Source: an uncultured Candidatus Saccharibacteria bacterium (GTDB taxonomy: Bacteria; Patescibacteriota; Minisyncoccia; Phycocordibacterales; DATDWN01). Taken from it: DNA of 63,307 nt. Positions within the stretch are counted from its first letter, which is position 1, and each line of letters starts with the position of its first letter. A program made the translations under genes and the position numbers. Of the stretch, positions 1-63,307 are shown one piece after another. The stretch spans positions 25,142 to 88,448 of the forward strand of contig CAYRRP010000004.1 in NCBI GenBank assembly GCA_964426735.1, read 5' to 3'. The notes beneath the pieces were generated by a model. That model had not been told where the DNA came from, made no database searches, and saw only the letters and a list, made by a program, of their open reading frames with translations.

Positions 1-55
1 CGTGGGCCGGAGGAAATCTCAATTCGACGGAATTGAGATTATCCAAAGGCACAAA
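1..55. repeat. 55-nt direct repeat, copy 1 (truncated by window edge?)
   Basis: CGTGGGCCGGAGGAAATCTCAATTCGACGGAATTGAGATTATCCAAAGGCACAAA recurs identically at 130-184. It contains the hairpin TCTCAATTC-GACG-GAATTGAGA. Confidence 0.8.
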
Positions 56-129
56 TAATCTACTACTCCAGATTTTTGCTTTATGTGCTCGACGGAGCCA
101 TGTTTTTGTACCAACAAAAACGGGCGAGT

Positions 130-184
130 CGTGGGCCGGAGGAAATCTCAATTCGACGGAATTGAGATTATCCAAAGGCACAAA
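130..184. repeat. 55-nt direct repeat, copy 2
   Basis: Identical to 1-55 and separated from it by a 74-nt unique spacer. Confidence 0.8.
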
Positions 185-204
185 AATATCTAAGGTTAGT
201 TTTT

Positions 205-996
205 ATGTGTTATATTTTATATATGAGTATTGCACAACTCCTTTTGCCAAGAGAGAAGTTTTCAGAAGCTTTTGATAATTATGGACAATCTCCACTTACT
301 TTTGAAATTGAGAAAGAAGGTCAATTATTATTTTATTTTGGAGCAAATCATTCTCATGATCCAGAAAATTATCAATATCCAGTACTTAGAGAATATTGGA
401 ATAGATTTTTGGAAACTACAATAAATAAAGAAAGATTAATTTTAGTAGAGGATACTCAGCGAAGTATACAAATAGATGAGGTGACAGCTATAAAATGTGG
501 TGCTGAGGGAGACTTTGTTTCCTTTCTTGGTGCTCAAACAAATATTAAAAACATTTCTCCTGATATTACTTTAGAAAAACTTGCGAAAAAGTTTCCAGAA
601 ATTCCAGAGGAAGAGGTCCTGTTGTATAGGTTTCTTGATGTGGTTAATGCATTTCAGAGACATCACCTTTCGAGTCCATTTGAGGATGTTGTGAATAATT
701 GGTGTGAAGATAAAAAACAGAAAGGGTTTGATGTTTCTCTGGATAAACTAAAAGATCTGTATAAAAATATTCTCGGCAAAGAATTTGATTTAAAAGATGC
801 TATGAATAACCTAGTTAATCCAAATAATACAGGAACTCGAATTAACGAAATAGCTCGATTGTTATCTGATGCTCGAGAAGTAAACATTGTTTCAGAAATA
901 GAGAAATATTGGAAAGAAGGCAAAAGTTTATTTGTAGTTTTTGGGTCAGGACATTTGGTCGTTCAAAGACCTGCTTTGGAAAAACTTTTGATTTAA
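205..996 (+). CDS. Hypothetical protein, possibly TraB/GumN/Tiki-like
   Basis: Long ORF with alternative ATG at 223. An N-proximal FGANHSHD and a C-terminal FGSGHLV resemble the paired GxxH motifs of the TraB/GumN family. The family assignment is weak. Confidence 0.55.
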   Translation: MCYILYMSIAQLLLPREKFSEAFDNYGQSPLTFEIEKEGQLLFYFGANHSHDPENYQYPVLREYWNRFLETTINKERLILVEDTQRSIQIDEVTAIKCGAEGDFVSFLGAQTNIKNISPDITLEKLAKKFPEIPEEEVLLYRFLDVVNAFQRHHLSSPFEDVVNNWCEDKKQKGFDVSLDKLKDLYKNILGKEFDLKDAMNNLVNPNNTGTRINEIARLLSDAREVNIVSEIEKYWKEGKSLFVVFGSGHLVVQRPALEKLLI

Positions 997-1054
997 TTTT
1001 TGCGACACAAGATATTTGACCTCGGATTTTATATCGTCGCAAAGCTTCGCTTTG

Positions 1055-1114
1055 CTCATCGCGCACAATTAAAAACACCCTCATGTGAGAGTGTTTTTAA
1101 TTGTGCGCGATGAG
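1055..1114. terminator. Perfect 24-bp palindrome (bidirectional terminator-like) that incorporates the tRNA-Val 3' acceptor strand
   Basis: CTCATCGCGCACAATTAAAAACAC (1055-1078) pairs with GTGTTTTTAATTGTGCGCGATGAG (1091-1114). The right arm overlaps the tRNA-Val 3' end. Confidence 0.7.
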
Positions 1115-1176
1115 GGACTCGAACCCCCGGCATCTTCAGTGTAAATGAAGCGCTCTACCAGCTGAGCTAATCGCGC
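1104..1176 (-). tRNA. tRNA-Val (anticodon TAC)
   Basis: The reverse complement folds as a cloverleaf: acceptor GCGCGAT/ATCGCGC, D arm AGCTCAGCTGGTAGAGC, anticodon loop TTTACAC, T arm GGGGGTTCGAGTCCCTC. Confidence 0.9.
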
Positions 1177-1268
1177 GATAAGATACAGTGTACATAAACT
1201 AGTAGATAATTTCAAGGTGTGGATAAATATACTAGTTAATCATCTATTATAAAAGGTATACTCTACTT

Positions 1269-1940
1269 ATGAAAGTTGTTGAAAGAGAACGGTCAATAAA
1301 GCTTAGAAAGCAAGGCAAATCTATTAACCAGATTGTCTTAGAAACAGGTTTTTCAAAAGCAAGTGTAAGTGTTTGGGTTAGAAGTGTTAAACTGACGAGA
1401 AATCAGATGAACAAGCTTTCTCTAAAAGGGAGGAGTGTTGAGTCTATAGAAAAAAGAAGATTGAATAGGCTTATTAACGAGCAAAAAAGAAGACGGTTGG
1501 TTATAGATGAGGCAAAAAAGGATTTCCAGAAAATATCCCTTGATGATTTAAAGCTTACTGGAACTATTTTATATTTGGGAGAGGGTACTAAAAGCAATAA
1601 AGGGATGGTTGTTATCACCAACAGTGATCCTGTGATTATAAAGATTGCAGCTAAATTTCTCAGAAAAGTATGTCAGGTTTCAGAAAGTAAATTTCGAGGA
1701 CATATCCATACGTTTTCTAGTGCTAACATAAAAAAGACTGAGGATTATTGGGCTAATGTGTCGGGAATACCTAAACGTCAGTTTTATAAAACATATATAA
1801 AACCAAGTTCGGCGAGTTTACAAAAAAGACAAACGCTACCGTTTGGGACATTTAGTATATCAACAAATGACACGAAACTTTTTTTAAAAATTATGGGATG
1901 GATTGAAAAAATAAAAGAATTAGTTGTAAATGATTTATAA
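1269..1940 (+). CDS. HTH domain plus LAGLIDADG-like endonuclease-fold protein
   Basis: N-terminal resolvase-type HTH (KQGKSINQIVLETGFSKASVSVWV). This is followed by LYLGEGTK...VVITNSDP, which is typical of single-motif LAGLIDADG-like proteins. Confidence 0.55.
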   Translation: MKVVERERSIKLRKQGKSINQIVLETGFSKASVSVWVRSVKLTRNQMNKLSLKGRSVESIEKRRLNRLINEQKRRRLVIDEAKKDFQKISLDDLKLTGTILYLGEGTKSNKGMVVITNSDPVIIKIAAKFLRKVCQVSESKFRGHIHTFSSANIKKTEDYWANVSGIPKRQFYKTYIKPSSASLQKRQTLPFGTFSISTNDTKLFLKIMGWIEKIKELVVNDL

Positions 1941-1953
1941 TAAGCCTGTAGAT

Positions 1954-2637
1954 ATGAATACAAAAGATAAACATCTGTGTGTAGGAGTCATTATGGACGG
2001 TAATCGTCGGTGGGCAAAAAAACGAAACCTTCCTGTTTTTATGGGTCATATGCAAGGATATGAGACCTTAAAATCACTTCTTGAGTGGGTAAAAGAGACC
2101 TCTGTGCGCACGATTATTGCGTATGCATTTTCAGTAGAAAACTGGAATCGTACCAAAGAAGAGGTTGGTTATATTTTGGATTTATTTCGTAAAGTACTCA
2201 CCAGTGAAATCACAGAACTTATTGAGAAAAAAATAAAAGTTCGGTTTATTGGAAATCTTTCACGTTTTCCTGAAGATATACAAGTATTAATGAAATCTGT
2301 TGAAGAAAAAACAAGACATTATACAGACTTCAATCTTGTTCTTGCGGTGTCATATGGAGGAAGGGAAGAGGTTATACATGCAGTAAATACTCAGTATAAA
2401 CAAGAGGGTTTATGTACCACAGATGGTCTAAAAAAATACCTATACACAAAAGATATCCCGGATCCTGATATGATTATTCGCACTTCAGGAGAGAAACGAT
2501 TATCTGGATTTTTACTCTGGCAGTCGAGTTACAGTGAATTGTTTTTTACTGATACGTTATGGCCTGATTTCTCTAAAGATGAATTTTTAGGTATGATGCG
2601 GGAATACACAGAACGCATACGACGTTTCGGTGTCTAA
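1954..2637 (+). CDS. uppS: Undecaprenyl-diphosphate synthase (cis-isoprenyl transferase)
   Basis: Motifs GVIMDGNRRWA, AYAFSVENWNR, RTSGEKRLSGFLLWQSSYSELFF. The start is chosen at the ATG just after the upstream stop. Confidence 0.9.
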   Translation: MNTKDKHLCVGVIMDGNRRWAKKRNLPVFMGHMQGYETLKSLLEWVKETSVRTIIAYAFSVENWNRTKEEVGYILDLFRKVLTSEITELIEKKIKVRFIGNLSRFPEDIQVLMKSVEEKTRHYTDFNLVLAVSYGGREEVIHAVNTQYKQEGLCTTDGLKKYLYTKDIPDPDMIIRTSGEKRLSGFLLWQSSYSELFFTDTLWPDFSKDEFLGMMREYTERIRRFGV

Positions 2638-2643
2638 AAAATT

Positions 2644-3378
2644 ATGGAACCAACTATTTTATATGAGGACAAAGATATTGTGGCAATCAATAAACCGAGT
2701 GGTTTGGTGGTGCATGGAGACGCCCTGTCTGCGCGGGCAGGTAAATCCATAGAAAAAACTTTGGTTGACTGGGTCAAAGATAAATTTCCAAACATAGAGG
2801 GTGTGGGTGAGCCGATTGAGCTTACTGATGAAGATTTTATTGACCGACCGGGTATTGTTCATCGACTCGACAAAGACACATCAGGGGTGATGCTTGTCGC
2901 AAAAACCAAAGAAGGTTTTGAAACACTAAAGAATCAGTTTCAAGAGCGTGAGATTAAAAAAATATATCATGCATTTGTATATGGAGTACCAAAACACGAA
3001 CGAGGACTAATCGATAAGCCGATAGGACGCAGTCAGCATGATATTCGTATGTGGTCATCCGAGAGGGGTGCGCGAGGATTAAAACGTGAGGCAACAACAC
3101 GATATGTAGTAAAAGAGTCTGGTCATGGAGTTGCTTTTCTGCAAATCATGCCAGAGACGGGACGAACACATCAAATTAGAGTTCATTTTAAGGCTATACG
3201 ACATCCGCTTGTAGGAGATAGTCTCTATGCTCCTACTATGCCCCAGGTACTTGGTTTTACACGTACCGCACTCCATGCACGTAGTATAGAATTTGTTAAT
3301 TGCCAAGGTAAAATAGTTAAAGTGGAAGCTCCATACCCGGCAGATTTTGAGCAAGGGCTTACGTTGTTGCGGAATTAG
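2644..3378 (+). CDS. RluA-family pseudouridine synthase
   Basis: Catalytic motif HRLDKDTSGVMLVAK and the C-terminal GRTHQIRVH motif. Confidence 0.85.
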   Translation: MEPTILYEDKDIVAINKPSGLVVHGDALSARAGKSIEKTLVDWVKDKFPNIEGVGEPIELTDEDFIDRPGIVHRLDKDTSGVMLVAKTKEGFETLKNQFQEREIKKIYHAFVYGVPKHERGLIDKPIGRSQHDIRMWSSERGARGLKREATTRYVVKESGHGVAFLQIMPETGRTHQIRVHFKAIRHPLVGDSLYAPTMPQVLGFTRTALHARSIEFVNCQGKIVKVEAPYPADFEQGLTLLRN

Positions 3379-3405
3379 TATATATATGTTAGATTGATTG
3401 ACATT

Positions 3406-3837
3406 ATGGCAACGGCAACAACACCACAAAAAACTATACATTCTCCAGTTTCTATCGTTGATCGAAAGAAGATGGATATTCGATCTGGAGATACGATTCG
3501 AGTATGGCAAAAGATTCAAGAAAAAGGAAAGACTCGACTTCAGGCGTTTGAAGGTCTTGTTATTGCAGTAAAACATGGGAAAGAGGCAGGTTCTACATTT
3601 ACAGTACGAAAAGTTGCTTCAGGAGTGGGTGTTGAGAAAATTTTCCCACTTTACTCTCCAATGATTGACTCAGTGGAAACTATCAAACGAGCAAAAGTAC
3701 GACGAGCAAAGCTTTATCACATCCGAGACAAGGCAGCAAAAGAAATTCGTCGACAGATGCGAAATACTCGATCAGCAAAAGCTACAGAGGAAACAGAAGG
3801 GGATGCAGAAGAAACAGCAGATCAAGCTTCAGAATAA
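3406..3837 (+). CDS. rplS: 50S ribosomal protein L19 with acidic C-terminal extension
   Basis: IRSGDTIRVWQKIQEKGKTRLQAFEGLVIAVKHG...FTVRKV..GVGVEKIFPLYSP matches the L19 core. Confidence 0.9.
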   Translation: MATATTPQKTIHSPVSIVDRKKMDIRSGDTIRVWQKIQEKGKTRLQAFEGLVIAVKHGKEAGSTFTVRKVASGVGVEKIFPLYSPMIDSVETIKRAKVRRAKLYHIRDKAAKEIRRQMRNTRSAKATEETEGDAEETADQASE

Positions 3838-3921
3838 TCTACTCAAAAAAACACCACCATGGTGTTTTTTGTTGCGGATAAATTAGTAGACTATATAGTG
3901 TGAGGTTATTATAATATATAA

Positions 3922-4602
3922 ATGGAAGGGGATTCAAAAAGAGGACCAAAACCAAAAAAAATTATAGATGAAACCTGGCGACCTGATTTGGCTTACGCTA
4001 TCGGACTACTTGCATCTGATGGGTGTTTGTCGAGTGATGGTTTGCTGATTGATTTAACCTCAAACGAAAGAGAGCAATTAGAAAATTATTCCAAATGTCT
4101 CGGTGTTAATTTTACAATAGGGGAGAAAAAAGCTAACCATGGTATTAAGTATTTAAGGGTTCAATTTAAAAATCGTATTTTCTATAACTTTCTATTATCA
4201 ATCGGACTGACAAGAAAAAAATCTTTAACTCTCAATAAACTTGCTATACCAGATAAATACTTTTTTGATTTTTTAAGAGGACTTTTTGATGGGGATGGTT
4301 GTAGTTATAGTTACTGGGATCCTCGATGGAAATCAAGTTTTATGTTTTATGTTGGTTTTACATCTGGAAGTAAAGATTTTATTTACTGGATTCGACAAGA
4401 AATAAAAAACAAGATAGGAATAAATGGGCATATTACAAAGTCAAAAAGAAAAAATCCTTGTTATCAAATTAAATATGCAAAAAATGAAGCTATTAAATTG
4501 ATCCAACAAATGTATAAAAACAATAAATGTGTTTGCTTGAGTAGGAAAAGGTTGAAAATTAATGAATCTTTAGGTACTATAGGCGTACCTCTAATTGGTT
4601 AA
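3922..4602 (+). CDS. Free-standing double-motif LAGLIDADG homing endonuclease
   Basis: Two LAGLIDADG motifs are present: LAYAIGLLASDGCL and FLRGLFDGDGC. Confidence 0.85.
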   Translation: MEGDSKRGPKPKKIIDETWRPDLAYAIGLLASDGCLSSDGLLIDLTSNEREQLENYSKCLGVNFTIGEKKANHGIKYLRVQFKNRIFYNFLLSIGLTRKKSLTLNKLAIPDKYFFDFLRGLFDGDGCSYSYWDPRWKSSFMFYVGFTSGSKDFIYWIRQEIKNKIGINGHITKSKRKNPCYQIKYAKNEAIKLIQQMYKNNKCVCLSRKRLKINESLGTIGVPLIG

Positions 4603-4621
4603 GTCTAGTGTATGAAAATTT

Positions 4622-4706
4622 GCCCAGGTGTCGTAATTGGTAGCCGAGCACCCTTGAGGTGGGTGTGCCGTAAGGTGTGGAGGTTCGAGTCCTCTCCTGG
4701 GCACCA
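4622..4706 (+). tRNA. tRNA-Leu (anticodon GAG), CCA encoded
   Basis: Acceptor GCCCAGG/CCTGGGC, anticodon loop TTGAGGT, long variable arm, T arm GGAGGTTCGAGTCCTCT, 3' ACCA. Confidence 0.9.
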
Positions 4707-4745
4707 TAAGAAAAAACCGCTTAATGCGGTTTTTTCTTATGGTGC
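4701..4745. terminator. Perfect 20-bp palindrome that includes the tRNA-Leu 3' end and CCA
   Basis: GCACCATAAGAAAAAACCGC (4701-4720) pairs with GCGGTTTTTTCTTATGGTGC (4726-4745). Confidence 0.75.
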
Positions 4746-4793
4746 ACAGAGCAAAGCAAAGCTTTGCGGAGAGGACTCGAACGACGACCCATC

Positions 4794-6071
4794 CTATTTC
4801 TTCGACGGCAATATAATCTCCGTCACGGTATACGCTGGGTCTGTGAGATATATTCCTATATTTTGCATATCTTCAAATGTCATTGTTTCCCGATCTTCGA
4901 TATTCTCAGTAAGTTTTTTTATAGTGTTGGTACGAACAACCTCAGATGTTACATTGTGTGCAATATCTTCACTATCGTGCTCACTTGCTCGAAGTTGTTC
5001 AAGACTTATATGGCGCATTTGTTCAAAACGATTTTTATATACATCTGTATGCGTGAGAAGTTTGATTTGTTCTTTGATTACATCGAGCACAATAACCTTG
5101 TGTTCTTCAGAGGTTTTGATATCAATAGAAAAATTAACATAATGAGCGCCGCGTCTGCTTGATACGTGGACTCCATAACAGAGTGGTTGTTCATCTCGGA
5201 GTTTCTCATGCAAGATATCCTGAAGTACTCGTCGGAACACATGCTCGTGGTCTCGAGGGTTTCCTCGGATATCTTTATGTAGGGAAATGTTTATCTCAAC
5301 CTGTTCTTTTACAAGACCGATTTCATCGGCTATTTTTACAATCTCATTGATGAGAGGAAGTGGAGTTTTTTCTGTAGTATTTTCTGTACGTAGGCCTTTT
5401 GGAAGTGTGTGTATTATTTCTTCCAAATCATGCAAAGATGAATCTTGAATATTTCCCACAAGAATAATATTCATGTTGACTGTGTGATAATGATTTTTGT
5501 GCCACAAACGCACATCCTCGGCAGTGATACCATTGATACTCTCGGGCCAACCAAGTGCACTTGAGACTCGTGAGAGTGAGTGACCAGGAAATACTTTTTG
5601 AGTAAATTCATGGATATAGGAAAGAAGTTTTTCATTTTGAAAATATCCCCACGCTTCCTGAGTGATCACTTTTCTTTCATGTTCAACATCCTCATCTCGA
5701 AGAAGAGGGGAGAAAATCTGCTCCGTCATTTTTTCAAGTACTGGTTTGAATTTTTCCGGAAGGCATTTGAGGTGGTAAGCAGTGTTGTAGTGCCCGGTGT
5801 ACGCATTCCATGTATCAAGTGTTTCATTTTTTCTCCACTCATTTACTTCTTTTCGGTCGGCAAAACTCGGTGAGCCGTCAAATATCATATGTTCGAGAAA
5901 ATGAGACAACCCTTCTTTTCCTCCTGGATCTTTAAACGCACCAGTATTAAATGAAATATATACATGAATACATGGCGCCCATGGGAGGTTCTTGTAATAC
6001 ACGGGCACATCGTTGATTTCTTTTTTAGAGAAATCATACGGGTCAAATGCAAGAGGTTTTGATTGTGTCAT
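4794..6071 (-). CDS. M16 (pitrilysin/insulinase) family zinc peptidase
   Basis: Inverted zinc motif HFLEHMIF (HxxEH) near the N-terminus. Size of about 425 aa fits the family. Confidence 0.85.
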   Translation of the reverse strand: MTQSKPLAFDPYDFSKKEINDVPVYYKNLPWAPCIHVYISFNTGAFKDPGGKEGLSHFLEHMIFDGSPSFADRKEVNEWRKNETLDTWNAYTGHYNTAYHLKCLPEKFKPVLEKMTEQIFSPLLRDEDVEHERKVITQEAWGYFQNEKLLSYIHEFTQKVFPGHSLSRVSSALGWPESINGITAEDVRLWHKNHYHTVNMNIILVGNIQDSSLHDLEEIIHTLPKGLRTENTTEKTPLPLINEIVKIADEIGLVKEQVEINISLHKDIRGNPRDHEHVFRRVLQDILHEKLRDEQPLCYGVHVSSRRGAHYVNFSIDIKTSEEHKVIVLDVIKEQIKLLTHTDVYKNRFEQMRHISLEQLRASEHDSEDIAHNVTSEVVRTNTIKKLTENIEDRETMTFEDMQNIGIYLTDPAYTVTEIILPSKK

Positions 6072-6218
6072 GTGTTGAGTATATGGCTAAAGTGTATGTC
6101 GGGGCAAGAGGGTGTAGTTTTTGGTTTGTTGTCTGTGTAAGTAAGGATGGTGGTTTCTGTATTTACAGAAGCCACCATCTTTACTTGAAAAAATTAATTT
6201 GCTAAAATTTAAATCAAG

Positions 6219-6725
6219 ATGGTAAGTGTATTTTGCATGTTTTGTTCAAAAAATTTTTCCACCAAACCTTCCTGGGTAGCAAGGGGATATGGAAAGTATT
6301 GCAGTATGACATGTAAGATAAAAGCTCAAAAAACAGGTCAGATTGTAAATTGTGCTGTGTGCGGAAAAGAGACGTATAAAACCATAAAAGCACTTAGGTT
6401 ATCTAAAAGTAAAAAATATTTTTGCAATAAATCTTGTCAGGCTATATGGAGAAATGCTGAGTTTGTAGGGGAAAAACACTCAAATTACATCTCAGGTAAA
6501 TCTTCGTATAAAAGTATTTTAACTAGAAATAAATTTCCTAAGATTTGTGGTTTGTGTGGTACGGAGGATGTGAGGGTGTTGGCAGTGCATCATGTTGATG
6601 GTAATCATTATAATAATGAAGTTAATAATTTAGCTTGGCTGTGTCATAATTGCCATCACCTAGTACATCATGATAATGTAGAAAAGCTTAAGTTTGCAGG
6701 TATACATAGACTTAGAGCGCAGTAA
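6219..6725 (+). CDS. HNH endonuclease with N-terminal Cys-rich zinc ribbons
   Basis: HHVDGNHYNNEVNNLAWLCHNCHHLVHH is an HNH core. Upstream CxxC pairs (CMFC, CSMTC, CAVC, CNKSC) are present. Confidence 0.85.
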   Translation: MVSVFCMFCSKNFSTKPSWVARGYGKYCSMTCKIKAQKTGQIVNCAVCGKETYKTIKALRLSKSKKYFCNKSCQAIWRNAEFVGEKHSNYISGKSSYKSILTRNKFPKICGLCGTEDVRVLAVHHVDGNHYNNEVNNLAWLCHNCHHLVHHDNVEKLKFAGIHRLRAQ

Positions 6726-6726
6726 T

Positions 6727-6801
6727 GGTGACTATAGTTTAGTGGTAAAACTCCGGTTTGTGGAACCGGTATCGAGAGTCCGATTCTCTCTAGTCACCCC
6801 A
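6727..6801 (+). tRNA. tRNA-His (anticodon GTG) with encoded G-1 and CCA
   Basis: An extra 5' G pairs with C73. Acceptor GTGACTA/TAGTCAC and anticodon loop TTGTGGA. It starts 1 nt after the HNH stop codon. Confidence 0.9.
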
Positions 6802-6888
6802 CAATGAATTTGTATGTTTGTCAAATACTAAAAAATCCCTACTTGGTGGGATTTTTTAGTTCTATGTAACTCATGATACTCTTTAGTA

Positions 6889-7356
6889 ATGAGAGCGACT
6901 ATAAAAAAGTTAATCAGATTTTTTAGACCTGTCTATTGGCCACTTATAAAAGCTTATTTTATTTTGTTTAGTCCTGAAACTAAAGGAGCGAGAATTATTC
7001 TTACATATAAAAATGAAATTCTTTTTATAAGACATAGTTATGGACTCAAGTATAATTTTCCAGGTGGAGGAATTGGAAAATCTGAAGATCCAGAAGATGG
7101 GGTAAAAAGAGAGGTGAGGGAAGAGTTGGGCATTGATCTTGATAAGGTTCACTACATTACTTCACTTGTGCCAGATGTAGCATATGAGTATAGAAAAAAC
7201 ACGATATCAATCTTTACTGCAGAATTACAAACTAAAGATATTAACATTAACAATTTAGAAATTGCGGATGCACAATGGTTGCCACTCACCAACCCTCCCT
7301 CGCTTGGACATGTTGCATATCAAATCTTCCAGTTGTATAAAACAACTAAGGTTTAA
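6889..7356 (+). CDS. NUDIX hydrolase
   Basis: Nudix box GGGIGKSEDPEDGVKREVREELGI. Confidence 0.85.
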   Translation: MRATIKKLIRFFRPVYWPLIKAYFILFSPETKGARIILTYKNEILFIRHSYGLKYNFPGGGIGKSEDPEDGVKREVREELGIDLDKVHYITSLVPDVAYEYRKNTISIFTAELQTKDININNLEIADAQWLPLTNPPSLGHVAYQIFQLYKTTKV

Positions 7357-7422
7357 GGTTATAAACTTCCCAACAAAACAGAACAAGTAGATAATATAGG
7401 TATTAATTATTAATATTTTTAT

Positions 7423-7968
7423 ATGTCATACGTTGTCATTGAAGAGTCTCCTGTGTCTAAGTTTTTATTTTCAAATACTAAAACAGCGGTGTTTTGGTTT
7501 GTTGTTCGTTTGTATGTAGGGTGGGAGTGGTTGGTAGCTGGATGGGCTAAGGTGTTTAACCCTCTATGGATAGGGACTGATGCAGGAAAAGCAATCACTG
7601 GATTTGTGCAAGGTGCATTACAAAAAACAGGCGGAGCTCATCCGGATGTAACAGGGTGGTATGCAGCGTTTCTTCAAAACTCAGTGCTTCCTCATGCAAA
7701 GGTGTGGTCGTATGCAGTTGCATATGGAGAAGTACTTGTAGGAGTAGGTCTTATTGTTGGATGTTTTGTGGGTATTGCCGCATTCTTTGGTTTGTTTATG
7801 AACCTAAATTATCTGCTCGCAGGTACAGTAAGTACAAACCCTATTTTATTTGTACTTTCTATTGGACTTATTCTTGCGTGGAAGGTTGCAGGGTATTGGG
7901 GATTAGATCGGTATATGTTACCAAAACTGGGTGTACCCTGGAAATCAAACTCATTTTTTAGGAGTTAG
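7423..7968 (+). CDS. DoxX/DoxD-like integral membrane protein
   Basis: Four predicted TM helices. RLYVGWEWLVAGWAKV and the overall layout resemble the DoxX family. Confidence 0.6.
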   Translation: MSYVVIEESPVSKFLFSNTKTAVFWFVVRLYVGWEWLVAGWAKVFNPLWIGTDAGKAITGFVQGALQKTGGAHPDVTGWYAAFLQNSVLPHAKVWSYAVAYGEVLVGVGLIVGCFVGIAAFFGLFMNLNYLLAGTVSTNPILFVLSIGLILAWKVAGYWGLDRYMLPKLGVPWKSNSFFRS

Positions 7969-8039
7969 GTCAGCATACTCACTTTCGTTGTTTTTTGTGG
8001 TACACTGATTATCCTTTACGTCATATAAATATATATCAT

Positions 8040-8528
8040 ATGTATACACGAGAACAATTTTGGAAATCAGCTTCAAATGAAGTAAGAATTATTAAACACT
8101 TGGCAACTAAAATTCCAGAAGGGAAAGGAGACTATCGTCCTTCAGCAGCACAACGAAGTACACTTGAGTTGTTGCAGTATTTAAGTGCAACAGGTATGAC
8201 TACGTTTAAAGTAATGTTGACCGAAAATAAAAATTCATACGAAGACTATGTTGCCTTTAAGGAAAGTGTGACGATTGAAAATTTTAGAGATAAGATGGAT
8301 GAGCAAGAACGAGAGATGAAAGAAATGTTCGAAAAAATCACAGATGAAGATTTGAAGAAAGAATTTGATTATTACGGAAATCGAACAAAAGCAGAACATT
8401 TGATTGAGGGAATTTTGAAGACTTTTGCGGCATACCGAATGCAACTCTTCTTGTATGTAAAAGCATGCGGAGCGCATGTTTCGACTATGGATGTGTGGGC
8501 AGGAGTAGATACTCCATCAGCAAAGTAG
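8040..8528 (+). CDS. DinB-superfamily-like helical protein (hypothetical)
   Basis: Helical protein of about 160 aa with an N-terminal region resembling the DinB/YfiT fold family. The ATG at 8040 is preferred over the TTG at 7995. Confidence 0.45.
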   Translation: MYTREQFWKSASNEVRIIKHLATKIPEGKGDYRPSAAQRSTLELLQYLSATGMTTFKVMLTENKNSYEDYVAFKESVTIENFRDKMDEQEREMKEMFEKITDEDLKKEFDYYGNRTKAEHLIEGILKTFAAYRMQLFLYVKACGAHVSTMDVWAGVDTPSAK

Positions 8529-8640
8529 TACAATCACCTCATTTACGTCGTTGCGGTGCAAATTTTTTCACTCACCGTACGAAAAGTACGGCTTACTCAC
8601 ACATTCTCTTACGTCTAGTATCTGAAGCAATTTTACTACT
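8529..8640 (+). repeat. Dispersed ~115-nt hairpin repeat, copy A
   Basis: Core CTCACCGTACGAAAAGTACGGCT, with flanks CGTTGTTGCGGTGCAAATT and ATCTGAAGC shared with copies C and E. It starts at the stop codon of the upstream gene. Confidence 0.8.
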
Positions 8641-8657
8641 TTGAACAAATACATCAC

Positions 8658-10400
8658 ATGAAATTACTGTTCGCATATCTTAAAAAATATTGGAAGCTCT
8701 GTGTTGCAGTGCTTGTTCTTGCTGCAATCAACCAAGTCTTTTCATTGCTTGATCCGTTGATTTTTAGACATATTATTGATGAGTATGCAACAAAGTATGA
8801 CGCGTACACCCTTGCAGAATTTTCTCGAGGTGTACTGAAACTATTGTTGCTTGCAGTAGGTGTGGCATTTGTTTCTCGTGTTGCAAAAAACTTCCAAGAC
8901 TACTTCCTTAATGAAGTTACTCAAAAGATAGGAGCAGAGCTCTATAGTAATGGAGTAAAGCACTCACTCGCGTTGCCATATGTGGTTTTTGAAGACCAGA
9001 GGAGTGGAGAAACACTCGGTGTACTCCAGAAGGTTCGTACTGATGTAGAGAAGTTTATTGCGTCATCAATTAATATTACATTTGTCTCATTGATTGGTTT
9101 TGTGTTTGTGTCTGTATATGCAATCAGTATTTATTGGGGTATTGCGGTCGCGTACGCAGTGACGATACCTATTATTGGTGGTATTAGTTATGTGCTTACG
9201 CGAAAGGTAAAAAATATCCAACAAGAAATTGTTCGAGAGACCACTGCACTTGCAGGGTCTACTACCGAATCATTACGTAATATTGAATTGGTAAAAAGTC
9301 TTGGACTTGTGGATCAAGAGATAGGGAGACTCAATACAACCACACAGAAGATTCTTGCACTCGAGCTAAAAAAACTCCGCTATATTCGAAGTGTGAGTTT
9401 TGTGCAGGGGACACTTATAAACTTCCTGAGATCTTCAATACTTCTGTTTATGTTGTATTTGATATTTACCCAAGTGATCACTTTTGGTCAATTTTTCTCA
9501 CTCTTTATTTATTCTTTCTTTGTGTTTGGCCCACTTCAGGAGCTTGGGAATATGGTAAATACATATCGAGAGGTTGAAGTGTCTTTAAAAAAATATACTC
9601 AAATTTTGGATATACCAGTAGAAAAAGTTCCAGATCATCCGAAAGTTCTATCTGATGTGCACATTGTTCGATTCGACGAAGTGACCTTTATGTATCCATC
9701 AGGCAACGAACCTGCGGTATCACAAATATCTTTTGATGTGAAAACAGGAGAAACCGTTGCATTTGTTGGTCCATCTGGATCAGGTAAAACAAGTTTGGTT
9801 AAGTTGCTTGTAGGATTGTATGAGCCAGCAGTCGGACAGGTGCTTTACAATAATGTGGCTCATGATGAGGTGGATATGCAAAGTATCCGTACTCATATTG
9901 GTTTTGTAACACAAGATACTCAGTTGTTTGCAGGGACAATTCGAGAAAACTTATTGTTTGTAAAACCAGATGCAACGGATGAAGAGTGCCTCAGTGCACT
10001 TAAAAAAAGTGCATGTGACGCACTGCTTGCTCGGGGAGGCAAGGGTCTTGATACAATGATTGGTGAAGGGGGAGTAAAAGTTTCTGGTGGAGAAAAACAA
10101 CGTCTTTCAATTGCTCGAGCACTCTTGAGAAAACCAAGCATTCTTATTTTTGATGAAGCGACTTCCGCTCTTGATTCGATTACAGAAGAAGAAATCACTC
10201 GAACTATGAGAGATGTGACGGTAGAGGGTGCGCATATCACAGTATTAATTGCACATCGATTGTCGACTATTATGCATGCAGATAGAATCTATGTACTTGA
10301 AAAAGGTAAGATTGTAGAAGTAGGATCGCATCAAAAACTTCTTGAAGAGAAAGGTTTGTATAGTGCGATGTGGCGAGAGCAAATCGGAGAGAGGTCTTAA
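8658..10400 (+). CDS. ABC transporter, fused permease/ATPase (MsbA/exporter type)
   Basis: Six-TM N-terminal half. Walker A GPSGSGKTS, signature VSGGEKQRLSIARA, Walker B ILIFDEATSALD. Confidence 0.9.
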   Translation: MKLLFAYLKKYWKLCVAVLVLAAINQVFSLLDPLIFRHIIDEYATKYDAYTLAEFSRGVLKLLLLAVGVAFVSRVAKNFQDYFLNEVTQKIGAELYSNGVKHSLALPYVVFEDQRSGETLGVLQKVRTDVEKFIASSINITFVSLIGFVFVSVYAISIYWGIAVAYAVTIPIIGGISYVLTRKVKNIQQEIVRETTALAGSTTESLRNIELVKSLGLVDQEIGRLNTTTQKILALELKKLRYIRSVSFVQGTLINFLRSSILLFMLYLIFTQVITFGQFFSLFIYSFFVFGPLQELGNMVNTYREVEVSLKKYTQILDIPVEKVPDHPKVLSDVHIVRFDEVTFMYPSGNEPAVSQISFDVKTGETVAFVGPSGSGKTSLVKLLVGLYEPAVGQVLYNNVAHDEVDMQSIRTHIGFVTQDTQLFAGTIRENLLFVKPDATDEECLSALKKSACDALLARGGKGLDTMIGEGGVKVSGGEKQRLSIARALLRKPSILIFDEATSALDSITEEEITRTMRDVTVEGAHITVLIAHRLSTIMHADRIYVLEKGKIVEVGSHQKLLEEKGLYSAMWREQIGERS

Positions 10401-10431
10401 GGATGGATATACTTCATGATATAATTTTTTC

Positions 10432-11397
10432 ATGACTATTATTTCTGCGTTTGCGACAGTCCTTGCATTGGTGTTTATTATGCTTAATGCGGTTTCAAAA
10501 TTTAGTAAACACATCCAACTTGTCGCAGGGGATACGTTTAAGGATATGATTCGTTCTCTAACCTCAAATCCTTTTCGAGGCACTATCGTTGGTACGGTGT
10601 TTACCGCACTCATCCAATCTTCTGCGGCAACCATGATGATGGTGGTAAGTTTGGTGGATAGCGGGGTGATGACGTTCTATAGTAGTTTGGGTGTTATGTT
10701 TGGTGCAAACATAGGAACTACACTTACATCTCAACTTGTTGCATTAAATGTAACAAGCATTGCTCCTTATGTGGTCATCATTGGTTTTTTAATGTATGCC
10801 TATGACTGGAAGTATAAACGGTACGGTAAGCCAGTGTTGTATTTTGGTATCGTGTTTCTTTCACTTGCGCTTATATCGGATGTAGTACTCAATCTACAGA
10901 CCAACCAGAGCTTTCTTTCATTGTTTAAGTCAATTACTCACACGTACAGCGCAATTATATTTGGGGCATTAGCTGCAATTATATTTCAATCAAGTACAAT
11001 TACTTCAGCGATTGTAGTTATTCTGGCGGGACAAGGATTGCTTTCTGCACCAATTGGTATTGGCATTATGTTAGGTGCAAATATTGGAAGCGCATCAACA
11101 TCATTTATTGCATCATTGTTTATGAATCATGGTGCAAAAAAAGCTGCTACTGCTCATGTGTTATATAATATGATTGGTGTGATATGTATCATTCCGTTTT
11201 TCAATCACTTTACTGCATTGATTGATCTGATCGGAGGAAGTGCTCCTCAGCAGGTTGCGAATGCTCATGTGGTGTTCAATATACTGAGTGCTTTGTTGTT
11301 TTTATTGTTTATTAAACCATTTGCACTTCTTGTTGATTGGGTATCTGAAAAAGCGTATAGCACTATACCACTCAGAGAACAAAAAATTAATTTTTAA
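10432..11397 (+). CDS. Na+/phosphate cotransporter family protein (NptA-like, short)
   Basis: Duplicated QSSxxT motifs (QSSAATMMMV, QSSTITSAIV) and GANIGT(T/S) repeats. Confidence 0.75.
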   Translation: MTIISAFATVLALVFIMLNAVSKFSKHIQLVAGDTFKDMIRSLTSNPFRGTIVGTVFTALIQSSAATMMMVVSLVDSGVMTFYSSLGVMFGANIGTTLTSQLVALNVTSIAPYVVIIGFLMYAYDWKYKRYGKPVLYFGIVFLSLALISDVVLNLQTNQSFLSLFKSITHTYSAIIFGALAAIIFQSSTITSAIVVILAGQGLLSAPIGIGIMLGANIGSASTSFIASLFMNHGAKKAATAHVLYNMIGVICIIPFFNHFTALIDLIGGSAPQQVANAHVVFNILSALLFLLFIKPFALLVDWVSEKAYSTIPLREQKINF

Positions 11398-11400
11398 TAT

Positions 11401-11976
11401 ATGACAGAAGAACAAGAAATTATAAAAAATCCGTATACAAATTTAGAAAGAGATTTGTTTTTTATTGCATTGTCGATATTTGTAGCGATAGGTATCATTC
11501 GTTTTGGCGTGATTCAGAATATCGTATCTGCTGTTGATGAGTTAAAGATTATCGGAAGTCTTATTGCAGGTTTTTTCTTCACTTCTGCATTTACGATTGC
11601 TCCGGCAGCAATCGCCTTGGCTGAAATATCAAAAACAGCATCACCTTTTTTGGTTGCGTTTTGGGGTGCATGTGGATCGTTAGCAGGGGATATGATTATT
11701 TTTTTGTTTGTGCGTGATCGGTTTGCTGATGATATTCGAGAAGTTCTCCATACGTTTAAACAAGAAAAAAAGATCAAGCGGTTTTTCAGAAGAGGTTTTT
11801 TTAGATGGCTTTCTCCGTTACTTGGTGCATTGATTATTGCATCACCGTTGCCTGATGAATTTGCTATCGCACTTATGGGTGTGTCGAAAGTGCATATGAA
11901 ATTGTTTATCCCAATTGCATTTATTATGAATTTTTTTGGTATACTTATTATTGCACTTATCACGGGCGCACTGTAA
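11401..11976 (+). CDS. Integral membrane protein, unknown function
   Basis: About 5 hydrophobic helices. Translationally coupled to the upstream transporter by a 3-nt gap. Confidence 0.6.
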   Translation: MTEEQEIIKNPYTNLERDLFFIALSIFVAIGIIRFGVIQNIVSAVDELKIIGSLIAGFFFTSAFTIAPAAIALAEISKTASPFLVAFWGACGSLAGDMIIFLFVRDRFADDIREVLHTFKQEKKIKRFFRRGFFRWLSPLLGALIIASPLPDEFAIALMGVSKVHMKLFIPIAFIMNFFGILIIALITGAL

Positions 11977-12006
11977 GCGTGTGTTTAGTGGTATAATATC
12001 TCATGT

Positions 12007-13032
12007 ATGATTGATAGAAATAAAGTTGAAATAATCTTTTTTGGTTTATTGTTTGGAGCAGTGATGACGCTTGTGTTTTTTGTATTTAAACCTTTCTTTA
12101 CCACATTGTTTCTTGCGGCAACATTTAGTATTGCTCTTTTTCCTATATATAAGAAAGTATTGATCTATACAAAAGGTAGGGAAACAATAAGTTCATTAAT
12201 TTCTCTCTGTATTGGTATTGTTTTTGTTATGATACCGGTTACATTTTTAGGACAACAAGCTTTTACACAGGCGCATGGTTTGTATAATAAGCTTGCTACA
12301 AATAATGTAAGTGAGCTTGATTTTATTACCGAGGCTGTCGAAAAACCTATTAGAAATATTATCCCAGGGTTTTCAGTGAGTATTAATCAGTACGCAGAAT
12401 ATGCGTTAGGATGGGCAACAGATAATTTTAAAGATGTTCTTTTTGGTACATTGGCAGTTATTGCTGATGTTTTTTTGATTATTCTTGCAATGTTTTTCTT
12501 TTTGAAAGATGGGGAACGAATATTGGAAAAATTAATCAAACTTTCTCCACTGCGTGATTCATATGATAGAGAGTTATTAGAAAAAACGACAGCCACGATT
12601 ACAACAGTGGTAAAAGGTACGTTGTTGATTGCATTGGTACAAGGAGTGCTTGCAGGACTTGGTTTGTTTATATTTGGTGTTCCAAATGCAGTATTATGGG
12701 GAGCACTCGCAGCATTATGTGCATTTGTGCCTGGATTAGGTACAGCGCTCGTAATCATACCTTCAGTTATCTATCTTTTTGTGATTGGAAATATGCCGTT
12801 TGCAATCGGTTTATCAGTGTGGGGTATGTTACTTGTAGGTATGATCGATAATATACTTGGTCCCTATCTGTATAAAAAAGGTACGAGACTGCATTCACTC
12901 ATTGTGCTTTTTTCAGTACTCGGAGGAATTTCTTTTTTTGGTCCAGAAGGATTGTTTTTAGGTCCAGTGATTGCAAGTGTGTTTGTTTCCCTTATACATA
13001 TTTATGAGAGGATGATTATTGGTAATAATTGA
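12007..13032 (+). CDS. AI-2E family transporter (PerM/UPF0118)
   Basis: Multi-TM protein with the typical central loop and the C-terminal GLGTALVIIP...GPxL pattern. Confidence 0.75.
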   Translation: MIDRNKVEIIFFGLLFGAVMTLVFFVFKPFFTTLFLAATFSIALFPIYKKVLIYTKGRETISSLISLCIGIVFVMIPVTFLGQQAFTQAHGLYNKLATNNVSELDFITEAVEKPIRNIIPGFSVSINQYAEYALGWATDNFKDVLFGTLAVIADVFLIILAMFFFLKDGERILEKLIKLSPLRDSYDRELLEKTTATITTVVKGTLLIALVQGVLAGLGLFIFGVPNAVLWGALAALCAFVPGLGTALVIIPSVIYLFVIGNMPFAIGLSVWGMLLVGMIDNILGPYLYKKGTRLHSLIVLFSVLGGISFFGPEGLFLGPVIASVFVSLIHIYERMIIGNN

Positions 13033-13052
13033 GAATAATAAAATAACGAATT

Positions 13053-13511
13053 ATGAAAAAAAATATTTTATACAGTGTAGTAGGTCTCGTAGTGCTTTGT
13101 GTAATAGGGTATATACTCTGGCCAAACACACCACTTGTTGTTGAGAACACTCAAACTGAAACAGATGTAGTTTCAACAACAACCGCAAAAAATACTTCAG
13201 AAGTTAAAAAGACAACTCAAACAGTAAAGTCTGCGCCAAAAACAACATATACTGTGTTGTATACAAAAAAAGGTTTTGAGCCAAGTGAACTTCAGATTCC
13301 AAAAGGTGCAACAGTAAAATTTGTAAACAAAACAAATACATCAATGAGAATTTTTGCAAGTGATACCGCAAAACCTCCATATTCAGATCTCAATCAACCG
13401 AAAGCGCTTGGATTGAATGGTGAGTATATGTTTAATTTTGTATACACAGGTGTATGGACGTATTATAATTCATTGAAACCATCTGATACGGCAAATATTG
13501 TAGTGTATTAA
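13053..13511 (+). CDS. Membrane-anchored cupredoxin-like domain protein
   Basis: N-terminal TM anchor, Thr-rich linker, then FEPSELQIPKGATVKFVNKTNTSM, which is typical of cupredoxin_1-like domains. Confidence 0.45.
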   Translation: MKKNILYSVVGLVVLCVIGYILWPNTPLVVENTQTETDVVSTTTAKNTSEVKKTTQTVKSAPKTTYTVLYTKKGFEPSELQIPKGATVKFVNKTNTSMRIFASDTAKPPYSDLNQPKALGLNGEYMFNFVYTGVWTYYNSLKPSDTANIVVY

Positions 13512-13556
13512 TAGAAGGTAAAAAACTGCTCTCATGCAGTTTTTTTCTTGTGTGGT

Positions 13557-14444
13557 ATGATACATACTATGACAATCCTCATAACACAATCAGTTGGTGA
13601 GTATGCGCTACTAGACTCAGGTGATGGGGAGAAACTTGAGCAGTTCAATGATGTGATTTTAGCTCGTCCTGATCCAGAAGTGTTGTGGGAGAAAAAGTAT
13701 CCCGATCTATGGTCTACGGCACACGCTCAATTTACTTATGGAGAACGTGGTACAAAATGGCATTCAAAAAAAACATTACCACTGAAGTGGGTGTGTAAGG
13801 TGGGGGATATTTCCTTATTGTTAAAACTCGGAAATAATAAACATGTGGGAATGTTTCCTGAGCAAATTGCTCAATGGGATTGGATGGTGGAACGAGTCAA
13901 AAGTAGACAGTCAGAAGTTAGCAGTAAAACAAAAGAAATTAAAATTCTTAATTTGTTTGGGTATACTGGTGGTGCAACCTGTGCACTTGCAAAAGCGGGG
14001 GCTGAGGTGACTCATGTAGATGCATCGAAAGCTGCAATCACATGGGCTCATGAAAACAAAAAAACAGCAGGACTCGATAATGCAAAGATTCGTTTTATGC
14101 TCGATGATGCACGAAAGTTTGTGGAGCGTGATATTAAAAGAGGTGTTGTGTATGACGCGATCTTGATGGATCCGCCAGTGTACGGCAAAGGTGTAAAAAA
14201 AGAAAAGTGGCATATCGATGAAAACTTTCTTCCGTTGCTTGAGCGTTCAATGAAATTACTTTCAAAAAATCCTCTTTTTGTGGTAGTGACAGGGTATGCT
14301 TCGGAGTATTCTCATCTTTCGTATGCCAACGCACTTGAGGGAGTGCTTCCTGGTGTGAAGGTTGAGTCAGGGGAGCTTGCGATTAAAGAAAAAGAAACTG
14401 AGCGACTTTTGCCCGCGGGTATTTTTGCGAGGGCAACGTTTTAA
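13557..14444 (+). CDS. Class I SAM-dependent methyltransferase (RlmI/RlmK-like)
   Basis: SAM-binding loop LNLFGYTGGATCA and the catalytic-type motif ILMDPPVYG. Confidence 0.75.
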   Translation: MIHTMTILITQSVGEYALLDSGDGEKLEQFNDVILARPDPEVLWEKKYPDLWSTAHAQFTYGERGTKWHSKKTLPLKWVCKVGDISLLLKLGNNKHVGMFPEQIAQWDWMVERVKSRQSEVSSKTKEIKILNLFGYTGGATCALAKAGAEVTHVDASKAAITWAHENKKTAGLDNAKIRFMLDDARKFVERDIKRGVVYDAILMDPPVYGKGVKKEKWHIDENFLPLLERSMKLLSKNPLFVVVTGYASEYSHLSYANALEGVLPGVKVESGELAIKEKETERLLPAGIFARATF

Positions 14445-14450
14445 AGTTTT

Positions 14451-14691
14451 AAAAAAGCGCGCGCAGACGGAGGTCCGTTGCGCGCATGTGAGGATGGGGA
14501 GATCAATCAATCGATGTTTTCCCCAAAGTTGTAAGGCTCTGTACCTTGGGGGTACAGAAGGGGTTCTTCTAGGTGTGGGCCGAACTGGGGTGGTTTTGTG
14601 ATTGGCGGTGGCATTGTTCTTGACTCGCCAGTAGTCACTACCTCATTTGCCAGTAAGGCAACGAAAGGACATTCTTTGTGTGGCATATTCT
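14451..14691 (-). ncRNA. Candidate ~240-nt structured ncRNA of unknown class
   Basis: GC-rich island in an AT-rich intergenic region. It has a minus-strand promoter (TTGACT-17-TAGGAT) and a minus-strand intrinsic terminator (GCGCGCA..TGCGCGC followed by a T-run). Several internal hairpins are visible. Confidence 0.4.
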
Positions 14692-14697
14692 ACCCTT

Positions 14698-14726
14698 ATC
14701 CTAACTAGCTCTCTTTAAAGAGTCAA
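14698..14726 (-). promoter_or_regulatory. Sigma70-like promoter for the ncRNA candidate
   Basis: On the minus strand, TTGACT (14726-14721), a 17-nt spacer, then TAGGAT (14703-14698). Confidence 0.45.
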
Positions 14727-14745
14727 GATATACTTTGTGTATGAT

Positions 14746-14849
14746 CCCGTTAGAAATAACGGAAATCACTACGTATCACGTCGAACCATTACAAGTTAAT
14801 ACTTATGGGAAGTACAGAATGCTATCTGTGATTTCCTATTTCTAACGGG
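14746..14849. repeat. ~23-bp inverted repeat pair enclosing 58 nt and abutting the PAP2 start codon
   Basis: CCCGTTAGAAATAACGGAAATCAC (14746-14769) pairs with GTGATTTCCTATTTCTAACGGG (14828-14849). The ATG is at 14850. Confidence 0.75.
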
Positions 14850-15392
14850 ATGAATACAATTGATCAATCAGTGCATTTATTTTTTCAATCAATCCAAAGC
14901 TCAGAACTTACGTATGGTTTGTATGTGTTCACGTGGTTTTTTAACACAGTGCCTGCCGTTATTCTCGTTGTACTCACAACGTATTTTTTGTTTAAGTGGG
15001 GTAATAAAAAAAATGGATTTGAGTTTCTATTTGCCATCAGTTCATCATTTATCTTGGTGTGGCTTATTAAACTTTTTGTAAATCATCCACGTCCTCCGTT
15101 AGGCATCATCACTGCATATGGTCCTAGCTTTCCATCTGCACACACAGCTGTCGCTATCACATTTTTTCTGTTTTTCTTGAGATTTATGCGACATGAAAAA
15201 AATCCCTTTCGCAAGATTATTCATCAAGCGTTTTGTATTCTCGTTCCGCTTATGGTGGGGTTAAGTCGAGTTTATCTTGGAGTTCACTGGCTTTCTGATG
15301 TGCTTGCTGGTATTGTGGTGGGTGTTACTGCTCTGATGATATCTCGATATATATGGAAACAAACTCACAACCTCACATCCTTAAAGGTATAG
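14850..15392 (+). CDS. PAP2-family phosphatase (undecaprenyl-diphosphatase/PgpB-like)
   Basis: PAP2 motifs PSFPSAHTA and SRVYLGVHWLSDV in a multi-TM protein. Confidence 0.85.
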   Translation: MNTIDQSVHLFFQSIQSSELTYGLYVFTWFFNTVPAVILVVLTTYFLFKWGNKKNGFEFLFAISSSFILVWLIKLFVNHPRPPLGIITAYGPSFPSAHTAVAITFFLFFLRFMRHEKNPFRKIIHQAFCILVPLMVGLSRVYLGVHWLSDVLAGIVVGVTALMISRYIWKQTHNLTSLKV

Positions 15393-16204
15393 CTCCACGC
15401 GAAGCACTCCGAGAAAAACTCGCTCTCCAGGTGAGAGCTTTTTCTGTTGCACCTAAGCTCGTGATTATTCAGGTTGGAGATAGAGAAGATTCAAATATTT
15501 ATATTAAACAAAAAATCGATTTCGGAGAGTCTATTGGGGTGGATGTTGTACATAAGAAATTTTCAAACACAATAACTCGAGATGAATTGCAGAAAGAAAT
15601 AGAATCCGTAAACACAGATGATTCTGTGACAGCGATGATTGTACAGTTACCACTTCCTTCGCATATACCCACAGATGTTCTTGAATGCATTGAATCAAAA
15701 AAAGATGTTGATTGTCTTACAGAGTATCATCGGGCAGAGCTTGCAAAAGGTGCAATGTATTCTTCACCAGCAACAGCAAAAGCAGTGCTTGCGTTGCTTA
15801 CATATTATAATGTACCTATTGTAGGTACACATGCTGTTGTAGTAGGAAGATCAGTATTGGCTGGAGGGCCGATTGCTGAGTTATTAAAAATTTCTGGAGC
15901 ACATGTTTCAGTAATTCATCGCGAAACAAAAGATCCAGAAGTGATAAGTCGTACCGCCGATATTTTGGTGGTAGCATGCGGAGTTCCAGCATTGGTAACA
16001 GAGACATGGATTAATCCAGATAAACATACGGTTGTTATAGATGTGGGAATTCATCGAACAGAGCATGGTGTGGTCGGAGATGTGGATGTGCTGTCAGTAT
16101 CGCCATATATACAAGCGATATCTCCAGTACCAGGTGGAGTTGGTCCTCTCACGGTTGCGTGTTTATTTGAGAACCTCATCCATATTCACACACAAAGTGT
16201 ATGA
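15353..16204 (+). CDS. folD: Bifunctional methylene-THF dehydrogenase/methenyl-THF cyclohydrolase
   Basis: ILKG...KLVIIQVGDREDSNIYIKQK, PLP..I, VVVGRS.LAG.P and PVPGGVGP motifs. The start overlaps the PAP2 3' end by 40 nt. Confidence 0.9.
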   Translation: METNSQPHILKGIAPREALREKLALQVRAFSVAPKLVIIQVGDREDSNIYIKQKIDFGESIGVDVVHKKFSNTITRDELQKEIESVNTDDSVTAMIVQLPLPSHIPTDVLECIESKKDVDCLTEYHRAELAKGAMYSSPATAKAVLALLTYYNVPIVGTHAVVVGRSVLAGGPIAELLKISGAHVSVIHRETKDPEVISRTADILVVACGVPALVTETWINPDKHTVVIDVGIHRTEHGVVGDVDVLSVSPYIQAISPVPGGVGPLTVACLFENLIHIHTQSV

Positions 16205-16256
16205 ATATGGTCTCTGTGGTATAATAGCTCTGTTAATAAGTAATTTTAAAAAAAAT

Positions 16257-17060
16257 ATGGACACATTGTTTGATCCAAATGATAAAAAACAGATTGTAAA
16301 ATACGCAATGATTCTTGCGGTAGTACTTGCAGTCTTTGTTGGTGTAAAAACTATCAATGCGCTGAAAGAATATTCTTACATTGGCAAAGATGTGCCCGCA
16401 ATGAATGTGGTATCAGTAACAGGAAAAGGGGAGATTGCAATCAAACCTGATGTTGCTTCTTTTACCTATACAGTAACTGAAGAAGGTAAAACAACAGCTG
16501 ATGCTCAGGAAAAAGCAACGAAAAAAAGTAACGACATGCTTGCTGCACTCAAAGATGCGGGGATAGAAGAAAAAGATATTAAAACTGTTTCGTACAATAT
16601 CTATCCAAAATATGAGTATACACCAGTAGTGTGTACACAGTATTCATGTCCACCAAGTAAATCTACTATATCAGGATATGAAGTATCTCAGTCGATTGAA
16701 GTGAAAGTTCGAAAGATTGAAAAGGCGGGAGATGTACTTGCTCTTGCGGGAACACTCGGGATATCAAATGTATCAGGTCTTAATTTTGTAGTCGATGATA
16801 TGGAGGCTCTAAAATCAGAGGTTCGTAAGCAAGCAATCATTGATGCAAAAGAAAAAGCAAAAATGCTTTCAAAAGAACTTGGAGTAAAATTTGATACTAT
16901 CATTAGTTTCTATGAATCAAACGATCAGATGTACCCATATATGTCAGAACGTGCATATGGAGGAACAATGATGCTTGATACAATGAAAGTGTCACCAGAG
17001 ATTCCATCAGGTGAAAACAAGCTTACCACTCAGGTAACCATTACATACTCTATAAAATAA
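16257..17060 (+). CDS. SIMPL-domain (DUF541) periplasmic/secreted protein
   Basis: N-terminal TM anchor, then a pattern typical of SIMPL (GEIAIKPDVA..., ISGYEVSQSIEV, ...VTITY). The upstream ORF extension overlapping folD was rejected. Confidence 0.65.
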   Translation: MDTLFDPNDKKQIVKYAMILAVVLAVFVGVKTINALKEYSYIGKDVPAMNVVSVTGKGEIAIKPDVASFTYTVTEEGKTTADAQEKATKKSNDMLAALKDAGIEEKDIKTVSYNIYPKYEYTPVVCTQYSCPPSKSTISGYEVSQSIEVKVRKIEKAGDVLALAGTLGISNVSGLNFVVDDMEALKSEVRKQAIIDAKEKAKMLSKELGVKFDTIISFYESNDQMYPYMSERAYGGTMMLDTMKVSPEIPSGENKLTTQVTITYSIK

Positions 17061-17127
17061 TATACAGAGAGAAGTGTAAGTCTAAAAAACGCCTCAACAA
17101 AGGCGTTTTTTAGACTTTACAGGTATG

Positions 17128-17156
17128 TTGACTAATTGTTTAATAAAGAGTATTAT
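17128..17156 (+). promoter_or_regulatory. Sigma70-like promoter upstream of secE
   Basis: TTGACT (17128-17133), 17 nt, TATTAT (17151-17156). It is followed by a GC hairpin plus T-run (17173-17196) ahead of the secE ATG. Confidence 0.5.
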
Positions 17157-17206
17157 ATAGGGTATTAGTGAAGTCGCGCCCCCCGGGCGTTTTTTAGAAC
17201 AAATTT

Positions 17207-17386
17207 ATGAGTCTTATACAATACATTAAAGATACAAACCTTGAGTTAAAACATGTCAGTTGGCCAACACGAGGACAGGCGATTGCATTTACTGTTGTGG
17301 TAGTGCTTACATCATTTGGTGTCGCATTTTTCCTCGGACTATTTGACTATGTGTTTAAGATCATACTGGAAAAATTTGTACTTTAG
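17207..17386 (+). CDS. secE: Preprotein translocase subunit SecE (59 aa, not in the ORF track)
   Basis: MSLIQYIKDTNLELKHVSWPTRGQAIAFTVVVVLTSFGVAFFLGLFDYVF.. The K.V.WP motif plus a single TM helix, located directly upstream of nusG. Confidence 0.85.
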   Translation: MSLIQYIKDTNLELKHVSWPTRGQAIAFTVVVVLTSFGVAFFLGLFDYVFKIILEKFVL

Positions 17387-17390
17387 GTAA

Positions 17391-17494
17391 ACATGCGAAT
17401 ATGCGAATATACACATGATGCGAATGATTACGAATAAGAAAATCAACAGCATGTATGAGTAGTCATTCGTAGATTCGAATTATTCGTTAATTCG
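17391..17494. repeat. Array of CGAAT / ATTCG pentamers in the secE-nusG spacer
   Basis: CGAAT occurs at 17396, 17404, 17421 and 17431. ATTCG occurs at 17465, 17473, 17482 and 17490. The array is roughly symmetric about position ~17448. Confidence 0.7.
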
Positions 17495-17508
17495 TATATT
17501 AAATTATT

Positions 17509-18054
17509 ATGTCGAAACAACAAATTGGTGAAGGTCGTAATTGGTATGTTATCCATACATACGCTGGATATGAAAACGCAGTGATGCGAAATCTTAAACA
17601 GCGTATTGAGTCTCTTGGTATGGAAGATAAAATCTTTGATGTAATTGTTCCAACTGAAAAGAAAATCAAAATCAAAGGAGGGAAGCGAGTAGAGGAAGAA
17701 GAGAAAATATATCCAGGATACGTATTGGTAGATATGATTGTAACCGATGATTCGTGGTATGTGGTACGAAATACTCCTCGTGTGACTGGTTTCGTTGGTT
17801 CAGGAGTGTTTCCGGTGCCTGTTGAAAAGAAGGAGGTTGAAGCGTTGTTTGCTCGTATGAATGCACACACCGCAAAACATAAAATTGATTTATCTGTTGG
17901 AGATATCGTCATGGTTGTAGATGGTCCATTTAAAGACCTCGAAGGTAAAGTGTCTGAGGTTGATGAAGAGAGAGGTAAGGTAAAAGTACTTGTGGCGATG
18001 TTTGGACGCGAAACACCAGTAGAGTTGGACTTTTTGCAAGTTAGAAAAAGTTAA
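17509..18054 (+). CDS. nusG: Transcription termination/antitermination factor NusG
   Basis: NGN domain (WYVIHTYAGYENAV, YPGYVLV) and KOW motif (VGDIVMVVDGPFKDLEGKV). Confidence 0.92.
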   Translation: MSKQQIGEGRNWYVIHTYAGYENAVMRNLKQRIESLGMEDKIFDVIVPTEKKIKIKGGKRVEEEEKIYPGYVLVDMIVTDDSWYVVRNTPRVTGFVGSGVFPVPVEKKEVEALFARMNAHTAKHKIDLSVGDIVMVVDGPFKDLEGKVSEVDEERGKVKVLVAMFGRETPVELDFLQVRKS

Positions 18055-18055
18055 A

Positions 18056-18174
18056 CTTCAAAATCTGGCGAACTCCTTTGTCGGAATTCCAATTGATGAC
18101 CGCTCACCTTACAAAAAGTAAGGCTCAGGATCATCAGTCGGCTTCCTTCGCGGATTTCATCCAGATTGTGAAAG
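18056..18174 (+). repeat. Dispersed ~115-nt hairpin repeat, copy B
   Basis: CTTCAAAATCTGG-CGAACTCCTTTGTCGGAA...CTCACCTTACAAAAAGTAAGGCT...TTCCTTCGCGGATTTCATCCAGATTGTGAAAG. It starts 2 nt after the nusG stop. Confidence 0.85.
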
Positions 18175-18197
18175 TTTTCAGTAGCTATTTAATACGG

Positions 18198-18226
18198 TTG
18201 AAATTAGTTAAAAATTGAGGTATAGT
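18198..18226 (+). promoter_or_regulatory. Sigma70-like promoter upstream of rplK
   Basis: TTGAAA (18198-18203), 17 nt, TATAGT (18221-18226). Confidence 0.5.
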
Positions 18227-18261
18227 GGCACTTCCCACGCTTCTAGGGAAAAAATAATACA

Positions 18262-18684
18262 ATGGCAAAAAAAATAACAAAAAAATTAAAGCTCGTCATT
18301 CCTGCGGGTAAAGCGAACCCAGCTCCTCCAGTTGGTCCTGCGCTTGGTCAGGCAGGTGTAGCTATCGGTGAATTCGTAAAGCAATTTAACGATGCAACTG
18401 CAAAGATGATGGGGGATATTGTACCAGTTGAAATTACTGTGTATGAAGATCGAACATTCACCTTTGTATTGAAAACTCCTCCAGCATCAAGTCTTATCTT
18501 GAAGGCAATCGGAAAGGAAAAAGGTTCAGGTAAACCAAATACTTCAAAAATGGGAACTCTTACAAAAGCTCAGCTTAAGGAGATCGCAGAAAAGAAGATG
18601 GTAGACCTCAATGCTCACGATGTGGACGCTGCGATGAATATTATTGCGGGGACTGCTCGATCTATGGGCGTCGACGTGAAATAA
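18262..18684 (+). CDS. rplK: 50S ribosomal protein L11
   Basis: [24 protein letters not shown]... is the canonical L11 N-terminus. Confidence 0.95.
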
Positions 18685-18892
18685 GAAACGTCGACGAGCC
18701 GGAGGTCGACGGACCGAGGCGGGCTCGCGCAACTTTTCAGTAGAAAAGTATGTGTGAGTGGATGTAACTAAATACCACTAGACTTTTCTATTTTGGTTTT
18801 GATATACTAATTAGACAAAAGACGCCTCCGGGTGTCTTTTGTATTTGTGTTTTCTGGTGTGAATTGCTAGTCTGTTTTCAGAAAGGGTGAGT

Positions 18893-19492
18893 ATGATCAA
18901 GATCGAGCGTCCGAGCTGGGAAGAAGCGTTTCTTCTTGACATTATAGTTGGTGGACTTCGTTCCACCTGCTTAAAGAGAAAGGTGTGTGCAGGATTGGTA
19001 AAGTATAATCGAGTTCTTGCGCGAGGATATAATGGAGCCCCTCCTGATGTAGAAACATGTTTGCAAACAGGAGAGTGTTACTATGAGCGTCTAGCCTGGG
19101 AAGATCATCTTAAGGGTCATGGGGAGTTCCCGATACTGAAAGAGGCAAGAAAACAATTCTGCAATGCAATACATGCAGAAAAGAACGCATTCAATCAGTG
19201 TATTCAAACAGGGGTCATCCCTATCGGAGCATCCTTGTATACCACCAATTTCCCATGTCCGGGGTGTGTGCGAGATGTGGTGATTCCAAACAAAATTGCC
19301 GAAGTGGTTGTGTGGAAGCCATTTCTCTCAAATATCACACTGACTGCTGATGAGTTGACGGTGAGTAAGTCTTGGCTCAGACAAGCGAACATACCGACAC
19401 GTACCATAAACATAACTGATGCACGGTTGCAAGATTTACTTAGCTTGTTTCCTTCTGTTGGAGATCGGATTGAGTATGTTTTTCAACCATAA
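18893..19492 (+). CDS. dCMP deaminase (CMP/dCMP deaminase zinc-binding family)
   Basis: Zinc and catalytic motifs HAEKNAF and PCPGCVRDV. The ATG at 18893 is preceded by GAAAGGGTGA. Confidence 0.8.
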   Translation: MIKIERPSWEEAFLLDIIVGGLRSTCLKRKVCAGLVKYNRVLARGYNGAPPDVETCLQTGECYYERLAWEDHLKGHGEFPILKEARKQFCNAIHAEKNAFNQCIQTGVIPIGASLYTTNFPCPGCVRDVVIPNKIAEVVVWKPFLSNITLTADELTVSKSWLRQANIPTRTINITDARLQDLLSLFPSVGDRIEYVFQP

Positions 19493-19499
19493 AAAGATA

Positions 19500-19536
19500 C
19501 CCCACAGGTGCGCAACGCGCACCTGTGGGGATTTTG
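19500..19536. terminator. Bidirectional GC-rich terminator between convergent genes
   Basis: CCCCACAGGTGCGC / GCGCACCTGTGGGG, followed by ATTTTGTTT. Confidence 0.75.
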
Positions 19537-19537
19537 T

Positions 19538-20860
19538 TTAGACTTCTTTTTTGATGATGTCGTGTCTGCCACGAAGAGTTGACCACTCATCAGGAGACAT
19601 GTCACAGTGCAGCATGATATCTGGAATCACCGTCTTTAGTGCATATCCGATGTTCTGGGCCACAGGACGAAGAGTTGGATGAACGCTTTGTCCACTGCGT
19701 AGTTCAGCAATATAGACACTTGATGGAATGCTAGCTGTCATTTCACAACCAACCTGGTATCCCATTGCGATATAGTATTGCCGAATGAGTGGGTCAGTGA
19801 TTTTCCTGATCTCGTCTTCTTGGAGAGAAATCGTTTCCATGGTACAGGATCGGAGCTCTTCAGGTAGATTTTCCAAGTACCATGGGTGAAAGCCGATGTC
19901 TGTAGTTAACAGCGGCATGATTTGCGTACAGCTCCGTTGTCGTTGGATGTCACGAAACGATCCGAAGTCTATATGGAACATGTATTGTAACTGTCCATAC
20001 CGATCGAACCAGTCAGGGATTTCAGTTTTAGCAGGTCTGTTTGTGAGAAGGTCGAGATGTTTCTTGCGACCATATAGTTTTGCTGTTTGGATTGTGTCAG
20101 TGAAATAAAAATCACTGTCATGTCTCATGTACTCGTACTCGAGTTCTCCGCATCGTGCATAGAACGCATCCTGTTCACTGTAGGATTTGAACGAGAAGCT
20201 GTTTGGGTATTTTGCTTGCAACTCGCTCAGCATGCTTTGTGCGGCTTGGCGCACCTCTTCGAGAGGATGGAACGACATTTCTTTAATGTGATCCCATGCC
20301 TGTCTCAAGTTGGTGTGCCACCCAACATATGTGGTTGATCCTGCTGGAAGAAACGACCGAGCAATATCAAAAGCTTTTGCTTTAATTGCCTTGAAATGCT
20401 CTTTCGGATTATCTGTCTCTAGGGCAGGGTATTTCCCCATTAGAAAAGGAACCAGTTTTTCGAGTGCGATGGAATACAACAGCATCCACCTCTCCTGAAT
20501 CCCTCGCCCCTGTTCTGTGCCAAGTGGGTTGAGTACCGCCTGAGCACTCATGTCTAAATATCGAGTGCTCGCTTCTTGCCCATTGTATAGACGATTGTTC
20601 TGAATCGCTTTTGCATTGAGCATGCTTCCATTCTCGTGACAGATGGTGGTCGAGCCACAGTCGCCAATAGACTTATGGCCGTACCCAACATAGTAAGTTC
20701 CCATAAATCTTTGAGGACCCACCTTGTTAATTTGTTCGAGATGTACTCGCACTGAGCGAGGGTCTCGTGAATACAACGAAAGTGCCATTGCAGCTTCTTC
20801 CGGAGCAAGGTGATCAAAGATGATAACCTCTGACTCTGGTAAGTTAACAATTTTCGGCAT
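19538..20860 (-). CDS. Tandem-duplicated, divergent ThyX-like (Thy1 family) protein, putative flavin-dependent thymidylate synthase
   Basis: Half 1 has GHKSIGDCG (compare GHxSxxEH), QEASTRYL (the SxRY motif) and ARSFLPAGSTT...NLRQ..H. Half 2 has FRDIQRQRS (compare RHR) and AELRSGQSVHPTLRPVA. The canonical motifs are split between the two halves. Confidence 0.5.
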   Translation of the reverse strand: MPKIVNLPESEVIIFDHLAPEEAAMALSLYSRDPRSVRVHLEQINKVGPQRFMGTYYVGYGHKSIGDCGSTTICHENGSMLNAKAIQNNRLYNGQEASTRYLDMSAQAVLNPLGTEQGRGIQERWMLLYSIALEKLVPFLMGKYPALETDNPKEHFKAIKAKAFDIARSFLPAGSTTYVGWHTNLRQAWDHIKEMSFHPLEEVRQAAQSMLSELQAKYPNSFSFKSYSEQDAFYARCGELEYEYMRHDSDFYFTDTIQTAKLYGRKKHLDLLTNRPAKTEIPDWFDRYGQLQYMFHIDFGSFRDIQRQRSCTQIMPLLTTDIGFHPWYLENLPEELRSCTMETISLQEDEIRKITDPLIRQYYIAMGYQVGCEMTASIPSSVYIAELRSGQSVHPTLRPVAQNIGYALKTVIPDIMLHCDMSPDEWSTLRGRHDIIKKEV

Positions 20861-20971
20861 GCGTTTCTCCTATCCAAGTTTGGATTCTGCATCTATTTGT
20901 ACCTTTTGTAGTAAATAAGTCAAATTGACAGGGTTTTGATGGTTGATATGCTGTAAAACAGGAAAGGAAAC

Positions 20972-21661
20972 ATGATGGTTCAAACATATCTACCTCTTCA
21001 GTTGCCAGTATTTGCGTTTGAGGGTATTGATGGTTCTGGTAAGACAACGATAGTTGAGAGGTTGCGGAATGATCCACAAGTTGGCCTCTCTCGAGCTTGC
21101 TTTACTCGAGAACCAGGCGGGTCACTTATTGGTGAAAAGATTCGTTTTCTGCTCCTGAACGATAAAGAGTCAGAAGACGAGTCTCCACTTACGCGACTAC
21201 TGTTGTTTATGTCGTCGCGATCATCAAATGTTGATAAGATTGTCAGGCCGGCTTTACACAACGGAAAGATGGTGATATCGGATCGTTTAGATGCTTCCAC
21301 ATTTGCATTCCAGTTGTGGGGTGGTAAGTGTCAGAATCTCGAAAAGATTTTCTACTATCTACGTAATGAAATTTTGGGACAGCTGCCAATCCAATATATC
21401 TATTTGCGGATTACTCCTGAGGAGGCAGCTCTTCGCAGAGTTGGGAGATCTGAGGCTGCTCGAAATTTTCTTGATGATCTTCCTCCGGATTTCCATCAGC
21501 GGGTATTTGAAGGGTACGAGCTTTTCTTTAAAAGGGTGGCATATGAAGCTATGAAGCAGGAAAACCCTTTACATGTTGTTCATACTGTCGATGCTTCATG
21601 TGACGAAGATGAAGTTTATGGGAAGGTGCTCGATGTTGTGTTGCGAGCGTGGGGAAGTTAG
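20972..21661 (+). CDS. tmk: Thymidylate kinase
   Basis: P-loop FEGIDGSGKTT, the TREPGG motif and a DR...S..AFQ region. Confidence 0.85.
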   Translation: MMVQTYLPLQLPVFAFEGIDGSGKTTIVERLRNDPQVGLSRACFTREPGGSLIGEKIRFLLLNDKESEDESPLTRLLLFMSSRSSNVDKIVRPALHNGKMVISDRLDASTFAFQLWGGKCQNLEKIFYYLRNEILGQLPIQYIYLRITPEEAALRRVGRSEAARNFLDDLPPDFHQRVFEGYELFFKRVAYEAMKQENPLHVVHTVDASCDEDEVYGKVLDVVLRAWGS

Positions 21662-21732
21662 ACACCGTAAGGTGTCCAACTTCCTCTTTTTATTATTAAA
21701 AATGCTATTATGTGCATGTTTTAAAATTTCAT

Positions 21733-22911
21733 ATGAAAGACACACAAATCAAAAAACTTATCGATGCAGAAAAGAAAAGACAAAAGAAAGTTATCAACCT
21801 GATTGCATCTGAAAACTACGTCTCAAAAGATGTGCTCGAAGCGCTTGGTTCAGAACTTACCAATAAGTACGCAGAAGGGTATCCGGGTAAACGATATTAT
21901 GGAGGTCAGGTGCATGTTGATCAGATTGAAATCTTGGCACAAGAGAGAGCGTTAAAACTTTTTGGTTTGTCTTCTAAAAAATGGCACGTCAATGTACAAC
22001 CTCTTTCAGGCTCACCGGCAAACTTGGCGGTGTATGTAGGACTCGTTCCAAAAGAGGGGAAGATTATGGGTATGTCACTCGACCATGGAGGACATCTGAC
22101 TCATGGACACAAAGTGTCTGCGACAGGTAAGTTTTGGCAACAGGTTCCATATGGAGTCGATCCAGTTACAGAAGTTATCAACTACGATGAAATAAAAAAG
22201 ATTGCACAGCAAGAAAAGCCACAAATCATTGTTGCAGGATTTACCGCGTATCCTCGAAAAGTTGATTTTAAAAAGTTTCGGGAAATTGCAGATAGTGTGG
22301 GTGCATTGCTTATGGTGGACATGTCGCACTTTGGTGGGTTGGTCGCAGGTAAGGCATATGCATCTCCTTTTTTATATGCAGATGTGGTGACCACTACTGT
22401 ACATAAGACACTTCGTGGTCCGCGCGCTGCGATGATTTTCTCAAAGATTGATGAAAGAGAATTGTATAAAAAAATAGACCGAGCAGTGTTTCCGGGGCTT
22501 CAAGGCGGACCACATCTAAATCAAATTGCTGGTATTGCGGTAGCGCTCAAAGAAGCAGATACACCAGCATTTAAAACATATGCAAAGCAAGTGGTAAAAA
22601 ATGCATCGACACTTGCAAAAGAATTAAAAAAACGAGGATGGAAAATTATTTCAGGAGGTACTGACACTCATCTTATTTTGATGGATACATGGATGGGAGG
22701 TGCGGGTATTTCTGGAAAAGAGGCGAGTGATCGCTTGGAGGCAGAAGGGATTATTGTAAACAAAAATAGTATTCCCGGAGAGACTCGTTCACCAATGGAT
22801 CCTTCTGGTATCCGCTTGGGTACTGCAGCCGAAACAACTCGAGGTAAAAAAGAGAAAGATATGATAAAAATTGCACAGAAAATTGATACCATCTTACGTA
22901 AAAAGCTATAA
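21733..22911 (+). CDS. glyA: Serine hydroxymethyltransferase
   Basis: LIASENYVS, NKYAEGYPGKRYYGG and the PLP-lysine motif TTTVHKTLRGPR. Confidence 0.93.
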   Translation: MKDTQIKKLIDAEKKRQKKVINLIASENYVSKDVLEALGSELTNKYAEGYPGKRYYGGQVHVDQIEILAQERALKLFGLSSKKWHVNVQPLSGSPANLAVYVGLVPKEGKIMGMSLDHGGHLTHGHKVSATGKFWQQVPYGVDPVTEVINYDEIKKIAQQEKPQIIVAGFTAYPRKVDFKKFREIADSVGALLMVDMSHFGGLVAGKAYASPFLYADVVTTTVHKTLRGPRAAMIFSKIDERELYKKIDRAVFPGLQGGPHLNQIAGIAVALKEADTPAFKTYAKQVVKNASTLAKELKKRGWKIISGGTDTHLILMDTWMGGAGISGKEASDRLEAEGIIVNKNSIPGETRSPMDPSGIRLGTAAETTRGKKEKDMIKIAQKIDTILRKKL

Positions 22912-22955
22912 GAGTGTGTCTTTGTAAATTAAGGTCATAATGCTATTATTGCCTT

Positions 22956-24641
22956 ATGACATTGCAGACTACAATAAAACAGTGGATTGCCTCGACATTA
23001 TCAATCGATGATGATGTTGTTTTGGAGTATCCAGGGGATCTCTCTCATGGAGACTTCGCGACCAATATTGCACTTGTGTATGCAAAACAATACGGCAAAA
23101 ATCCACGTGAACTCGCGGGGGAATTTGTTGAAAAGCTTAATGCGCATAAATTACCTGAAATTGCATCGATTGAAATGGCTGGTCCTGGATTTATAAACTT
23201 CAAACTCACACCAGAGGTTTTTGGAAATGTAGTGGAAAAAATTGTCGCAGCGGGTAAAACATTTGGAAATCATACAAGGCTTAGTGGGCAAAGAGTTGTG
23301 ATCGACTATACTCAACCAAACCCATTTAAAGAATTTCATATCGGACACTTAATGAATAACATTATCGGTGAATCAATATCGCGACTTTTTGAAGCACATG
23401 GTACTGAGGTGATTCGCAGTACGTATCATGGTGATGTTGGTCTGCATGTAGCAATGGCAATCTGGGGTTTGCAAAGTATGGAGGTGGGTACAGAAATGGA
23501 TGCACATATGCTTGGTAAAGCGTATGCAACAGGAGCGAGGTTGTTTAAAGAAAGTGAGGAGGTTAAAAAAGAAATTGTTGCACTTAATAAAGTGATTTAT
23601 GATCGCAGTGATGCTGATGTAAATATGCTGTATGATACTGGACGAAAAGTGTCGCTCGATTATTTTGAATCACTCTACAAACGTCTCGGCAGTAATTTTG
23701 ATTTTCATTTTTATGAAAGTGAAACAGCACCAATCGGTAAAGCACTTGTGGAAGAATATTTAAAAACAGATGTGTTTGAAGAAAGTGAAGGAGCGGTGAT
23801 ATATCGAGGAGAAAAACATGGGTTACATACTCGTGTATTTCTTACCTCTGGTGGTATACCAGTGTATGAAGCAAAGGAGCTTGGTCTTACAGCGTTAAAG
23901 CGGGAAGCAATTGGTAATTTTGATATGTCGGTGACTATCACTGCAAATGAACAAAATGCGTTTTTTACGGTGGTTGAAAAAGCTATTGAGGATATTTTCC
24001 CGGATTTATGTGGCAGACTGTTGCATCTTTCTCATGGCATGATGAAACTTCCTGGTGGAAAAATGTCTTCGCGTACCGGTGATGTGGTTACTGCAGAAGC
24101 AATGATTGAGAGTGTAAAAGAGGCGGCAAAGATGAAAATAAAACCAGGAGTGTTCTCGCAAGCACAACAAGATGATATTGCAGAAAAAGTGGCACTCGCT
24201 GCTTTACGATATACAATCCTCCGACAATCAATCGGCGGTGATATTATTTTTGATATCAATCAGGCACTCTCACTCGAAGGGGACTCAGGTCCATATCTTC
24301 AGTATGCATCAGTGCGTGCTTCTACACTTTTGAAAAAAGCAGAGGGTCTTGTCGAAGTGTCTTCTGTTTTGCCAGAGTCTTGGCAGACAACTCATATCGA
24401 AAAGCTTCTTCAGCGTTATCCACGAATCATTGACCGTGCAGGACGTGAATATGCTCCACATCAGCTCGTTACGTATCTTACAGAGCTTGCAGGGTCTTTC
24501 AATTCGTTCTACGGGTCTCATAAAATCATTGATGCTGATGATCCTACTTCAGAATATCGCCTCGCAATTACAAAAGCATTTTTCGATGTAATGACTTCAG
24601 GCCTTCATCTCCTGGGAATCGAAATCCCTCAAGAAATGTAA
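22956..24641 (+). CDS. argS: Arginine--tRNA ligase
   Basis: Class I HIGH motif (EFHIGHLMN), an N-terminal Arg-tRNA-synthetase additional domain and a C-terminal DALR-type anticodon-binding region. Confidence 0.9.
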   Translation: MTLQTTIKQWIASTLSIDDDVVLEYPGDLSHGDFATNIALVYAKQYGKNPRELAGEFVEKLNAHKLPEIASIEMAGPGFINFKLTPEVFGNVVEKIVAAGKTFGNHTRLSGQRVVIDYTQPNPFKEFHIGHLMNNIIGESISRLFEAHGTEVIRSTYHGDVGLHVAMAIWGLQSMEVGTEMDAHMLGKAYATGARLFKESEEVKKEIVALNKVIYDRSDADVNMLYDTGRKVSLDYFESLYKRLGSNFDFHFYESETAPIGKALVEEYLKTDVFEESEGAVIYRGEKHGLHTRVFLTSGGIPVYEAKELGLTALKREAIGNFDMSVTITANEQNAFFTVVEKAIEDIFPDLCGRLLHLSHGMMKLPGGKMSSRTGDVVTAEAMIESVKEAAKMKIKPGVFSQAQQDDIAEKVALAALRYTILRQSIGGDIIFDINQALSLEGDSGPYLQYASVRASTLLKKAEGLVEVSSVLPESWQTTHIEKLLQRYPRIIDRAGREYAPHQLVTYLTELAGSFNSFYGSHKIIDADDPTSEYRLAITKAFFDVMTSGLHLLGIEIPQEM

Positions 24642-24652
24642 ATACATTTGAA

Positions 24653-24692
24653 TACATAGGGGTACCCTATGTACATAGGGTACCCCTATGTA
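24653..24692. repeat. REP palindrome pair (back-to-back, opposite orientations)
   Basis: TACATAGGGGTACCCTATGTA (24653-24673) and TACATAGGGTACCCCTATGTA (24672-24692). The same motif flanks the RAYT gene at 49.6-50.5 kb. Confidence 0.85.
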
Positions 24693-24740
24693 TTTGCTTT
24701 CTTTATAAAAACTACTGAAAATGATAGTATTGGCGTATAT

Positions 24741-27700
24741 ATGGCAGAAGATAAAGATGTAAAGCTAAAAAGTGAGACCGCACAACGAGAAGAGAGTATT
24801 CTCGATTTTTGGCAAAAAGAAAAAATATTTGAAAAGACCCTCGCAAAGGAATCTCCAAAAGGGGAGTTTGTGTTCTATGAGGGTCCACCGACTGCAAATG
24901 CAAAGCCCGCACTGCATCATCTCGAAGCACGCGCATTTAAAGATGTAATACCGCGTTTTAAAACAATGCATGGTTTTCATGTGCGACGTAAAGGAGGATG
25001 GGATACTCATGGTCTTCCGGTGGAACTTCAGATAGAAAAAAAGCTCGGACTTCAATCTAAAAAAGATATTGAAAGCTATGGTATCGAAGCATTTAATAAA
25101 GAGTGTAAGGATAGTGTATTTGAATATATCGGAGAGTGGGAAAAATTTACTGATCGTATTGGATACTGGGTAGACAAAAAGAATGCGTATTTTACGTTCA
25201 ATCCAAGTTACATGGAGTCGGTGTGGAATATTGTCAAAACAGTTGATGAGAAAAAACTTTTGTACAAAGACTACAAGGTGGTGCCGTGGTGTCCTCGTTG
25301 TGGTACTGGTCTTTCGTCACACGAGCTCGCGCAAGGGTATGAAGATGTGAAGGATCTTTCGGTGTATGTGAAATTTCATTTAAAATCGGGACAGACATTT
25401 GGAGGAGATAGAATTACTAAAGATTCTGCTTATATTGTTGCTTGGACTACAACCCCGTGGACATTACCAGGGAATGTTGGTTTGGCTGTAGGGAAAGATA
25501 TTAAATATACAGCATTGAGAGTGGGTGGTATCTCAGAACTATTGATAGTTGCTAGTGAGAGAATTTTAGATTTGTTTAAAGACCAAAAGATTGAAATAGT
25601 TCATGAGGGTATTTTTGGTTCAGATCTTATTGGTCTTTCATACGAACCGCTATTCCCATATCTTGCGGACAAATTTACTGATAAAAATCCAGAAGCGTTT
25701 CAAAAAGCATACAAAGTATATGCAGGGGATTTTGTAACTACAGAAGATGGTACGGGTATTGTGCACACTGCAGTGATGTACGGACAAGAAGATTTTGATT
25801 TAGGTACAGAGGTTGGTTTGCCAAAATTCCATCTTGTAAATCCAGACGGACATTTTCTCGACGGTATGGATTTTCTTTCAGGGCGCTTTGTAAAAGAAAA
25901 AAGTCCTGAAGGAAAGCCAACCTTGGATGTGGATATCATCAACTATCTCAAGGAACACAATCTATTTTTTGCTCAAGAAAATTACAAACACTCATATCCA
26001 CATTGTTGGCGATGTAAAACTCCACTTATATATTATGCGCGAGATTCGTGGTACATCCGTATGTCGTCTCTCCGAAAAGAACTGATGGCAGAAAATGAAG
26101 GTGTTCGTTGGGAGCCAAAACATATCAAAGAGGGTCGCTTCGGTGAGTGGCTTCGTGAGATCAAAGATTGGGCTATTTCTCGTGAGCGATACTGGGGGAC
26201 TCCGCTTCCTGTATGGACTGATCCAGAAGGGAATTATCGAGTGGTAGGGAGTGTCAATGAACTCAGAAATCTCACTCAGAAATCTGGTAATACATACACT
26301 GTCATGCGTCATGGGCAGGCGGAAAATAATACTCGTGGTATTGCAAGTACAAAAAAAGACAATCCACACCATTTGACTGACCTCGGAAAAGAACAAGTGA
26401 GAGTCTCTATAGAAGATGTTCGCGGTAGAAATATAACAAAGATTATCGCTTCACCATTTGTTCGAACACGAGAGACTGCGGAAATGGTGGCAGAAGCACT
26501 TGGTATTGCAAAAGATGTAATCATATATGATGAACGACTTGGTGAACACAATGTTGGAATATTTGATGGACAATCGATAGAAGCCTATCGTCAGTTTTGT
26601 GTAGATAATGATTATTATACCGGCAGGCCAGAAGGTGGAGAGACGGTAGGTGAAATGAAAAACCGTGTCGGAGATTTTCTCTATGAAATCGAACAGAAAT
26701 ATCAAAATGAAAATATTTTAATTGTTACTCATGAAGATCCGGCATGGATGCTTTTTGCGGTTGCTGCAGGATGTAATCAAGAAGAGACACTCAAACTCGA
26801 TCCTTCAGGATGTGAATTTATAAAAAACGCTGAGGTGCGAGTACTTAATTTTATCCCACTGCCTCATAACAGAAACTTTGAGCTTGATTTGCATCGACCG
26901 CACATCGATAATGCAATGCTTTGTAATGAAAAAGGTCAGCCACTTACTCGTGTGAAAGAAGTGATGGATGTGTGGTTTGACTCAGGTGCTATGCCGTTTG
27001 CTCAGGTCAACTATCCATTTTTAGAAGAGGGGTTGTTATATCCTGCGGATTTTATTTCTGAAGCAATTGACCAGACTCGCGGATGGTTTTATACCCTCCA
27101 TGCGATTGGAGTACTAATGGGTAAAGGTAAAGCATATAAAAATGTGATCTGCCTTGGACATATTCTCGATGCTGAGGGGAAGAAGATGTCTAAATCGATT
27201 GGAAATATTGTTAATCCAAATGAGATGATGGATCTCTATGGTGTCGATGCACTTCGTTTGTGGATGTACAGTGTAAACCAACCAGGGGATTCGAAAAACT
27301 TTGATCCATCAACAGTAGATGAGATTGTTAAAAAAGTTTTCAATCCAACTCGAAATATTCTTGCTTTTTATGAGCTTTATGCTGATGAAGATACAAAAGC
27401 ATTTACAGGAAAATCAAATCATGTTCTTGACCAGTGGATAATGAGTCGTCTCAACGAAGTAATCAGAGAGGGTACTCAATCACTCGAAAACTATCAGGTA
27501 TTTGAGTCTGCCCGCTTAATTCGTGATTTTGTCAATGATTTCTCGACGTGGTATGTACGACGCTCACGAGACAGATTTAAATCCGAAAACAAAAAAGAAA
27601 AAAATGAAGCGCTTGCAACAACTCGCTTTGTACTACAAGAACTCGTAAAATACATGGCTCCGTTTACTCCATTTTTTGCTGAAGATGTATATCGTACGCT

Positions 27701-28277
27701 TCGTCTCGATATTGATCCTGAAAGTGTTCATCTTTCCATGTGGCCACAAGGAGGTGAAGTTAATGAAAAACTTATAGCTGATATGCAAAATGTTCGAGAG
27801 ACGGTGACTCGAGTGCTTGAACTTCGTTCAAAAGCAAATATAAAAGTAAGACAACCACTTGTGTCTTTGGTGGTGAAAGAAGAGTTTGGAGAAGAGCTTC
27901 GTGCAATTATTGCTGATGAGGTGAATGTAAAAGAAGTTGCCTCGGATGCAACTATGGCAGGAGAACTCGAGCTTGATACAACACTGACTCCGGACTTGAT
28001 TGAGGAAGGAATTGCGCGAGATGTAATTCGTGCTATTCAAGATGCTCGTAAAAAAGAAAATCTAACACCGAGTCAGACCGTTACACTTTCTATATCAGGA
28101 ATCGGAACAGAATTTTTGAATCGATGGGGTGAGATGATACAAAAACCTACAGGAGTGAAAAGTATTGAGGTTGTAGATGCACAAGGGGTTCATAAGCTCA
28201 CTCTCGATAACCTCTCGATTTCATTTTCTTTAGAACTTCAAAATCTGAGTGAAGTTCTAGGCGGACAAGAAAAATAA
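24741..28277 (+). CDS. ileS: Isoleucine--tRNA ligase carrying an inserted histidine-phosphatase domain
   Basis: PPTANAKPALHHL (HIGH region), the editing domain WTTTPWTLPGN, ISRERYWGTPLPVW, and KMSKS (KKMSKSIGN). The ATG at 24741 is preferred, since the upstream 24 codons are REP sequence. Confidence 0.9.
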   Translation: MAEDKDVKLKSETAQREESILDFWQKEKIFEKTLAKESPKGEFVFYEGPPTANAKPALHHLEARAFKDVIPRFKTMHGFHVRRKGGWDTHGLPVELQIEKKLGLQSKKDIESYGIEAFNKECKDSVFEYIGEWEKFTDRIGYWVDKKNAYFTFNPSYMESVWNIVKTVDEKKLLYKDYKVVPWCPRCGTGLSSHELAQGYEDVKDLSVYVKFHLKSGQTFGGDRITKDSAYIVAWTTTPWTLPGNVGLAVGKDIKYTALRVGGISELLIVASERILDLFKDQKIEIVHEGIFGSDLIGLSYEPLFPYLADKFTDKNPEAFQKAYKVYAGDFVTTEDGTGIVHTAVMYGQEDFDLGTEVGLPKFHLVNPDGHFLDGMDFLSGRFVKEKSPEGKPTLDVDIINYLKEHNLFFAQENYKHSYPHCWRCKTPLIYYARDSWYIRMSSLRKELMAENEGVRWEPKHIKEGRFGEWLREIKDWAISRERYWGTPLPVWTDPEGNYRVVGSVNELRNLTQKSGNTYTVMRHGQAENNTRGIASTKKDNPHHLTDLGKEQVRVSIEDVRGRNITKIIASPFVRTRETAEMVAEALGIAKDVIIYDERLGEHNVGIFDGQSIEAYRQFCVDNDYYTGRPEGGETVGEMKNRVGDFLYEIEQKYQNENILIVTHEDPAWMLFAVAAGCNQEETLKLDPSGCEFIKNAEVRVLNFIPLPHNRNFELDLHRPHIDNAMLCNEKGQPLTRVKEVMDVWFDSGAMPFAQVNYPFLEEGLLYPADFISEAIDQTRGWFYTLHAIGVLMGKGKAYKNVICLGHILDAEGKKMSKSIGNIVNPNEMMDLYGVDALRLWMYSVNQPGDSKNFDPSTVDEIVKKVFNPTRNILAFYELYADEDTKAFTGKSNHVLDQWIMSRLNEVIREGTQSLENYQVFESARLIRDFVNDFSTWYVRRSRDRFKSENKKEKNEALATTRFVLQELVKYMAPFTPFFAEDVYRTLRLDIDPESVHLSMWPQGGEVNEKLIADMQNVRETVTRVLELRSKANIKVRQPLVSLVVKEEFGEELRAIIADEVNVKEVASDATMAGELELDTTLTPDLIEEGIARDVIRAIQDARKKENLTPSQTVTLSISGIGTEFLNRWGEMIQKPTGVKSIEVVDAQGVHKLTLDNLSISFSLELQNLSEVLGGQEK
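26280..26870 (+). other. Histidine phosphatase (phosphoglycerate-mutase-like) domain inserted in IleS
   Basis: TVMRHGQAENN (RHG motif), LTDLGKEQ, ASPFVRTRETA, ERLGEHNVGIFDG, LIVTHEDP. It lies between ..VGSVNELRNL and ..LDLHRPHID of the IleS body. Confidence 0.75.
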
Positions 28278-28351
28278 TTGGAGCCGTACTAACGTACGGT
28301 GAGAATTATTTTTTGCAGTCCAACAACGAAATTTACCAGATTTTGAAGTTC
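28233..28351 (-). repeat. Dispersed ~115-nt hairpin repeat, copy C (inverted orientation), overlapping the ileS 3' end
   Basis: The outer stem GAACTTCAAAATCTG / CAGATTTTGAAGTTC is perfect over 15 bp. The core is GAGCCGTACTAACGTACGGTGAG. The last 15 ileS codons and its stop lie inside the element. Confidence 0.85.
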
Positions 28352-28355
28352 GATT

Positions 28356-28934
28356 ATGAGCTATCAGATTTATACAACCAAAGCATTAGTCATTAAGCGA
28401 ATACCTTATGACGCAAACGTATCATATCTTTTGTATACAAAAGATATGGGACTCATTAGTGCACTAGCGACTGGTGTGCGAAAAAGTGAATCAAAACTCC
28501 GCTATGCACTTCAAGAGTATTCACTTTGTGAAGTGTCGCTCGTAAAAGGCCGACATACGTGGCGTCTTACTTCTGCAGTACTTGAAACAAATCTTTATCT
28601 CTCTGCTTCTGCACTCGTTGCTCGTGAAGTGATTGCGCGTATTTGTACTCAGGTGGTGCGTCTAGTTGCGGGGCAGGAGAGAGATGAACAGCTATTTAAT
28701 ACACTCACACTTGGTTTAAAAGAGCTCACTTCAACATCTGCAGATATGATATCTCCACTTGAAATACTGATCATGCTTCGAATGCTTCATATACTTGGGT
28801 ACGTGTCTGATGTGGACACTTCTGTCTGTATGCCATATATCTCATATAGTGAAGACGTGATACATAGAGTAGCTCATTCAAAACAGGTGTTTGTTGCACA
28901 TATCAACAAAGGACTACGAGAAAGTCAGTTATAA
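28356..28934 (+). CDS. recO: DNA repair protein RecO (short form)
   Basis: The N-terminal OB-fold pattern (KALVIKRIPYDANVSYLLYTKDMGLISALATGVRK..SKLR) is typical of RecO. Confidence 0.6.
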   Translation: MSYQIYTTKALVIKRIPYDANVSYLLYTKDMGLISALATGVRKSESKLRYALQEYSLCEVSLVKGRHTWRLTSAVLETNLYLSASALVAREVIARICTQVVRLVAGQERDEQLFNTLTLGLKELTSTSADMISPLEILIMLRMLHILGYVSDVDTSVCMPYISYSEDVIHRVAHSKQVFVAHINKGLRESQL

Positions 28935-29005
28935 ATAAAAGGTAAATACTCCAGGTTAATACCTTTTATTCGTATATCAATATAAGATAATGTTATAATA
29001 AATGT

Positions 29006-30889
29006 ATGACTGTAGAAGATGATCGAATCGAACAGCTTAAGCGAAAACTCTATTCACGTGATGGAGTTGTTCCTGCTATATCAACTGATTTTAAAATACA
29101 ACAAAATGCTGTCGATGAAGTAAAAGATGATTGGAGTACAGAGCTGCATATTGATGGTGCTCCATATGAACAATCAACTCATCCGTTTCTAAAAAAATTC
29201 TTTGCAGCATCTCTCGTCTTTTTTCTTGTTGCGCTTGCAGTAGCGGGGTATATGTTTTTTATGGGTACAAATGAAGTGTCTTCTGCAAATGTAGATATTG
29301 TAATCGTTGGGCCAGCAAGTGTTGCGTCAGGTGAACAGGTTGATCTAGGGTTGTCATTGCGTAATAAAAATCGTACAACACTCCATGATATTGTGCTTAC
29401 GATTGAGTATCCTGAGGGTGCTCGAGCTCAAGACAATAGTGCTGAGCCACTGAAACGTACGACAGAACAGATAGCATCTTTGGCAAAAGATTCAGAGCAT
29501 AATACAACAGCGAAGTTTTATGTATTTGGAGATAAAGATGTTCCTAAAACACTCACGATTAAGATGGAGTATTCTGTTACTGGTTCATCTGCGCGATTTA
29601 CGAAAGAAAAAAAATACGATGTTCTTATCGGCTCATCTCCATTGTTGATCAGTGTGTCTGCTCCTCAAGAGATTAATTCAGGTCAACAAGTTTCAATGCA
29701 AGTGACTGTGACATCAAATTCAACATCTCTCTTGAAAGATGTGTTGGTGAAGGCAGAATATCCATATGGGTTTACATACAATCGGGCAACACTCGAACCT
29801 GAAAGTGATAAACAGACATGGAAGATTGGTGATTTAAAAAATGGTGATAAAAAAGTATTTACGGTTATAGGTAGTGTACTCGCTCAAGATAATGAAGAGC
29901 GGACATTTAGATTTCTGGCAGGTGTGGCAAATCTTGATGGTGACGTAGAGACAGTGCTTGGCACAGCGATGCCGACAATTTCTGTACGCAAACCTTTTTT
30001 CAATACTATATTTTCTTTAGATGGTGATGTGTCTGATGTGGTAGGTGCAAAAGCAAACACACGTGTATCAGCTCAACTGTCAGTTGCAAACTCGCTCCCG
30101 GATTCTCTTTCAAATGTTGTATTAGAGGTTAAGATGAGTGGGGCTGCGTTAAATAAATCTGGTGTACGAGTGAATAGTGGAGGTTTTTATCAATCAAGCC
30201 AAAACGTGATTGTATGGGATAAAAATACAGATTCATCTTTTGATTTTATGCGACCAGGAGACAAGGTTTCAGCTCGGTTTGATTTAGAGAGTTTTAATGT
30301 TCCTCAGACAATGAAAAACCCAGAGATTACATTTGATGTGACGCTGAAAGGTGTTCGGTCTTTGGCTGGTGGTGGTGTTGATAATGTAGTGTCTACGGTC
30401 ACAAAAAAACTAAAGTTTTTTACAGATATTACTCTCGCTGCACGTTCATTACGACTTGGTGCATTGCAAAATACTGGCCCTGTTCCTCCGCAGCGAGACA
30501 CTCCTTCAACATATACAATCGAGTGGGTGCTTTCAAATACACACAATGATGTTCAAAAATCACAAGTACAAACAGTGCTTCCGGTGTATGTTGAATGGAT
30601 GGGTGTTGTATCTCCAAGTACAGAAAGTGTGATCTATAATGCAGATACACGTATGGTTACATGGAATGCAGGTACAATCGGTGCAGGTGCGGGGTATCTC
30701 ACGTCTCCTAAAAAAGTACTGTTTCAGGTAAAAATAAATCCAAGTGTATCGCAGGTTGGTTTGAGTCCGGCATTGACCGGCGATCTTCGCGTATCAGGAA
30801 TGGATACTTTTGTAGGTAAGGCGGTGGTGAATGATCTTATTCCGGTTACTACTAATACTGCGGATGGGTTTTCCGGTATAGTACAGTAA
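29006..30889 (+). CDS. Large membrane-anchored beta-rich protein, unknown function
   Basis: Single TM helix (FFAASLVFFLVALAVAGYMFF), followed by about 540 aa of repetitive beta-sandwich-like sequence. Confidence 0.6.
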   Translation: MTVEDDRIEQLKRKLYSRDGVVPAISTDFKIQQNAVDEVKDDWSTELHIDGAPYEQSTHPFLKKFFAASLVFFLVALAVAGYMFFMGTNEVSSANVDIVIVGPASVASGEQVDLGLSLRNKNRTTLHDIVLTIEYPEGARAQDNSAEPLKRTTEQIASLAKDSEHNTTAKFYVFGDKDVPKTLTIKMEYSVTGSSARFTKEKKYDVLIGSSPLLISVSAPQEINSGQQVSMQVTVTSNSTSLLKDVLVKAEYPYGFTYNRATLEPESDKQTWKIGDLKNGDKKVFTVIGSVLAQDNEERTFRFLAGVANLDGDVETVLGTAMPTISVRKPFFNTIFSLDGDVSDVVGAKANTRVSAQLSVANSLPDSLSNVVLEVKMSGAALNKSGVRVNSGGFYQSSQNVIVWDKNTDSSFDFMRPGDKVSARFDLESFNVPQTMKNPEITFDVTLKGVRSLAGGGVDNVVSTVTKKLKFFTDITLAARSLRLGALQNTGPVPPQRDTPSTYTIEWVLSNTHNDVQKSQVQTVLPVYVEWMGVVSPSTESVIYNADTRMVTWNAGTIGAGAGYLTSPKKVLFQVKINPSVSQVGLSPALTGDLRVSGMDTFVGKAVVNDLIPVTTNTADGFSGIVQ

Positions 30890-30892
30890 AAG

Positions 30893-31008
30893 CCTTCAGA
30901 ATGGCAAACTCCTTTGTCGGAACCTTGATTGATGCCCACTCACCGTACGACAAGTACGGCTCGGGAGCATCAATCAGTTTCCTTCGCGGATTTCATCCAT
31001 CCTGAAAG
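30893..31008 (+). repeat. Dispersed ~115-nt hairpin repeat, copy D
   Basis: CCTTCAGAATGG-CAAACTCCTTTGTCGGAA...CTCACCGTACGACAAGTACGGCTC...TTCCTTCGCGGATTTCATCCATCCTGAAAG. It starts 4 nt after the upstream stop. Confidence 0.85.
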
Positions 31009-31063
31009 ACTTTATTAAAACTGAAGTTGATTGTGAAGCGTATTTAATATACTATTTGAAATT

Positions 31064-32452
31064 ATGGCAGAAAAAAATCAAGAATTGATGGAAAAAATTG
31101 TGTCTCTCTGTAAGCGCCGAGGGTTTGTTTTTCCTGGTTCTGAAATCTATGGGGGATTGGCGGGTACGTTTGATTATGGACCGCTTGGTGTTGCATTGCG
31201 CAACAATATAAAAACACTTTGGTGGAAGCGATTTGTTGATGATCGAGAGGATATGTATGGTGTTGATGCAGCAATTTTAATGAATCAAAATGCCTGGAAA
31301 GCCTCAGGGCATGTCGGTGGCTTCAACGATCCTTTAGTTGAAGATTTGAAAACTAAAAAAAGATACAGAGCAGACCATTTGCTTGAGGATGCAGGTGTAG
31401 ATGTAAAAGGTCTCAATATTTCACAAATGGATGCTTTGATAAAAGAAAAAGGAATCAAAAGTCCTGACGGGAATCCTCTTGGTGACGTACGTCAATTTAA
31501 CATGATGTTTAAAACTCATTTCGGTGCCACCGAAGGGGAGGATTCTGTGACATATTTGCGACCTGAAACAGCGGGTGGTATGTTTGTGAATTTTAAAAAT
31601 ATTCTCGACTCATTTCATCCAAAACTTCCGTTTGGTATGGCTCAGATTGGGAAGGCTTTTCGAAATGAAATTGCACCTCGTGATTTTATCTTCCGTCTCC
31701 GCGAGTTGGAGCAGATGGAAATTGAATACTTTGTAGACCCGAGAGATAGTAAAAAAGTAGATGAGATTTTTGATATGTGGTTTGACGAGCAGGTAGCATT
31801 TTTGAAAGACCTTGGTCTTCCCGAATCAAAGATTCATAAAATAGATGTACCTGAGGCAGATAGAGCTCACTATTCAAAGAGAAGTGTTGATACTGAATTT
31901 GATTTTGCTATCGGACAAAAGGAGCTTCTTGGTCTTGCGTATCGTACTGACTTTGACCTCTCTGCACACTCACATGCATCAGGAGTTGATCTTTCGTATT
32001 TTGATGAAGAAACGAAAGAAAGAGTGATGCCTCATTGTATTGAACCAACATTTGGTGTTGATCGCACATTTCTTGCAGTCCTTTCATCTGCATATACTGA
32101 GGATGAGCTTGGAGGGGAAACACGTACTTACTTAAAATTTGCACCAAAAATTGCACCGGTATTGGTTGCTGTATCTCCACTTTTGAAAAACAAACCAGAG
32201 CTTGTAGCAAAGGCGAGAGAAGTGTTCGGAGAACTCAAGAAAAAATTTGGACGAGTAACCTTTGATGACAACGGAAATATCGGAAAGCGATATCGAAGAC
32301 AGGATGAAATCGGTACACCGTTCTGTGTGGTGATTGATTTTGAAACAATCGAACAGGGAACCGGGGTTACTGTTCGAGATCGAGATACTGGAGAACAAAC
32401 TCGCATGCAAGTACCAGAACTCATCGCCTACATTGAAGAAAAACTAGACTAA
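31064..32452 (+). CDS. glyQS: Glycine--tRNA ligase (dimeric class II type)
   Basis: RRGFVFPGSEIYGGLAGTFDYGPLG, FRNEIAPRDFIFRLREL (motif 2 region), and a C-terminal anticodon-binding domain. Confidence 0.9.
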   Translation: MAEKNQELMEKIVSLCKRRGFVFPGSEIYGGLAGTFDYGPLGVALRNNIKTLWWKRFVDDREDMYGVDAAILMNQNAWKASGHVGGFNDPLVEDLKTKKRYRADHLLEDAGVDVKGLNISQMDALIKEKGIKSPDGNPLGDVRQFNMMFKTHFGATEGEDSVTYLRPETAGGMFVNFKNILDSFHPKLPFGMAQIGKAFRNEIAPRDFIFRLRELEQMEIEYFVDPRDSKKVDEIFDMWFDEQVAFLKDLGLPESKIHKIDVPEADRAHYSKRSVDTEFDFAIGQKELLGLAYRTDFDLSAHSHASGVDLSYFDEETKERVMPHCIEPTFGVDRTFLAVLSSAYTEDELGGETRTYLKFAPKIAPVLVAVSPLLKNKPELVAKAREVFGELKKKFGRVTFDDNGNIGKRYRRQDEIGTPFCVVIDFETIEQGTGVTVRDRDTGEQTRMQVPELIAYIEEKLD

Positions 32453-32550
32453 AAAAAACTTAAAAATAGACAATACAAAAGCCCTCTAAACAAGGGCTTT
32501 TGTATTTCATACAAGCATGATATATTCACCCTGATTTTGCGACCCGTACC

Positions 32551-32585
32551 CATTCGGAGCCATTCGCGACATTCGTATAATATTC
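32551..32585 (+). repeat. Four phased ATTCG motifs upstream of the second M16 peptidase
   Basis: ATTCG occurs at 32551, 32561, 32570 and 32581, a spacing of 10, 9 and 11 nt. The last copy is 9 nt before the ATG at 32594. Confidence 0.6.
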
Positions 32586-32593
32586 GTATTCTA

Positions 32594-33862
32594 ATGAAAT
32601 TCACCCAAAAAAAGCTCAAAAATGGTATCAAACTCATGCTTGCGCCCATGAAGGATTCGTTGTCTACTACGGTCTTCGTGATGGGTCGTGTGGGCTCTAA
32701 ATACGAGACAAAAGGGAACAATGGTATCTCTCATTTTGTTGAACACATGGTTTTCAAAGGCACAAAGAAGCGACCAACTGCAATGGATATATCAAAAGCC
32801 CTTGATGAAATGGGTTCTCAGTACAATGCGTTCACTTCACAGGAATGTACCGGATATTATGCAAAAGCGCATCCTAAAAATATCGATACATTGATCGATG
32901 TGATTTCTGATATATATCTTTATCCAACCTTTGATCCAAAAGAACTTCAAAAAGAAAAAGGGGTGATTATAGAAGAGATCAATATGTACGAAGATATGCC
33001 ACATAAGCAAGTGGAAAATGTTTTTGCTCAAGCGATGTATGGTGACCAGCCGGCTGGGTGGTCTATTGTGGGCAGTAAAGAAAATGTGAAAAATATGACG
33101 GTACGTGATTTGGAAAAATACTGGAAGAGTCACTATGTGGCGAGTGCTACTACTGTACTTATCTCGGGAAATTTTGATACACGAACAATTACAAAGAAAA
33201 TAGAGAAAGCATTTGATGGTATTTCTCGAAGCGCAAAAGCAAAGAAGCGTCCGGTGGTAGAACCTCAGAATCGACCAAAGATATTGATTAAATACAAAAA
33301 GACAGATCAGGCACATATTTCACTAGGAGTACGTTCGTTTGCAGGTAAGCATAAGCTTTCACCTGCACTCAAGGTGCTTGATGCGGTTTTGGGTGGAGGT
33401 ATGAGCTCTCGACTTTTTCAGAAGCTTCGTGAAGAGATGGGTGTAGGCTACTACTTACGTACAATGATAGATGAATACACCGACCATGGATATTTTTCAA
33501 TATCTCTTGGTGTTGATTCATCTCGATCAATTGAGGTTGTGAAGGCGATACTTGCGGAGTGTCAAACACTTAAAACACAACTTATATCAAAATCTGAACT
33601 TGAAAAAGCAAAAGAATATTTGATCGGTAATACTATTCTCTCGCTCGAATCATCTGATTCAATGGCGGAATATTTTGCACTACAAGATGTAACAGGGGAG
33701 GAAATCACTACACCTGATGGATTGATTAGAAAAATCCGCAAAGTTACAGCTGCTGACGTACAAAAAGTAGCAAAAGAAATATTTGCAAATGATCGCCTGG
33801 TGCTTGCTATTGTTGGGCCTGTAAAAGAATCTGAAGCACTGAAGAAAGCATTTCAGTTCTAA
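32594..33862 (+). CDS. M16 family zinc peptidase (second copy)
   Basis: HFVEHMVFKGT (HxxEH). Size of about 420 aa. Confidence 0.85.
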   Translation: MKFTQKKLKNGIKLMLAPMKDSLSTTVFVMGRVGSKYETKGNNGISHFVEHMVFKGTKKRPTAMDISKALDEMGSQYNAFTSQECTGYYAKAHPKNIDTLIDVISDIYLYPTFDPKELQKEKGVIIEEINMYEDMPHKQVENVFAQAMYGDQPAGWSIVGSKENVKNMTVRDLEKYWKSHYVASATTVLISGNFDTRTITKKIEKAFDGISRSAKAKKRPVVEPQNRPKILIKYKKTDQAHISLGVRSFAGKHKLSPALKVLDAVLGGGMSSRLFQKLREEMGVGYYLRTMIDEYTDHGYFSISLGVDSSRSIEVVKAILAECQTLKTQLISKSELEKAKEYLIGNTILSLESSDSMAEYFALQDVTGEEITTPDGLIRKIRKVTAADVQKVAKEIFANDRLVLAIVGPVKESEALKKAFQF

Positions 33863-33915
33863 TACGTGTGTTGTGCATAATGACGGAGGATATTTCTTTG
33901 TGTTACTATAGACGT

Positions 33916-34995
33916 ATGGAACAACCTCAAAACATAGTACATATTAGTGCGGGTACGATTATCAAAGCGATTGTAGTGGGTATATTATTCTACGCAGCAT
34001 ATCTACTCAAAGATCTAATACTTATCGTATTGCTGTCCATTATCATTGCATCATCCGTAGAGCCGATGACTCGATGGTTTGTAGAACGAAAGATACCGCG
34101 TATTCTCGGAGTGATTTTAATATATCTTACACTCACTGGGATAATCATTGGGTCTGTTTTCTATCTTCTGATCCCACTTCTTTCTGAATCAACGGATGTA
34201 TTGAAAAACCTACCATCGTATTTGAGTTCACAGGCAGTAGAACAATCACTTCCTACTACAGGCTTTCTGGGTGAACAATCTTCTTTTGTGTCAGGTATTA
34301 AAAGTGCTATCAATATCGAAGAAGTGGTTCTGGGTATTAATGCGATGATTGAAGGTTTCTCTACGGGAGCATTTAATACTATCGCATATGTATTCGGTGG
34401 AGTTGTATCTTTTGTACTTATGATTGTTCTTTCTTTTTATCTTTCTGTGGATGAAAATGGAGTGGCGAAGTTTCTCCGAATCATTACTCCATTGAAGCAT
34501 GAAAAATATATACTTAATCTCTGGGGTCGCGCACAAGGAAAGATAGGTCTCTGGATGCAAGGTCAGCTTATCCTTGCAGTAATTATTGGGATGCTCGTAT
34601 ATCTCGGTCTTACATTACTCAGTGTGCCAAATGCACTTCTGCTTGCGTTTCTTGCGGCACTGTTTGAGATTATCCCACTGTTTGGTCCAATTCTTGCAGC
34701 AATTCCAGCGGTGATGATTTCATTTGTTGACGGAGGTATTTCACTTTCAGTTGTTGTGATCGGACTATATCTTATTATCCACCAGTTTGAAAATCACTTG
34801 ATTTATCCACTTGTGGTAAAAAAAGTGACAGGAGTATCTCCGATTGTGTCTATCGTCGCTCTTGTGGCGGGCTGGGAGCTTGCAGGTTTTCTTGGTCTTG
34901 TGATTTCTGTTCCTGTAGCCACTGTGCTTATGGAATTCTTTGATGATGTAGAGCGAAATAAAATTGCACAGATTGAACATAATAATAAACAGTAA
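33916..34995 (+). CDS. AI-2E family transporter (second copy)
   Basis: Multi-TM protein with a pattern similar to 12007-13032 (..FEIIPLFGPILAAIP..). Confidence 0.75.
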   Translation: MEQPQNIVHISAGTIIKAIVVGILFYAAYLLKDLILIVLLSIIIASSVEPMTRWFVERKIPRILGVILIYLTLTGIIIGSVFYLLIPLLSESTDVLKNLPSYLSSQAVEQSLPTTGFLGEQSSFVSGIKSAINIEEVVLGINAMIEGFSTGAFNTIAYVFGGVVSFVLMIVLSFYLSVDENGVAKFLRIITPLKHEKYILNLWGRAQGKIGLWMQGQLILAVIIGMLVYLGLTLLSVPNALLLAFLAALFEIIPLFGPILAAIPAVMISFVDGGISLSVVVIGLYLIIHQFENHLIYPLVVKKVTGVSPIVSIVALVAGWELAGFLGLVISVPVATVLMEFFDDVERNKIAQIEHNNKQ

Positions 34996-35032
34996 GTCAA
35001 AAATCCATCAAGTCCGTAAAGTCAAAAGTCTA
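34994..35032 (+). repeat. AAGTC-rich short repeat upstream of metG
   Basis: AAGTCAAAAATCCATCAAGTCCGTAAAGTCAAAAGTCTA. An inverted partner lies at 36474-36508 and a related copy at 56379-56456. Confidence 0.7.
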
Positions 35033-35040
35033 ATACCTTT

Positions 35041-36468
35041 ATGAAAGATACATTTTACATTACAACCCCAATATTTTACCCAAATGCAAAACTGCATATG
35101 GGTCATGCGTATACAGTTACACTCTGTGACATTATTGCTCGCGCGCAAAAACTTCAAAGTAAAGAAGTGTATTTTCTTACGGGAGCAGACGAAAATACAG
35201 GTAAAATTTTAAAAGTAGTAGAAGAGCAAGGGCAAACAGTGGAAGAGTACCTCGATCAAGTCACTTTAAATTTTAAAGATTTATACAGCAAACTTGGTAT
35301 TTCATATAATCAGTTTATAAAAACTTCTGATAGAAAAAAACATTGGCCTGGAGCAGAAGCATTATGGAAAAAACTTGTAGATGCTGGTGATATTTATAAA
35401 GCGTCATATACAGGTTTGTATTGTGTAGGTTGTGAGACTTTCTATACAGAAAAAGATTTAGTTGAAGGAAAATGTCCGGTGCATCTTACTGTGCCGGAAA
35501 AAATAGAAGAAGAAAATTATTTTTTCAAACTTTCGAAATATACAAAAAGTATTAAAGAAAAAATTCAAACAGATGAGCTTTCAATTCTTCCTCAAACTCG
35601 AAAAAATGAAATTCTCGCCTTGTTAGAGAGGGGGTTGGAGGACGTAAGTTTTAGTCGTCCACTTAAAAATGTTCCACATGGAATTCCTGTACCTGGTGAT
35701 GATTCTCAGGTTATTTATGTATGGTGTGATGCATTGGTAAATTATATCTCAGCACTCGGATACGGACGTGATGATGAATTGTTTAAAAAATTTTGGCCGG
35801 CAGATGTACATGTAATCGGAAAAGATATTTTACGTTTTCATGCCGCTATCTGGCCCGCAATGCTTTTGTCTGCAGGAGTGCCGCTTCCTAAAAGTCTTTT
35901 GGTGCACGGACTTATTACTTCTGGGGGACATAAGATGTCAAAAAGTTTAGGGAATGTGATTGATCCTTATGTGCTCATCGAAGAATATGGTTATGAAGCA
36001 GTGCGCTATTATCTTGCACGTGAAGTGAGTCCTTTTGAGGATGGTGACATGACACTAGATCGTTTTAAAGAAAGTTATAATGCAAACCTTGCAAATGGTA
36101 TTGGAAACCTCACGTCTCGTATTATGAAAATGGCTCAGGATAATCTTGACGCACCTGTTGTAATAGCGGAATGGGAAGATATGTCAAAGTATTTTGAATT
36201 CTACGATTCATTTGAGATCAGTAAAGCTGCGGATTATATTTGGAATGAAATAAAAGCACTTGATCAGTATATTCAAGAAAACCAGCCGTTTAAAGTAGTA
36301 AAAACTAACAAGGAAACAGGTCAAAAAATGATTTCTGATTTAGTGATTCGACTGTATTCAGTTGCTCGAATGCTCAATCCAATTCTTCCAGAAACTTCAG
36401 AAAAAATTAAAACCCTTATTAAAGAAAACAAAACTCCAGAAACACCCCTTTTTGCACGTAAGGATTAG
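35041..36468 (+). CDS. metG: Methionine--tRNA ligase (minimal form)
   Basis: PIFYPNAKLHMGHAY (HIGH region) and KMSKSLGN. Confidence 0.92.
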   Translation: MKDTFYITTPIFYPNAKLHMGHAYTVTLCDIIARAQKLQSKEVYFLTGADENTGKILKVVEEQGQTVEEYLDQVTLNFKDLYSKLGISYNQFIKTSDRKKHWPGAEALWKKLVDAGDIYKASYTGLYCVGCETFYTEKDLVEGKCPVHLTVPEKIEEENYFFKLSKYTKSIKEKIQTDELSILPQTRKNEILALLERGLEDVSFSRPLKNVPHGIPVPGDDSQVIYVWCDALVNYISALGYGRDDELFKKFWPADVHVIGKDILRFHAAIWPAMLLSAGVPLPKSLLVHGLITSGGHKMSKSLGNVIDPYVLIEEYGYEAVRYYLAREVSPFEDGDMTLDRFKESYNANLANGIGNLTSRIMKMAQDNLDAPVVIAEWEDMSKYFEFYDSFEISKAADYIWNEIKALDQYIQENQPFKVVKTNKETGQKMISDLVIRLYSVARMLNPILPETSEKIKTLIKENKTPETPLFARKD

Positions 36469-36473
36469 TATTA

Positions 36474-36508
36474 CTTTAAGGACTTGATAGACTTTTGACT
36501 TTATGGAC
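36474..36508 (-). repeat. AAGTC-rich short repeat downstream of metG, overlapping the tatD start
   Basis: TAGACTTTTGACTTTATGGAC is the reverse complement of GTCCGTAAAGTCAAAAGTCTA upstream of metG, with one mismatch. Confidence 0.7.
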
Positions 36509-37309
36509 TATAGCTATATCGACATCCACTCTCATTTATACTTCAAAGATTTTGATTCTGATCGAGAAGAGGTGATTCTCCGTATGAAAGAACAGGGAAT
36601 TGCCACTATTTCAATTGGAACTGGTCTTGAAACATCCAAACAATCAGTGGAGTTGGCGCACGCACATGAAAATTTGTATGCATGTGTTGGTGTGCATCCT
36701 GCAGATGTGGCTACCGCGGATGTTCCGGAGGAAATTGACTTGCTCGCAGAAGATCTGAAAGTGGTCGCTATTGGTGAATGTGGTTTTGATTATTTTAGAC
36801 TCGAAGGGGATGCGTCTGAGATTAAAGAAGCTCAAAAGAGAGTATTTGAACATCAGGTTAAGCTCGCGCTAAAGGTGGGTAAGTCACTGATGCTTCATTG
36901 TCGCTCAACAGCTGGAACAATGGACGCGTATCATGACACACTTGATATCTTGGAGAGTTACCATAGGGAACACGGAAGCAAGCTTCGTGGCAATGCTCAC
37001 TTTTTTGCAGGAGACATGGATGTCTTGAAACGTTTTCTTGATATTGGTTTTACTGTCTCTTTCACAGGAGTAATCACTTTTACTCATGATTATGATGATC
37101 TGGTACGCTATACACCGCTTGAGATGCTTCATGCAGAGACCGATGCTCCGTTTGTTGCCCCAAAGCCTCACAGAGGCACTCGCAACAGTCCTGAATACGT
37201 CAAGGAGGTTGTTTCTGCCATCGCTCGTATAAAGGAAGAAGATGAAGAAATGGTCAAAAAAAACCTTATTTCTAACGCCCAGCGTATCTTTAGGGTCTCG
37301 GTTGGGTAG
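36503..37309 (+). CDS. tatD: TatD-family metal-dependent hydrolase
   Basis: IDIHSHL at the N-terminus, GECGFDY, and HCR/AHFF/ETDAPF motifs. Confidence 0.85.
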   Translation: MDYSYIDIHSHLYFKDFDSDREEVILRMKEQGIATISIGTGLETSKQSVELAHAHENLYACVGVHPADVATADVPEEIDLLAEDLKVVAIGECGFDYFRLEGDASEIKEAQKRVFEHQVKLALKVGKSLMLHCRSTAGTMDAYHDTLDILESYHREHGSKLRGNAHFFAGDMDVLKRFLDIGFTVSFTGVITFTHDYDDLVRYTPLEMLHAETDAPFVAPKPHRGTRNSPEYVKEVVSAIARIKEEDEEMVKKNLISNAQRIFRVSVG

Positions 37310-37347
37310 GGTTGCGTTTACCCCGTACTTGTGATAGTCTTTGACTC

Positions 37348-37848
37348 ATGGAAAAAGAGAACAAAAAAAGCTCAAAATCAGCCAATAAAACCGATTCTTC
37401 AAAGGTATATGAACTCGGATATATTTTGGTTGCTTCGTTACCTGATGAGAAGATTGCTGATGAAGTGGTTTCTCTTAAGGATATGTTGGTAAAAAATGGA
37501 TCAGATATTATTTCACACGAAGATCCAATGTTGATCGATCTCGCATACCCAATGGTTAAAGTGGTCTCAACTCAACGACAAAAATATTCACGAGGGTATT
37601 TTGGATGGATTAAGTTTGAAACTGAGCCAAGCGCACTCGCTGAAATCAAAAAAAGTCTCGACCTTTCTTCAACTGTGCTTCGATACTTGATTGTAAAGAC
37701 AGTACGAGAAAATACATTATTGAATGGAAAAATGATTCTTCGAAAAGAGGAAAGAGAGGAGGTTCTCCCTGAAGAAGTGATTGATGATGTTGTTGTTGAT
37801 TCAGGTGAGGTTTTGGATAAATCTATCGATGATCTCGTAATTGCATAA
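37348..37848 (+). CDS. rpsF: 30S ribosomal protein S6 with N- and C-terminal extensions
   Basis: YELGYIL core, and its position at the head of the rpsF-ssb-rpsR arrangement. Confidence 0.8.
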   Translation: MEKENKKSSKSANKTDSSKVYELGYILVASLPDEKIADEVVSLKDMLVKNGSDIISHEDPMLIDLAYPMVKVVSTQRQKYSRGYFGWIKFETEPSALAEIKKSLDLSSTVLRYLIVKTVRENTLLNGKMILRKEEREEVLPEEVIDDVVVDSGEVLDKSIDDLVIA

Positions 37849-37855
37849 CAAATCT

Positions 37856-38314
37856 ATGTATCTCAATAAAGCAATCATTATAGGTAATCTTACGCGCGAT
37901 CCTGAGCTTAAAGCTCTTCCGTCAGGAATTACCGTTACAAGCTTTTCTGTGGCAACGAATCGTGTATGGAAAGATAAGAATGGTGCAAAACAAGAGAGTG
38001 CAGATTATCACAATATTGTAGTGTTTGGCCGTCAGGCAGAGATTGCAAATCAATACCTTCGCAAAGGCGCTTCGGTGCTTGTAGAGGGGAGAATGCAGAC
38101 TCGAAGTTGGGATGATGCAAGTGGTAAGAAAAACTACCGAACAGAAATCATCGCAGATCGAATCCAGTTTGGTCCACGCACAGGAGGTGCATCAACTGTT
38201 CCGTCACAAGCACCAGTGGGTGACTCAGGTGTGCCTGACCAGGGTAGTCCTAAAGGTCTCGATACTATCGAATATCCAGAAGAGGAGATTAACCCTGAGG
38301 ATATCCCATTCTAG
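37856..38314 (+). CDS. ssb: Single-stranded DNA-binding protein
   Basis: NKAIIIGNLTRDPELK...TSFSVATNR OB fold, with the acidic tail ending DIPF. Confidence 0.92.
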   Translation: MYLNKAIIIGNLTRDPELKALPSGITVTSFSVATNRVWKDKNGAKQESADYHNIVVFGRQAEIANQYLRKGASVLVEGRMQTRSWDDASGKKNYRTEIIADRIQFGPRTGGASTVPSQAPVGDSGVPDQGSPKGLDTIEYPEEEINPEDIPF

Positions 38315-38326
38315 TTATTTCTGGTT

Positions 38327-38448
38327 CTTTTGCTCGATTTCTTTGATACTCACTTTTCTCTTTCCCGCGAAGTAGTCAATCTACATCTTGGTCAAGAGAA
38401 AAGTTCCGTCCTTCGAATCGAACAAAAGCCCTCAGAACTAACATGTTG
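38327..38448. repeat. Long imperfect hairpin (~120 nt) splitting ssb from rpsR
   Basis: The arms TTCTGGTTCTTTTGCTCGATT..CACTTTTCTCTT and AAGAGAAAAGTT..AATCGAACAAAAGCCCTCAGAA are complementary. Confidence 0.65.
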
Positions 38449-38506
38449 GGGTACGACTTGACGTTTAGTGAGAAATAATATAATTTACATACAATAATAA
38501 AAAAAG

Positions 38507-38704
38507 ATGAAGTGTTACTTTACTCAAAACAACATACAGCATATCGACTATAAAGACGTTGATTTGCTTAAGAAATTCCTCAACCCGCATGCGCGAATGA
38601 TTTCACGTAAGCGAACAGGTACCACTGCTAAAAACCAGCGAAATCTTGCAGAGGCGGTTAAGCGAGCACGCTTCATGGGTCTTCTTCCATACGTAGCAAG
38701 ATAA
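38507..38704 (+). CDS. rpsR: 30S ribosomal protein S18
   Basis: [47 protein letters not shown]. Confidence 0.93.
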
Positions 38705-38822
38705 ACTTGTAAAATTACTCCATCTGCGTTGTTGCGATTCAAATTTGTTCGCTCACCGTAGGACAAGTACGGCTCACTCACAAATTCTCTCGCGCCTAGC
38801 ATCTGAAGCACTTTTTCAAGTT
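38704..38822 (+). repeat. Dispersed ~115-nt hairpin repeat, copy E
   Basis: CGTTGTTGCGATTCAAATTTGTTCGCTCACCGTAGGACAAGTACGGCTCACTCACAAATTCTCT..CATCTGAAGC. The outer stem is AACTTGTAAAA / TTTTTCAAGTT. Confidence 0.85.
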
Positions 38823-39041
38823 AATAAATACAAAACAAAAACCCCTTACGGGGTTTTTGTTTTAAGTAATCACCAGTGGGAGTCTGAGGATTTTTGTTTG
38901 AGTTTGAGGTGAGGAATGAGTGACCTCATTCCGCAAGACCTTGAATATTTTGTAATCAAAATGTGAAAGGTATACAGCTCCTGTAAGGAGGAAGGATGAC
39001 TTCAAACATACAACAAAGAAATCAGACAAAAAGACCAGACG

Positions 39042-39620
39042 CTAAAAGCTATTACCAACACGTTCGACGTAATCGCCGGTCTCGGTATTGATTCGAATCG
39101 TTTCTCCTTCTTTAATAAACATTGGCACATACACTGACGCACCGGTTTCCACCTTTACTTCTTTGGTTGCACCCTGAGCGGTATTTCCTTTGGTTGCATC
39201 ATGTGCTTCGGTCACTTTGAGATCTACTTTTACAGGGAGTTTTACTCCGATGATTTTCTCCTTAAACATAAGAAGGGAAATAATAGAATTTGTTTTCATA
39301 AACTTTGCCCCCATGCCGATCATATCTTCTTCGATTTTAAATCGTTTAGAAGCATCATCAGTCTCACAGAACCAGTATTCACCTTTGTTTGCATAGAGGA
39401 ACTTCGCGTCTTTTTTGTCGATTTCGGCTTCTTCAACCTTTTCAGATACGTGGAAAGATTGTTCAGTCATTTTTCCAGTGATAAGGTTTTTGAGTTTTGT
39501 TGCATTCACTGGTTTTCGCTGTTGTTTGCGAAATACATGTGAGTCAACTACCTCGTAGGGCGCACCGTCGAGGACAATATATTTTCGCTCTACGATTTCA
39601 TTGTATTCAAGCATTGCCAT
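39042..39620 (-). CDS. efp: Elongation factor P
   Basis: YIVLDGAPYEVVDSHVFRKQQRKPVNATKLKNLITGK is the canonical EF-P N-terminal domain. Confidence 0.92.
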   Translation of the reverse strand: MAMLEYNEIVERKYIVLDGAPYEVVDSHVFRKQQRKPVNATKLKNLITGKMTEQSFHVSEKVEEAEIDKKDAKFLYANKGEYWFCETDDASKRFKIEEDMIGMGAKFMKTNSIISLLMFKEKIIGVKLPVKVDLKVTEAHDATKGNTAQGATKEVKVETGASVYVPMFIKEGETIRINTETGDYVERVGNSF

Positions 39621-39652
39621 AAGATTTTGTGTATTATGAGTATAACTGTGCG

Positions 39653-39681
39653 ATTATAGCGTATTTTAAGTCTCCTTACAA
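39653..39681 (-). promoter_or_regulatory. Sigma70-like promoter for efp
   Basis: On the minus strand, TTGTAA (39681-39676), 17 nt, TATAAT (39658-39653). Confidence 0.55.
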
Positions 39682-39683
39682 TA

Positions 39684-39819
39684 CAAAAGCCCTCCTTTTT
39701 GAGGGTAGGGCTTTGCGTGTCTGACTCCCGCGTACCGTACTAGGATGTTGAGGGGGTGAGCAGCTCTGGTTTAAGGAGGGCTCACACGGAGGAACTAATA
39801 CGGATGAAGTCTCCACTTA
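39684..39819 (-). ncRNA. Candidate ~135-nt sRNA between recA and efp
   Basis: GC-rich segment with its own minus-strand promoter abutting the recA stop and an intrinsic terminator (AAAGCCCT..AGGGCTTTTG). It folds into a rod-like set of nested stems (CCGUAUUAG/CUAGUACGG, GUGAGC/GCUCAC). Confidence 0.4.
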
Positions 39820-39825
39820 GCAAGT

Positions 39826-39853
39826 ACAATACCCGATAGAAATATTTTGTCAA
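39826..39853 (-). promoter_or_regulatory. Sigma70-like promoter for the sRNA candidate
   Basis: On the minus strand, TTGACA (39853-39848) immediately after the recA TGA, a 16-nt spacer, then TATTGT (39831-39826). Confidence 0.4.
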
Positions 39854-40924
39854 TCATTCATCACTTGAAGTTTCGCTTTCAGATCCAGATACGGGTACGG
39901 CAGATCCACCGTTATCTTTGAGCTTTGCACGGATTTGTTTGAGGATTTCCTCTGAAAGCTTCTTGTCTTCTCGGAGAAACTGACGAGTCGCATCGTATCC
40001 ACGACCAAGCTTCACATCTCCGTAGGCATATGAAGTACCTGATTTCTGGATGATACGCATCTTTTCTCCGAGAGCAATGATTTCTCCTTCACGAGAAATA
40101 CCTTCATTGTACATGAGGTCAAACTCTGTTTGTTTGAATGGAGCAGCGACTTTGTTCTTTACCACCTTCACTCTGATACGTCCTCCCATGATCTCTTCTC
40201 CTTTCTTGATCTGAGCGATACGTCGGATATCGATACGTACAGAAGTGTAGAATTTAAGTGCCTTTCCACCTGGGGTAGTCTCAGGGTTTCCAAACATCAC
40301 TCCGATTTGCATACGGATTTGATTGATGAAGATAACCACGGTTTTAGATTTTGCTACAATAGCAGTGAGCTTTCGAAGGGCTTGAGACATGAGACGGGCT
40401 TGTTTACCGACATGATGTGCCCCCATATCTCCTTCGATTTCATCTTTTGGAGTAAGTGCCGCAACAGAGTCGACTACAATCACATCCATTTTTCCTGAAC
40501 GTACGAGAGATTCAACAATTTCAAGGGCTTGCTCACCATTGTCTGGTTGAGAGATAAGAAGCTGATCAATACGCACACCGAGTCTTTGTGCATATTCAGG
40601 ATCCATTGAGTGTTCTGCGTCGATAAATGCACAAATCCCACCAAGTTTCTGTGCTTCTGCCACAACATGAAGAGAAAGAGTTGTTTTACCTGATGATTCT
40701 GGGCCAAAAATTTCAATAATACGTCCACGGGGGATACCACCAACACCGAGTGCAGCATCAAGTCCTATAGATCCTGTTGAAATTGAGTTCACATCAACAT
40801 GAGGTTTGTCACCAAGCATCATGATTGAATCTTCACCAAATTTTGTTTTAATTTCTCTCAGTGTATCTGCAATACCTGCGTCATTTCCTTTTGCTACCTT
40901 TTCTTTCTTCGGTTTTTTCATCAT
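39854..40924 (-). CDS. recA: Recombinase RecA
   Basis: [10 protein letters not shown] Walker [15 protein letters not shown], and L1/L2 loop sequences. Confidence 0.97.
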
Positions 40925-40935
40925 ACCTTTATATA

Positions 40936-41292
40936 TTATGGTTTTTCCTGATAAATAATTTCTATCGTTTTTTTCGTTTCCGCCCCAAACTTATCTTTCG
41001 CCTCGATTGTAATTATATTATAGCCAGGTATGAGGAGCAATGCATCGGTAAAGTTGCCCGAACGATCAATGTAGAGTATTCGATCATTGAGAGTTATAGA
41101 ATTTACATTTTTTGCCACACCACGAACTTCGATCAGCGGGGTAATATAGGTGGCCCCATTCAAAGGAGCGCGTATCTCAATAACCGGTCCCTGGATAATT
41201 TTTTTACCTTGAAATGCGCTATACCCAACAATGAGTATGCCAAGTGCGAGTAAAGAATAAAGTTTGAGGTAGTAAATACCGTTGTGTTTCAT
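40936..41292 (-). CDS. Small membrane-anchored beta-sandwich-like protein, unknown function
   Basis: N-terminal TM helix followed by about 85 aa of Ig-like sequence. It sits between ftsK and recA on the same strand. Confidence 0.55.
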
Positions 41293-41300
41293 GCCAAGTA

Positions 41301-43487
41301 TTAAGAGGTCGATTCAGTATCTTCTTGTTTGATGAGGACTTCACGTGCTTTTGCTCCTGATCCAGGGCCAATAACCTGTTGTTCCTCGAGACTGTCAATC
41401 AGTCGTGCTGCACGTGCATATCCAATACCTAGTTTTCGTTGGAGATATGATGTAGACGCTTTGCCAGATTCTATGACAATTGCGCGTGCTTCTTCATAGA
41501 GTTCATCTTCTGCAGCACCATCACCCTCATCTTCGAGAGTTGATTCAAATATAGAATTCTTACCATCTTGTACTTTTCCAGACAGATCGATTTCATTCGG
41601 GAGTTCAAGTGAATAGTTGTCGGCAAGGTATTTAACTACATCCTTAAGTTCATTTTCTGAGATATATGCAGATTGAATACGCTGAGGTTGTGACATTTCT
41701 CCTGATAGATAGAGCATATCTCCCGCACCAAGAAGTTTTTCCGCGCCTGCCATATCGAGGATTGTTCGAGAGTCGATCTGAGATGCTACTTGGAGTGCAA
41801 GACGGGTAGGGATGTTGGCTTTAATAAGACCAGTAATAACATTTACTGATGGACGTTGTGTAGAAAGGATGAGGTGAATACCGACTGCTCGAGACATTTG
41901 TGCGAGGCGAACGATACCTGCCTCGAGCTCTCGAGGGTATGCTTGCATGATATCAGCCAACTCATCGATTACGATGACGATATATGGCATAGTCTCCACA
42001 GGCGATTCTTCATCACCTGTACGTGTTTTTTTAAGTGCGGGTTCAACAATATTTTTATGATATGACTCAATATTTTGTAGAGACGCCTTTTGTAGTACAT
42101 CATATCGGCGATCCATTTCTTTTGCTGCCCATTTAAGTGCAAGAATAGCTTTCTTTGCGTCAGTAATTACCGGTGTGAGCTGGTGAGGGATTTTGTTATA
42201 CAAGGTAAGCTCCACTCGTTTTGGGTCAACCATGATGAATTTGAGGTTGTCTGGAGAGTTTCTATATAACAATGAAGTAATCACTGCATGGATTGTCACT
42301 GATTTACCAGATCCGGTTGCACCTGCAATAAGCATATGTGGTGCTTTTGCAAGGTTTGCAAAGTATGACATTCCAGAAATTCCTTTACCGAGACAAATCA
42401 TAAGAGGTTTTTCTGAGTTTTGAAATTCAGGTGCACCAAGCAGAGAGCCCATACCTACTGTTGTTTTTGTACTGTTTGGTATTTCAATACCTACCAGAGA
42501 TTTGCCAGGAATAGGGGCTTCGATACGGATCGGGTGTGCCGCAAGGGCAAGTGAAAGATCATTTTGAAGACCGAGGATACGAGAAAGCTTTACTCCTTCT
42601 GCAGGTTTGAGTGCATACCGAGTGATAGATGGTCCAACTGAGACCTCATCCATTTCTACATTAATACCAAAGTTTGCAAGAGTTCGTTTGATAATATTTG
42701 AGTTTGCTTTAATATCTCCAACTCCCGGTTTTCCACGGTCTTTTTCAAGTAAGGTAAGGGGAGGAGGTACAAACTCTTTACCCGAAAGTGAGAGGAATCC
42801 ACCAAGATCAAATCCACCTTTTTCTTCATCAGTTATTTTTTTAGATACTGGTTTCTGATCATCTTTTTTTGCTTCATCAGCTTGTGCTTGAGCAAGTGCT
42901 TGTGCTGTTGCAGGGGCGAGGATTGGTTCTGTATCTAGTGTATTATCACCAGGAGCAAGTCCTTCTTTCTTTTTAAATAAAGATGAAAAATGGAGTTTGA
43001 GAGGAATATCAAACATAATAAGGAGTGATATAACACTAAATGCAAGAAGAATAATCACTGATGCATAGAGATCAAATAAAGAGAGGAGTGGTGATGAGAT
43101 GAGATTTCCGAGGATACCGCCTTTACCTCCAAATCCTGCAGTTGATGTTGCAATATTGAGTAATGCAAGAGTTGAACAGAAAAAGAGTAGTCCTCCAATG
43201 CTATGTGTCAAAGCCAACTTTTTTTTCAATGAATTAAAAAATGATATACAGAGAATCAAAAAAAGAATTGGGAGAAGCCAGTATCCATACCCAAATAAAT
43301 GTTCAAGGAAATCATATGACCATACACCAACTTTTCCACCACGACCAAATCCTGAAAGTGTGAAAAAAGTTGCGAGAACAAAAAAGAGTACCGCAATAAT
43401 ACCTTGAAGAGTTTCTTCTTGTAAGTAAGTAAAAACGCCACCAGATTCTTCCCCCTTTTCTTCAATGTGTTTTTTCTTTCGTCCCAT
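41301..43487 (-). CDS. ftsK: DNA translocase FtsK/SpoIIIE
   Basis: N-terminal TM segments, Walker A GATGSGKSV, Walker B VIVIDELAD, and a C-terminal gamma winged-helix (TSYLQRKLGIGYARAARLID). Confidence 0.93.
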   Translation of the reverse strand: MGRKKKHIEEKGEESGGVFTYLQEETLQGIIAVLFFVLATFFTLSGFGRGGKVGVWSYDFLEHLFGYGYWLLPILFLILCISFFNSLKKKLALTHSIGGLLFFCSTLALLNIATSTAGFGGKGGILGNLISSPLLSLFDLYASVIILLAFSVISLLIMFDIPLKLHFSSLFKKKEGLAPGDNTLDTEPILAPATAQALAQAQADEAKKDDQKPVSKKITDEEKGGFDLGGFLSLSGKEFVPPPLTLLEKDRGKPGVGDIKANSNIIKRTLANFGINVEMDEVSVGPSITRYALKPAEGVKLSRILGLQNDLSLALAAHPIRIEAPIPGKSLVGIEIPNSTKTTVGMGSLLGAPEFQNSEKPLMICLGKGISGMSYFANLAKAPHMLIAGATGSGKSVTIHAVITSLLYRNSPDNLKFIMVDPKRVELTLYNKIPHQLTPVITDAKKAILALKWAAKEMDRRYDVLQKASLQNIESYHKNIVEPALKKTRTGDEESPVETMPYIVIVIDELADIMQAYPRELEAGIVRLAQMSRAVGIHLILSTQRPSVNVITGLIKANIPTRLALQVASQIDSRTILDMAGAEKLLGAGDMLYLSGEMSQPQRIQSAYISENELKDVVKYLADNYSLELPNEIDLSGKVQDGKNSIFESTLEDEGDGAAEDELYEEARAIVIESGKASTSYLQRKLGIGYARAARLIDSLEEQQVIGPGSGAKAREVLIKQEDTESTS

Positions 43488-43733
43488 GTTGTTTGTGTTA
43501 TATAGAAAATTATATCACATATATGTAGGAGGTTTATCGTGGAAAAGTGATCAGGTATGAAGGTTTGATGTATGATCGGGATACAACAACAAAAGTCATC
43601 ATGTGTATTGCTTGTATCTCAATACGACACTGATGTATAATGGACACCAACAGTTGCTCATATAAAAGACGTGTGGTATTATATAAGACAACAAAGGACA
43701 TAAAAATAGTCTTTAATAAAAACTAAAAAATAA

Positions 43734-44534
43734 ATGGACAATCAAGGTCATCAAAAAGACAAATTTGAACAACACAACGGACAAAATTCTGTTGGTATTT
43801 CTGTAAATAATCATAATCCTATTGATTATTTCGCCCAAGACCGTTCATTTGTCTTTGTGTATAAAAAGACAGAGAAGCTCGCAACAGCATTGTATATGGT
43901 GACAAATTTGTTTAATGATACTGAGCCAATGAAGTGGACACTTCGTGCAAAAGTATCAGAGCTTTTGTCTTTTATTATTGGGTTTAAAGACGTGCTTGAG
44001 TCGCGTGAATATGAGTTTTCAAACGAGGTGAAAACTAAAGTTCTTGAGATCGTCTCACTCCTTGAGGTAGCATCACAATCAGGTCTCGTGTCACCGATGA
44101 ATTTTTCAATACTCAAGACGGAGTTCATGAACCTTATTGGAGGACTGATTCCACTTAAGAAACAAACTGAAGAACGAGATCGATTTTCATTACCAAAAAC
44201 ATTTTTTGACGTTGCACAAAGTACACACATACCAGCACAGATACAGCATGCAGGGGGAGTGGGCCCACACCATAAAGGACAAGATATTATAAAGGACAAT
44301 GGTGTGCCTTCTGAGACAGTCAGCGAGATACCTTCGTTTAAAAAGACAAATCGACAGACTATAATCATCAATCTTTTGAAGAAAAAGAAGGATCTTACTA
44401 TCAAGGATATTGCTCAGGTTATACGTGATTGCAGTGAAAAAACCATACAAAGAGAGCTTATTTCGCTTATTGATGCAGGTGTCCTTAAGAAAACAGGTGA
44501 GCGAAGATGGAGTCGGTATGCGTTGGTGGCATAG
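43734..44534 (+). CDS. Hypothetical protein with C-terminal DeoR-like winged HTH
   Basis: C-terminal LTIKDIAQVIRDCSEKTIQRELISLIDAGVLKKTGERRWSRY. Confidence 0.55.
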   Translation: MDNQGHQKDKFEQHNGQNSVGISVNNHNPIDYFAQDRSFVFVYKKTEKLATALYMVTNLFNDTEPMKWTLRAKVSELLSFIIGFKDVLESREYEFSNEVKTKVLEIVSLLEVASQSGLVSPMNFSILKTEFMNLIGGLIPLKKQTEERDRFSLPKTFFDVAQSTHIPAQIQHAGGVGPHHKGQDIIKDNGVPSETVSEIPSFKKTNRQTIIINLLKKKKDLTIKDIAQVIRDCSEKTIQRELISLIDAGVLKKTGERRWSRYALVA

Positions 44535-45330
44535 AGGATGATTTCTCGTTTACACGAACTACATAGACGAGATATATGACGGTTTACAGAGAACTACTCT
44601 TCATAGGGTAGTTTTTCTTTAAACTCCCTCTAATATTGACTTTTGACCCCTCTCTGTGAGATACTTCCTCCTGTGGGTTATGTGTCAAAACCCCTATTTT
44701 TCTTGAGGTTTTCCTTGGGGATTATGGGGGTTGTACGGCATAGTTATCCACAATCATTATTTTGTGAGACCTCGTCTCGCATATATAATTGTCTTAATAG
44801 GTACGCCATAGGGTATTTTGTATACACCTATACTACCTATCTCAGAAACACTGTACCTTCCGCACGAATCAGATCATTGACAACTTAATAGCAAAACGTT
44901 TCAGAGCTTTTATATAAAAAGCTCATTTCCGCTTTTCTGTTTCGTACAGAATTTTCTAGACACACAGACACGCAGACCAAACATCACAAACTATTTTTCA
45001 GATTTGTGTCGGTCTGTACACCTACTGCCACCATGTGGTAGGTCGTGCAAATATAAATCTGAAAGATTAGTTGAGTTGAGTATATGTCTCCTAAAAAGAG
45101 ATATAGGACTCGGTTCACAGTTTATTTGTTTTGATGGTTGCTTGATACATAACTGATATTCAGGTGTGCATCAAGCGTCATCAAAGTAGCAAATAACACT
45201 TTATTAAGTTTTTTCCGCCTAGTGTCGCGAGATACGAAGTCGGAACAATTATTATTATCGGTTCGTGCGCTATTTTTTACATTTTATTAGTAACAGTAAA
45301 AAATAGTCACAATTTACAAAAAACGAATAT

Positions 45331-48300
45331 ATGACAGCAAAATCAAAGTTCGCTAAGGTGGCTGCTGGTTTTGTAGGATTCGCAATGGCATTCTCATTTG
45401 TAGTAACACCAGTTACTGCATCTGCTGCTACTGCAGAAGAACTACAGGCTCAGATTGCTAGTCTCCTTGCAACAATCAATTCGTTGCAGGCACAGCTTTC
45501 ATCTACAACAGGTGGTAGCTCAACTACAACTGGATACACATTTAACACAAACTTAACAGTAGGAAGTAAAGGTACAGATGTAATGAACCTTCAGAAGGTT
45601 TTGAACATGAGTGCTGATACTAAAGTTGCATCAACAGGTGCTGGTTCTCCAGGAATGGAAACATCAACATTTGGACCTGCAACTAAAGCAGCGGTGATCA
45701 AGTTCCAGACAAAATACGGTATCAGTCCAGCAGCTGGTTACGTAGGAGCTATCACTCGAGCAAAGCTTAACAGTATGAGTGGTTCTACTACTACAACAGG
45801 TGGTACAACAACTCCTACTACTGGTGGAGCACTTACAGTTTCAATGGCATCACAGCCTGCAAACTCATTGGCTCCTCAGTCAGCTTCTCGAATTCCATTC
45901 ACAACTCTTACACTTACAGCAGGTGCTTCAGACGTAACTGTTAACTCTATTACTGTAGAGCGATCAGGTCTTGCACAGGATGCAGTATTTTCAGGAGTAG
46001 TGCTCTTGGATTCAAACGGAATGCAGATTGGTATTGCTAAGACTTTGAATTCTAACCACCAGGCAATGGTAGGTGAGCCTTTCACAGTTAAAGCAGGAAC
46101 ATCTATGACCGTTACAGTTGCTGGTAACATGGCCTCATCATTGAGTACATACGCAGGACAGGTTGTTGGTCTTAACGTTGTAGCAATTAATACTTCTGCA
46201 ACAGTTTCAGGATCACTTCCTATCATGGGTGCTCAGCACACAGTGAACGCTACACTTACATTAGGTGCAGCTACACTTGCGCTTTCATCATTTGATCCAA
46301 ACTCAGCTCAGACAAAAGAAATCGGTACAACTGGTTACAAATTTGCTGGTATTCGAGTAACAGCTGGATCAGCTGAGAAAGTACGACTTAACTCTATCCG
46401 ATGGAACCAGACAGGTTCTGCATCATCTAACGATCTTGCAAACGTAATGGTTTATGTAGATGGAACAGCGTACAACACTGTGGTTTCAGCAGATGGTAAA
46501 TACTACTCTGCAGTATTCCCAGGCGGTATCTCAATTGACAAAGGTTTCTCAAAAGACATCTATGTTCAGGGAGATCTCGTTGGTACAAGTGCAGCAGGAC
46601 GAACTGTTCAGTTTGATATCTACAAAACAACAGATATCTACCTAACAGGTGAGACATACATGTATGGTATTACACCATCAGCTGGCTCAACTTCTGCAGC
46701 TTCAACAGCTTCTGAATTTACAACAGGTACACCATTCTTTAGTGGTTCACTTGTAACAGTTTCAGGAGGTTCAGTTACAACAATCCAGAAAGCAACTTCA
46801 GTTGCAGCTCAGAACGTTGCATTGAACGTATCAAATCAGATCCTCGGTGGTTACCAGACAGACATCAAGGGTGAACCAATTTCAGTTCAGTCTTCAGTAT
46901 TCTGGTTTAACTACAGTGCAGGTGTAGCAGCTTCTTCATACCTTTTGACAAACGTATCTATCGTTGATGCAAATGGTGCAGTAGTTGCTGGTCCAGTTGA
47001 CGCAGTAAACGTAGGTGGTGTTGCTCAGAAAGTAACATTTACTGACACAATCACATACCCAATCGGTATGAAGACATACACATTGAAAGGAAAACTTCCT
47101 TCAGGTGTAGCAAACAACACAACACTTACAGCTTCAACAACTCCATCTACAGATTGGACAAGTGTAACAGGACAGACAACTGGAAACTCAGTTAGTCTTT
47201 CATCAAACGGTGTATTCACAATGAACACTGTAACAGTTAAGGCAGCAGCTCTTGCTATTTCAGTAGCATCTACTCCTTCTGCACAGTCAATCGTTGCTGG
47301 TTCACAGGGAGTGACATTCACTAACTACCAGTTCGATGCATCACAGTCAGGTGAGGATGTACGATTCTCTTCAATTCCATTGAAGATTACATTCGGAGGT
47401 GGTGCGGCAGCTAACAACGTAAATGCATGTCAGTTGTTTGATGGTGCAACAGCGCTTAACACTGGCTCAAACGTAGTTAGTCCAGCATCTTCTGTTACAA
47501 CAGCTTCAGACGTAACATTTACACTTGATCAGCAGCTTGTTGTTCCAAAGGGAACAGTTAAGACTCTTGCTCTTAAATGTAATGTAACTTCAGCAGCTAC
47601 AGGAACAATGTCATGGGGTATCCAGGCATCACCTTCTATCGCTGTATCAGGTGTTACATCATCTAATGACGTAACAGAAACTGTTTCAGCTTCAGTTGGT
47701 CAGACAATGACAGTAGGATCAGGATCACTCGTAGTATCTACAGATTCATCTAGCCCTTCATACTCTGTTGTGGCAGCTGGTTCTACAGGTAATACAGCAG
47801 GTGTATTCAAATTCCGAGCTACAAACGAAGGAGTTAATCTAAACCGACTTGGTCTTAAATTGACTTCAGGTTCAGCTTCTGATCTTGTACAGGTTTCTAT
47901 CTGGGACGGTGCAACACAAGTTGGTTCAGCAACATTCACTGGATCTAGCTCATACGCTACATCTACATTTGCTTCACCAGTTGCTCTTCCAAAAGACACT
48001 GACAAGACTTTGACAGTTAAAGTTGACCTCGCTATGGTGGGAACATCACAGCCTGGTTCACAGGGTTCATTGATCAAGGTTGACTTCAACGGTTCTGATT
48101 CAACAGGTACTCAGGGTACAGGTGCAGGTTCTGGTAACACAATCAACGCAACAGGTTCTACAGCAGTAGCTGGTGTACGATTGTTCAAATCATTCCCTAC
48201 ACTTGCTCAGGATACTCTTGGATCAACAGGTATCGCTGATGGTCGTCTTGCACGATTCAAGGTAACTGCAAACGCAAATGGTTCAATCGGTATTTCACAG

Positions 48301-48765
48301 TTCAAGTTTAAAGTTTCAACAACTTCAGCTACTGTGACTCAGATCGCACTCTACGCTTACAATGATGCTGCATACTCAAATCCTATTTCAGGACAGGGTA
48401 CATCAGGTCAGATTGGTTCAAACGTAGCAACTGCAATCAACGATACAGCATTTGCAATTACACCAACATCTAACCCAGTACAGGTTTCAGCTGGTGCAAC
48501 TGTATACTTCGAGCTTCGAGCTTCAGTAGCAGGTGTGACAACAGGATCTTCTGTGGTTACAACACTTATTGGTGATTCAGCATATCCTACACAGATCACT
48601 TCTGGTTACAACGTGGCAACTTCATCAGTTATCACAACTAACCACAACTTCGTGTGGTCAGGTAACGCGACATCTACATCAGCTACAGCTGACGTAGACT
48701 GGTCAAACGGATATGGTCTTCCAGGATTCTCAGCTTCTGGTCTTATCCAGACTCGATCTAACTAA
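45331..48765 (+). CDS. Giant secreted cell-surface (S-layer-like) protein with a peptidoglycan-binding domain
   Basis: Signal peptide (..PVTASAATA), a coiled segment, and a PG_binding_1-like domain (GSKGTDVMNLQKVL...ATKAAVIKFQTKYGI). About 950 aa of T/S/G/V/A-rich beta repeats follow. Codon choice is strongly biased. Confidence 0.7.
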   Translation: MTAKSKFAKVAAGFVGFAMAFSFVVTPVTASAATAEELQAQIASLLATINSLQAQLSSTTGGSSTTTGYTFNTNLTVGSKGTDVMNLQKVLNMSADTKVASTGAGSPGMETSTFGPATKAAVIKFQTKYGISPAAGYVGAITRAKLNSMSGSTTTTGGTTTPTTGGALTVSMASQPANSLAPQSASRIPFTTLTLTAGASDVTVNSITVERSGLAQDAVFSGVVLLDSNGMQIGIAKTLNSNHQAMVGEPFTVKAGTSMTVTVAGNMASSLSTYAGQVVGLNVVAINTSATVSGSLPIMGAQHTVNATLTLGAATLALSSFDPNSAQTKEIGTTGYKFAGIRVTAGSAEKVRLNSIRWNQTGSASSNDLANVMVYVDGTAYNTVVSADGKYYSAVFPGGISIDKGFSKDIYVQGDLVGTSAAGRTVQFDIYKTTDIYLTGETYMYGITPSAGSTSAASTASEFTTGTPFFSGSLVTVSGGSVTTIQKATSVAAQNVALNVSNQILGGYQTDIKGEPISVQSSVFWFNYSAGVAASSYLLTNVSIVDANGAVVAGPVDAVNVGGVAQKVTFTDTITYPIGMKTYTLKGKLPSGVANNTTLTASTTPSTDWTSVTGQTTGNSVSLSSNGVFTMNTVTVKAAALAISVASTPSAQSIVAGSQGVTFTNYQFDASQSGEDVRFSSIPLKITFGGGAAANNVNACQLFDGATALNTGSNVVSPASSVTTASDVTFTLDQQLVVPKGTVKTLALKCNVTSAATGTMSWGIQASPSIAVSGVTSSNDVTETVSASVGQTMTVGSGSLVVSTDSSSPSYSVVAAGSTGNTAGVFKFRATNEGVNLNRLGLKLTSGSASDLVQVSIWDGATQVGSATFTGSSSYATSTFASPVALPKDTDKTLTVKVDLAMVGTSQPGSQGSLIKVDFNGSDSTGTQGTGAGSGNTINATGSTAVAGVRLFKSFPTLAQDTLGSTGIADGRLARFKVTANANGSIGISQFKFKVSTTSATVTQIALYAYNDAAYSNPISGQGTSGQIGSNVATAINDTAFAITPTSNPVQVSAGATVYFELRASVAGVTTGSSVVTTLIGDSAYPTQITSGYNVATSSVITTNHNFVWSGNATSTSATADVDWSNGYGLPGFSASGLIQTRSN

Positions 48766-48801
48766 TCTTAGATTGGTGAAGGTTGAAAGCCTAAGCTAAA
48801 C

Positions 48802-48835
48802 AAAAAACCACTCCCGAAAGGGGGTGGTTTTTTGT
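48802..48835 (+). terminator. Intrinsic terminator after the surface-protein gene
   Basis: AAAAACCACTCCC-GAAA-GGGGGTGGTTTTTTGTT. Confidence 0.8.
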
Positions 48836-48906
48836 TATGTAAAAAGTGTATTTTTTAAGGTGTTTCTGGTAGAATTGACCGTATGTTAACAATATTTGCA
48901 CATAAT

Positions 48907-49596
48907 ATGGAACCAAAAAAAAGAAATACACTCATTGCTGTTGCACTTATACTCGTGCTTGTCGGCTTATATTTTGCATTTGATATATCAAAAAAAGAAC
49001 CTGTACCAGTGGAGACTGTTCCTACAGAATCAAATACATCTACTACAACCCAAGTAAATCTTGGAGATGGTATTGTTGCAACTGTTCCAAATGGGTATAT
49101 GTTTGAGTCAGTGAACACACCATCTACTCCAGTCCCATCATTAAATCGAGCAGTTGTATTTGTGTCAGGTATCGATGAATCAGTACAAAAAGCTATACAA
49201 ACAAAAGTTGCAGAACTACAAACAGAACTTAAAAAAGATTCTTCAAAGGTTGCATACTGGATAGATCTCGGTACGTATCACAAGGTGGCTGGAGATTTTA
49301 GTGGGGCAAAAATATATTGGGATTATGCAGGTAAACGTGCTCCTACAGATTTCATTTCTTTTGGAAACCTTGGAAATATGTACGCATATCAGTTGAAAGA
49401 CATGGTCACTGCAGAAAAGTATTACAACCAAGCAATCAAAAACGCACCGACCCAAGTCTACCTCTACTTCCAGCTCGCAGAAGCATTTCGTGATGTATCA
49501 AAGGATATATCAAAAGCACGTGCAGTCGTAGATCGCGGACTTGTTGCAAATCCAAACAACGCAGACCTTCTAACACTTAAAGAATCATTGAAATAA
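48907..49596 (+). CDS. Membrane-anchored TPR-repeat protein
   Basis: TM anchor (LIAVALILVLVGLYFAF) and C-terminal TPR-like repeats (..AEKYYNQAIKNAP..YLYFQLAEAF..). Confidence 0.65.
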   Translation: MEPKKRNTLIAVALILVLVGLYFAFDISKKEPVPVETVPTESNTSTTTQVNLGDGIVATVPNGYMFESVNTPSTPVPSLNRAVVFVSGIDESVQKAIQTKVAELQTELKKDSSKVAYWIDLGTYHKVAGDFSGAKIYWDYAGKRAPTDFISFGNLGNMYAYQLKDMVTAEKYYNQAIKNAPTQVYLYFQLAEAFRDVSKDISKARAVVDRGLVANPNNADLLTLKESLK

Positions 49597-49650
49597 CAGA
49601 AACAAAAACCAGCAATACTTGCTGGTTTTTTTTGTTAAATAAATCTCGAA

Positions 49651-49726
49651 TACATAGGGGTACCCTATGTATTCCGCAGAAGTAGTTATCCAAAGCATAG
49701 TAGTATACATAGGGTACCCCTATGTA
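49651..49726. repeat. REP palindromes upstream of RAYT (two copies, opposite orientation)
   Basis: TACATAGGGGTACCCTATGTA (49651-49671) and TACATAGGGTACCCCTATGTA (49706-49726). Confidence 0.85.
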
Positions 49727-49749
49727 AATTTATTTGATAATCTATATAT

Positions 49750-50415
49750 ATGTCAACAAGAACACTAAATTTTTCAGTCGGGGAATTTTATCACATCTAT
49801 AATCGAGGAACAGATTCAAGAATTATATTTATAGATAATGCTGATAAAGATAGGTTTATTAAATTATTATATATTGCGAATGGTACCAAACCTTTTGTTT
49901 TTCGTGACTTTCCCATAGGGGTACCCTATGTAAATGTCGATAAAGGAGATCCTATTGTTGCTATAGGTAGCTACTGCCTGATGGATAATCATTTTCATTT
50001 GCTCTTGAAGGAGATAAGTGATGGTGGTATATCTGTATTTATGACAAAAGTACTCACAAGTTATTCGTCTTATTTTAATAAAAAATATAAGCGTACAGGC
50101 AGTTTGTTTGAAGGGACATTTAAAGCAAAACATTTGGATACTGATGAATATTTAAAATATATCTTTTCGTACATTCATCTCAATCCTGTAAAAATTATTG
50201 AACCAAATTGGAAAGAGAATGGTATAAAAGATCGTGATAAGGCTAAGAGGTATTTAAAGGAATATAAGTATTCAAGTTATCTCGAGTATCTTGGGGAGAA
50301 GCGAACAGAAAATGCAATTATTAATAAAGTTGAATTTCCAGAGTATTTTGCTGATTTTAAAGAGTTTGATCTATTTATCAATGAATGGCTTTTGTTTGGT
50401 GAATATAAAATTTAA
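49750..50415 (+). CDS. REP-associated tyrosine transposase (RAYT; IS200/Y1_Tnp-like)
   Basis: HUH motif in CLMDNHFHLLLKE and the catalytic-Tyr helix YIFSYIHLNPVK. The N-terminal FYHIYNRG is typical of the family. Confidence 0.8.
   Translation: MSTRTLNFSVGEFYHIYNRGTDSRIIFIDNADKDRFIKLLYIANGTKPFVFRDFPIGVPYVNVDKGDPIVAIGSYCLMDNHFHLLLKEISDGGISVFMTKVLTSYSSYFNKKYKRTGSLFEGTFKAKHLDTDEYLKYIFSYIHLNPVKIIEPNWKENGIKDRDKAKRYLKEYKYSSYLEYLGEKRTENAIINKVEFPEYFADFKEFDLFINEWLLFGEYKI
49914..49932. repeat. REP-like palindrome inside the RAYT coding sequence
   Basis: CATAGGGGTACCCTATGTA is in frame and encodes ..PIGVPYV.. Confidence 0.75.
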
Positions 50416-50418
50416 GTT

Positions 50419-50479
50419 TACATAGGGTACCCCTATGTAAACTTAGATAAATCTCGAATACATAGGGGTACCCTATGTA
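50419..50479. repeat. REP palindromes downstream of RAYT (two copies)
   Basis: TACATAGGGTACCCCTATGTA (50419-50439) and TACATAGGGGTACCCTATGTA (50459-50479). Confidence 0.85.
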
Positions 50480-50548
50480 AACTTGACTGAAGAACACAAG
50501 ATAATATACTTAGATGTAATTAGTATAATAGTATAATAAAAAAATATC

Positions 50549-53500
50549 ATGACTCAAGCAGATTCTGATTTCCATAGTCTCTTGAAACGAAGTTTCGCGT
50601 ATATTTTATTTGTCTCGACAGTCGCTCTTTTTGGGGCGATTTTTATTATTAATCCAAAACAAGTATCTGCTGAGATTACGGTGCCACTGTATACTGTTGA
50701 TTATAAACCGCAGGTATTATTTGGCGATAACGCATTAGTTGATGGCTATCAAGGCTTGGAAAATTATAGAGCTCAGTATACAAATGGGTATCTACATATT
50801 ACATTTACAACTACACATGGTTATGGTGGTTATGCAAGCTATGCTCCGTTTTTATACATACGTTCTGATAATCCAACAGTCAATCCGTTTACAACACATC
50901 TATATCAAGGGCTTATTCAGAATGTAAATATGAATGCCGGCTTACCAACAGATGTGTATTTTGTTGATATTCAATTTAATGCCGATGGTTATCGAGAAGT
51001 TGTTACTCGTGGTACCAATCGTGAGTTTGTATCGGATGATACAGTACTCATATCCGGTATGAATAAGGAGACATTTATTGCTCTTGCTAATCACTACCCA
51101 TCATTTGGCAGTCAGTATTCAATGTCATTTGAACCGATGAGATTGGTTGAAAATAGACCGTCACATATCGATTTTTTTGAAGTTTCAACAACTACACGTA
51201 AAGTGTCTGTACGTAATTTTATAGCAGTAGATGATGTGGGAGTTAATATGCATTTTATTGTTTCGGATGCGTCAGGTGGTGTGGTGTATACAGGAGAGAC
51301 TGTCCAGGCAACAACTACAGGAGATTTTTATTACACTTGGAATTATCCACAAGTCACTAATCAAGATACTACAAAAGCAAGTAATTTTGTTTTTTATTCT
51401 GACATAACAAAAGATGGTTTAATCTTAAAGTATGTCAGTGCCACAACATCACTCGCATCATCTATTGATGGATATCCAGGGTATTACAATTTTATTGCTG
51501 ATGGTTCTGAGCAAATACAATCATCATATAATTCTGTAATTCAGACATTGGGAACAGGGTTGTCAGGTAGACTTACACAAATTGATGTGCAGACAAGTAA
51601 TGGTGGGTATATATACTATGGTTCTCGACCAGGAGTAACTGTATATGAATGTGTTGATGATACATATGCAAATTTTGTACTACAGTCTGTAGGAGATTGT
51701 GTATCTGTATTTTTTGGGTATTCAGAAGAGGTAAGTAAAGGCACTCAAAGTATTCAAAGTATATATGTAGATGAGGAAGTTATTCTTGATCCTAAAAAAT
51801 ATTATTTTTTCAATACAAGCGGACATAATCAACTCAACACAATTCCTGCATATTACGGTAGTGTTGCTGATGTTGTGGATGGGGCGTGCTATCAAAAAAT
51901 TTCATCACGAGCTGCTCCATGTCAGGAAGTGTCTGACCTATTTTTCTATCTTCGAGGAGTATCAAAGTCTGTACAACCAACAATTACGGGGTATTCAAAT
52001 GTACTATTTTTACCAGGACTTGAAGCAAGTAGATTGTACACAGAAAAGAGTGTCCTCGGTCTAACATATGAAGATCAACTTTGGGAGCCAAATAAAAAAA
52101 CAGATGTAGAGGATTTGTATTTGAATGCTGATGGAACAAGTAAACTATCGGGCGTATATACACGAGATGCAATATCGGAAACAAATGTGATACCAGGAGC
52201 GCTTGGGTCAAATATATATAAAACATTGTTTAGTACACTCGATAGTCTTACGGATACAAATCTACCAGCTGATAAACGGATGGCACGATGGGAAGCCTAC
52301 GCGTATGATTGGAGGCAAAATATTAATGATATTGTACACAACGGTACTCCGTATAAAGATGGTAATAAATCTTTGATTACTACACTTGAAAATCTGATTG
52401 CATCGTCAACTACTGGAAAGGTGACAATTATTGCACATAGTAATGGTGGATTACTTGCTAAAGCCCTTCTTGTAAGACTTGAGGAAATGAAACAGATAGG
52501 GATGAATAATCTCATTGATCATATTGACACTGTTGTGTTGGTGGCATCACCGCAGATTGGTACAGCGGTTGCAGTACCTGCGGTTCTTCATGGATATGAT
52601 CAACGAATTGCATGGGGTGCATTACTTAATGAAGAACATGCTCGAGAACTAGGGAGAAATATGCATGGTGCATATGGACTTCTACCATCAAAAGAGTACA
52701 TAGAACACATAAATATTTCACCAGTAGTGTTTAAAGACAATACAATTCCTTCAGGTATCACTACTGATTTTGTGAGTGTGTATGGGAGCACTACGGATAC
52801 ATATAGCGAGTACAGAAGCTTTTTATTAGGAGAGGAGGGGAGAAATAATCCTGTTGTATCTGCAACAAAGTCACCAATTAAACTTTCTTCTGTGTTATTG
52901 GAAAAAGCAGAAGAACTCCATACGGATATCGATCAGTGGGTAGCACCTGCACATATACGAATGATAGAGGTGGCTGGATGGGGACTCGATACGGTGGCAG
53001 CTTTTGAATATTATCCAAAACGTACAGGATGTGTGAGTACAAGTGTAGGATGTGCAAATCCATATATACTTGATCAAAAACCAATTTTTACAGTGGATGG
53101 TGACAAGACTGTGGTAGAGCCAAGTGCTTTGTATATGGGAGGAGAGAAGTATTGGGTTGATTTTCAAGAGTATAATTCGTTGGATAAAGTAAACAGAGAA
53201 CATAAAGACATATTGGAAGTAGATCAGTTGAATGGTTTTCTTAAATCAGTAATTTCAAAAACAGATATTGTATTTGATTCCGTATTGAAAAACACACAAC
53301 CTACGGATACAAAAAACCGTCTTCGCATCAGTGTTCACTCCCCAGTCTCTATCGGAAGTTATGATTCTTTAGGTAATTTCACTGGAAAAGTATGCTCTGA
53401 TACAGAAGATTTCTGTCGTATCCAGGAGGATATTCCAAACAGCTCATATCTTGAATTTGGAGAAGGTAAGTATATAAACCTCCCGGAGGAAAATATCCAG

Positions 53501-54007
53501 AAAGTGGTATTGCAGGGTACAGGTAGTGGTACTTTCACCTACGTTTCAGAGAAAGTAACACCAGAAGGACAGACTATTTCATCATCATTTACTGATATTC
53601 CTGTAACCACACAAACACAAGGAGAAGTCGTACTCAACACAGTGACACAACTTCCGGAACTCAAGCTTGATGTCACCGGAGATGGCACTACAGATTTTAC
53701 ACTTACTCCTGCTGATAGTTTTGATCCTATTGTATTTCTTCAGGTAATGAAAAAAACAATTGAATCATTTGACATTAAACAATCTCGAAAAACTACACTC
53801 ACAAAACGAATTGATGGTATTATTAAATCAATACAAAAAGGAAAGATATCAAAAGCGCAACTCAAAGCAGAGCGTTTTCAAGAAGTTTTGGTACGAAAGA
53901 CTCATAAGCCAATACCTAAAAAACCAAAACCGCAAAAACTTTCAAATGCAGATGCTGAAGTGTTGATTGAGATGCTTGAGAAATTATTAAGTAATTTAGA
54001 GAAATAA
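50549..54007 (+). CDS. Giant membrane-anchored/secreted protein with an LCAT-like alpha/beta-hydrolase (lipase/acyltransferase) domain
   Basis: N-terminal TM anchor. Mid-protein motifs VLFLPGLEASRLY, AYAYDWRQN (the PYDWR-type motif of the LCAT/PDAT family) and the nucleophile elbow IIAHSNGG. Confidence 0.65.
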   Translation: MTQADSDFHSLLKRSFAYILFVSTVALFGAIFIINPKQVSAEITVPLYTVDYKPQVLFGDNALVDGYQGLENYRAQYTNGYLHITFTTTHGYGGYASYAPFLYIRSDNPTVNPFTTHLYQGLIQNVNMNAGLPTDVYFVDIQFNADGYREVVTRGTNREFVSDDTVLISGMNKETFIALANHYPSFGSQYSMSFEPMRLVENRPSHIDFFEVSTTTRKVSVRNFIAVDDVGVNMHFIVSDASGGVVYTGETVQATTTGDFYYTWNYPQVTNQDTTKASNFVFYSDITKDGLILKYVSATTSLASSIDGYPGYYNFIADGSEQIQSSYNSVIQTLGTGLSGRLTQIDVQTSNGGYIYYGSRPGVTVYECVDDTYANFVLQSVGDCVSVFFGYSEEVSKGTQSIQSIYVDEEVILDPKKYYFFNTSGHNQLNTIPAYYGSVADVVDGACYQKISSRAAPCQEVSDLFFYLRGVSKSVQPTITGYSNVLFLPGLEASRLYTEKSVLGLTYEDQLWEPNKKTDVEDLYLNADGTSKLSGVYTRDAISETNVIPGALGSNIYKTLFSTLDSLTDTNLPADKRMARWEAYAYDWRQNINDIVHNGTPYKDGNKSLITTLENLIASSTTGKVTIIAHSNGGLLAKALLVRLEEMKQIGMNNLIDHIDTVVLVASPQIGTAVAVPAVLHGYDQRIAWGALLNEEHARELGRNMHGAYGLLPSKEYIEHINISPVVFKDNTIPSGITTDFVSVYGSTTDTYSEYRSFLLGEEGRNNPVVSATKSPIKLSSVLLEKAEELHTDIDQWVAPAHIRMIEVAGWGLDTVAAFEYYPKRTGCVSTSVGCANPYILDQKPIFTVDGDKTVVEPSALYMGGEKYWVDFQEYNSLDKVNREHKDILEVDQLNGFLKSVISKTDIVFDSVLKNTQPTDTKNRLRISVHSPVSIGSYDSLGNFTGKVCSDTEDFCRIQEDIPNSSYLEFGEGKYINLPEENIQKVVLQGTGSGTFTYVSEKVTPEGQTISSSFTDIPVTTQTQGEVVLNTVTQLPELKLDVTGDGTTDFTLTPADSFDPIVFLQVMKKTIESFDIKQSRKTTLTKRIDGIIKSIQKGKISKAQLKAERFQEVLVRKTHKPIPKKPKPQKLSNADAEVLIEMLEKLLSNLEK

Positions 54008-54008
54008 A

Positions 54009-54377
54009 ATGAAGAAAATTGTGAGTATTTCATCCTTAATATTATCACTCGTAATATTTTTTGGACTGTATGATTATGTGAAAGTATCCTTTAGTTATCA
54101 GATGGCACAGAATGTTGGGTATATTTTTTACTGGAGTGCAGTTATGTTTCTAATAAGTTTGTTAGCTATTTTTCTTGAAGATAAAAAATACAAAGCGTGG
54201 CTATATCTAAGTGGTGTGTATATGGTATTCTCATTATTTATTGCTTTTAAGGTTGGTGATGGAAACGGAATGATTTTGAGTTTTGATGGTAAGTCACTCA
54301 CGTGGTTTTTTGCTGGACTCTACTCGGTTATCTCGATAATCTATTTTATCGTTCAGTTTGTAAAAAATCGGAGATAA
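54009..54377 (+). CDS. Small 4-TM membrane protein
   Basis: Hydrophobic ORF starting 1 nt after the upstream stop. Confidence 0.6.
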   Translation: MKKIVSISSLILSLVIFFGLYDYVKVSFSYQMAQNVGYIFYWSAVMFLISLLAIFLEDKKYKAWLYLSGVYMVFSLFIAFKVGDGNGMILSFDGKSLTWFFAGLYSVISIIYFIVQFVKNRR

Positions 54378-54392
54378 TCATATTATTAACCC

Positions 54393-54551
54393 ATGAAAGA
54401 ATACGTCGATGAAAAGTTTTGGAGAATGTTTAGCGGATTTATTACCTTGATAGCGGTAAGTCTAATCCTTTTAATTGTGATTAAAGTATATAAAACTAAA
54501 GTAATCTCAGTCGATAGTACTCAGGCTGCAGTTATAATGAGTGAACAATAA
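54393..54551 (+). CDS. Possible 52-aa single-TM peptide (not in the ORF track)
   Basis: MKEYVDEKFWRMFSGFITLIAVSLILLIVIKVYK.., followed by an intrinsic terminator at 54550-54573. Confidence 0.35.
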   Translation: MKEYVDEKFWRMFSGFITLIAVSLILLIVIKVYKTKVISVDSTQAAVIMSEQ

Positions 54552-54587
54552 ACCCTTTGCGGGTTTTTGTTTTAATTACAGAAATAT

Positions 54588-55883
54588 ATGAAAAAGATTA
54601 TTGTGTTGATTGGTATATATCTTTTATATACACACGGTGTTTATGCGGAAGTGAGTCAGTTTGTTTTTACTAATGAACAAAGGAGTGTTGCTCCTGGAGT
54701 AATCTCTGAGTCGCTTACAGTACAATCTCAAAATAGTGGAAGTGCGCAAGAGTCTATAGCGGAGACAACAGATCTGGTATTTCAGAGTAGTTCTCCTACA
54801 GGAGAGTTTCTTAATTCATCAGGGAATCCAGTATCAACAACTATGTCTAAAAATACAGCAAATAGAACTTTTTATTACAGAGATAGTACTACAGGAAACC
54901 ATACTCTCACTGTGACCGCTACTGGAAGGGATACTGCAAAAGTGTTTAAAGCGACGCAGATGATTGTGGTGGGAAATAGTCAGTCTGCAATTGATCAAAA
55001 TCAGAATAATTCCACAACCACCTCGACAAGTGGTACGACAAGCTCATCCGGAGATTCTTTGTCGTCTCATTCAAATCCATCTCCAGCATCTGACTCAAAA
55101 ACTGTGATGAATTTTGAAGTGTCAGCGGGAAGGAAAAGGTTTACATCTATTGCAAGTGAAGTTGTATTTAAAGCTGAGCCATTAAAACTATCTGGTGTTC
55201 CTGAAAACTATATTCAATATACATGGAGTTTTGGTGATGGTACGACTGCAAATGGTCAAGTGGTAAATCATAGGTATAGGTTTGCGGGGGATTATGTGGT
55301 GGTGTTAAATGCAGTATATAGTGACAAATCTGCTGTTTCTCGTACTGATGTTTCTGTTATTAAGCCGATGTTTTCTGTTGGTGTGATTGATGGTGGAGTG
55401 TTAGTAAAAAATAATTCTTCGGGTGAGGTGAATATGGGAGAATGGGTGATAGAAGGTGCACGAAATCGTCTTGAACTACCAAGGGATACTATTATTGAAA
55501 AAGGTAAAAGTATTGTATTTTCGTATACTTCAAGTATTACGGATACAGATACAATAGTACTTAAAGATCCGTTAGGTGGTGTGGTGGCTGAAAGGGTGTT
55601 CGAAGTACAAAAAGAAGAGTTAGAACATGTGATTCCACAACAAATAGCGAATCAAAAAACAGAGCCGATAGTAAAGATTGTATATATCGATAGGCCGATA
55701 ATAAAAAAAGAAGTTTTAGGAGTAACTACTACTCCTGAGAAAAAAGAAGAAGTGGTAGAAAATATTTCATCTGAAAGTCTTGTGGCAAACGTGTACACAG
55801 GTTCAGAGAAAGTCTCCGCACTTGAAAGCTTTCTTTGGATCCCAAAAAAAGGATGGGGGATTTTGGCGGAGTTGTTTCGATAA
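54588..55883 (+). CDS. Secreted PKD-domain protein
   Basis: Signal peptide and the PKD signature YTWSFGDGTTANGQVVNHRYRFAGDYVVVLNAV. Confidence 0.7.
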   Translation: MKKIIVLIGIYLLYTHGVYAEVSQFVFTNEQRSVAPGVISESLTVQSQNSGSAQESIAETTDLVFQSSSPTGEFLNSSGNPVSTTMSKNTANRTFYYRDSTTGNHTLTVTATGRDTAKVFKATQMIVVGNSQSAIDQNQNNSTTTSTSGTTSSSGDSLSSHSNPSPASDSKTVMNFEVSAGRKRFTSIASEVVFKAEPLKLSGVPENYIQYTWSFGDGTTANGQVVNHRYRFAGDYVVVLNAVYSDKSAVSRTDVSVIKPMFSVGVIDGGVLVKNNSSGEVNMGEWVIEGARNRLELPRDTIIEKGKSIVFSYTSSITDTDTIVLKDPLGGVVAERVFEVQKEELEHVIPQQIANQKTEPIVKIVYIDRPIIKKEVLGVTTTPEKKEEVVENISSESLVANVYTGSEKVSALESFLWIPKKGWGILAELFR

Positions 55884-55942
55884 GTAAAAAGGAAAACCCG
55901 CCGAAACGGGGATTCCGTTGGCGGGTGGTTTGTCGGGCAACT

Positions 55943-56260
55943 TTACTTTTTGCAAAGCCTTATGTTTATGTATGCAGCAAGAAAATCTCGATGGGTGTTT
56001 GCTTGACGACTGATCCTACTAAAGATTTCCTGGATAGTTCTGTGGTTGCCAGCAGGTATGGTGATGCCAAGCTGTTCGCATGCCAACTTGGCGTCGTCAT
56101 AGTTGAATGGAATTTTTTGTGCTTGTTTCAGTAACTTGTCGGCAGCTTGTCCTCTGAGTTTGTCGATAAGCTGTGGTTTGCCTGCGTAATAGCGCAAATT
56201 GACCTCCTCTGTGTTTTTATCAAAAACAGGTAAGTATGTCAATGAAGGGTGTTTGACCAT
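55943..56260 (-). CDS. Hypothetical protein (~105 aa)
   Basis: ORF with an internal ATG at 56260 preferred. No recognisable motif. Appears G+C-richer than its neighbours by eye. Confidence 0.4.
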   Translation of the reverse strand: MVKHPSLTYLPVFDKNTEEVNLRYYAGKPQLIDKLRGQAADKLLKQAQKIPFNYDDAKLACEQLGITIPAGNHRTIQEIFSRISRQANTHRDFLAAYINIRLCKK

Positions 56261-56378
56261 TTTGGACTTTTCGGGTATAGTGGGAGGCAATAAGGTCAGA
56301 GACAGTAGGCATCTATAAGCCCTACCGAGACATCTCATATCTTCTTCAAGAAGAAACCTTATGGTCGGATTATCAATC

Positions 56379-56456
56379 AGTCAAAAGTCTATCAAGTCCA
56401 TCAAGTCTAAAGAAATTTCGACTTTACGGACTTTCAACTTTTCGACTTTAAAGACT
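56379..56456. repeat. AAGTC-rich repeat hairpin in the rplJ leader
   Basis: AGTCAAAAGTCTATCAAGTCCATCAAGTCTAAAG ... CGACTTTACGGACTTTCAACTTTTCGACTTTAAAGAC. The left half matches the metG-flanking repeat. Confidence 0.7.
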
Positions 56457-56461
56457 ATAGT

Positions 56462-56950
56462 ATGGCTGTATCAAAAGATAAAAAGTCAGGTATTTTGGAT
56501 AATCTTAAAAAGATTGTCGCAGGATCGAAGTCTTTGGTGTTTTTGAACTTCAAAGGTCTACCGGTTTCGGAGACAGGTGAGATTCGAAAAACATTGCGAA
56601 ATAGTGGTGTGGGTTATGTTGTAGCAAAGAAAACACTTTCTCGAAAAGTATTGAAAGAAGGTGGGATCACAGGCGACATGCCAGAAATGCCAGGTGAGTT
56701 TGCGATGGTGTATGGAGAAGATGCTCTTGCACCTGCACGCGAAATCTTTGCATTTCAGAAGAAGTTTGATAAGAAAGTACAAATCGTCGGAGGTGTGTTT
56801 GAAGGGAAGTTTATGAATCAGTCAGAGATGACTACGGTTGCAAATATCCCAGGTATGAAGACTCTCCAGGCTCAGTTTGTTAACCTCATCAATTCTCCAA
56901 TTCAACGACTCGTTGTTGGTTTGAATGAGATTGCTAAAAAGAAAGCTTAA
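56462..56950 (+). CDS. rplJ: 50S ribosomal protein L10
   Basis: The N-terminal pattern (..LVFLNFKGLPVSETGEIRKTLR..GVGYVVAKKTL) is followed by rplL. Confidence 0.9.
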   Translation: MAVSKDKKSGILDNLKKIVAGSKSLVFLNFKGLPVSETGEIRKTLRNSGVGYVVAKKTLSRKVLKEGGITGDMPEMPGEFAMVYGEDALAPAREIFAFQKKFDKKVQIVGGVFEGKFMNQSEMTTVANIPGMKTLQAQFVNLINSPIQRLVVGLNEIAKKKA

Positions 56951-56960
56951 TTAAATCACA

Positions 56961-57079
56961 CGCTTTCAGAATTTGAATGAAATCCGAGGCGGGCGAAGAA
57001 AATAATTGGAGGCGTACTTGACTGTACGATGAGAATTATTTTCTGAAGTCTAACGAAGGAGTTCGTCAAATTTGAAAGC
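56961..57079 (-). repeat. Dispersed ~115-nt hairpin repeat, copy F (inverted orientation) between rplJ and rplL
   Basis: The reverse complement reads CTTTCAAATTTGACGAACTCCTTCGT..AATTCTCATCGTACAGTCAAGTACGCCTCC..CGCCTCGGATTTCATTCAAATTCTGAAAG. Confidence 0.85.
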
Positions 57080-57109
57080 TCGTTTATAAAAATCACTAAT
57101 AATATTATT

Positions 57110-57505
57110 ATGGAAGAAACAAAAGTAGTAGAAACTCCTGCGAAGTTCAAATCTATCGTAGAAGCAATTGAAACAATGTCAGTTCTTGACCTTCATGAGT
57201 TGGTAAAACACCTTGAAGAAAAGTTTGGTGTATCAGCGGCAGCGGTAGCTATGGCTCCAGCAGCAGGTGGTGCAGCAGGTGCAGCAGAAGAGAAAACATC
57301 ATTTGATGTAGAACTTACTGATGGTGGTGCTACAAAGATTGCTGTTATCAAAGTTGTAAAAGAAGCTCTTGCACTTGGTTTGAAAGAAGCAAAAGACCTC
57401 GTGGATGGTGCTCCAGCAATGCTTAAAACTGGCATGAAGAAAGAAGATGCAGAAGCTTTGAAAAAAGCTGTTGAAGAAGCGGGAGGAAAGGTTACATTCA
57501 AATAA
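57110..57505 (+). CDS. rplL: 50S ribosomal protein L7/L12
   Basis: Ala/Gly hinge ([18 protein letters not shown]) and C-terminal domain [27 protein letters not shown]. Confidence 0.95.
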
Positions 57506-57526
57506 TCAAAAATCTATTCAGATTTG

Positions 57527-57560
57527 AAAAAGGACCGCGACATCATGTCGCGGTCCTTTT
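57527..57560. terminator. Bidirectional terminator after rplL
   Basis: AAAAGGACCGCGACA-TCA-TGTCGCGGTCCTTTT. Confidence 0.8.
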
Positions 57561-58073
57561 GATTTTGCCGGTAGCAATGCGATAGATATCCCGCATCACT
57601 TTTCCTGCTTCTTGCAGACATTCCATTTTGGTGAAGGACTGGTCTCGAGCTGGAACAAAGGTCACCTCCCAGTTTTTTGGTGCAAGTGCCCACCAGTACA
57701 TTTTTACCCGGGGCATGTGTCCAAGGTTAGTACAAATGTATACTTGCGGTTGTACCTCTGGATGAAGAGAAGCATGTGATTTGATTTGCAGAATCGCCCC
57801 TTGTATTTCTGCGAGCGTGCCCCAACCAAATGGTGTAGGGATTGGATTGATTGTATTCTGGGAAATGTGAGTGATATACTGCGCCATCTGCTCTGCCATA
57901 CTCACCGTACGATCGCTTCCTGGAGGAGTTCCTGCGACGAGTATCAAATGAAACTCTGTTTGCAGGAGGGACTCGAACCTAATGATTTTAAGTAACGTAT
58001 TACAACGAATCTGAGTACCTCCAGGTTTTTCAGATACAATCCAGTTGTACCCAAGGGGAATGAAATAAAGCAT
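57543..58073 (-). CDS. DUF218 (YdcF/ElyC-like) domain protein
   Basis: LILVAGT..., SMAEQMAQYI and ICTNLGHMPRVKMYW resemble the DUF218 motif order. Confidence 0.5.
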   Translation of the reverse strand: MLYFIPLGYNWIVSEKPGGTQIRCNTLLKIIRFESLLQTEFHLILVAGTPPGSDRTVSMAEQMAQYITHISQNTINPIPTPFGWGTLAEIQGAILQIKSHASLHPEVQPQVYICTNLGHMPRVKMYWWALAPKNWEVTFVPARDQSFTKMECLQEAGKVMRDIYRIATGKIKRTAT

Positions 58074-58156
58074 ACCCCTCCTTTCTGCGAAAAATATATA
58101 ATGTTAAATATATATAGTCAAGTACATTCATGGAAGAAAATTGCTATAATCTTTTC

Positions 58157-58768
58157 ATGGAAATTCTATCGAAATTATTTGGTGGTGAAGCAAAAGTAAA
58201 AATTATGCGATTATTTTTGTTTAATCCTGACACGGTATTTGAAATCGGCAGTATTGCAGATCGTGTAAAAGAGGATCCGGCACGTGTACGAAGAGAGATT
58301 CTTGGGCTTGATAAAATCTCGTTGATTAAGAAAAAGATTGTTGGTAAAGCTGAAGTGAAGCATGGCAAGAAAACAGAAACACGTATCATGTCATATGGAT
58401 ATTATTTAAATCGAAATTTTTCATACCTTTCTCCGCTTCAAAATTTCCTCATTAATGCAAAACCACTCCAGCCAAAAGAGATTGTAAAAAAACTAACACA
58501 GCTTGGTGCGATTAAACTCCTCGTTATTTCAGGTGTGTTTATTCAGGATTCTGAGAGTCGCGTTGATTTGCTTGTGGTTGGAGATAATATTAAAAAATCT
58601 CACTTGGAAAACCTCATGGGTGTATTGGAGGCAGAAATAGGTAAAGAATTAAAATATGCATATTTCACCACCGCTGATTTTACGTACAGACTTTCTATGT
58701 ATGACAAATTGATTCGTGACATTTTAGATTATCCACATGAAAAGATAATCAATAAATTGGGACTCTAG
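58157..58768 (+). CDS. Winged-HTH (ArsR-like) protein with a C-terminal nucleotidyltransferase-like region
   Basis: N-terminal LFGGEAKVKIMRLFLFNP...IADRVKEDPARVRREI. The C-terminal half contains VDLLVVGD. Confidence 0.5.
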   Translation: MEILSKLFGGEAKVKIMRLFLFNPDTVFEIGSIADRVKEDPARVRREILGLDKISLIKKKIVGKAEVKHGKKTETRIMSYGYYLNRNFSYLSPLQNFLINAKPLQPKEIVKKLTQLGAIKLLVISGVFIQDSESRVDLLVVGDNIKKSHLENLMGVLEAEIGKELKYAYFTTADFTYRLSMYDKLIRDILDYPHEKIINKLGL

Positions 58769-58818
58769 TTCCGTGGTAAGATTAATGTATTAGAAGTTAA
58801 TAGTAACTAATACGATAT

Positions 58819-59508
58819 ATGATCTTTCAATCATGGGGAGGGGTACTAGAAAATTCCTTTCAGACTTTGTGGGCGGGTGTTTTATTGTTTATTCCAAACC
58901 TTATCGTCGCGCTTGTTATTCTTGCACTTGGGTGGATGATTGGTGTACTTGTTGGACATGGGATTACAAAATTTTTGGATGTACTTCGATTTGACGAAGC
59001 TCTTAAAAAAACCGGTTTTGAGAATGTGGTAAGACGTGCAGGTCTTGAGCTTCACGCATCTGCATTTGTCGGATGGCTTTTCAAAGCAGCAATTATTATT
59101 ATCTTTTTGATTGCAGCTTTTGATGTGCTTGGTCTTGTGCAGGTCACTCAGTTTTTGAGTCAGGTCGTACTCGGGTATCTTCCACAGCTTATTGTAGCAG
59201 TACTTATTTTGCTTGTTGGAGTGGTGGTTGGAGATGCATTAGAAAAAGTAGTAGTAGCGTCTTCACGAACAGCAGGACTCACTTCATCAGGAATGTTGGG
59301 TAAGGTATCAAAATGGGCAGTATGGATTTTTGCAATTCTCGTAGCTCTTTCTCAGATGGGTATCGCAGGAGCATTTATCCAGACACTCTTTACTGGTCTT
59401 GTGGTAGCGGTATCGCTTGCACTCGGTCTTGCGTTTGGTCTTGGAGGTCAGGAGGCAGCAGCAGATGCTATACGAAAGGTGAGAGAGGAGATCAAGGAAA
59501 AGCGGTAA
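58819..59508 (+). CDS. Conserved TM-helix-repeat membrane protein (MscS-associated TM_helix type)
   Basis: Repeated units of the form LP.LI.A..IL..G...G. Confidence 0.55.
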   Translation: MIFQSWGGVLENSFQTLWAGVLLFIPNLIVALVILALGWMIGVLVGHGITKFLDVLRFDEALKKTGFENVVRRAGLELHASAFVGWLFKAAIIIIFLIAAFDVLGLVQVTQFLSQVVLGYLPQLIVAVLILLVGVVVGDALEKVVVASSRTAGLTSSGMLGKVSKWAVWIFAILVALSQMGIAGAFIQTLFTGLVVAVSLALGLAFGLGGQEAAADAIRKVREEIKEKR

Positions 59509-59608
59509 TAGTATAGATAGTTGGTTATACAAAAAACACCCTAAAAAGGGTGTTTTTTGTACCTTTCTCGTGAGCGATAAAACCCTTTAAAAATCAGTGC
59601 AAAAGTCT

Positions 59609-59637
59609 GTTGACAGGACTTTAAGCTTCGTATATAC
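59609..59637 (+). promoter_or_regulatory. Near-consensus sigma70 promoter for the 23S rRNA gene
   Basis: TTGACA (59609-59614), exactly 17 nt, TATACT (59632-59637). It lies downstream of the terminator at 59531-59558. Confidence 0.65.
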
Positions 59638-60182
59638 TAGCTTCATTCGGTATGAAAAAAACATTGAATCTAAAAAGCGGCGTTTAGGAAACATGCTTAA
59701 TTGAATGTTGCCCAAATTCCGCTCTAAGCGGATTTTTTGTTCCACAGATTGACTCGATATTTGACAACTAAATCCCGCCACTTACTACTGACCAATGATG
59801 GGTCTTTTCGGGTGAGTAGGCGGACCAAATATTTTGTTACCTAAGATCAATAGATGTTAGATAACAGAGTATGAATGTAAAAATATAATTGTGGTTTTTA
59901 AATTTCCTAATGGGAAATTTAAGAGCATATGGTGGATGCCTAGACTCTAAAAGGCGATGAAAGACGCGGCATGGTGGCGATACGTTTCGGGGAGGTACCT
60001 AGCAACCTTTGATCCGGAAATCTCTGAATGGGGGAACCCAACAGCTTTTGCTGTTACTCTGCAAATTATGCAGAGCGCACACCCAGGGAAGTAAAACATT
60101 CCAGTACCTGGAGGAAAAGAAAACAATGTTCGTAAGAACGATATTTCGTTAGTAGCGGCGAGCGAACACGAAAGAGCCCAAA

Positions 60183-60394
60183 CCGATGCATCACAGTGTG
60201 TAAAATATTTTTGTTTTGAATGGTCCGAGTGAGGAATACCTGTTATGAAAAGGGAGAAGGCCATCCCTGTGTAATGACAAAGCTCCTGCAGAGCTGGTGT
60301 TCCTCGCTCGGTCCACGGAAGTTCTTTCTGTGGCCGATTTTAAAATCGGTTTACCATTCAGTACGAAAATATTTTATATAGCGTGATGCATCGG
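60183..60394 (+). other. 23S insertion 1: helix-9 intervening sequence (~188 nt inside a 12-bp stem)
   Basis: CCGATGCATCAC (60183-60194) pairs with GTGATGCATCGG (60383-60394), between the conserved GCCCAAA and GGTTGTAAGG. The interior has nested stems. Confidence 0.8.
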
Positions 60395-60604
60395 GGTTGT
60401 AAGGCAACAACGTCAAATTTATTTGAGAGAAGTCAAAAAATAGTATGTTAATGGAATGCGCTGGAAAGCGCGACCCCAGAGGGTAATAGTCCCGTACATG
60501 AAAATCTACTATCTTCTTTGTTGTTGTTCTTGAGTACCTCGAGACATGAATAGCTCGGGGGAATCTGCCAGTACTAACTGGTAAGGCTAAATACTTTTAG
60601 AGAT

Positions 60605-60643
<39 letters not shown>

Positions 60644-60698
60644 GTCCGAGAGGACGGTGAAATAGACCTGAAACCATATGCTTACAAGGAGTCGGAGC

Positions 60699-60827
60699 GG
60701 GGGCATCACATGGAATGTGATGCAGTTTTTAGTCATTAGTCATAAGTCAACAGTAGATGCAAATGCATTTTACTGATGACTGTTAACTGTGAACTATTGA
60801 CTGCATCGCGCTTCGCGTGATGCTTCC
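60699..60827 (+). other. 23S insertion 2: helix-25 intervening sequence carrying repeat element rIE copy 1
   Basis: Inserted between CAAGGAGTCGGAGC and GTCACGGCGTGCC. The segment 60704-60822 is about 85% identical to 62413-62532. Confidence 0.8.
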
Positions 60828-61467
60828 GTCACGGCGTGCCTATTGAAGAATGAGCCAACGAGTTGATGGATGCAGCAAGGCTAAGCCCTTTACCGGGCGG
60901 AGTCGTAGGGAAACCGAGTGTGAATAGCGCGTTAAGTTGTATGCATCAGACCCGAAGCCAGAGCGAGCTTACCATGAGCAGGGTGAACTTTGTCGAAAGA
61001 TGAAGGGAGGCCCGAACAGTTTAGCCGTGCAATACTATCTGATGACTTGTGGTAAGAAGTGAAAAGCTAATCGAGCCTGGTAATAGCTGGTTCTCTCCGA
61101 AATAGCTTTTGGGCTAGCGTTAGATGATCCCTTCCGGGGTAGAGCACTGGAAGGACTCGACAGGGAGAAATCTCGCGAGTCCTATCAAACTCCGAATACG
61201 GAAGATTACAGTCTAGCAGTTAGACGGCGGGGGCTAAGCTCCGTACGTCAAAAGGGAAACAGCCCTGATCTCTATTTAAGGTCCCTAAATCTATGTTAAG
61301 TACACGTAAGGTGGTGGATTTTCTCAGACACTGAGGAGGTTGGCTTAGAAGCAGCCATCCTTTAAAGAAAGCGTAACAGCTCACTCAGTAAGAGAATCTG
61401 CGCCGCAAATAATCGGGGTTAAACATGGTACCGAAACTGAGGGTTTGTAGACTTCATCAAGAAAAAA

Positions 61468-61579
61468 TTCCAAAATTGGCGAATTTCATCTTTTTGATTT
61501 TTAAAATACTCGTCACCGTACGTCAGTACGGCTTCTCGTATTTTAAAAATCAAAAAGCGAACTTCATCCAATTTTGAAA
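61468..61579 (+). repeat. Dispersed ~115-nt hairpin repeat, copy G, inside the 23S H45 insertion
   Basis: TTCCAAAATTGG-CGAATTTCAT..TCGTCACCGTACGTCAGTACGGCTTCTC..CGAACTTCATCCAATTTTGAAA. Confidence 0.8.
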
Positions 61580-61602
61580 TTTTATAAAATGTTTTTTAAT
61601 GC

Positions 61603-61677
61603 GCATCGGTCGTCTAATGGTTAGGACATCGGACTCTTAATCCGAAAATTGGGGTTCGAGTCCCTGCTGATGCGCCA
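61603..61677 (+). tRNA. tRNA-Lys (anticodon CTT), CCA encoded, nested in the 23S insertion
   Basis: Acceptor GCATCGG/CTGATGC (one G-U pair), U8, 3-bp D stem GTC/GAC, anticodon stem TCGGA/TCCGA with loop CTCTTAA, T arm TGGGG-TTCGAGT-CCCTG, discriminator G, CCA. Confidence 0.8.
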
Positions 61678-61722
61678 CTCCAATTTTTGGAGTGAATGTT
61701 CTTTAATTTGTGTCCAAAATGT

Positions 61723-61799
61723 GGACGTGTAGCTCAGCCTGGTAGAGCGGTGCGCTGAAAACGCATATGTCGGGGGTTCGATTCCCTCCACGTCCACCA
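61723..61799 (+). tRNA. tRNA-Phe (anticodon GAA), CCA encoded, nested in the 23S insertion
   Basis: Acceptor GGACGTG/CACGTCC, D arm TAGCTCAGCCTGGTAGAGC, anticodon loop CTGAAAA, T arm GGGGG-TTCGATT-CCCTC, ACCA. Confidence 0.88.
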
Positions 61800-62410
61800 C
61801 TCTCTTTCAGAGAGTGGTACACAAATTTTTTCTTTCGATTTTTTAAAATCGAATTCTTGATGAAGTCTACAAGCGGTAGGAGAGTATTCGTATCTGCGCT
61901 GAAGCCAAAGGGGTGACCCATGGTGGAGCGATGCGAAGTAAGAATGTTGGCACAAGTAACCACAATGCAGGTGAAATCCCTGCACGCCGAAAGACTAAGG
62001 TTTCCTGTTCAATGTTAATCAGAGCAGGGTTAGTCGGGCCTAAGGAAATGGAGAGATCCGCATCCGATGGACATAGGGTTAATATTCCCTAACTTTTGTG
62101 TAATGCGATGGAAGGACGGAGTGCTGTATATAGGGCTCATTATTGGATTTGAGTCACTGCCGTGAGATTGTGTTCCAGGTAAATCCGGACACTCACTTAA
62201 ATGTGGAATTCGAGCGGTTGCGAAACCTTGAGATTCGTCAAGAGGGATCCTATAAAGCGCGCTTCCAAGAAAAGTTTCTAAGCTTAAGTACACAAGAACC
62301 GTACCGTAAACCGACACAGGTAGTCAGGTCGAGTAGACCAAGGCGAACGAGTGAGAGATCCCCAAGGAACTCGGCAAAAAAGCAGCCGTAACTTCGGAAT
62401 AAGGCTTGCC

Positions 62411-62535
62411 CCCATCACATGGAATGTGATGGTGGTCATAAGTAGACAGTCATAAGTCAACAGAAAATGCATATGCATTTTACTAATGACTATTGACTGT
62501 GAACTGTTGACTTCATCGCGCTTCGCGTGATGGGG
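62411..62535 (+). other. 23S insertion 4: helix-63 intervening sequence carrying repeat element rIE copy 2
   Basis: Inserted between CGGAATAAGGCTTG and CGCAGCTAAAG..GGCAACTGTTTATCAAAAACACAG. The closing stem is CCCCCATCAC / GTGATGGGGG. Confidence 0.8.
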
Positions 62536-62688
62536 GCCGCAGCTAAAGTATTTCTGGCAACTGTTTATCAAAAACACAGCTCCCTGCGAACTCGCAAGAG
62601 GATGTATAGGGGGTGACACCTGACCAATGCCAGAAGGTCAAATATGGGAGGTGATGTCGCAAGACTGAGCTTGACTGTATAAGCCCTG

Positions 62689-62723
<35 letters not shown>

Positions 62724-62967
62724 TGTGCGAACGAATCATATCGTGCGCACAAGGACTGGGACTGTTGTAGTTCTGTTGATACAATAAAATGTTCAATTTT
62801 ATTTATTGGCATTTTGATAAACTAACTAAACAATAATCATTACATTTCTAGCTACCTATCATGCCGTAATGCATGAATAGTCCAACGTGATTGACGAGAG
62901 ACCAACGTCACGGACCCGAAACTTGCAAAGTTGGGTTAAGAGAGAGTCCAACGGAGAGGAATCGTTG
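62724..62967 (+). other. 23S insertion 5: candidate ORF-less group I intron at about E. coli position 1931
   Basis: It interrupts GGTCCTAAGGT | AGCGAAATTCC. The upstream exon ends in T(U) and the insert ends in G. It contains an AAGAGAGAGTCC (J8/7-P7-like) segment and a duplicated AGTCCAACG. No ORF is present. Confidence 0.45.
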
Positions 62968-63307
62968 AGCGAAATTCCTTGTCGGGTAAGTTCCGACGCG
63001 CACGAATGGTGTAATGACTGGAAAACTGTCTCGGGGATTTGCTCGGTGAAAATACAATACCGGTGAAGATGCCGGTTACCTGCAGTTAGACGAAAAGACC
63101 CCAGGAGCTTTACTGCATCTTGATATTGAGAATATGACTTGCATGCGTAGCATAGTGGTGAGGATTTGAAGGGCACTTCCGGGTAGCCTGGATCCGTCAG
63201 TGAAATAGCCATCTTGTTTGTTATATTTTCTAACCTCGGCGGAAAAAACGACGAGAGACAGTGTCTGGTGGGCAGTTTTAGTGGGGCGCTATCCTCCTAA
63301 AAAGTAA

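Follow-up and report, generated by a model that had tools for sequence, protein, structure and literature searches.

Three nuclease genes adjoining tRNA genes in a Candidatus Saccharibacteria genome are probable free-standing homing endonuclease cassettes

Three nuclease genes that lie next to tRNA genes in a 63,307-nucleotide stretch of DNA from an uncultured Candidatus Saccharibacteria bacterium (contig CAYRRP010000004.1; the whole stretch is hereafter the window) are, in our assessment, probably free-standing homing endonuclease cassettes without an intron, each with one tRNA gene as its specialty. A preliminary description of the window had offered three explanations, namely free-standing homing endonucleases targeting tRNA genes or their alleles, domesticated enzymes, and genes that hitch-hike on tRNA promoters and processing signals, and the first of these was the best supported.

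Table 1. Positions in the window of the nuclease genes, their tRNA partners and the elements around them
Feature	Position	Strand	Basis
tRNA-Val(UAC), anticodon tac; partner of the divergent HTH-LAGLIDADG gene	1103-1176	-	ARAGORN; Rfam tRNA, 71 bits
Promoter-like TTGAAA-N17-TACACT for tRNA-Val, within the 92-nt spacer	1187-1215	-	Consensus scan only
HTH + single LAGLIDADG gene, 223 aa, tRNA-Val(UAC) clade	1269-1940	+	ORF, profile, fold
Terminator hairpin of rplS with its T-tract, marking the left border of the Leu cassette	3846-3873	+	Palindrome and sequence; conserved in relatives
Decayed tRNA-Leu(GAG) 5' half, about tRNA positions 4-38	3872-3906	+	Conserved block, local alignments
Double-motif LAGLIDADG_3 endonuclease gene, 226 aa, tRNA-Leu(GAG) clade	3922-4602	+	Pfam PF14528, two stretches
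tRNA-Leu promoter TTGAAA-N17-TACTAT, sigma-70-like, within the final 17 codons of the endonuclease ORF	4552-4580	+	Scan
tRNA-Leu(GAG) with encoded CCA	4622-4706	+	ARAGORN; allele comparison
Hairpin with 23-bp arms just 5' of the HNH gene	6139-6186	+	Inverted repeat
Gene for two Cys4 zinc fingers + HNH motif, 168 aa, tRNA-His clade	6219-6725	+	ORF, alignment
Promoter-like TTGCCA-N16-GATAAT within the HNH ORF, ~45 nt upstream of tRNA-His	6650-6677	+	Scan
tRNA-His(GUG) with encoded G-1 (6727) and CCA (6799-6801)	6727-6801	+	ARAGORN, Rfam, sequence reading

The pairings and spacings first described agreed with the ARAGORN calls and the ORF coordinates (Table 1). The gap between ORF and tRNA is 92 nt for the divergent Val pair, 19 nt for Leu and 2 nt for His, or 1 nt if the encoded G-1 is counted; ARAGORN called tRNA-His at 6728-6801, and the G-1 was added by reading the sequence. 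Each of the three ORFs starts at a codon of its own, with no fusion to a host gene, and, as had been stated, none lies inside an intron or intein. An Rfam scan of positions 1-8000 at the gathering threshold returned tRNAs alone and no intron, which ruled out intron-encoded genes. The tRNA-Leu was missing from the Rfam output and was called by ARAGORN only. Cargo of an integrase island was also ruled out, the inserts being ~0.7 kb long, each with just one nuclease ORF and located 5' of the tRNA. A search of the three proteins for recombinase domains found none, and they do not class as a tRNA-targeting integrative element; Tandem Repeats Finder detected no repeats in positions 1-1200.

Judged by their motifs, the ORFs are intact nucleases of the three types proposed earlier (double LAGLIDADG, HNH, and HTH plus LAGLIDADG-like), and the catalytic residues, whose loss had been raised as an objection to homing, were present on alignment. 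The 3922-4602 protein matched Pfam LAGLIDADG_3 (PF14528) with two stretches (E 2e-10) and aligned with the solved enzyme I-Tsp061I (2dch) over residues 25-195 (E 5.5e-5). Its motifs, ...LLASDG (D33) and ...LFDGDG (D125), each close with an acidic residue, both of which are conserved in the paralogue, as would be predicted for a two-motif LAGLIDADG enzyme. The 6219-6725 protein scored below the curated cut-offs of all HNH family models. Its alignment showed an intact Cys4/HNH motif and two N-terminal Cys4 fingers, and C110, C113, H124, H125, N137, C142, C145, H146 and H150 were invariant in 12 sequences; the His, Asn and His residues framed by CxxC pairs point to an HNH (beta-beta-alpha-metal) nuclease.

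The 1269-1940 protein had no LAGLIDADG match in Pfam, and Pfam together with NCBIfam gave nothing useful beyond weak HTH matches. It carries an N-terminal resolvase/transposase-type HTH (residues 1-42) and one LAGLIDADG domain (residues 89-219). A 32-sequence profile matched motif 2 of I-DmoI (E 1e-4), aligning 'LYwaEGsK' to 'LYVAEGDK', which we take to be the second catalytic motif of that enzyme, and E105, G106 and K108 are invariant in the profile. In a full VIA-align scan of a predicted model (pLDDT 90.6), the top structural matches of residues 89-219 were LAGLIDADG domains with middling scores (Z 6.4-7.7), while Foldseek against the PDB gave no LAGLIDADG match for the model and weak OmpA-like rows only. 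Together, the profile and the model agree with a LAGLIDADG core fold, for which a motif helix ending in an acidic residue is expected.

The preliminary description held that three cases within 6 kb were unlikely to be chance, and this was an understatement: the co-location is real, and it is not isolated but part of a genome-wide and phylum-wide pattern. All seven such nuclease genes of the organism's own 0.89-Mb genome touch a tRNA gene, and six of them lie directly upstream of a co-oriented tRNA, ending ≤19 nt away or overlapping it by ≤18 nt. By comparison, 10 of 919 other ORFs (≥80 aa) end ≤150 nt upstream of a co-oriented tRNA (Fisher p = 6e-11), and chance adjacency, the outcome named beforehand as speaking against the idea, was rejected. 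Two other nuclease-like genes that are not tRNA-adjacent were left uncounted, a 377-aa HNH_5 ORF (C2:24458) and a GIY-YIG domain ORF of 443 aa, probably UvrC. Among relatives, where kinship inflates the counts, a tRNA gene lies within ~110 nt at 80 of 85 homologue loci, usually directly downstream and co-oriented (HTH-LAGLIDADG, 26/28; LAGLIDADG_3, 28/28; HNH-related, 26/29). Among the HNH-related loci, three represent the upstream member of a tandem pair, and another two are separated from a tRNA by ~225 nt. In an even phylum-wide sample, 25 of 29 loci had a tRNA within the same distance of ~110 nt.

The preliminary description had proposed comparing the same tRNA loci in related genomes, and polymorphism was indeed found at the syntenic sites (tRNA-Val/uppS-rluD-rplS/tRNA-Leu/M16/tRNA-His). 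Each of the three genes is intact, broken (≤5 stops) or absent at its site in genomes of the same genus or family, and all three thus combine presence/absence at a homologous site with degenerate copies, the polymorphism looked for in homing endonucleases. Empty sites occur in G001, G003, G007, G011 and G014, among others, and broken copies in G003, G010, G005 and G009; the tRNA is intact at clean empty sites. At tRNA-His, the HNH gene is present, tandem, broken or absent in relatives, and the hairpin before it recurs, changed in sequence, in G002 and G023. The gene of the tRNA-Val(UAC) clade is always divergent from its tRNA with a spacing of 90-95 nt (G002, G005 and G010 alike), and is absent in G001 and G003. 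Intact copies are under purifying selection, with dN/dS of 0.09-0.18 overall (LAGLIDADG_3 gene, 0.09-0.12; HNH gene, 0.18). The copies of G000 and G002 are as diverged as their flanking genes (dS about 1.3, near saturation), which fits long vertical persistence equally well as recent homing.

These dN/dS values are compatible with domestication, in which the host would retain former homing endonucleases as DNA-binding factors specific to tRNA loci, either regulators of tRNA transcription or guards against other tRNA-targeting elements. The same can be said of the divergence resembling that of flanking genes at syntenic sites, of the hundreds of homologues of the Val-clade protein (the best 120 at 62-80% identity) and of the overlap between ORFs and tRNA promoters in the consensus scan. 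The fold of the 1269-1940 protein also matches that of WhiA (Z 7.1; range 6.1-7.1), a transcription factor of Gram-positive bacteria that likewise combines LAGLIDADG and HTH. However, WhiA is a conserved single-copy gene whose two degenerate LAGLIDADG domains have lost the catalytic residues and precede a C-terminal HTH, whereas the 1269-1940 protein retains the catalytic Glu and Lys in a single domain, has its HTH at the N-terminus and is distributed patchily in multiple copies. Furthermore, none of the three families shows variation in its catalytic residues, three unrelated nuclease folds share the same habit, and the empty sites are clean with intact tRNAs. Distribution is patchy within one genus, the HTH-LAGLIDADG family having 0 to 9 copies per genome, some with stops or reduced to fragments. 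Because of this patchiness and the pseudogenes, we regard domestication as unlikely, although the selection values agree with it.

Nuclease clades correspond one-to-one to tRNA identity. When 25 HTH-LAGLIDADG proteins were placed in a tree, its clades followed the tRNA partner with seven label changes, which is the minimum, and none of 200 shuffles was as low. The upstream context of the nuclease-tRNA pairs differs between genomes: tRNA-His is preceded by M16 in G000 and by tRNA-Leu in G055, and the Gln clade in G031 has other tRNAs upstream.

At tRNA-Leu, the description of a gene parked beside a tRNA was right as to adjacency but incomplete, since upstream lies what is left of an earlier tRNA-Leu(GAG) copy, its decayed 5' half, and the LAGLIDADG gene therefore sits inside a split, duplicated tRNA gene. 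This stub contains the D-arm AAATTAGTAGAC followed by the anticodon loop TGAGGT and ends 15 nt before the endonuclease ATG. The block is conserved in seven of eight endonuclease-bearing genomes and aligned in register to a panel of 22 tRNA-Leu(GAG) alleles, with ≤2% of shuffles equalling the score at six of eight loci. A stringently scored test of the cognate tRNA against 250 nt upstream was negative at nearly all loci, the window included, and a softer-scored search with the own tRNA was weak too; both were false negatives, because the 22-allele panel and the conserved upstream block uncovered the tRNA-Leu stub. A panel test of the same style upstream of the HNH gene and in the Val spacer detected no tRNA stub. 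In the consensus scan, a promoter-like TAGACT-N17-TATAAT at 3887-3915 overlaps the Leu stub.

Compared with the endonuclease-free genomes G001, G007 and G011, the Leu insert has the rplS terminator on one side and the tRNA promoter on the other, and this promoter block precedes tRNA-Leu in those genomes as well. The promoter-like site before tRNA-His can be aligned to the TTGACT...TGGTATAAA promoters of alleles that lack the endonuclease. Since both sites lie within the ORF 3' ends, the tight spacing at Leu and His is no proof of the co-transcription it had been said to imply; obligatory co-transcription was rejected on the same ground, the Leu promoter being common to endonuclease-free alleles.

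The tRNA-Leu alleles themselves cut across genus boundaries and loosely track the endonuclease gene. Within one genus, the tRNA-Leu(GAG) alleles form classes 78-82% apart, yet their identity to alleles of other genera is 99-100%, and one class was found only with the endonuclease gene or its remnants; tRNA-Gln alleles behave similarly. The own tRNA-Leu(GAG) allele differs from the endonuclease-free G001 allele at four D-arm bases, but no D-arm base consistently splits all cassette-bearing from all cassette-free tRNA-Leu alleles, and the correlation is imperfect, some D-arm states of cassette-bearing genomes also occurring in G012 and G015, which lack the endonuclease.

Part of this evidence would also suit hitch-hiking, in which endonucleases home into intergenic or promoter DNA and gather by tRNAs as safe, well-transcribed spots processed by RNase P. 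The position of the Leu insert, the promoters within ORF 3' ends and the lack of a detected stub for His or Val agree with it, and so do ORF stop codons, which often fall inside the tRNA at about position 8-10 (a recurrent -10 overlap) and suggest coupling to tRNA processing. On the other hand, the clades track tRNA identity although upstream neighbours vary, the stub ends at the anticodon loop, which places the founding insertion within a tRNA gene, and the tRNA-Leu alleles cross genera with one class confined to the gene or its remnants. We consider hitch-hiking quite unlikely.

Under homing by free-standing cassettes, each enzyme would recognise, in cassette-free genomes, a long site that lies within the partner tRNA gene or on the 5' side of it. 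The double-strand break would be repaired from cassette-carrying DNA, taken up for example from relatives, and this repair would be a co-conversion that copies the endonuclease gene along with the adjacent promoter and tRNA allele, so that the essential tRNA would never be lost. The tRNA-Leu(GAG) cassette consists of the older tRNA 5'-half stub, the endonuclease gene, the promoter in the ORF 3' end and the complete tRNA. The tRNA-Gln 5' half and the tRNA-Leu anticodon arm are identical in cassette-bearing and cassette-free alleles, so that self-immunity of the resident allele could be explained only if the flank or the four D-arm changes play a part.

Some of the closest parallels come from phages. 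SegB of phage T4, a free-standing GIY-YIG homing endonuclease encoded within the phage's tRNA gene cluster, recognises a TpsiC motif of tRNA and drives the inheritance both of its own gene and of neighbouring tRNA genes (PMC2330249). It resembles the window genes in being intron-less, lying among tRNA genes, having a site that includes a conserved tRNA motif and carrying neighbouring tRNA genes along. SegB is nevertheless a phage gene of another nuclease family, whereas the window genes are cellular; it is one enzyme per cluster, whereas the present enzymes form dozens of clades in three families, every clade with a single tRNA species as its partner; and it has neither a tRNA stub nor an ORF-promoter overlap. 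The core of the 6219-6725 protein (residues 92-149) is 49% identical (E 3e-5) to an HNH protein of phage T5 (T5p073-type; hegA or F-TflIV in related phage records), whose gene also lies in a tRNA gene region. That gene, however, is 24 nt downstream of tRNA-Ile rather than upstream of its partner, has a LuxR-type motif in its N-terminal part instead of two Cys4 fingers, and belongs to a setting of phage co-infection. A search of a phage collection found no relatives of either LAGLIDADG-type protein.

In CPR bacteria, LAGLIDADG endonucleases such as I-ShaI occur in rRNA insertion sequences or introns (PMC11270868). These enzymes come from the same phylum as the window genes and, with the archaeal intron enzymes I-DmoI and I-Tsp061I, belong to the same superfamily, with sequence or profile similarity and a similarly patchy, homing-like distribution. 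They lie inside rRNA introns, whereas the partners here are tRNA genes, with no intron by Rfam, and duplication rather than splicing keeps the tRNA whole. The I-ShaI paper makes no mention of tRNA (PMC11270868). Our literature search found no paper describing tRNA-docked homing endonuclease genes of this kind, and the phylum-wide use of tRNA genes as landing sites by such genes, with tRNA copies carried along, is apparently unpublished. Such genes mostly carry the label 'hypothetical protein', which is an annotation issue in its own right.

To our knowledge, homing endonucleases have been thought to persist in essential genes only via introns or inteins. The window genes appear to use a different route into essential cellular tRNA genes, with neither, either bringing along a spare tRNA copy or lodging at the promoter. 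If so, they would be a source of dozens of natural LAGLIDADG and HNH enzymes with predictable, highly conserved tRNA-gene targets. They would also account for tRNA stubs, duplicated isoacceptors and discordant tRNA alleles in genomes of the candidate phyla radiation, and give a way of measuring DNA exchange in unculturable bacteria. More tentatively, Patescibacteria may harbour a large guild of homing cassettes without introns, built on at least three unrelated nuclease folds with one tRNA species per lineage, that invade the tRNA gene itself and compensate with a complete replacement tRNA whose promoter is embedded in the nuclease ORF. Were this the case, selfish gene conversion would drive much of the tRNA allele turnover in the phylum, and expression of the nucleases would be linked to transcription of the tRNA and its processing by RNase P.

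The three nuclease genes at tRNA-Val, tRNA-Leu and tRNA-His are probably intron-less homing cassettes (nuclease gene plus accompanying tRNA copy) aimed at tRNA genes and co-converting promoter and tRNA. This favours the first option of the preliminary description, free-standing homing endonucleases targeting tRNA genes. The window (C4:25142-88448 of its own genome, G000) belongs to a genome of 889,554 bp, 97% complete, with 38 tRNA genes, and its best named homologues were from Candidatus Zambryskibacteria, Nomurabacteria and Paceibacterota, i.e., Patescibacteria/CPR. An ORF check returned the three coding sequences exactly as first described, with gaps to the tRNAs of 92 nt (Val, divergent), 19 nt (Leu) and 2 nt (His). 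Since G-1 of tRNA-His is encoded, the distance between the HNH stop codon and the mature 5' end is 1 nt. tRNA-Leu(GAG) was missed by the Rfam tRNA model at its gathering threshold but reported by ARAGORN, and its cloverleaf reads as canonical class II.

Nuclease ORFs, tRNA genes and tRNA-derived features in the window
Feature	Position	Strand	Basis
tRNA-Val(tac)	1103-1176	-	ARAGORN
HTH-LAGLIDADG ORF	1269-1940		ORF check
tRNA-Leu 5' stub	3872-3906		in-register alignment to tRNA-Leu(GAG)
LAGLIDADG_3 ORF	3922-4602		ORF check
tRNA-Leu(gag)	4622-4706	+	ARAGORN
HNH ORF	6219-6725		ORF check
encoded G-1 of tRNA-His	6727		sequence reading
tRNA-His(gtg)	6728-6801	+	ARAGORN
encoded CCA of tRNA-His	6799-6801		sequence reading

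The Leu-linked protein gave a Pfam LAGLIDADG_3 match in two stretches (E 2e-10) and matched the archaeal intron enzyme I-Tsp061I (E 5.5e-5); D33 and D125, the acidic residues that close its two motifs, are both kept in the paralogue. For the His-linked protein, HNH family scores were all below cut-offs, and alignment of 12 relatives revealed two N-terminal Cys4 fingers and an intact HNH centre (C110, C113, H124, H125, N137, C142, C145, H146 and H150 invariant). The Val-linked protein had no LAGLIDADG match in a Pfam search. Its 32-member family profile matched I-DmoI (E 1e-4), with 'LYwaEGsK' aligned to 'LYVAEGDK', which we take to be the second catalytic motif of I-DmoI, and E105, G106 and K108 were invariant in the family. 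In the AlphaFold model (pLDDT 90.6), the top fold matches of residues 89-219 were LAGLIDADG proteins (TliVMA intein endonuclease, Z 7.7; I-DmoI, 7.3; then WhiA, 7.1, and I-Tsp061I, 6.4; these Z scores are middling), a likeness that Foldseek by itself did not detect, while residues 1-42 resembled resolvase/transposase-type helix-turn-helix domains in structure comparison. Profile and fold agree, so the original label 'HTH plus LAGLIDADG-like' is correct; the predicted single-domain enzyme is presumably a homodimer.

A tblastn search found four further such genes in the genome (one LAGLIDADG_3, three HTH-LAGLIDADG), all four adjoining a tRNA (Cys, Lys, Tyr or Gln). Counting crude ORFs of 80 aa or longer gave 926, of which 16 ended no more than 150 nt before a co-oriented tRNA, and six of these were the nuclease genes (6/7 nuclease genes versus 10/919 other ORFs; Fisher p = 6e-11). 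The adjacency, already suspected to exceed chance, does so, and the pattern is larger than three cases. Across 40-60 related genomes, a tRNA lay within ~110 nt of 26/28 HTH-LAGLIDADG loci, 24/24 good and 4/4 weak LAGLIDADG_3 loci, and 26/29 HNH-related loci, which include three upstream copies of tandem pairs; two others were ~225 nt from a tRNA. The partner was nearly always co-oriented and directly 3' of the nuclease gene, whose stop codon fell between -47 and +50 relative to the tRNA 5' end; an overlap of exactly 10 nt recurs, so that the stop codon coincides with tRNA positions ~8-10. In an even phylum sample of 301 genomes, the HTH-LAGLIDADG family occurred in 64 (0-9 copies), and 25 of 29 fetched loci were directly upstream of a tRNA.

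Pairing goes by subfamily. Partners of HTH-LAGLIDADG genes were Gln, Lys, Tyr, Ile, Gly (two anticodons), Met, Val(GAC) and Thr, plus Val(UAC) and Trp in divergent arrangement; those of LAGLIDADG_3 genes were Leu(GAG), Leu(UAG), Cys, Asp, Ser and Tyr, and those of HNH genes His, Ser, Leu(UAA), Lys and Thr. In a maximum-likelihood phylogeny of 25 HTH-LAGLIDADG proteins, the tRNA label needed to change seven times, which is the minimum possible and was reached in 0/200 label shuffles. The Val(UAC) clade, including the window protein, was divergent in every case, 90-95 nt from the tRNA.

The synteny tRNA-Val / uppS-rluD-rplS / tRNA-Leu(GAG) / M16 peptidase / tRNA-His is conserved order-wide, and comparison of these loci among relatives, as suggested in the preliminary description, uncovered presence/absence polymorphism for all three genes.

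Occurrence of the three nuclease genes at their tRNA loci (G000, genome of the window; other G numbers, related genomes)
Gene	Present	Broken or remnant	Absent
Val-clade HTH-LAGLIDADG	G000, G002, G005, G010	none seen	G001, G003
Leu-clade LAGLIDADG	G000, G002, G005, G016, G019, G020, G026, G055	broken G003, G010 (5 stops); remnant G006	G001, G007, G008, G011, G015, G027, G029, G032, G033
His-clade HNH	single or tandem, several genomes		G014, G007, G015

Intact copies are under purifying selection, with dN/dS of 0.09-0.18, although the dS of ~1.3 is near saturation. Since the G000 and G002 copies have diverged to about the same degree as the flanking genes, some of the history is vertical. Domestication of the nuclease proteins by the host would fit this selection and has a precedent in WhiA; it is nevertheless unlikely, as catalytic residues are intact, distribution is patchy, pseudogenes occur and three folds converge on tRNA genes.

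Tandem His-clade HNH pairs (L093/L110 in G005 C8, L094/L111 in G009 C5, L095/L109 in G055 C2) encode proteins 41-46% identical to the window protein. In two genomes a stop interrupts the upstream copy (one tandem copy is broken in G005 and in G009); the G055 pair lies between tRNA-Leu(GAG), with its own LAGLIDADG gene, and tRNA-His. In two genomes of the same genus, endonuclease-free tRNA-Val/uppS spacers (L050, G001 C33, ~383-580; L049, G003 C16) hold one or two decayed copies of about the first 22 nt of tRNA-Val (19/22 in G001), likely footprints of lost cassettes.

At tRNA-Leu, the extra DNA relative to endonuclease-free G001, G007 and G011 is bounded on one side by the rplS terminator (3846-3873) and on the other by a TTGAAA-N17-TACTAT...TACCTC block that sits 5' of tRNA-Leu in those genomes. 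In the window, TTGAAA-N17-TACTAT (4552-4580) falls within the final 17 codons of the nuclease ORF. tRNA-Leu thus retains its own putative promoter inside that ORF, and the 19-nt gap is no proof of the co-transcription that had been deduced from spacing. Within 50 nt before the ATG, 7/8 endonuclease-bearing genomes share a block, TTGTGGATAAATTAGTAGAC...TGAGG, that aligns in register to tRNA-Leu(GAG) positions ~4 to 38, from D-arm to anticodon loop. In alignments to 22 tRNA-Leu(GAG) alleles, its score was reached by ≤2% of shuffles in 6/8 loci; two earlier searches had not detected this stub, and the same test found none beside the HNH gene at tRNA-His or within the Val spacer. A stub ending near the anticodon loop suggests that the founding insertion was inside a tRNA-Leu gene, and the Leu cassette is predicted to bring a complete replacement tRNA. 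Pure hitch-hiking on promoters, the tRNA itself not being targeted, would account for ORFs overlapping promoters but is unlikely given this stub and a clade-to-tRNA rule that persists across different upstream contexts.

The tRNA-Leu(GAG) alleles of the genus form two classes that share only 78-82% identity, and each class matches alleles of other genera at 99-100%; tRNA-Gln shows similar discordance. One class (G003, G005, G006, G016, G019) is invariably accompanied by an endonuclease gene or a remnant of one. In G000 and G002 the tRNA body is that of the other class, altered by four D-arm changes, and the unchanged form of this class occurs in endonuclease-free G001, G007 and G009. The correlation is imperfect, and no single base divides all occupied from all empty alleles. 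Upstream of the Gln-clade gene (L009 ~1683-1704, G000 C1), an inverted 22-nt tRNA-Gln T-arm copy resembles the allele type of endonuclease-free relatives (19/22), not the tRNA-Gln of G000. G000 also has two tRNA-Phe(GAA) genes and two very different tRNA-Lys(CUU) genes, one behind the rRNA operon (window 61603-61677) and one directly behind an HTH-LAGLIDADG gene (L007, C1:34051-34124); the second fits an endonuclease-borne spare tRNA.

At 4697-4782, just 3' of tRNA-Leu, a 24-bp-arm hairpin takes in the tRNA 3' end (CTGGGCACCA...), with an inverted T-arm copy (15/15) 70 nt beyond, and a similar 38-nt inverted repeat (1046-1123) overlaps the tRNA-Val 3' end, indicating that both ends of these tRNA genes are colonised. 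The HNH gene is separated from the divergent gene for the M16 peptidase by a 23-bp-arm hairpin (6139-6186), which G002 and G023 retain as a hairpin of altered sequence; it could serve as an operator or a terminator, or derive from a decayed tRNA arm. A 55-nt direct repeat with identical copies (1-55 and 130-184; 129-nt spacing) lies downstream of tRNA-Arg(UCU), and each copy begins with CGTGGGCCGGAGGAAAT and contains a hairpin; a related, partly N-masked unit follows tRNA-Lys on C1 (L007 ~1700-2030).

Our literature search found no paper reporting that CPR bacteria have endonuclease genes beside their tRNA genes, and a survey of CPR rRNA-borne LAGLIDADG genes never mentions tRNA (PMC11270868). 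The two closest known systems are T4 SegB, which recognises a 27-bp site containing the tRNA TpsiC motif and drives the inheritance of tRNA genes next to it (PMC2330249), and HNH genes located in the tRNA region of phage T5, one of which is 49% identical to the window HNH core but lies downstream of a tRNA, whereas the window gene lies upstream. In the homing reading that we favour, each cassette would target a tRNA gene, and promoter and tRNA would be co-converted with it.

Follow-up and report, generated by a model that had tools for sequence, protein, structure and literature searches.

The window analysed here, a stretch of 63,307 nucleotides from an uncultured Candidatus Saccharibacteria bacterium, carries a complete ORF that we annotate as a fused, two-domain version of the flavin-dependent thymidylate synthase (FDTS) ThyX. 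The ORF had been called before from the letters of the DNA only, and we confirmed both its boundaries and the position of every motif quoted for it, namely GHKS at residues 61-64, NNRLYNG at 88-94, QEASTRYL at 95-102, ARSFLP at 167-172 and NLR at 184-186 as well as FRDIQRQRS at 302-310 and ELRSGQSVHPTLRPVA at 386-401 of the 440-aa protein. Coordinates of the gene, its active-site motifs and its neighbours are collected in Table 1.

Table 1. Features of the fused thyX locus in window coordinates; residue numbers refer to the 440-aa protein, Mtb and Tm to the ThyX of M. tuberculosis and T. maritima.
Feature	Position	Strand	Basis or detail
dCMP deaminase, supplies dUMP	18887..19492	+	Pfam PF00383, E 2.4e-11
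Bidirectional intrinsic terminator hairpin	19500..19530	.	14-bp stem, 11 G-C pairs, T-runs on both strands
Complete ORF, fused two-domain ThyX	19538..20860	-	440 aa + stop, ATG start
Half 2, residues 222-440, divergent ThyX fold; proposed 'A' subunit role and C-terminal tail	19541..20197	-	AF2/Foldseek
Conserved C-terminal tail (D420, W426, R430, G431, I435)	19541..19615	-	Family conservation
E386-L387-R388; R388 = Mtb R199 (Tm R174), dUMP-activating, subunit A	19697..19705	-	hhalign
Q361-Y362-Y363; Q361 at Mtb R172 position, half 2	19772..19780	-	hhalign
M315-P316-L317-L318 in place of S-x-R-Y loop, half 2	19907..19918	-	Family conservation
R307-Q308-R309 = RHR motif, half 2	19934..19942	-	Secondary-structure register and extended hhalign
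Half 1, residues 1-221, Thy1 domain; proposed 'B' and 'C' subunit roles	20198..20860	-	Pfam Thy1
S196 at Mtb R199 (Tm R174) position, half 1	20273..20275	-	Alignment and hhalign
R186 = Mtb R190, FAD-phosphate contact, subunit B	20303..20305	-	Alignment and hhalign
R168 = Mtb R172 (Tm R147), dUMP phosphate contact	20357..20359	-	Alignment and hhalign
S98-T99-R100-Y101 = Mtb S105/R107/Y108 (Tm S88/R90/Y91), subunit C	20558..20569	-	Alignment
NNR at RHR position of half 1, motif lost; family consensus D-W-P	20591..20599	-	Alignment
GHKS loop; H62 = Mtb H69/Tm H53, S64 = Mtb S71	20669..20680	-	Mtb ThyX alignment
Thymidylate kinase (Tmk), consumes dTMP	20972..21661	+	Pfam PF02223, E 7.6e-30
Serine hydroxymethyltransferase (SHMT), regenerates CH2-THF	21712..22911	+	Pfam PF00464, E 1.1e-160

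The fused thyX gene shares its terminator hairpin with the convergent dCMP deaminase gene, and the wider context within the window is of housekeeping character (NusG, L11, dCMP deaminase, Tmk, SHMT and ArgRS). Counted within ~6 kb flanks of the thyX gene at 80 related loci, dCMP deaminase was encoded at 46, SHMT at 32 and thymidylate kinase at 19 loci, with the deaminase gene lying directly upstream of thyX on the same strand in loci of the Falkowbacteria type. Neither thyA nor a single-domain thyX was detected within the window or in ~160 related flanks. As dCMP deaminase, Tmk and SHMT adjoin the gene both here and in relatives, the gene context favours and supports real dTMP synthesis by the fused ThyX.

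Thy1 homology and ThyX fold of the two halves

Half 1 is readily recognised by sequence, as its residues 50-220 match Pfam Thy1 (PF02511) with 48.5 bits (cutoff 24.8, E 1.1e-12), and hhalign pairs it with single-domain ThyX at 97.4% probability (E 9e-12). The original prediction had read the protein as two Thy1-like domains, expected two Thy1 matches from hmmscan and named a single match as grounds for refutation. Only the match in half 1 was found, half 2 of the window protein giving no Pfam Thy1 match. We nevertheless consider this test too strict, since half 2 lies beyond Pfam's reach but, according to the structure model, clearly has the ThyX fold. Modelled alone in AlphaFold2, half 2 (residues 222-440) reached a pLDDT of 91.2, and a Foldseek search with this model returned 130 PDB matches at E<=1e-3. 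Among the 50 of these that were listed, all were ThyX/FDTS chains except one, the ThyX-homologous methylase PolB; TM scores were 0.45-0.55 and identities 9-16%. The full-length AF2 model (pLDDT 90.7, pTM 0.87) has top PDB fold matches that are all ThyX, with 17-20% identity. The structure prediction that had been proposed as a second check thus ranks ThyX-family chains highest for both models, so that of the earlier two-domain claim the ThyX fold of both halves stood, while the second Pfam match did not.

Profile comparisons reach half 2 at lower scores. When the second halves of relatives were scanned alone, a weak Pfam Thy1 match was obtained for 10 of 31 (best E 8.9e-4), and the half-2 profile aligned with single-domain ThyX in hhalign at E 4e-4 and 34.6% probability. 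The family profile matched Mtb ThyX among PDB sequences through the half 1 region (E ~1e-3), nothing relevant was found there with the half-2 profile, and phmmer with the full protein gave no match in the PDB. Compared with each other, the two halves showed no match in BLASTP and an alignment out of register at 11.7% probability in hhalign of their profiles. The protein scored 18.9 bits against the thyX equivalog NCBIfam TIGR02170, below the threshold of 87.9 bits; all 17 divergent long-form members of the family matched Pfam Thy1.

Split of the active-site residues and proposed assembly

Each active site of an ordinary ThyX is built by three of its four identical subunits (PMC6514825). In the M. 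tuberculosis enzyme, subunit A supplies the RHR motif, which contacts the FAD phosphates and ribityl, the flavin and dUMP, as well as R199 for dUMP activation, subunit B contributes S71 and R190 as contacts to the FAD phosphates, and subunit C provides S105, R107 and Y108 for dUMP binding and catalysis (PMC6514825). Ser88 and Arg182 of PBCV-1 ThyX are found on different monomers (PMC3498832), and catalytic roles have been described for R174, S88, R90 and Y91 of T. maritima ThyX (PMC8316439).

Mapped onto this scheme, half 1 has retained the residues that match S71, R190, S105, R107, Y108 and R172 of the M. tuberculosis enzyme, while its RHR motif is lost and R199 is not retained. Half 2 keeps the RHR motif, which reads RQR in the window protein, and the R199 equivalent; the other residues are lost, with no GHxS loop present and P379 at the position of R190. 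R172, which corresponds to R168 of the window protein, is here taken to belong to subunit C on the basis of the T. maritima structure. The equivalent of Mtb R87, another residue of subunit C, is not kept and is represented by M80 in half 1. The motif RHRxxSxxxxSxRY is therefore contiguous in neither domain, as it reads NNR...STRY in half 1 and RQR...MPLL in half 2. This bears out what had been read from the sequence at first: the alignment with Mtb ThyX shows NNRLYNG instead of RHR in a half 1 that keeps GHKS and SxRY, whereas for half 2, where RxR had been described as kept and SxRY as absent, hhalign puts RQR on RHR in an extended alignment, and MPLL stands at the SxRY position. In the half-2 segment taken for the counterpart of LR...AQWEIR, hhalign sets R388 on the R199 position. 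The secondary-structure register agrees for residues 88-90 of half 1 and 307-309 of half 2, directly after the helix behind the central strand. Low pLDDT values at the GHKS loop of the full-length model would fit a mobile loop.

The split is a property of the family. In a sample of 113 family sequences, S64, S98, R100, R168, R186, R307, R309 and R388 are present throughout, H62 in 112 and Y101 in 111, and the mapped uracil/dUMP-contacting residues are invariant or nearly so, except for the R87 position. The middle residue of the half-2 RHR motif is H in 86 and Q in 27 sequences, the window protein having Q. The lost residues are substituted consistently across the sample (D/W/P, MPLL, Q361 and P379), with MPLL strongly conserved at the half-2 SxRY position, Q361 invariant, and Y362 and Y363 each found in 112 sequences. 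Position 196, the R199 site of half 1, is R in 72 of the 113 and S in the window protein. The same residue split is seen in divergent subfamilies and in a Vibrio phage homologue. Conserved in 113 relatives, the split of the motifs is real and more than chance. Mean pairwise identity amounts to 0.61 for half 1 and 0.53 for half 2, with 59 and 35 positions, respectively, at >=97% conservation; judging from these values, both halves are under strong constraint by purifying selection.

With the two halves combined, the set of FAD and dUMP contacts (RHR and R199; S71 and R190; S105, R107 and Y108) is complete according to the sequence mapping. As the retained residues match the published subunit assignment, half 2 would play role A and half 1 roles B and C. 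We therefore regard the protein as probably a dTMP-making fused ThyX with complementary halves, whose composite sites are built by a dimer. A ThyX domain would have been duplicated in tandem, after which the copies would have lost complementary sets of active-site residues, leaving a functional flavin-dependent thymidylate synthase that converts dUMP, CH2-THF and NADPH to dTMP. If half 2 alone supplies the A set and half 1 alone the B and C sets, one complete site requires one half 2 and two halves 1, and therefore a minimum of two chains. Paired as a homodimer, the fused chains would then form a 222 pseudo-tetramer with half 2 at positions A and D and half 1 at positions B and C, containing exactly two complete FAD/dUMP sites and two vestigial sites instead of four active ones. 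Only one kind of composite site could be complete given the mapped residues, while conserved residues with no part in catalysis (D-W-P, MPLL and QYY) would occupy the vestigial sites. What we infer for the fused ThyX is how its chains assemble, how many sites are active and that it works as an enzyme, the predicted dimer and its two-site stoichiometry being deduced from symmetry. The fused pseudo-dimer with complementary degenerate halves put forward in the original prediction is thereby supported, and sharpened by the residue mapping and the published subunit contacts.

It is also conceivable, albeit rather doubtful, that the vestigial sites have been re-used for docking of NADPH or folate or as an allosteric nucleotide site. 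This idea draws on the near-invariant MPLL, Q361-Y362-Y363 and D-W-P residues and, should the half-2-specific tail reach these sites, on its conserved residues D420, W426, R430 and G431. If it were true, the protein would be a ThyX with separate catalytic and regulatory or reductive sites, an architecture that to our knowledge is not known in any thymidylate synthase.

That all four pseudo-sites are active appears unlikely. The lost residues would have to be replaced by K84 or R196/K193 in half 1 and by R303, R398 and R430 in half 2. The basic residues K84, R303, R398 and R430 indeed vary little or not at all, and position 196 is Arg in the 72 sequences mentioned above. A vestigial site would, however, lack RHR, the S-x-R-Y loop, R172, S71 and R190 all at once, D/W/P, MPLL, Q361 and P379 stand in their places, and nothing is left of the GHxS loop, while single substitutions of R90, Y91, S88 or R174 already cripple T. 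maritima ThyX (PMC8316439).

We consider it quite improbable that the protein is a neofunctionalised enzyme of ThyX fold that uses flavin and folate chemistry on UMP or dCMP, or for hydroxymethylation, rather than for dTMP synthesis. Such a shift would agree with the strong divergence from characterised ThyX (17-20% identity, failed TIGR02170 cutoff), with the UMP/dUMP methylase PolB as one fold match of half 2, with the presence of homologues in jumbo phages, a group that includes phages with modified DNA, and with a conserved C-terminal tail, QYY and MPLL that have no known role. Yet the residues reading uracil and deoxyribose phosphate are kept, Y101 in 111 and S98, R100, R168, R388 and R307 in all of the 113 sequences, the gene is flanked by those for dCMP deaminase, thymidylate kinase and SHMT, also in relatives, and no second thymidylate synthase was seen nearby, that is, in the window and the ~160 flanks. 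Moreover, the family is near-universal in the small genomes of Patescibacteria, which must make or acquire dTMP. An enzyme for another pyrimidine nucleotide, which had been offered as the alternative at the outset, is thus not favoured in view of the kept dUMP contacts and the dTMP-pathway neighbours.

There is very little to be said for half 2 as a mere structural or pseudo-enzyme appendage to a half 1 that catalyses alone as a normal ThyX homotetramer, even if by sequence just half 1 is recognisable as Thy1. RHR is missing from half 1 in the whole family and its R199 position is not conserved, so half 1 alone could neither bind FAD nor activate dUMP by the established mechanism. Half 2 invariantly keeps the RHR-type and R199 arginines under strong constraint, and we rejected this reading as half 2 holds the very residues missing from half 1.

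Distribution and comparison with known systems

An assembly or frameshift fusion of two thyX genes, or a decaying pseudogene, had nothing in its favour and is practically out of the question and refuted by recurrence, as an uninterrupted ORF of 430-470 aa with the same architecture and both halves highly conserved is found in at least 566 species-level genomes, mostly Patescibacteria, is spread over 3759 protein clusters, and also occurs in jumbo Vibrio phages including cultured ones. This also answers the question of phylogenetic distribution raised with the original prediction: the double-length ThyX is the standard form in tiny-genome Patescibacteria and a few giant phages. Short matches to half 2 in a representative search, considered as stand-alone half-2 proteins, turned out to be fragments from short contigs, and the same search gave no evidence of an unfused form of half 2. 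Family members already carry the database name "FAD-dependent thymidylate synthase". While the ThyX family as such is known, a literature search for fused, tandem or two-domain ThyX, or for ThyX in CPR/Patescibacteria, found no description, and the complementary double-length form is apparently a variant not described as such before; biochemical data on members of the fused family were not found either.

Single-domain ThyX such as T. maritima TM0449, M. tuberculosis Rv2754c and the enzymes of H. pylori and PBCV-1 (A674R) have the same fold as both halves, a like neighbourhood logic of dUMP supply, SHMT and Tmk, and, as far as the mapping goes, the same overall set of FAD- and dUMP-contacting residues as the fused assembly. 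They consist, however, of four identical chains of ~220-250 aa with a contiguous RHRxxSxxxxSxRY motif and four active sites per tetramer, whereas the fused ThyX is a 440-aa chain of two non-identical domains with RHR just in half 2, SxRY just in half 1 and two sites predicted per pseudo-tetramer. The C-terminal tail of the fused form is without counterpart in single-domain ThyX.

ThyX is an antibiotic target with an unusual active site built from three identical subunits. The ordinary enzyme is hard to dissect because any mutation hits all four sites and all three roles. With role A encoded apart from roles B and C, the fused form would be a natural asymmetric system in which each contribution is separately mutable, allowing tests of stoichiometry and half-site behaviour. 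The main thymidylate synthase of the very large Patescibacteria/CPR radiation and of some jumbo phages would accordingly not be the textbook homotetramer, and would represent a clean case in which duplicated copies have degenerated in complementary ways (subfunctionalisation) within one enzyme active site. For annotation, TIGR02170 misses the fused ThyX and domain-based annotation catches half of the protein.

A double-length enzyme with known activity may exist in Chlamydia. CT632 of C. trachomatis is a biochemically characterised FDTS of ~529 aa, roughly double the normal size. Chlamydial ThyX was reported to have diverged too far for an alignment with other ThyX (PMC6171736). It possibly shares the long, divergent, two-domain architecture of the fused ThyX. 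If true, this likeness would be direct biochemical evidence that two-domain proteins are real thymidylate synthases. No chlamydial genome was among the loci listed in our genome scans, including the scan with the divergent long-form alignment, which gave mostly Patescibacteria, and a scan with a single protein query found no close relatives. A homology search from another protein led to another large subfamily, and a literature search found no description of the domain architecture of chlamydial ThyX.

PolB (PDB 4p5a), the polyoxin UMP/dUMP methylase of ThyX fold among the half-2 matches, is a single-domain homotetramer encoded in an antibiotic gene cluster, whereas the fused ThyX has two domains and a housekeeping context with no nucleoside-antibiotic cluster. 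The long phage homologues differ in their viral context and are annotated as 'hypothetical' or as 'thymidylate synthase(-complementing/-like) protein'. ORF269 of Vibrio phage BONAISHI, whose best BLAST hit is from Parcubacteria, was listed as a thymidylate synthase-complementing protein without analysis of the duplication (PMC6207643). The 461-aa protein of Vibrio phage vB_VmeM-Yong is 33% identical over 93% of the query, shows the same motif split as the fused ThyX and superposes on the full-length model with a TM score of 0.90, while the 491-aa 'thymidylate synthase' of Microcystis phage LMM01 reaches 0.70 over 450 columns.

Catalytic residues of the two halves

The fused ThyX is encoded by an uninterrupted 440-aa ORF with an ATG start, and all motifs quoted in the original prediction of a tandem ThyX-like protein were recovered in its translation where they had been placed. 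Residues of half 1 (1-221) and half 2 (222-440) were mapped to the numbering of M. tuberculosis (Mtb) ThyX by three routes, namely an HMM alignment, hhalign alignments and the secondary-structure register, whereby in the model the triplet of each half lies directly after the helix following the central strand.

Genes, motifs and mapped residues of the fused ThyX (nucleotide positions refer to the window; motifs are from the translated ORF)
Feature	Position	Strand or half	Remark
dCMP deaminase gene	18887-19492	+	convergent with fused thyX
Hairpin	19500-19530
Fused thyX gene	19538-20860	-
Thymidylate kinase (Tmk) gene	20972-21661	+	divergent from fused thyX, opposite side to deaminase
Serine hydroxymethyltransferase (SHMT) gene	21712-22911	+	next after Tmk
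GHKS	residues 61-64	half 1
H62		half 1	Mtb H69
S64		half 1	Mtb S71
NNRLYNG	residues 88-94	half 1
N88-N89-R90		half 1	Mtb R95-H96-R97
QEASTRYL	residues 95-102	half 1
S98		half 1	Mtb S105
R100		half 1	Mtb R107
Y101		half 1	Mtb Y108
ARSFLP	residues 167-172	half 1
R168		half 1	Mtb R172
NLR	residues 184-186	half 1
R186		half 1	Mtb R190
S196		half 1	Mtb R199
GHxS loop		half 2	absent
FRDIQRQRS	residues 302-310	half 2
R307-Q308-R309		half 2	Mtb R95-H96-R97
M315-P316-L317-L318	19907-19918	half 2	in place of S-x-R-Y loop
QYY	residues 361-363; 19772-19780	half 2	Q361 at Mtb R172 position
P379		half 2	Mtb R190 position
ELRSGQSVHPTLRPVA	residues 386-401	half 2
R388		half 2	Mtb R199
C-terminal tail	residues 416-440; 19541-19615	half 2

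Conservation was assessed in 113 family sequences, comprising 38 database proteins and the ORFs from 80 genomic loci. S64, S98, R100, R168, R186, R307, R309 and R388 are invariant throughout, Y101 (111/113) and H62 (112/113) nearly so. Between the two arginines of the half-2 triplet, 86 of the sequences have H and 27 have Q, so the RQR found here is a frequent form. Non-catalytic residues consistently occupy the lost positions: in half 1, D/W/P (88-90) and a variable residue (196); in half 2, MPLL, Q361 and P379. The predicted division of the motifs between the halves is borne out, and the same split recurs in a Vibrio phage homologue and in long-form sequences of far greater divergence (30-39% identity). 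Mean pairwise identity amounts to 0.61 for half 1 and 0.53 for half 2, with 59 and 35 positions, respectively, conserved at ≥97%, and both halves are thus under strong purifying selection.

Sequence and fold of the two domains

Two Pfam Thy1 matches had been expected, but only one was obtained, which the original prediction had named as a refuting outcome; it lies in half 1 (residues 50-220, E 1.1e-12, 48.5 bits against a cutoff of 24.8). The score against the NCBIfam thyX equivalog TIGR02170 is 18.9, far under its cutoff of 87.9. A phmmer search of PDB sequences with the fused ThyX gave no match, a profile of 38 relatives matched M. tuberculosis and C. glutamicum ThyX in the PDB via half 1 only (E ~1e-3), and a half-2 profile found no ThyX there. 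Neither BLASTP nor hhalign aligned the two halves with each other.

AlphaFold2 modelled the whole chain confidently on the family alignment (pLDDT 90.7, pTM 0.87), and the best PDB matches of this model are all ThyX. Residues 222-440 alone gave a pLDDT of 91.2, and Foldseek matched this half-2 model to 130 PDB chains at E≤1e-3; the 50 matches listed (TM 0.45-0.55, 9-16% identity) comprise 49 ThyX/FDTS chains and one PolB, a methylase homologous to ThyX. Weak sequence signals point the same way. Half 2 alone matched Pfam Thy1 in 10 of 31 relatives (best E 8.9e-4), and hhalign of the 113-sequence half-2 profile with an alignment of single-domain phage and Mtb ThyX reached E 4e-4, the extended alignment covering the whole domain and placing RQR on RHR; half 1 matched the same alignment with 97.4% probability and E 9e-12. 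Since structural evidence and weak sequence signals agree, the two-domain observation is confirmed at the level of the predicted fold despite the lone Thy1 match, the second ThyX-fold domain lying beyond Pfam's recognition.

Subunit origins and proposed assembly

In the Mtb ThyX site, subunit A provides the RHR motif (95-97), which binds the FAD phosphates and ribityl and of which R95 also contacts flavin and dUMP, as well as R199, which binds dUMP; subunit B adds S71 and R190, which bind that FAD as well, and subunit C contributes R87, S105 and R107 to dUMP binding and Y108 as a lid over the reactive atoms (PMC6514825). Independent support for this map comes from PBCV-1 ThyX, in which Ser88 and Arg182, the R199 equivalent, stem from different monomers (PMC3498832). 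In T. maritima ThyX, the counterparts R174 (Mtb R199) and S88, R90 and Y91 (Mtb S105, R107 and Y108) belong to the catalytic residues (PMC8316439). Judged by the residue mapping, half 2 keeps exactly the subunit-A set and half 1 exactly the B and C sets, the sole exception being R87, which is M80 in half 1. R168 of half 1 also fits this pattern, its equivalent R172 being a dUMP phosphate contact that we take, from the T. maritima structure, to belong to subunit C.

A 222 tetramer of subunits A-D would have four sites whose roles (a,b,c) are filled by (A,B,C), (B,A,D), (C,D,A) and (D,C,B). With half-2 domains as A and D and half-1 domains as B and C, sites 1 and 4 would be complete and sites 2 and 3 would lack everything, an arrangement that is self-consistent. 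As two half-1 domains would be needed per site, the active enzyme should contain at least two chains. As the best explanation, we infer that the fused chains pair into a homodimer and so build a ThyX-like pseudo-tetramer, in which two sites would bind FAD and dUMP and the other two would be vestigial; the map of retained residues favours the predicted fused pseudo-dimer with complementary degenerate halves.

MPLL and QYY are invariant or nearly so and stand exactly in place of the S-x-R-Y loop and the R172 equivalent that half 2 has lost. Conserved residues thus seem to fill the vestigial pocket, which has not been left to drift, and these could be either mere plugs or carriers of a new function there. 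Single-domain ThyX has no equivalent of the C-terminal tail of half 2; D420 (111/113), R430 (111/113), G431 (112/113), W426 (103/113) and I435 (≥97%) are conserved in this tail, and model confidence falls in this region.

Function, distribution and phage homologues

The neighbourhood of the fused thyX gene spells out the dTMP pathway. dCMP deaminase would convert dCMP to dUMP ahead of the fused ThyX, thymidylate kinase would convert dTMP to dTDP after it, and SHMT would regenerate CH2-THF from the THF released. The original prediction had considered a neofunctionalised enzyme as an alternative to a thymidylate synthase; this is unlikely given these neighbours and the residues reading the uracil and holding the nucleotide, which are invariant in the 113 family sequences. 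Neither thyA, sought with an approximate E. coli ThyA query, nor a single-domain thyX turned up in the window or ~160 related flanks, which is weak evidence given that query. The ArgRS gene follows that for SHMT, beyond thymidylate kinase, and the NusG and L11 genes lie upstream of the deaminase gene. The 45 bp between the deaminase and fused thyX genes hold a hairpin with a perfect 14-bp stem, 11 G-C pairs and T-runs on both strands, which resembles a bidirectional intrinsic terminator serving both genes. The deaminase ORF encodes 201 aa from a GTG start, of which the Pfam deaminase domain covers residues 21-142 only, leaving a C-terminal extension of ~60 aa.

Within ~6 kb flanks of thyX at 80 related loci, dCMP deaminase occurs at 46, SHMT at 32 and Tmk at 19. 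At Falkowbacteria-type loci (L047-L080) the deaminase gene shares the strand of fused thyX and directly precedes it upstream, and at L057 its tblastn match (5514-5981) runs into the beginning of that for thyX (5977-7284); in the window and closer relatives, unlike these loci, the two genes are convergent or apart. The functional linkage of deaminase and thyX persists as gene order changes.

At E≤1e-3, 3759 relatives (90%-identity clusters) were retrieved, the best 120 of which span 415-497 aa; NCBI or JGI gives several of these the name 'FAD-dependent thymidylate synthase' or 'thymidylate synthase ThyX'. A half-2 profile matched 1293 representative clusters among 1.84 billion at E≤1e-3 (305 at E≤1e-30), and no stand-alone half 2 was seen among the matches listed, all being of fused length or, where short contigs cut them off, fragments. 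With each species represented by one genome, scans detected the fused ThyX in 400 genomes, or at least 566 with a broader profile, labelled nearly all as Patescibacteria/CPR (Paceibacteria, Falkowbacteria, Moranbacteria, Gracilibacteria, Peregrinibacteria and others). Several MAGs with a Patescibacteria-type locus (L081, L085, L086, L138, L157 and others) carry odd labels, namely Gammaproteobacteria, Bdellovibrionales, Saccharibacteria, Electrothrix or Blastochloris, which probably reflect wrongly labelled bins or contig contamination and not a true wide distribution. A second large long-form subfamily of at least 1393 proteins (~445-520 aa; P0173, P0148, P0209, P0264 and others) has a ~40-50-aa insert early in half 1 (columns 195-245 of A3, an alignment of divergent long-form relatives), and some members have SxRA or SxRF where SxRY is expected; no close relatives of P0264 were found in the species-genome collection.

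The fused ThyX is homologous to ThyX and would work like it. It differs from characterised ThyX in lacking the contiguous ThyX motif and identical single-domain subunits, in scoring under the TIGR02170 threshold and, by the residue mapping, in departing from four equivalent sites. The PDB matches of the whole-chain and half-2 models include no solved two-domain ThyX, and a literature search found no description of ThyX duplication or complementary residue loss. The biochemically characterised chlamydial ThyX has about twice the normal length and may share the two-domain architecture. It is reported to be too divergent for alignment (PMC6171736). Databases already label the fused family thymidylate synthase. 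The protein would offer an asymmetric ThyX of natural origin in which the three-subunit active site could be dissected, and it would be the prevailing thymidylate synthase in a major radiation of bacteria.

Fused forms were furthermore encountered in phages. The jumbo Vibrio phage vB_VmeM-Yong MS32 (L167, 3977-5362) encodes a fused ThyX of 461 aa annotated 'hypothetical protein', with 33% identity, TM 0.90 to our model and likewise split motifs. Another is ORF269 of the jumbo Vibrio phage BONAISHI, whose best match to Parcubacteria was already remarked by its authors (PMC6207643). The 491-aa 'thymidylate synthase' of Microcystis phage LMM01 (BFVD A0A7D4) was matched over both domains with TM 0.70 and, by predicted fold, would also be a fused form. 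These homologues suggest that CPR bacteria and large phages have exchanged genes.

Follow-up and report, generated by a model that had tools for sequence, protein, structure and literature searches.

Why should an isoleucyl-tRNA synthetase (IleRS) carry a phosphatase in the middle of its catalytic body, and does that phosphatase have a part in tRNA charging? The question is raised by ileS in the window, the whole stretch of 63,307 nucleotides analysed here, for which the initial annotation had proposed a histidine phosphatase domain inserted in frame into IleRS. The gene lies in an uninterrupted ORF (24669..28277, + strand), in line with the continuous reading frame described there. Translation likely starts at MAEDKD (24741), which matches the orthologue consensus and gives 1178 aa, the length estimated earlier, and probably not at the in-frame ATG upstream at 24669. 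The gene, its two neighbours and the segments and motifs of the host synthetase are as follows:

22956..24641, + strand: argS, the upstream neighbour (Pfam Arg_tRNA_synt_N, tRNA-synt_1d and DALR_1)
24741..28277, + strand: ileS, a type-2 IleRS with nested phosphatase; 1178 aa plus stop, continuous ORF
24741..26264, + strand: N-terminal part of IleRS, residues 1-508, aligning to 8c8w residues 2-474
24909..24920, + strand: class I signature motif, residues 57-60, A-L-H-H, non-canonical, replacing H-x-G-H
residues 477-486, + strand: WAISRERYWG motif in the ileS ORF
residues 502-511, + strand: VGSVNELRNL motif in the ileS ORF
26874..28277, + strand: C-terminal part of IleRS, residue 712 to the end, aligning to 8c8w residues 483-847 and beyond
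ending at residue 723, + strand: LDLHRPHID motif in the ileS ORF
residues 743-749, + strand: DVWFDSG motif in the ileS ORF
27183-27197, + strand: KMSKS, residues 815-819, in the ileS ORF
28356..28934, + strand: recO-like gene, the downstream neighbour (Pfam RecO_N), a synteny anchor

The host is a type-2 IleRS (IleRS2). It scores 891.6 bits against the NCBIfam model TIGR00392 (ileS; cut-off 621.4), its next-best NCBIfam relatives are of the MupA/MupB type, residues 1077-1165 match Pfam DUF5915, the type-2 C-terminal domain, and its best PDB matches are 8c8w and 8c8v, the IleRS2 of Priestia megaterium (phmmer E=1.5e-224). Likeness to the P. megaterium enzyme (8c8u, 8c8v and 8c8w) extends over the whole chain and to the fold: with a full-length AlphaFold model (pLDDT 86.8, pTM 0.78) as query, Foldseek returns only IleRS, ValRS and LeuRS, and the predicted structure matches IleRS2 structures with a TM of ~0.78 on the target. 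Residues 1-508 comprise the first half of the Rossmann fold, the CP1 editing domain (structures 1wk8, 1wny and 1ue0 match residues 199-421) and the WAISRERYWG strand, with the first part of a split Pfam tRNA-synt_1 match at residues 20-514. The C-terminal part holds a remnant of the zinc-knuckle subdomain, DVWFDSG, DQTRGWF, KMSKS, the anticodon-binding domain (Pfam Anticodon_1, residues 897-1040) and the type-2 C-terminal domain. Both class I motifs are found, as KMSKS and as ALHH, an active G/AXHH variant; all 70 aligned orthologues have G/A-x-H-H at the signature position, and the IleRS2 of Deinococcus radiodurans has a natural ALHH motif. In IleRS2, G/AXHH has been tied to mupirocin hyper-resistance, with activity kept (PMC10485003). 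The window enzyme and IleRS2 share this motif together with DUF5915, KMSKS and the CP1 editing domain. Among the orthologues, K815, M816, S817 and K818 are invariant and S819 is present in 66/70; a single ileS is seen in the 63-kb window and in the ~12-kb loci that we read. Because K-M-S-K is invariant, the G/AXHH variant is functional, and editing and anticodon-binding domains are present, we infer that the host remains a working synthetase.

Within this enzyme, the inserted segment has the following parts:

26265..26291, + strand: N-terminal linker RNLTQKSGN, residues 509-517, ending in the invariant Asn517
26292..26846, + strand: His_Phos_1 domain, residues 518-702, from Pfam, AlphaFold, Foldseek and conservation
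26307-26330, + strand: RHGQAENN motif, residues 523-530
26307-26312, + strand: R523 and H524 of the catalytic set
26328-26330, + strand: N530 of the catalytic set
residues 545-552, + strand: LTDLGKEQ motif
residues 571-580, + strand: SPFVRTRETA motif
26463-26465, + strand: R575 of the catalytic set
residues 598-610, + strand: ERLGEHNVGIFDG motif
26544-26546, + strand: E602, the acid of the catalytic set
residues 662-667, + strand: VTHEDP motif
26730-26732, + strand: H664 of the catalytic set
26847..26888, + strand: C-terminal linker NFIPLPHNRNFELD, residues 703-716, found only in insert-bearing forms

The Pfam His_Phos_1 match (PF00300; E=8.2e-30, 104.4 bits against a cut-off of 21.7) covers residues 521-688 and splits the tRNA-synt_1 match, just as the initial annotation had expected of a Pfam scan; the isolated segment gives E=3e-31 and 109 bits. 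Every motif quoted there is present and in the order given, and the proposed coordinates (26280-26870, residues 514-710) agree with an insert that we place at residues ~509-711. The ~203 residues stand in place of 8c8w residues 475-482 (~8 residues), and the boundaries are clean both against 8c8w, which aligns with residues 5-508 and 712-1066, and against six insert-free IleRS at orthologous loci, which give identical limits. The site is the CP3 position, by chain order only, in the loop that joins the WxISRxRxWG strand to the DxWFxSG helix. Where the window enzyme has ~200 extra phosphatase residues, other type-2 IleRS form a small Cys4 zinc knuckle with ~8 residues at its tip. The CxxC...CxxC cysteines are kept in insert-free IleRS and in 8c8w but lost in 64/70 insert-bearing forms; both cysteines and insert are present in 4/70 proteins.

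Such an architecture could be spurious, either because an error in sequencing or assembly fused two genes or because a mobile element or intein was recently inserted, and a 12-nt direct repeat at the N-terminal junction of the insert, with nothing further, points that way. However, the same in-frame combination of PF00133 and PF00300 recurs in 120/120 of the closest homologues (56-77% identity) and at 80/80 loci from independent assemblies. The GC content across the insert (0.38-0.47) is like that of the flanks, neither a target-site duplication nor strong terminal inverted repeats bracket the insert, and a Pfam scan of the window protein finds no intein (Hint/homing-endonuclease) or transposase domain. 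We reject an intein or mobile-element insertion on these grounds (no such domain, no bracketing repeats, no compositional anomaly), and the probability of an artefact of any of these kinds is close to nil. The survey of related genomes suggested in the initial annotation shows how widespread the arrangement is: a relative is encoded in at least 523 species-representative genomes of GTDB (Paceibacteria/Parcubacteria), the best 80 of which all cover the insert in a genome-contig scan queried with the window segment, and proteins of this kind, their Pfam labels precomputed, are already present by the thousand in sequence databases.

Is the inserted domain an active enzyme, and of what kind? R523, H524, N530, R575, E602 and H664 are invariant in 70 orthologues, and the R/H/R/H set is kept in 105/105 copies of all architectures, every tandem copy included, with Glu as the acid in 72 and Asp in 33; the catalytic His and Arg residues singled out earlier are conserved throughout. 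The mean top-residue frequency is 0.55 in the insert versus 0.83-0.85 in the flanks, so that no part of the catalytic body is less conserved than the insert, and an invariant catalytic set within such a segment suggests that selection acts on catalysis. The PF00300 score, together with RHG, a second Arg, a second His and an acid, places the domain in branch 1 of the histidine phosphatases. Structure prediction, also proposed at the outset, gives the fold with high confidence (pLDDT 95.1 and pTM 0.92 for a domain-only AlphaFold model, beside 86.8 for the whole protein), and in Foldseek this model shares the superfamily alpha/beta fold, with TM values of 0.75-0.82, with PspA (4ij5 and 4ij6, the top matches at ~0.8), TIGAR (3dcy), PhoE/YhfR (1h2e/1ebb), HFP (9mmh), Rv2419c (4pza) and CobC (6e4b). 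These small branch-1 phosphatases share with the insert a size of ~190-210 aa and the RHG...R...E...H set but only 20-25% identity. Unlike them, the insert and a free-standing form described below make up a Patescibacteria subfamily of their own, marked by an invariant Asn that precedes the RHG Arg by six residues and by a C-terminal strand reading 'GE-x-R-x-L', and genetically tied to ileS/valS.

The initial annotation had called the domain phosphoglycerate-mutase-like; the fold stands, the mutase identity does not. Were it the cell's cofactor-dependent phosphoglycerate mutase (dPGM), a glycolytic enzyme would be hidden inside IleRS, and the best NCBIfam match of the insert is indeed NF038349, a short archaeal dPGM. 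That match, at 81.9 bits, falls far under the cut-off of 225, and the models for CobC (71.2 of 162.9 needed), the RNase H/acid phosphatase PRK07238 (78.9 of 326) and PspA (51.9 of 350) score similarly. Nor does the insert reach any other NCBIfam equivalog cut-off, including those of the dPGM models GpmB NF002901 (53.7 versus 261) and NF002339 (30.3 versus 316) and those of SixA (30.8 versus 74.5) and PRK13462 (33.4 versus 226); free-standing members likewise stay below the PspA, CobC, SixA and PRK13462 cut-offs. The domain groups with PspA, PhoE, TIGAR, CobC and Rv2419c: the top 14 Foldseek matches are phosphatases, and dPGMs follow from about rank 37 with poorer target coverage (TMt ~0.6), since they are larger. 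Orthologues vary in the residues that follow the catalytic Glu and His (GEHNVG..., THEDPAW), and the insert lacks ERHYG and HGNSLRAL, which we take to be the dPGM substrate-binding motifs. On the NCBIfam cut-offs and the structural ranking we reject the dPGM identity, and a hidden glycolytic enzyme is very improbable. The best reading is a PhoE/PspA/CobC-type phosphomonoesterase, not a mutase, that is presumably active. The Rv2228c-type protein behind PRK07238, which is also among the best matches of the free-standing form (89.5 bits), likewise fuses a CobC-like histidine phosphatase to a nucleic-acid enzyme, although end to end and with a different partner, whereas the window protein has a nested insertion; to our knowledge, the physiological substrate of that phosphatase is unsettled too.

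The junctions raise another possibility, in which the phosphatase fold has a structural or regulatory role in place of the lost zinc knuckle and, for instance, binds a phosphorylated metabolite, an alarmone or the tRNA 5' phosphate for allosteric tuning with no turnover. The C-terminal linker is highly conserved (F704 67/70, P708 70/70, H709 67/70, N710 66/70, E714 68/70 and D716 70/70), is absent from insert-free IleRS in the alignment and has a pLDDT of ~93 in the full-length model. Together with the pTM of 0.78, this conservation suggests that the phosphatase is docked rigidly on IleRS. Fixed docking, the loss of the knuckle cysteines in most insert-bearing IleRS and the tandem arrays of 2-4 copies found in some relatives, more typical of binding modules, would all suit a binding role. 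Against this, a general acid serves turnover, not binding, and is kept with the nucleophilic His in every copy; free-standing members keep the same catalytic set, and the few proteins with both cysteines and insert do not fit a replacement of the knuckle. A non-catalytic role is therefore distinctly unlikely.

The most informative observation on the domain concerns the free-standing form of the same phosphatase subfamily, ~190 aa long (951 matches in a sequence search), which can be aligned with the insert over its full length (31-39% identity) and shares its invariant N517. All seven sampled free-standing proteins (10 loci), taken from long contigs, 48-56% identical to the reference member P0255 and possibly over-representing one clade, are encoded downstream of argS and directly ahead of an ileS that has no insert and codes for 942-966 aa. 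The three genes are closely spaced, with a stop/start overlap in two loci (L081 and L088), and recO follows ileS wherever the locus extends far enough. The window has the same synteny (argS, ileS, recO), but the argS-ileS gap, 27-99 nt, is empty where related lineages have the phosphatase gene; recO is detected in 71/80 insert-bearing loci. Thus, the initial statement that the domain is an insertion rather than a neighbouring gene holds for this genome, whereas in sister lineages the phosphatase gene does lie immediately upstream of ileS. At orthologous loci the nested and free-standing arrangements are mutually exclusive: 80/80 insert-bearing loci have no free copy within ~6 kb, and 10/10 free-copy loci have an insert-free ileS. 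Since the IleRS at the free-form loci are only 32-55% identical to that of the window, the link between ileS and phosphatase spans divergent IleRS2 types.

A second synthetase carries the same domain. In ValRS of Gracilibacteria/Peregrinibacteria, 1-3 phosphatase copies are present in 70/119 relatives, mostly 26-30 residues after WxISRQ and so in the homologous loop. This conclusion rests on the 70 proteins and leaves out P0135, a ValRS with four copies on a 3.9-kb contig of ~2x coverage whose ORF ends inside the fourth copy. Some IleRS have copies at three further sites, so that the domain occurs at no fewer than four different positions in 1-4 copies, which argues against a strict geometric requirement. 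We judge the number of insertion events solely from the differing sites and hosts, as the neighbour-joining tree of domain copies, with neither outgroup nor support values, is descriptive. The operon link is shown for ileS only, since the two insert-free valS loci examined lack a phosphatase gene within 5 kb. Nesting, operon adjacency and mutual exclusivity are three independent kinds of evidence that tie the phosphatase to IleRS and, in another lineage, to ValRS, and their combination is, as far as genomes can tell, the signature of a functional partnership.

These observations must be weighed against an ordinary small-molecule enzyme that has no mechanistic link to aminoacylation, such as a PhoE-like broad-specificity, phosphoserine or nucleotide/sugar-phosphate phosphatase. 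It would have been a chance member of the argS-ileS operon, merged in compact genomes into a permissive loop of an essential, constitutive gene and working there as it did when free; adjacency of the two genes might merely have given the opportunity for fusion. All characterised close structural relatives of the insert act on small metabolites, and in source databases the free form goes by no more specific name than 'PhoE' or 'histidine phosphatase family protein'. The existence of this form shows that the enzyme need not be part of IleRS, and the variable insertion site and copy number, the valS loci lacking a neighbouring phosphatase gene and the acceptance of other in-frame passengers (P0264 carries a GNAT domain and a REP-associated tyrosine transposase domain) fit the same picture. 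However, independent nesting in two paralogous synthetases of different lineages, predominantly in the homologous loop, tight gene-order conservation beside strongly diverged IleRS types, exclusivity that is perfect in the sample and a linker whose conservation exceeds that of the domain go beyond what would be expected of neutral fusion. An unconnected housekeeping phosphatase is possible but doubtful.

Known synthetase modules offer a partial parallel. The INS editing domain of ProRS has its free-standing counterparts in YbaK/ProXp, and the editing domain of AlaRS in AlaXp, and these modules, like the phosphatase, occur either nested or as a separate protein. An IleRS with an extra enzymatic domain is also already recognised by curators as NF040702, 'ileS_w_GNAT'; the window protein, with no GNAT domain, reaches 322.7 bits against its cut-off of 1999, and P0264, which has one, also falls short (218.4 bits). 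The ProRS, AlaRS and GNAT modules hydrolyse aminoacyl esters or transfer acetyl groups, and aminoacyl-tRNA or aminoacyl-AMP is their evident substrate; in contrast, the IleRS module is a phosphomonoesterase without an obvious substrate in the aminoacylation cycle. Among the functions suggested at the outset were a proofreading module, a tRNA-end phosphatase and an alarmone phosphatase. An extra proofreading module acting on a misactivated adenylate or mischarged tRNA would agree with the location in the catalytic body and with both hosts, IleRS and ValRS, being editing enzymes. Histidine phosphatases, though, hydrolyse phosphomonoesters via a phospho-histidine intermediate, aminoacyl-adenylate and aminoacyl-tRNA offer no phosphomonoester bond, and the CP1 editing domain is already present. 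The existence of free-standing copies, and of others at different sites, also makes a part in editing chemistry unlikely, being at odds with integration in the editing path, and altogether a proofreading module is scarcely credible.

We favour, at about an even chance, an intact phosphatase nested in IleRS that was a partner of IleRS before the fusion and serves as an autonomous module with a synthetase-linked substrate. The association would be older than the fusion; in this lineage the partner gene would have moved into a loop of ileS that tolerates insertion, and the zinc-binding cysteines would later have been lost in most descendants. The insert would be a working phosphomonoesterase, with His524 as nucleophile and Glu602 as general acid, that stands outside aminoacylation and editing chemistry and is held on the synthetase. 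Our best guess, and the weakest step, is that the substrate is something the synthetase binds or is, rather than a free metabolite. One candidate would be the phosphorylated synthetase, e.g., at the Ser of the KMSKS loop, since in other class I synthetases the KLSKR/KMSKS serine is the target of toxin kinases of the HipA/HipT type (PMC6581861). The other would be a phosphorylated tRNA 3' end, left by nucleases or made by toxSAS enzymes, which pyrophosphorylate specific tRNA 3' ends (PMC11559606). In either case the phosphatase would restore charging.

A bolder version, which we consider rather unlikely, is that Patescibacteria need a dedicated phosphatase as phosphorylation routinely blocks Ile/Val charging. 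The KMSKS loop could be hit by HipA/HipT-like kinases, or the tRNA 3' end by pyrophosphorylation of the toxSAS kind or by nucleases that leave a 3'-phosphate; repair or immunity would then be built in, as a histidine phosphatase that is either nested or encoded in the operon. If true, this would add a new class of synthetase accessory activity beside editing and the first histidine phosphatase with a substrate in the translation machinery. PADLOC finds no defence-system match for the insert, the free form or the whole protein. The partnership itself would imply a phosphate-removal step linked to tRNA charging that is absent from textbooks; at the least, it is a striking packaging of enzymes in ultra-small genomes, across hundreds of species of the enormous uncultured candidate phyla radiation. 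Synthetases rank among the most thoroughly studied enzymes, their accessory domains (editing, tRNA-binding, GST, WHEP and others) are catalogued, and the AARS Online domain table holds no phosphatase; a full-text literature search finds no description of one in or beside IleRS/ValRS, in agreement with the initial annotation, which was aware of no described synthetase with this architecture. New here are the free-standing form beside ileS, the mutual exclusivity, the ValRS copies and the other IleRS sites. Annotation pipelines label the protein merely 'class I tRNA ligase family protein', and metabolic reconstructions may miscount the domain as a phosphoglycerate mutase. In PHROGs, the phosphatase matches a family of unknown function.

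An intact histidine phosphatase is nested within a real IleRS in the window. The initial annotation had proposed a phosphatase domain inserted in frame rather than a neighbouring gene, and the reading frame bears this out:

24669..28277, forward strand, ileS ORF, a single frame with no interruption

The probable start, by orthologue consensus, is MAEDKD at 24741, which gives a protein of 1178 aa. All motifs quoted in the initial annotation are found in this ORF in the order stated, and the positions assigned to the domain, 26280-26870, correspond to IleRS residues 514-710. In Pfam, His_Phos_1 (PF00300) matches residues 521-688 (E=8.2e-30, 104 bits against a cut-off of 21.7) and splits the tRNA-synt_1 match, as had been expected; Anticodon_1 and DUF5915 follow. 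The whole protein is assigned to ileS in NCBIfam (891.6 bits against 621.4), and the next-best matches are MupA/MupB-type IleRS, which identifies it as a type-2 IleRS. Its closest solved relative, the Priestia megaterium type-2 enzyme (PDB 8c8w), aligns with residues 5-508 and 712-1066, so that about 203 residues of the window protein replace 8c8w residues 475-482. The base composition of the insert is ordinary.

Judged from its sequence, the host looks like a working synthetase. Residues 199-421 are matched by editing-domain structures, and in the KMSKS loop K815, M816, S817 and K818 are invariant, with S819 present in 66 of 70 aligned insert-bearing orthologues. The class I "HIGH" motif reads ALHH (window 24909-24920), a natural non-canonical variant of the G/AXHH type. 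Across the 70 orthologues, the first position of this motif is Gly (34), Ala (33) or Val (3), the third is always His, and the fourth is His in 67. In IleRS2, G/AXHH is catalytically competent and confers mupirocin hyper-resistance (Brkic et al., PMC10485003), the Deinococcus radiodurans enzyme with its natural ALHH having a Ki of 6.6 mM (PMC10485003). Given this link and the recurrence of G/A-x-H-H among the orthologues, the whole Paceibacteria clade would be predicted to be intrinsically mupirocin hyper-resistant.

The nested architecture is lineage-wide and not an artefact. All 120 best database homologues (56-77% identity), which are MAGs labelled Parcubacteria, Zambryskibacteria, Minisyncoccia or Patescibacteria, contain both PF00133 and PF00300. 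When one genome per GTDB species was scanned, at least 523 encoded a relative of residues 470-760, and the best 80 of these, from Zambryski-, Nomura- and Taylorbacteria, Paceibacteria/Paceibacterota and one Berkelbacteria, all cover the insert. Insert length ranges from 170 to 228 residues (median 204) in the 70 orthologues. Nowhere in the catalytic body is conservation lower than in the insert, where the mean top-residue frequency is 0.55 versus 0.83-0.85 in the flanking Rossmann-fold segments. Despite this low overall conservation, N517, R523, H524, N530, T546, G549, S571, R575, E602 and H664 are invariant, and among them is every member of the catalytic set (Arg and nucleophile His of RHG, the second Arg, the general acid and the second His). 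The Arg/His/Arg/His quartet is also kept in all 105 near-complete copies from every architecture collected, in which the acid is Glu (72) or Asp (33). This pattern, which upholds the catalytic residues named at the outset, indicates that the phosphatase domain is under selection for catalysis.

AlphaFold models the whole protein with a mean pLDDT of 86.8 and pTM of 0.78, mostly above 90 within the insert, and the isolated domain with a pLDDT of 95.1 and pTM of 0.92. In Foldseek searches against the PDB, small phosphatases rank on top, led by the phosphoserine phosphatase PspA (4ij5/4ij6, TM ~0.8) and including TIGAR, PhoE/YhfR, a riboflavin-pathway HFP, Rv2419c and CobC, whereas cofactor-dependent mutases rank lower with poorer target coverage. 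The insert reaches no NCBIfam equivalog cut-off (archaeal dPGM 81.9 against 225, CobC 71.2 against 162.9, PspA 51.9 against 350). The ranking and these scores together mark the domain as a small phosphatase of generic type that forms a subfamily of its own. The earlier description as "mutase-like" is therefore apt for the fold and does not extend beyond it; mutase identity was rejected, given the dPGM score and the precedence of phosphatases.

The WAISRERYWGTPLPVW strand precedes the insert and the DVWFDSG helix follows it; by chain order this position would be the CP3 connective peptide in the nomenclature for class Ia synthetases (PMC11685878). At this segment, 8c8w and insert-free Patescibacteria IleRS have a small CxxC...CxxC zinc knuckle flanking the insertion point, whose segments correspond in the window to:

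26208-26240, residues 490-500, first zinc-knuckle segment
26910-26948, residues 724-736, second zinc-knuckle segment

All four knuckle cysteines are lost in 64 of the 70 insert-bearing IleRS, a single one is kept in two, the window protein among them, and two plus two are kept in four, which may be evolutionary intermediates. Since the outgroups show the knuckle but lack the insert, nesting is the derived condition. A C-terminal linker, F-x-P-L-P-H-N-x-x-Y-E-L-D, is found in insert-bearing forms only and is better conserved than most of the phosphatase (P708 in 70/70, H709 in 67/70, N710 in 66/70), which suggests that the domain is held by fixed docking rather than by a floppy tether. At the N-terminal side, a 12-nt exact direct repeat, ACTCAGAAATCT (two copies, 13-nt spacing, window 26261-26285), falls exactly on the junction between IleRS (…ELRNL) and insert (TQKSGN…); no partner is present at the C-terminal junction, so the repeat may be due to chance.

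The phosphatase subfamily is genetically associated with ileS in two forms, nested and free-standing. With the insert as query, a search of 1.84 billion cluster representatives returned 7,770 matches at E<=1e-3, 869 of them at E<=1e-10. Of the best 150, 113 include an IleRS or ValRS host part; the other 37 do not, and about 15 of these look like complete proteins of ~190-210 aa. These free-standing proteins align with the insert end to end at 31-39% identity and have the same edge motifs, namely an invariant Asn placed six residues ahead of the Arg of RHG and a "GE-x-R-x-L" strand at the C-terminal end. A profile of twelve of them retrieved 951 relatives; those that bear a name are labelled only "histidine phosphatase family protein" or "PhoE" and come from Parcubacteria/Pacebacteria. 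Seven free-standing members on long contigs provided ten loci, and in all ten the phosphatase gene has argS on one side and an insert-free ileS (942-966 aa) on the other, with recO after ileS where the locus reaches far enough. Spacing between the genes is tight, and at two loci (L081 and L088) stop and start codons overlap. The window neighbourhood matches, with argS, ileS carrying the insert, recO, a DUF11/CLIPPER protein, a class II synthetase and an M16 peptidase, and with an empty argS-ileS gap; no second phosphatase copy occurs in the 63-kb window. None of 80 insert-bearing genome loci (argS detected in 62, recO in 71) has a separate copy within ~6 kb. The two arrangements are thus mutually exclusive in our sample. 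The IleRS adjoining free-standing copies are only 32-55% identical to the window IleRS over the aligned segment, and their signature motifs include GIHH, GVHH and canonical HYGH, so the association spans divergent IleRS2 lineages. As a separate observation, three of these insert-free IleRS have odd core motifs, E-M-H-K-S for KMSKS and W-L-D-A-G for WFDSG:

L083:8581-11481, insert-free IleRS with both odd motifs
L086:8693-11587, insert-free IleRS with both odd motifs
L087:5596-8487, insert-free IleRS with both odd motifs

The domain also occurs at other positions and in a second synthetase. At the window's site some IleRS (P0247) have two copies in tandem, and in some IleRS copies are found at ~725-735, at ~755-769 (between DxWFxSG and DQTRGWF) or at ~884-896 (the start of the anticodon-binding domain) in window numbering. 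One IleRS, P0242, has two copies at two other sites:

L093:4001-8260, complete gene for the 1,419-aa IleRS P0242

Its completeness on a 28.6-kb long-read contig indicates that the multi-site architecture is real, and its neighbours, DAHP synthase and SLH-domain proteins, raise the possibility that this architecture reaches beyond typical Paceibacteria. Starting from a ValRS representative, a further search revealed a large ValRS family in Gracilibacteria/Peregrinibacteria in which 70 of 119 relatives carry one to three copies of the domain, several on Mb-scale contigs. Of these copies, 71 lie between WxISRQ and KMSKS and 8 before WxISRQ; most first copies begin 26-30 residues after the WxISRQ tryptophan, in the loop homologous to the window's site. 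Paceibacteria ValRS lack the domain (e.g., a Nomurabacteria entry of 931 aa), so it seems that in any one lineage the domain is borne by one of the two paralogous enzymes. At two insert-free valS loci, no phosphatase gene lies within 5 kb, which argues against a simple capture from next door for ValRS. One of these loci is syntenic (UvrD, DUF192, valS) with an insert-bearing locus, and this clean natural pair lends itself to dating when ValRS acquired the insert:

L096:5001-8270, Gracilibacteria/Peregrinibacteria-like valS locus, one of the pair
L094:5001-7652, its syntenic counterpart; one of the two has the nested phosphatase, the other does not

In the IleRS relative P0264, three extra domains share the reading frame: the CP1 region houses a REP-associated tyrosine transposase/IS200-like domain (NF047646, 81.3 bits, cut-off 80), His_Phos occupies the window's site, and a GNAT acetyltransferase follows DCWFESG. 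The protein falls below the NCBIfam ileS_w_GNAT cut-off. Such acceptance of other passengers (GNAT and transposase domains), the variable copy number and the structural neighbours all fit the main rival explanation, in which a metabolite phosphatase with a housekeeping role became part of an essential gene in a compact genome; we consider this possible, if rather doubtful.

We infer a functional partnership of the phosphatase with IleRS, and elsewhere with ValRS, in which it works as an autonomous module. Histidine phosphatases cleave phosphomonoesters. This chemistry, the presence of the CP1 domain and the existence of free-standing and differently placed copies make a part in editing chemistry unlikely. 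Repeated tethering, mostly in the same loop of two paralogous enzymes, favours a substrate that the synthetase binds or is itself. One candidate would be a phosphorylated KMSKS-loop serine, Ser817, the invariant equivalent of the serine in the KLSKR/KMSKS loop that HipA and HipT phosphorylate to inactivate class I synthetases (PMC6581861). Another would be a modified tRNA 3' end, as toxSAS toxins pyrophosphorylate the 3'-CCA of particular tRNAs and thereby stop their charging (PMC11559606; 10.1101/2021.04.30.441581). PADLOC defence models gave no match.

The initial annotation knew of no described aaRS with such an architecture, and our literature search, including the AARS Online catalogue of domains and a 2026 preprint on how the domains of IleRS evolved, likewise found no account of a phosphatase within or next to either IleRS or ValRS. 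Such proteins are already abundant in public databases under automatic Pfam labels. NCBI ileS_w_GNAT is one other curated domain-bearing IleRS family, of which the window protein is not a member. A known synthetase and a known fold are thus joined in an undescribed, evolutionarily recurrent partnership, for which the comparative signal is strong and the hypothesis directly testable.

Elsewhere in the window, a 23S rRNA match (59909-63307) covers model positions 1-2300 in 3399 nt, and the stretch 61000-62600 alone spans model positions 762-1839 with ~520 extra nt. The following lie inside the 23S gene:

61456-61590, long hairpin-like stretch
61603-61677, tRNA-Lys(ctt)
61723-61799, tRNA-Phe(gaa)

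The region 61456-61799 looks like an intervening sequence with two tRNA genes, which would fragment the 23S rRNA. A further tRNA gene lies within a mechanically called 176-aa ORF (4612-5142), which is therefore probably no gene:

4622-4706, same strand as the 176-aa ORF, tRNA-Leu(gag)
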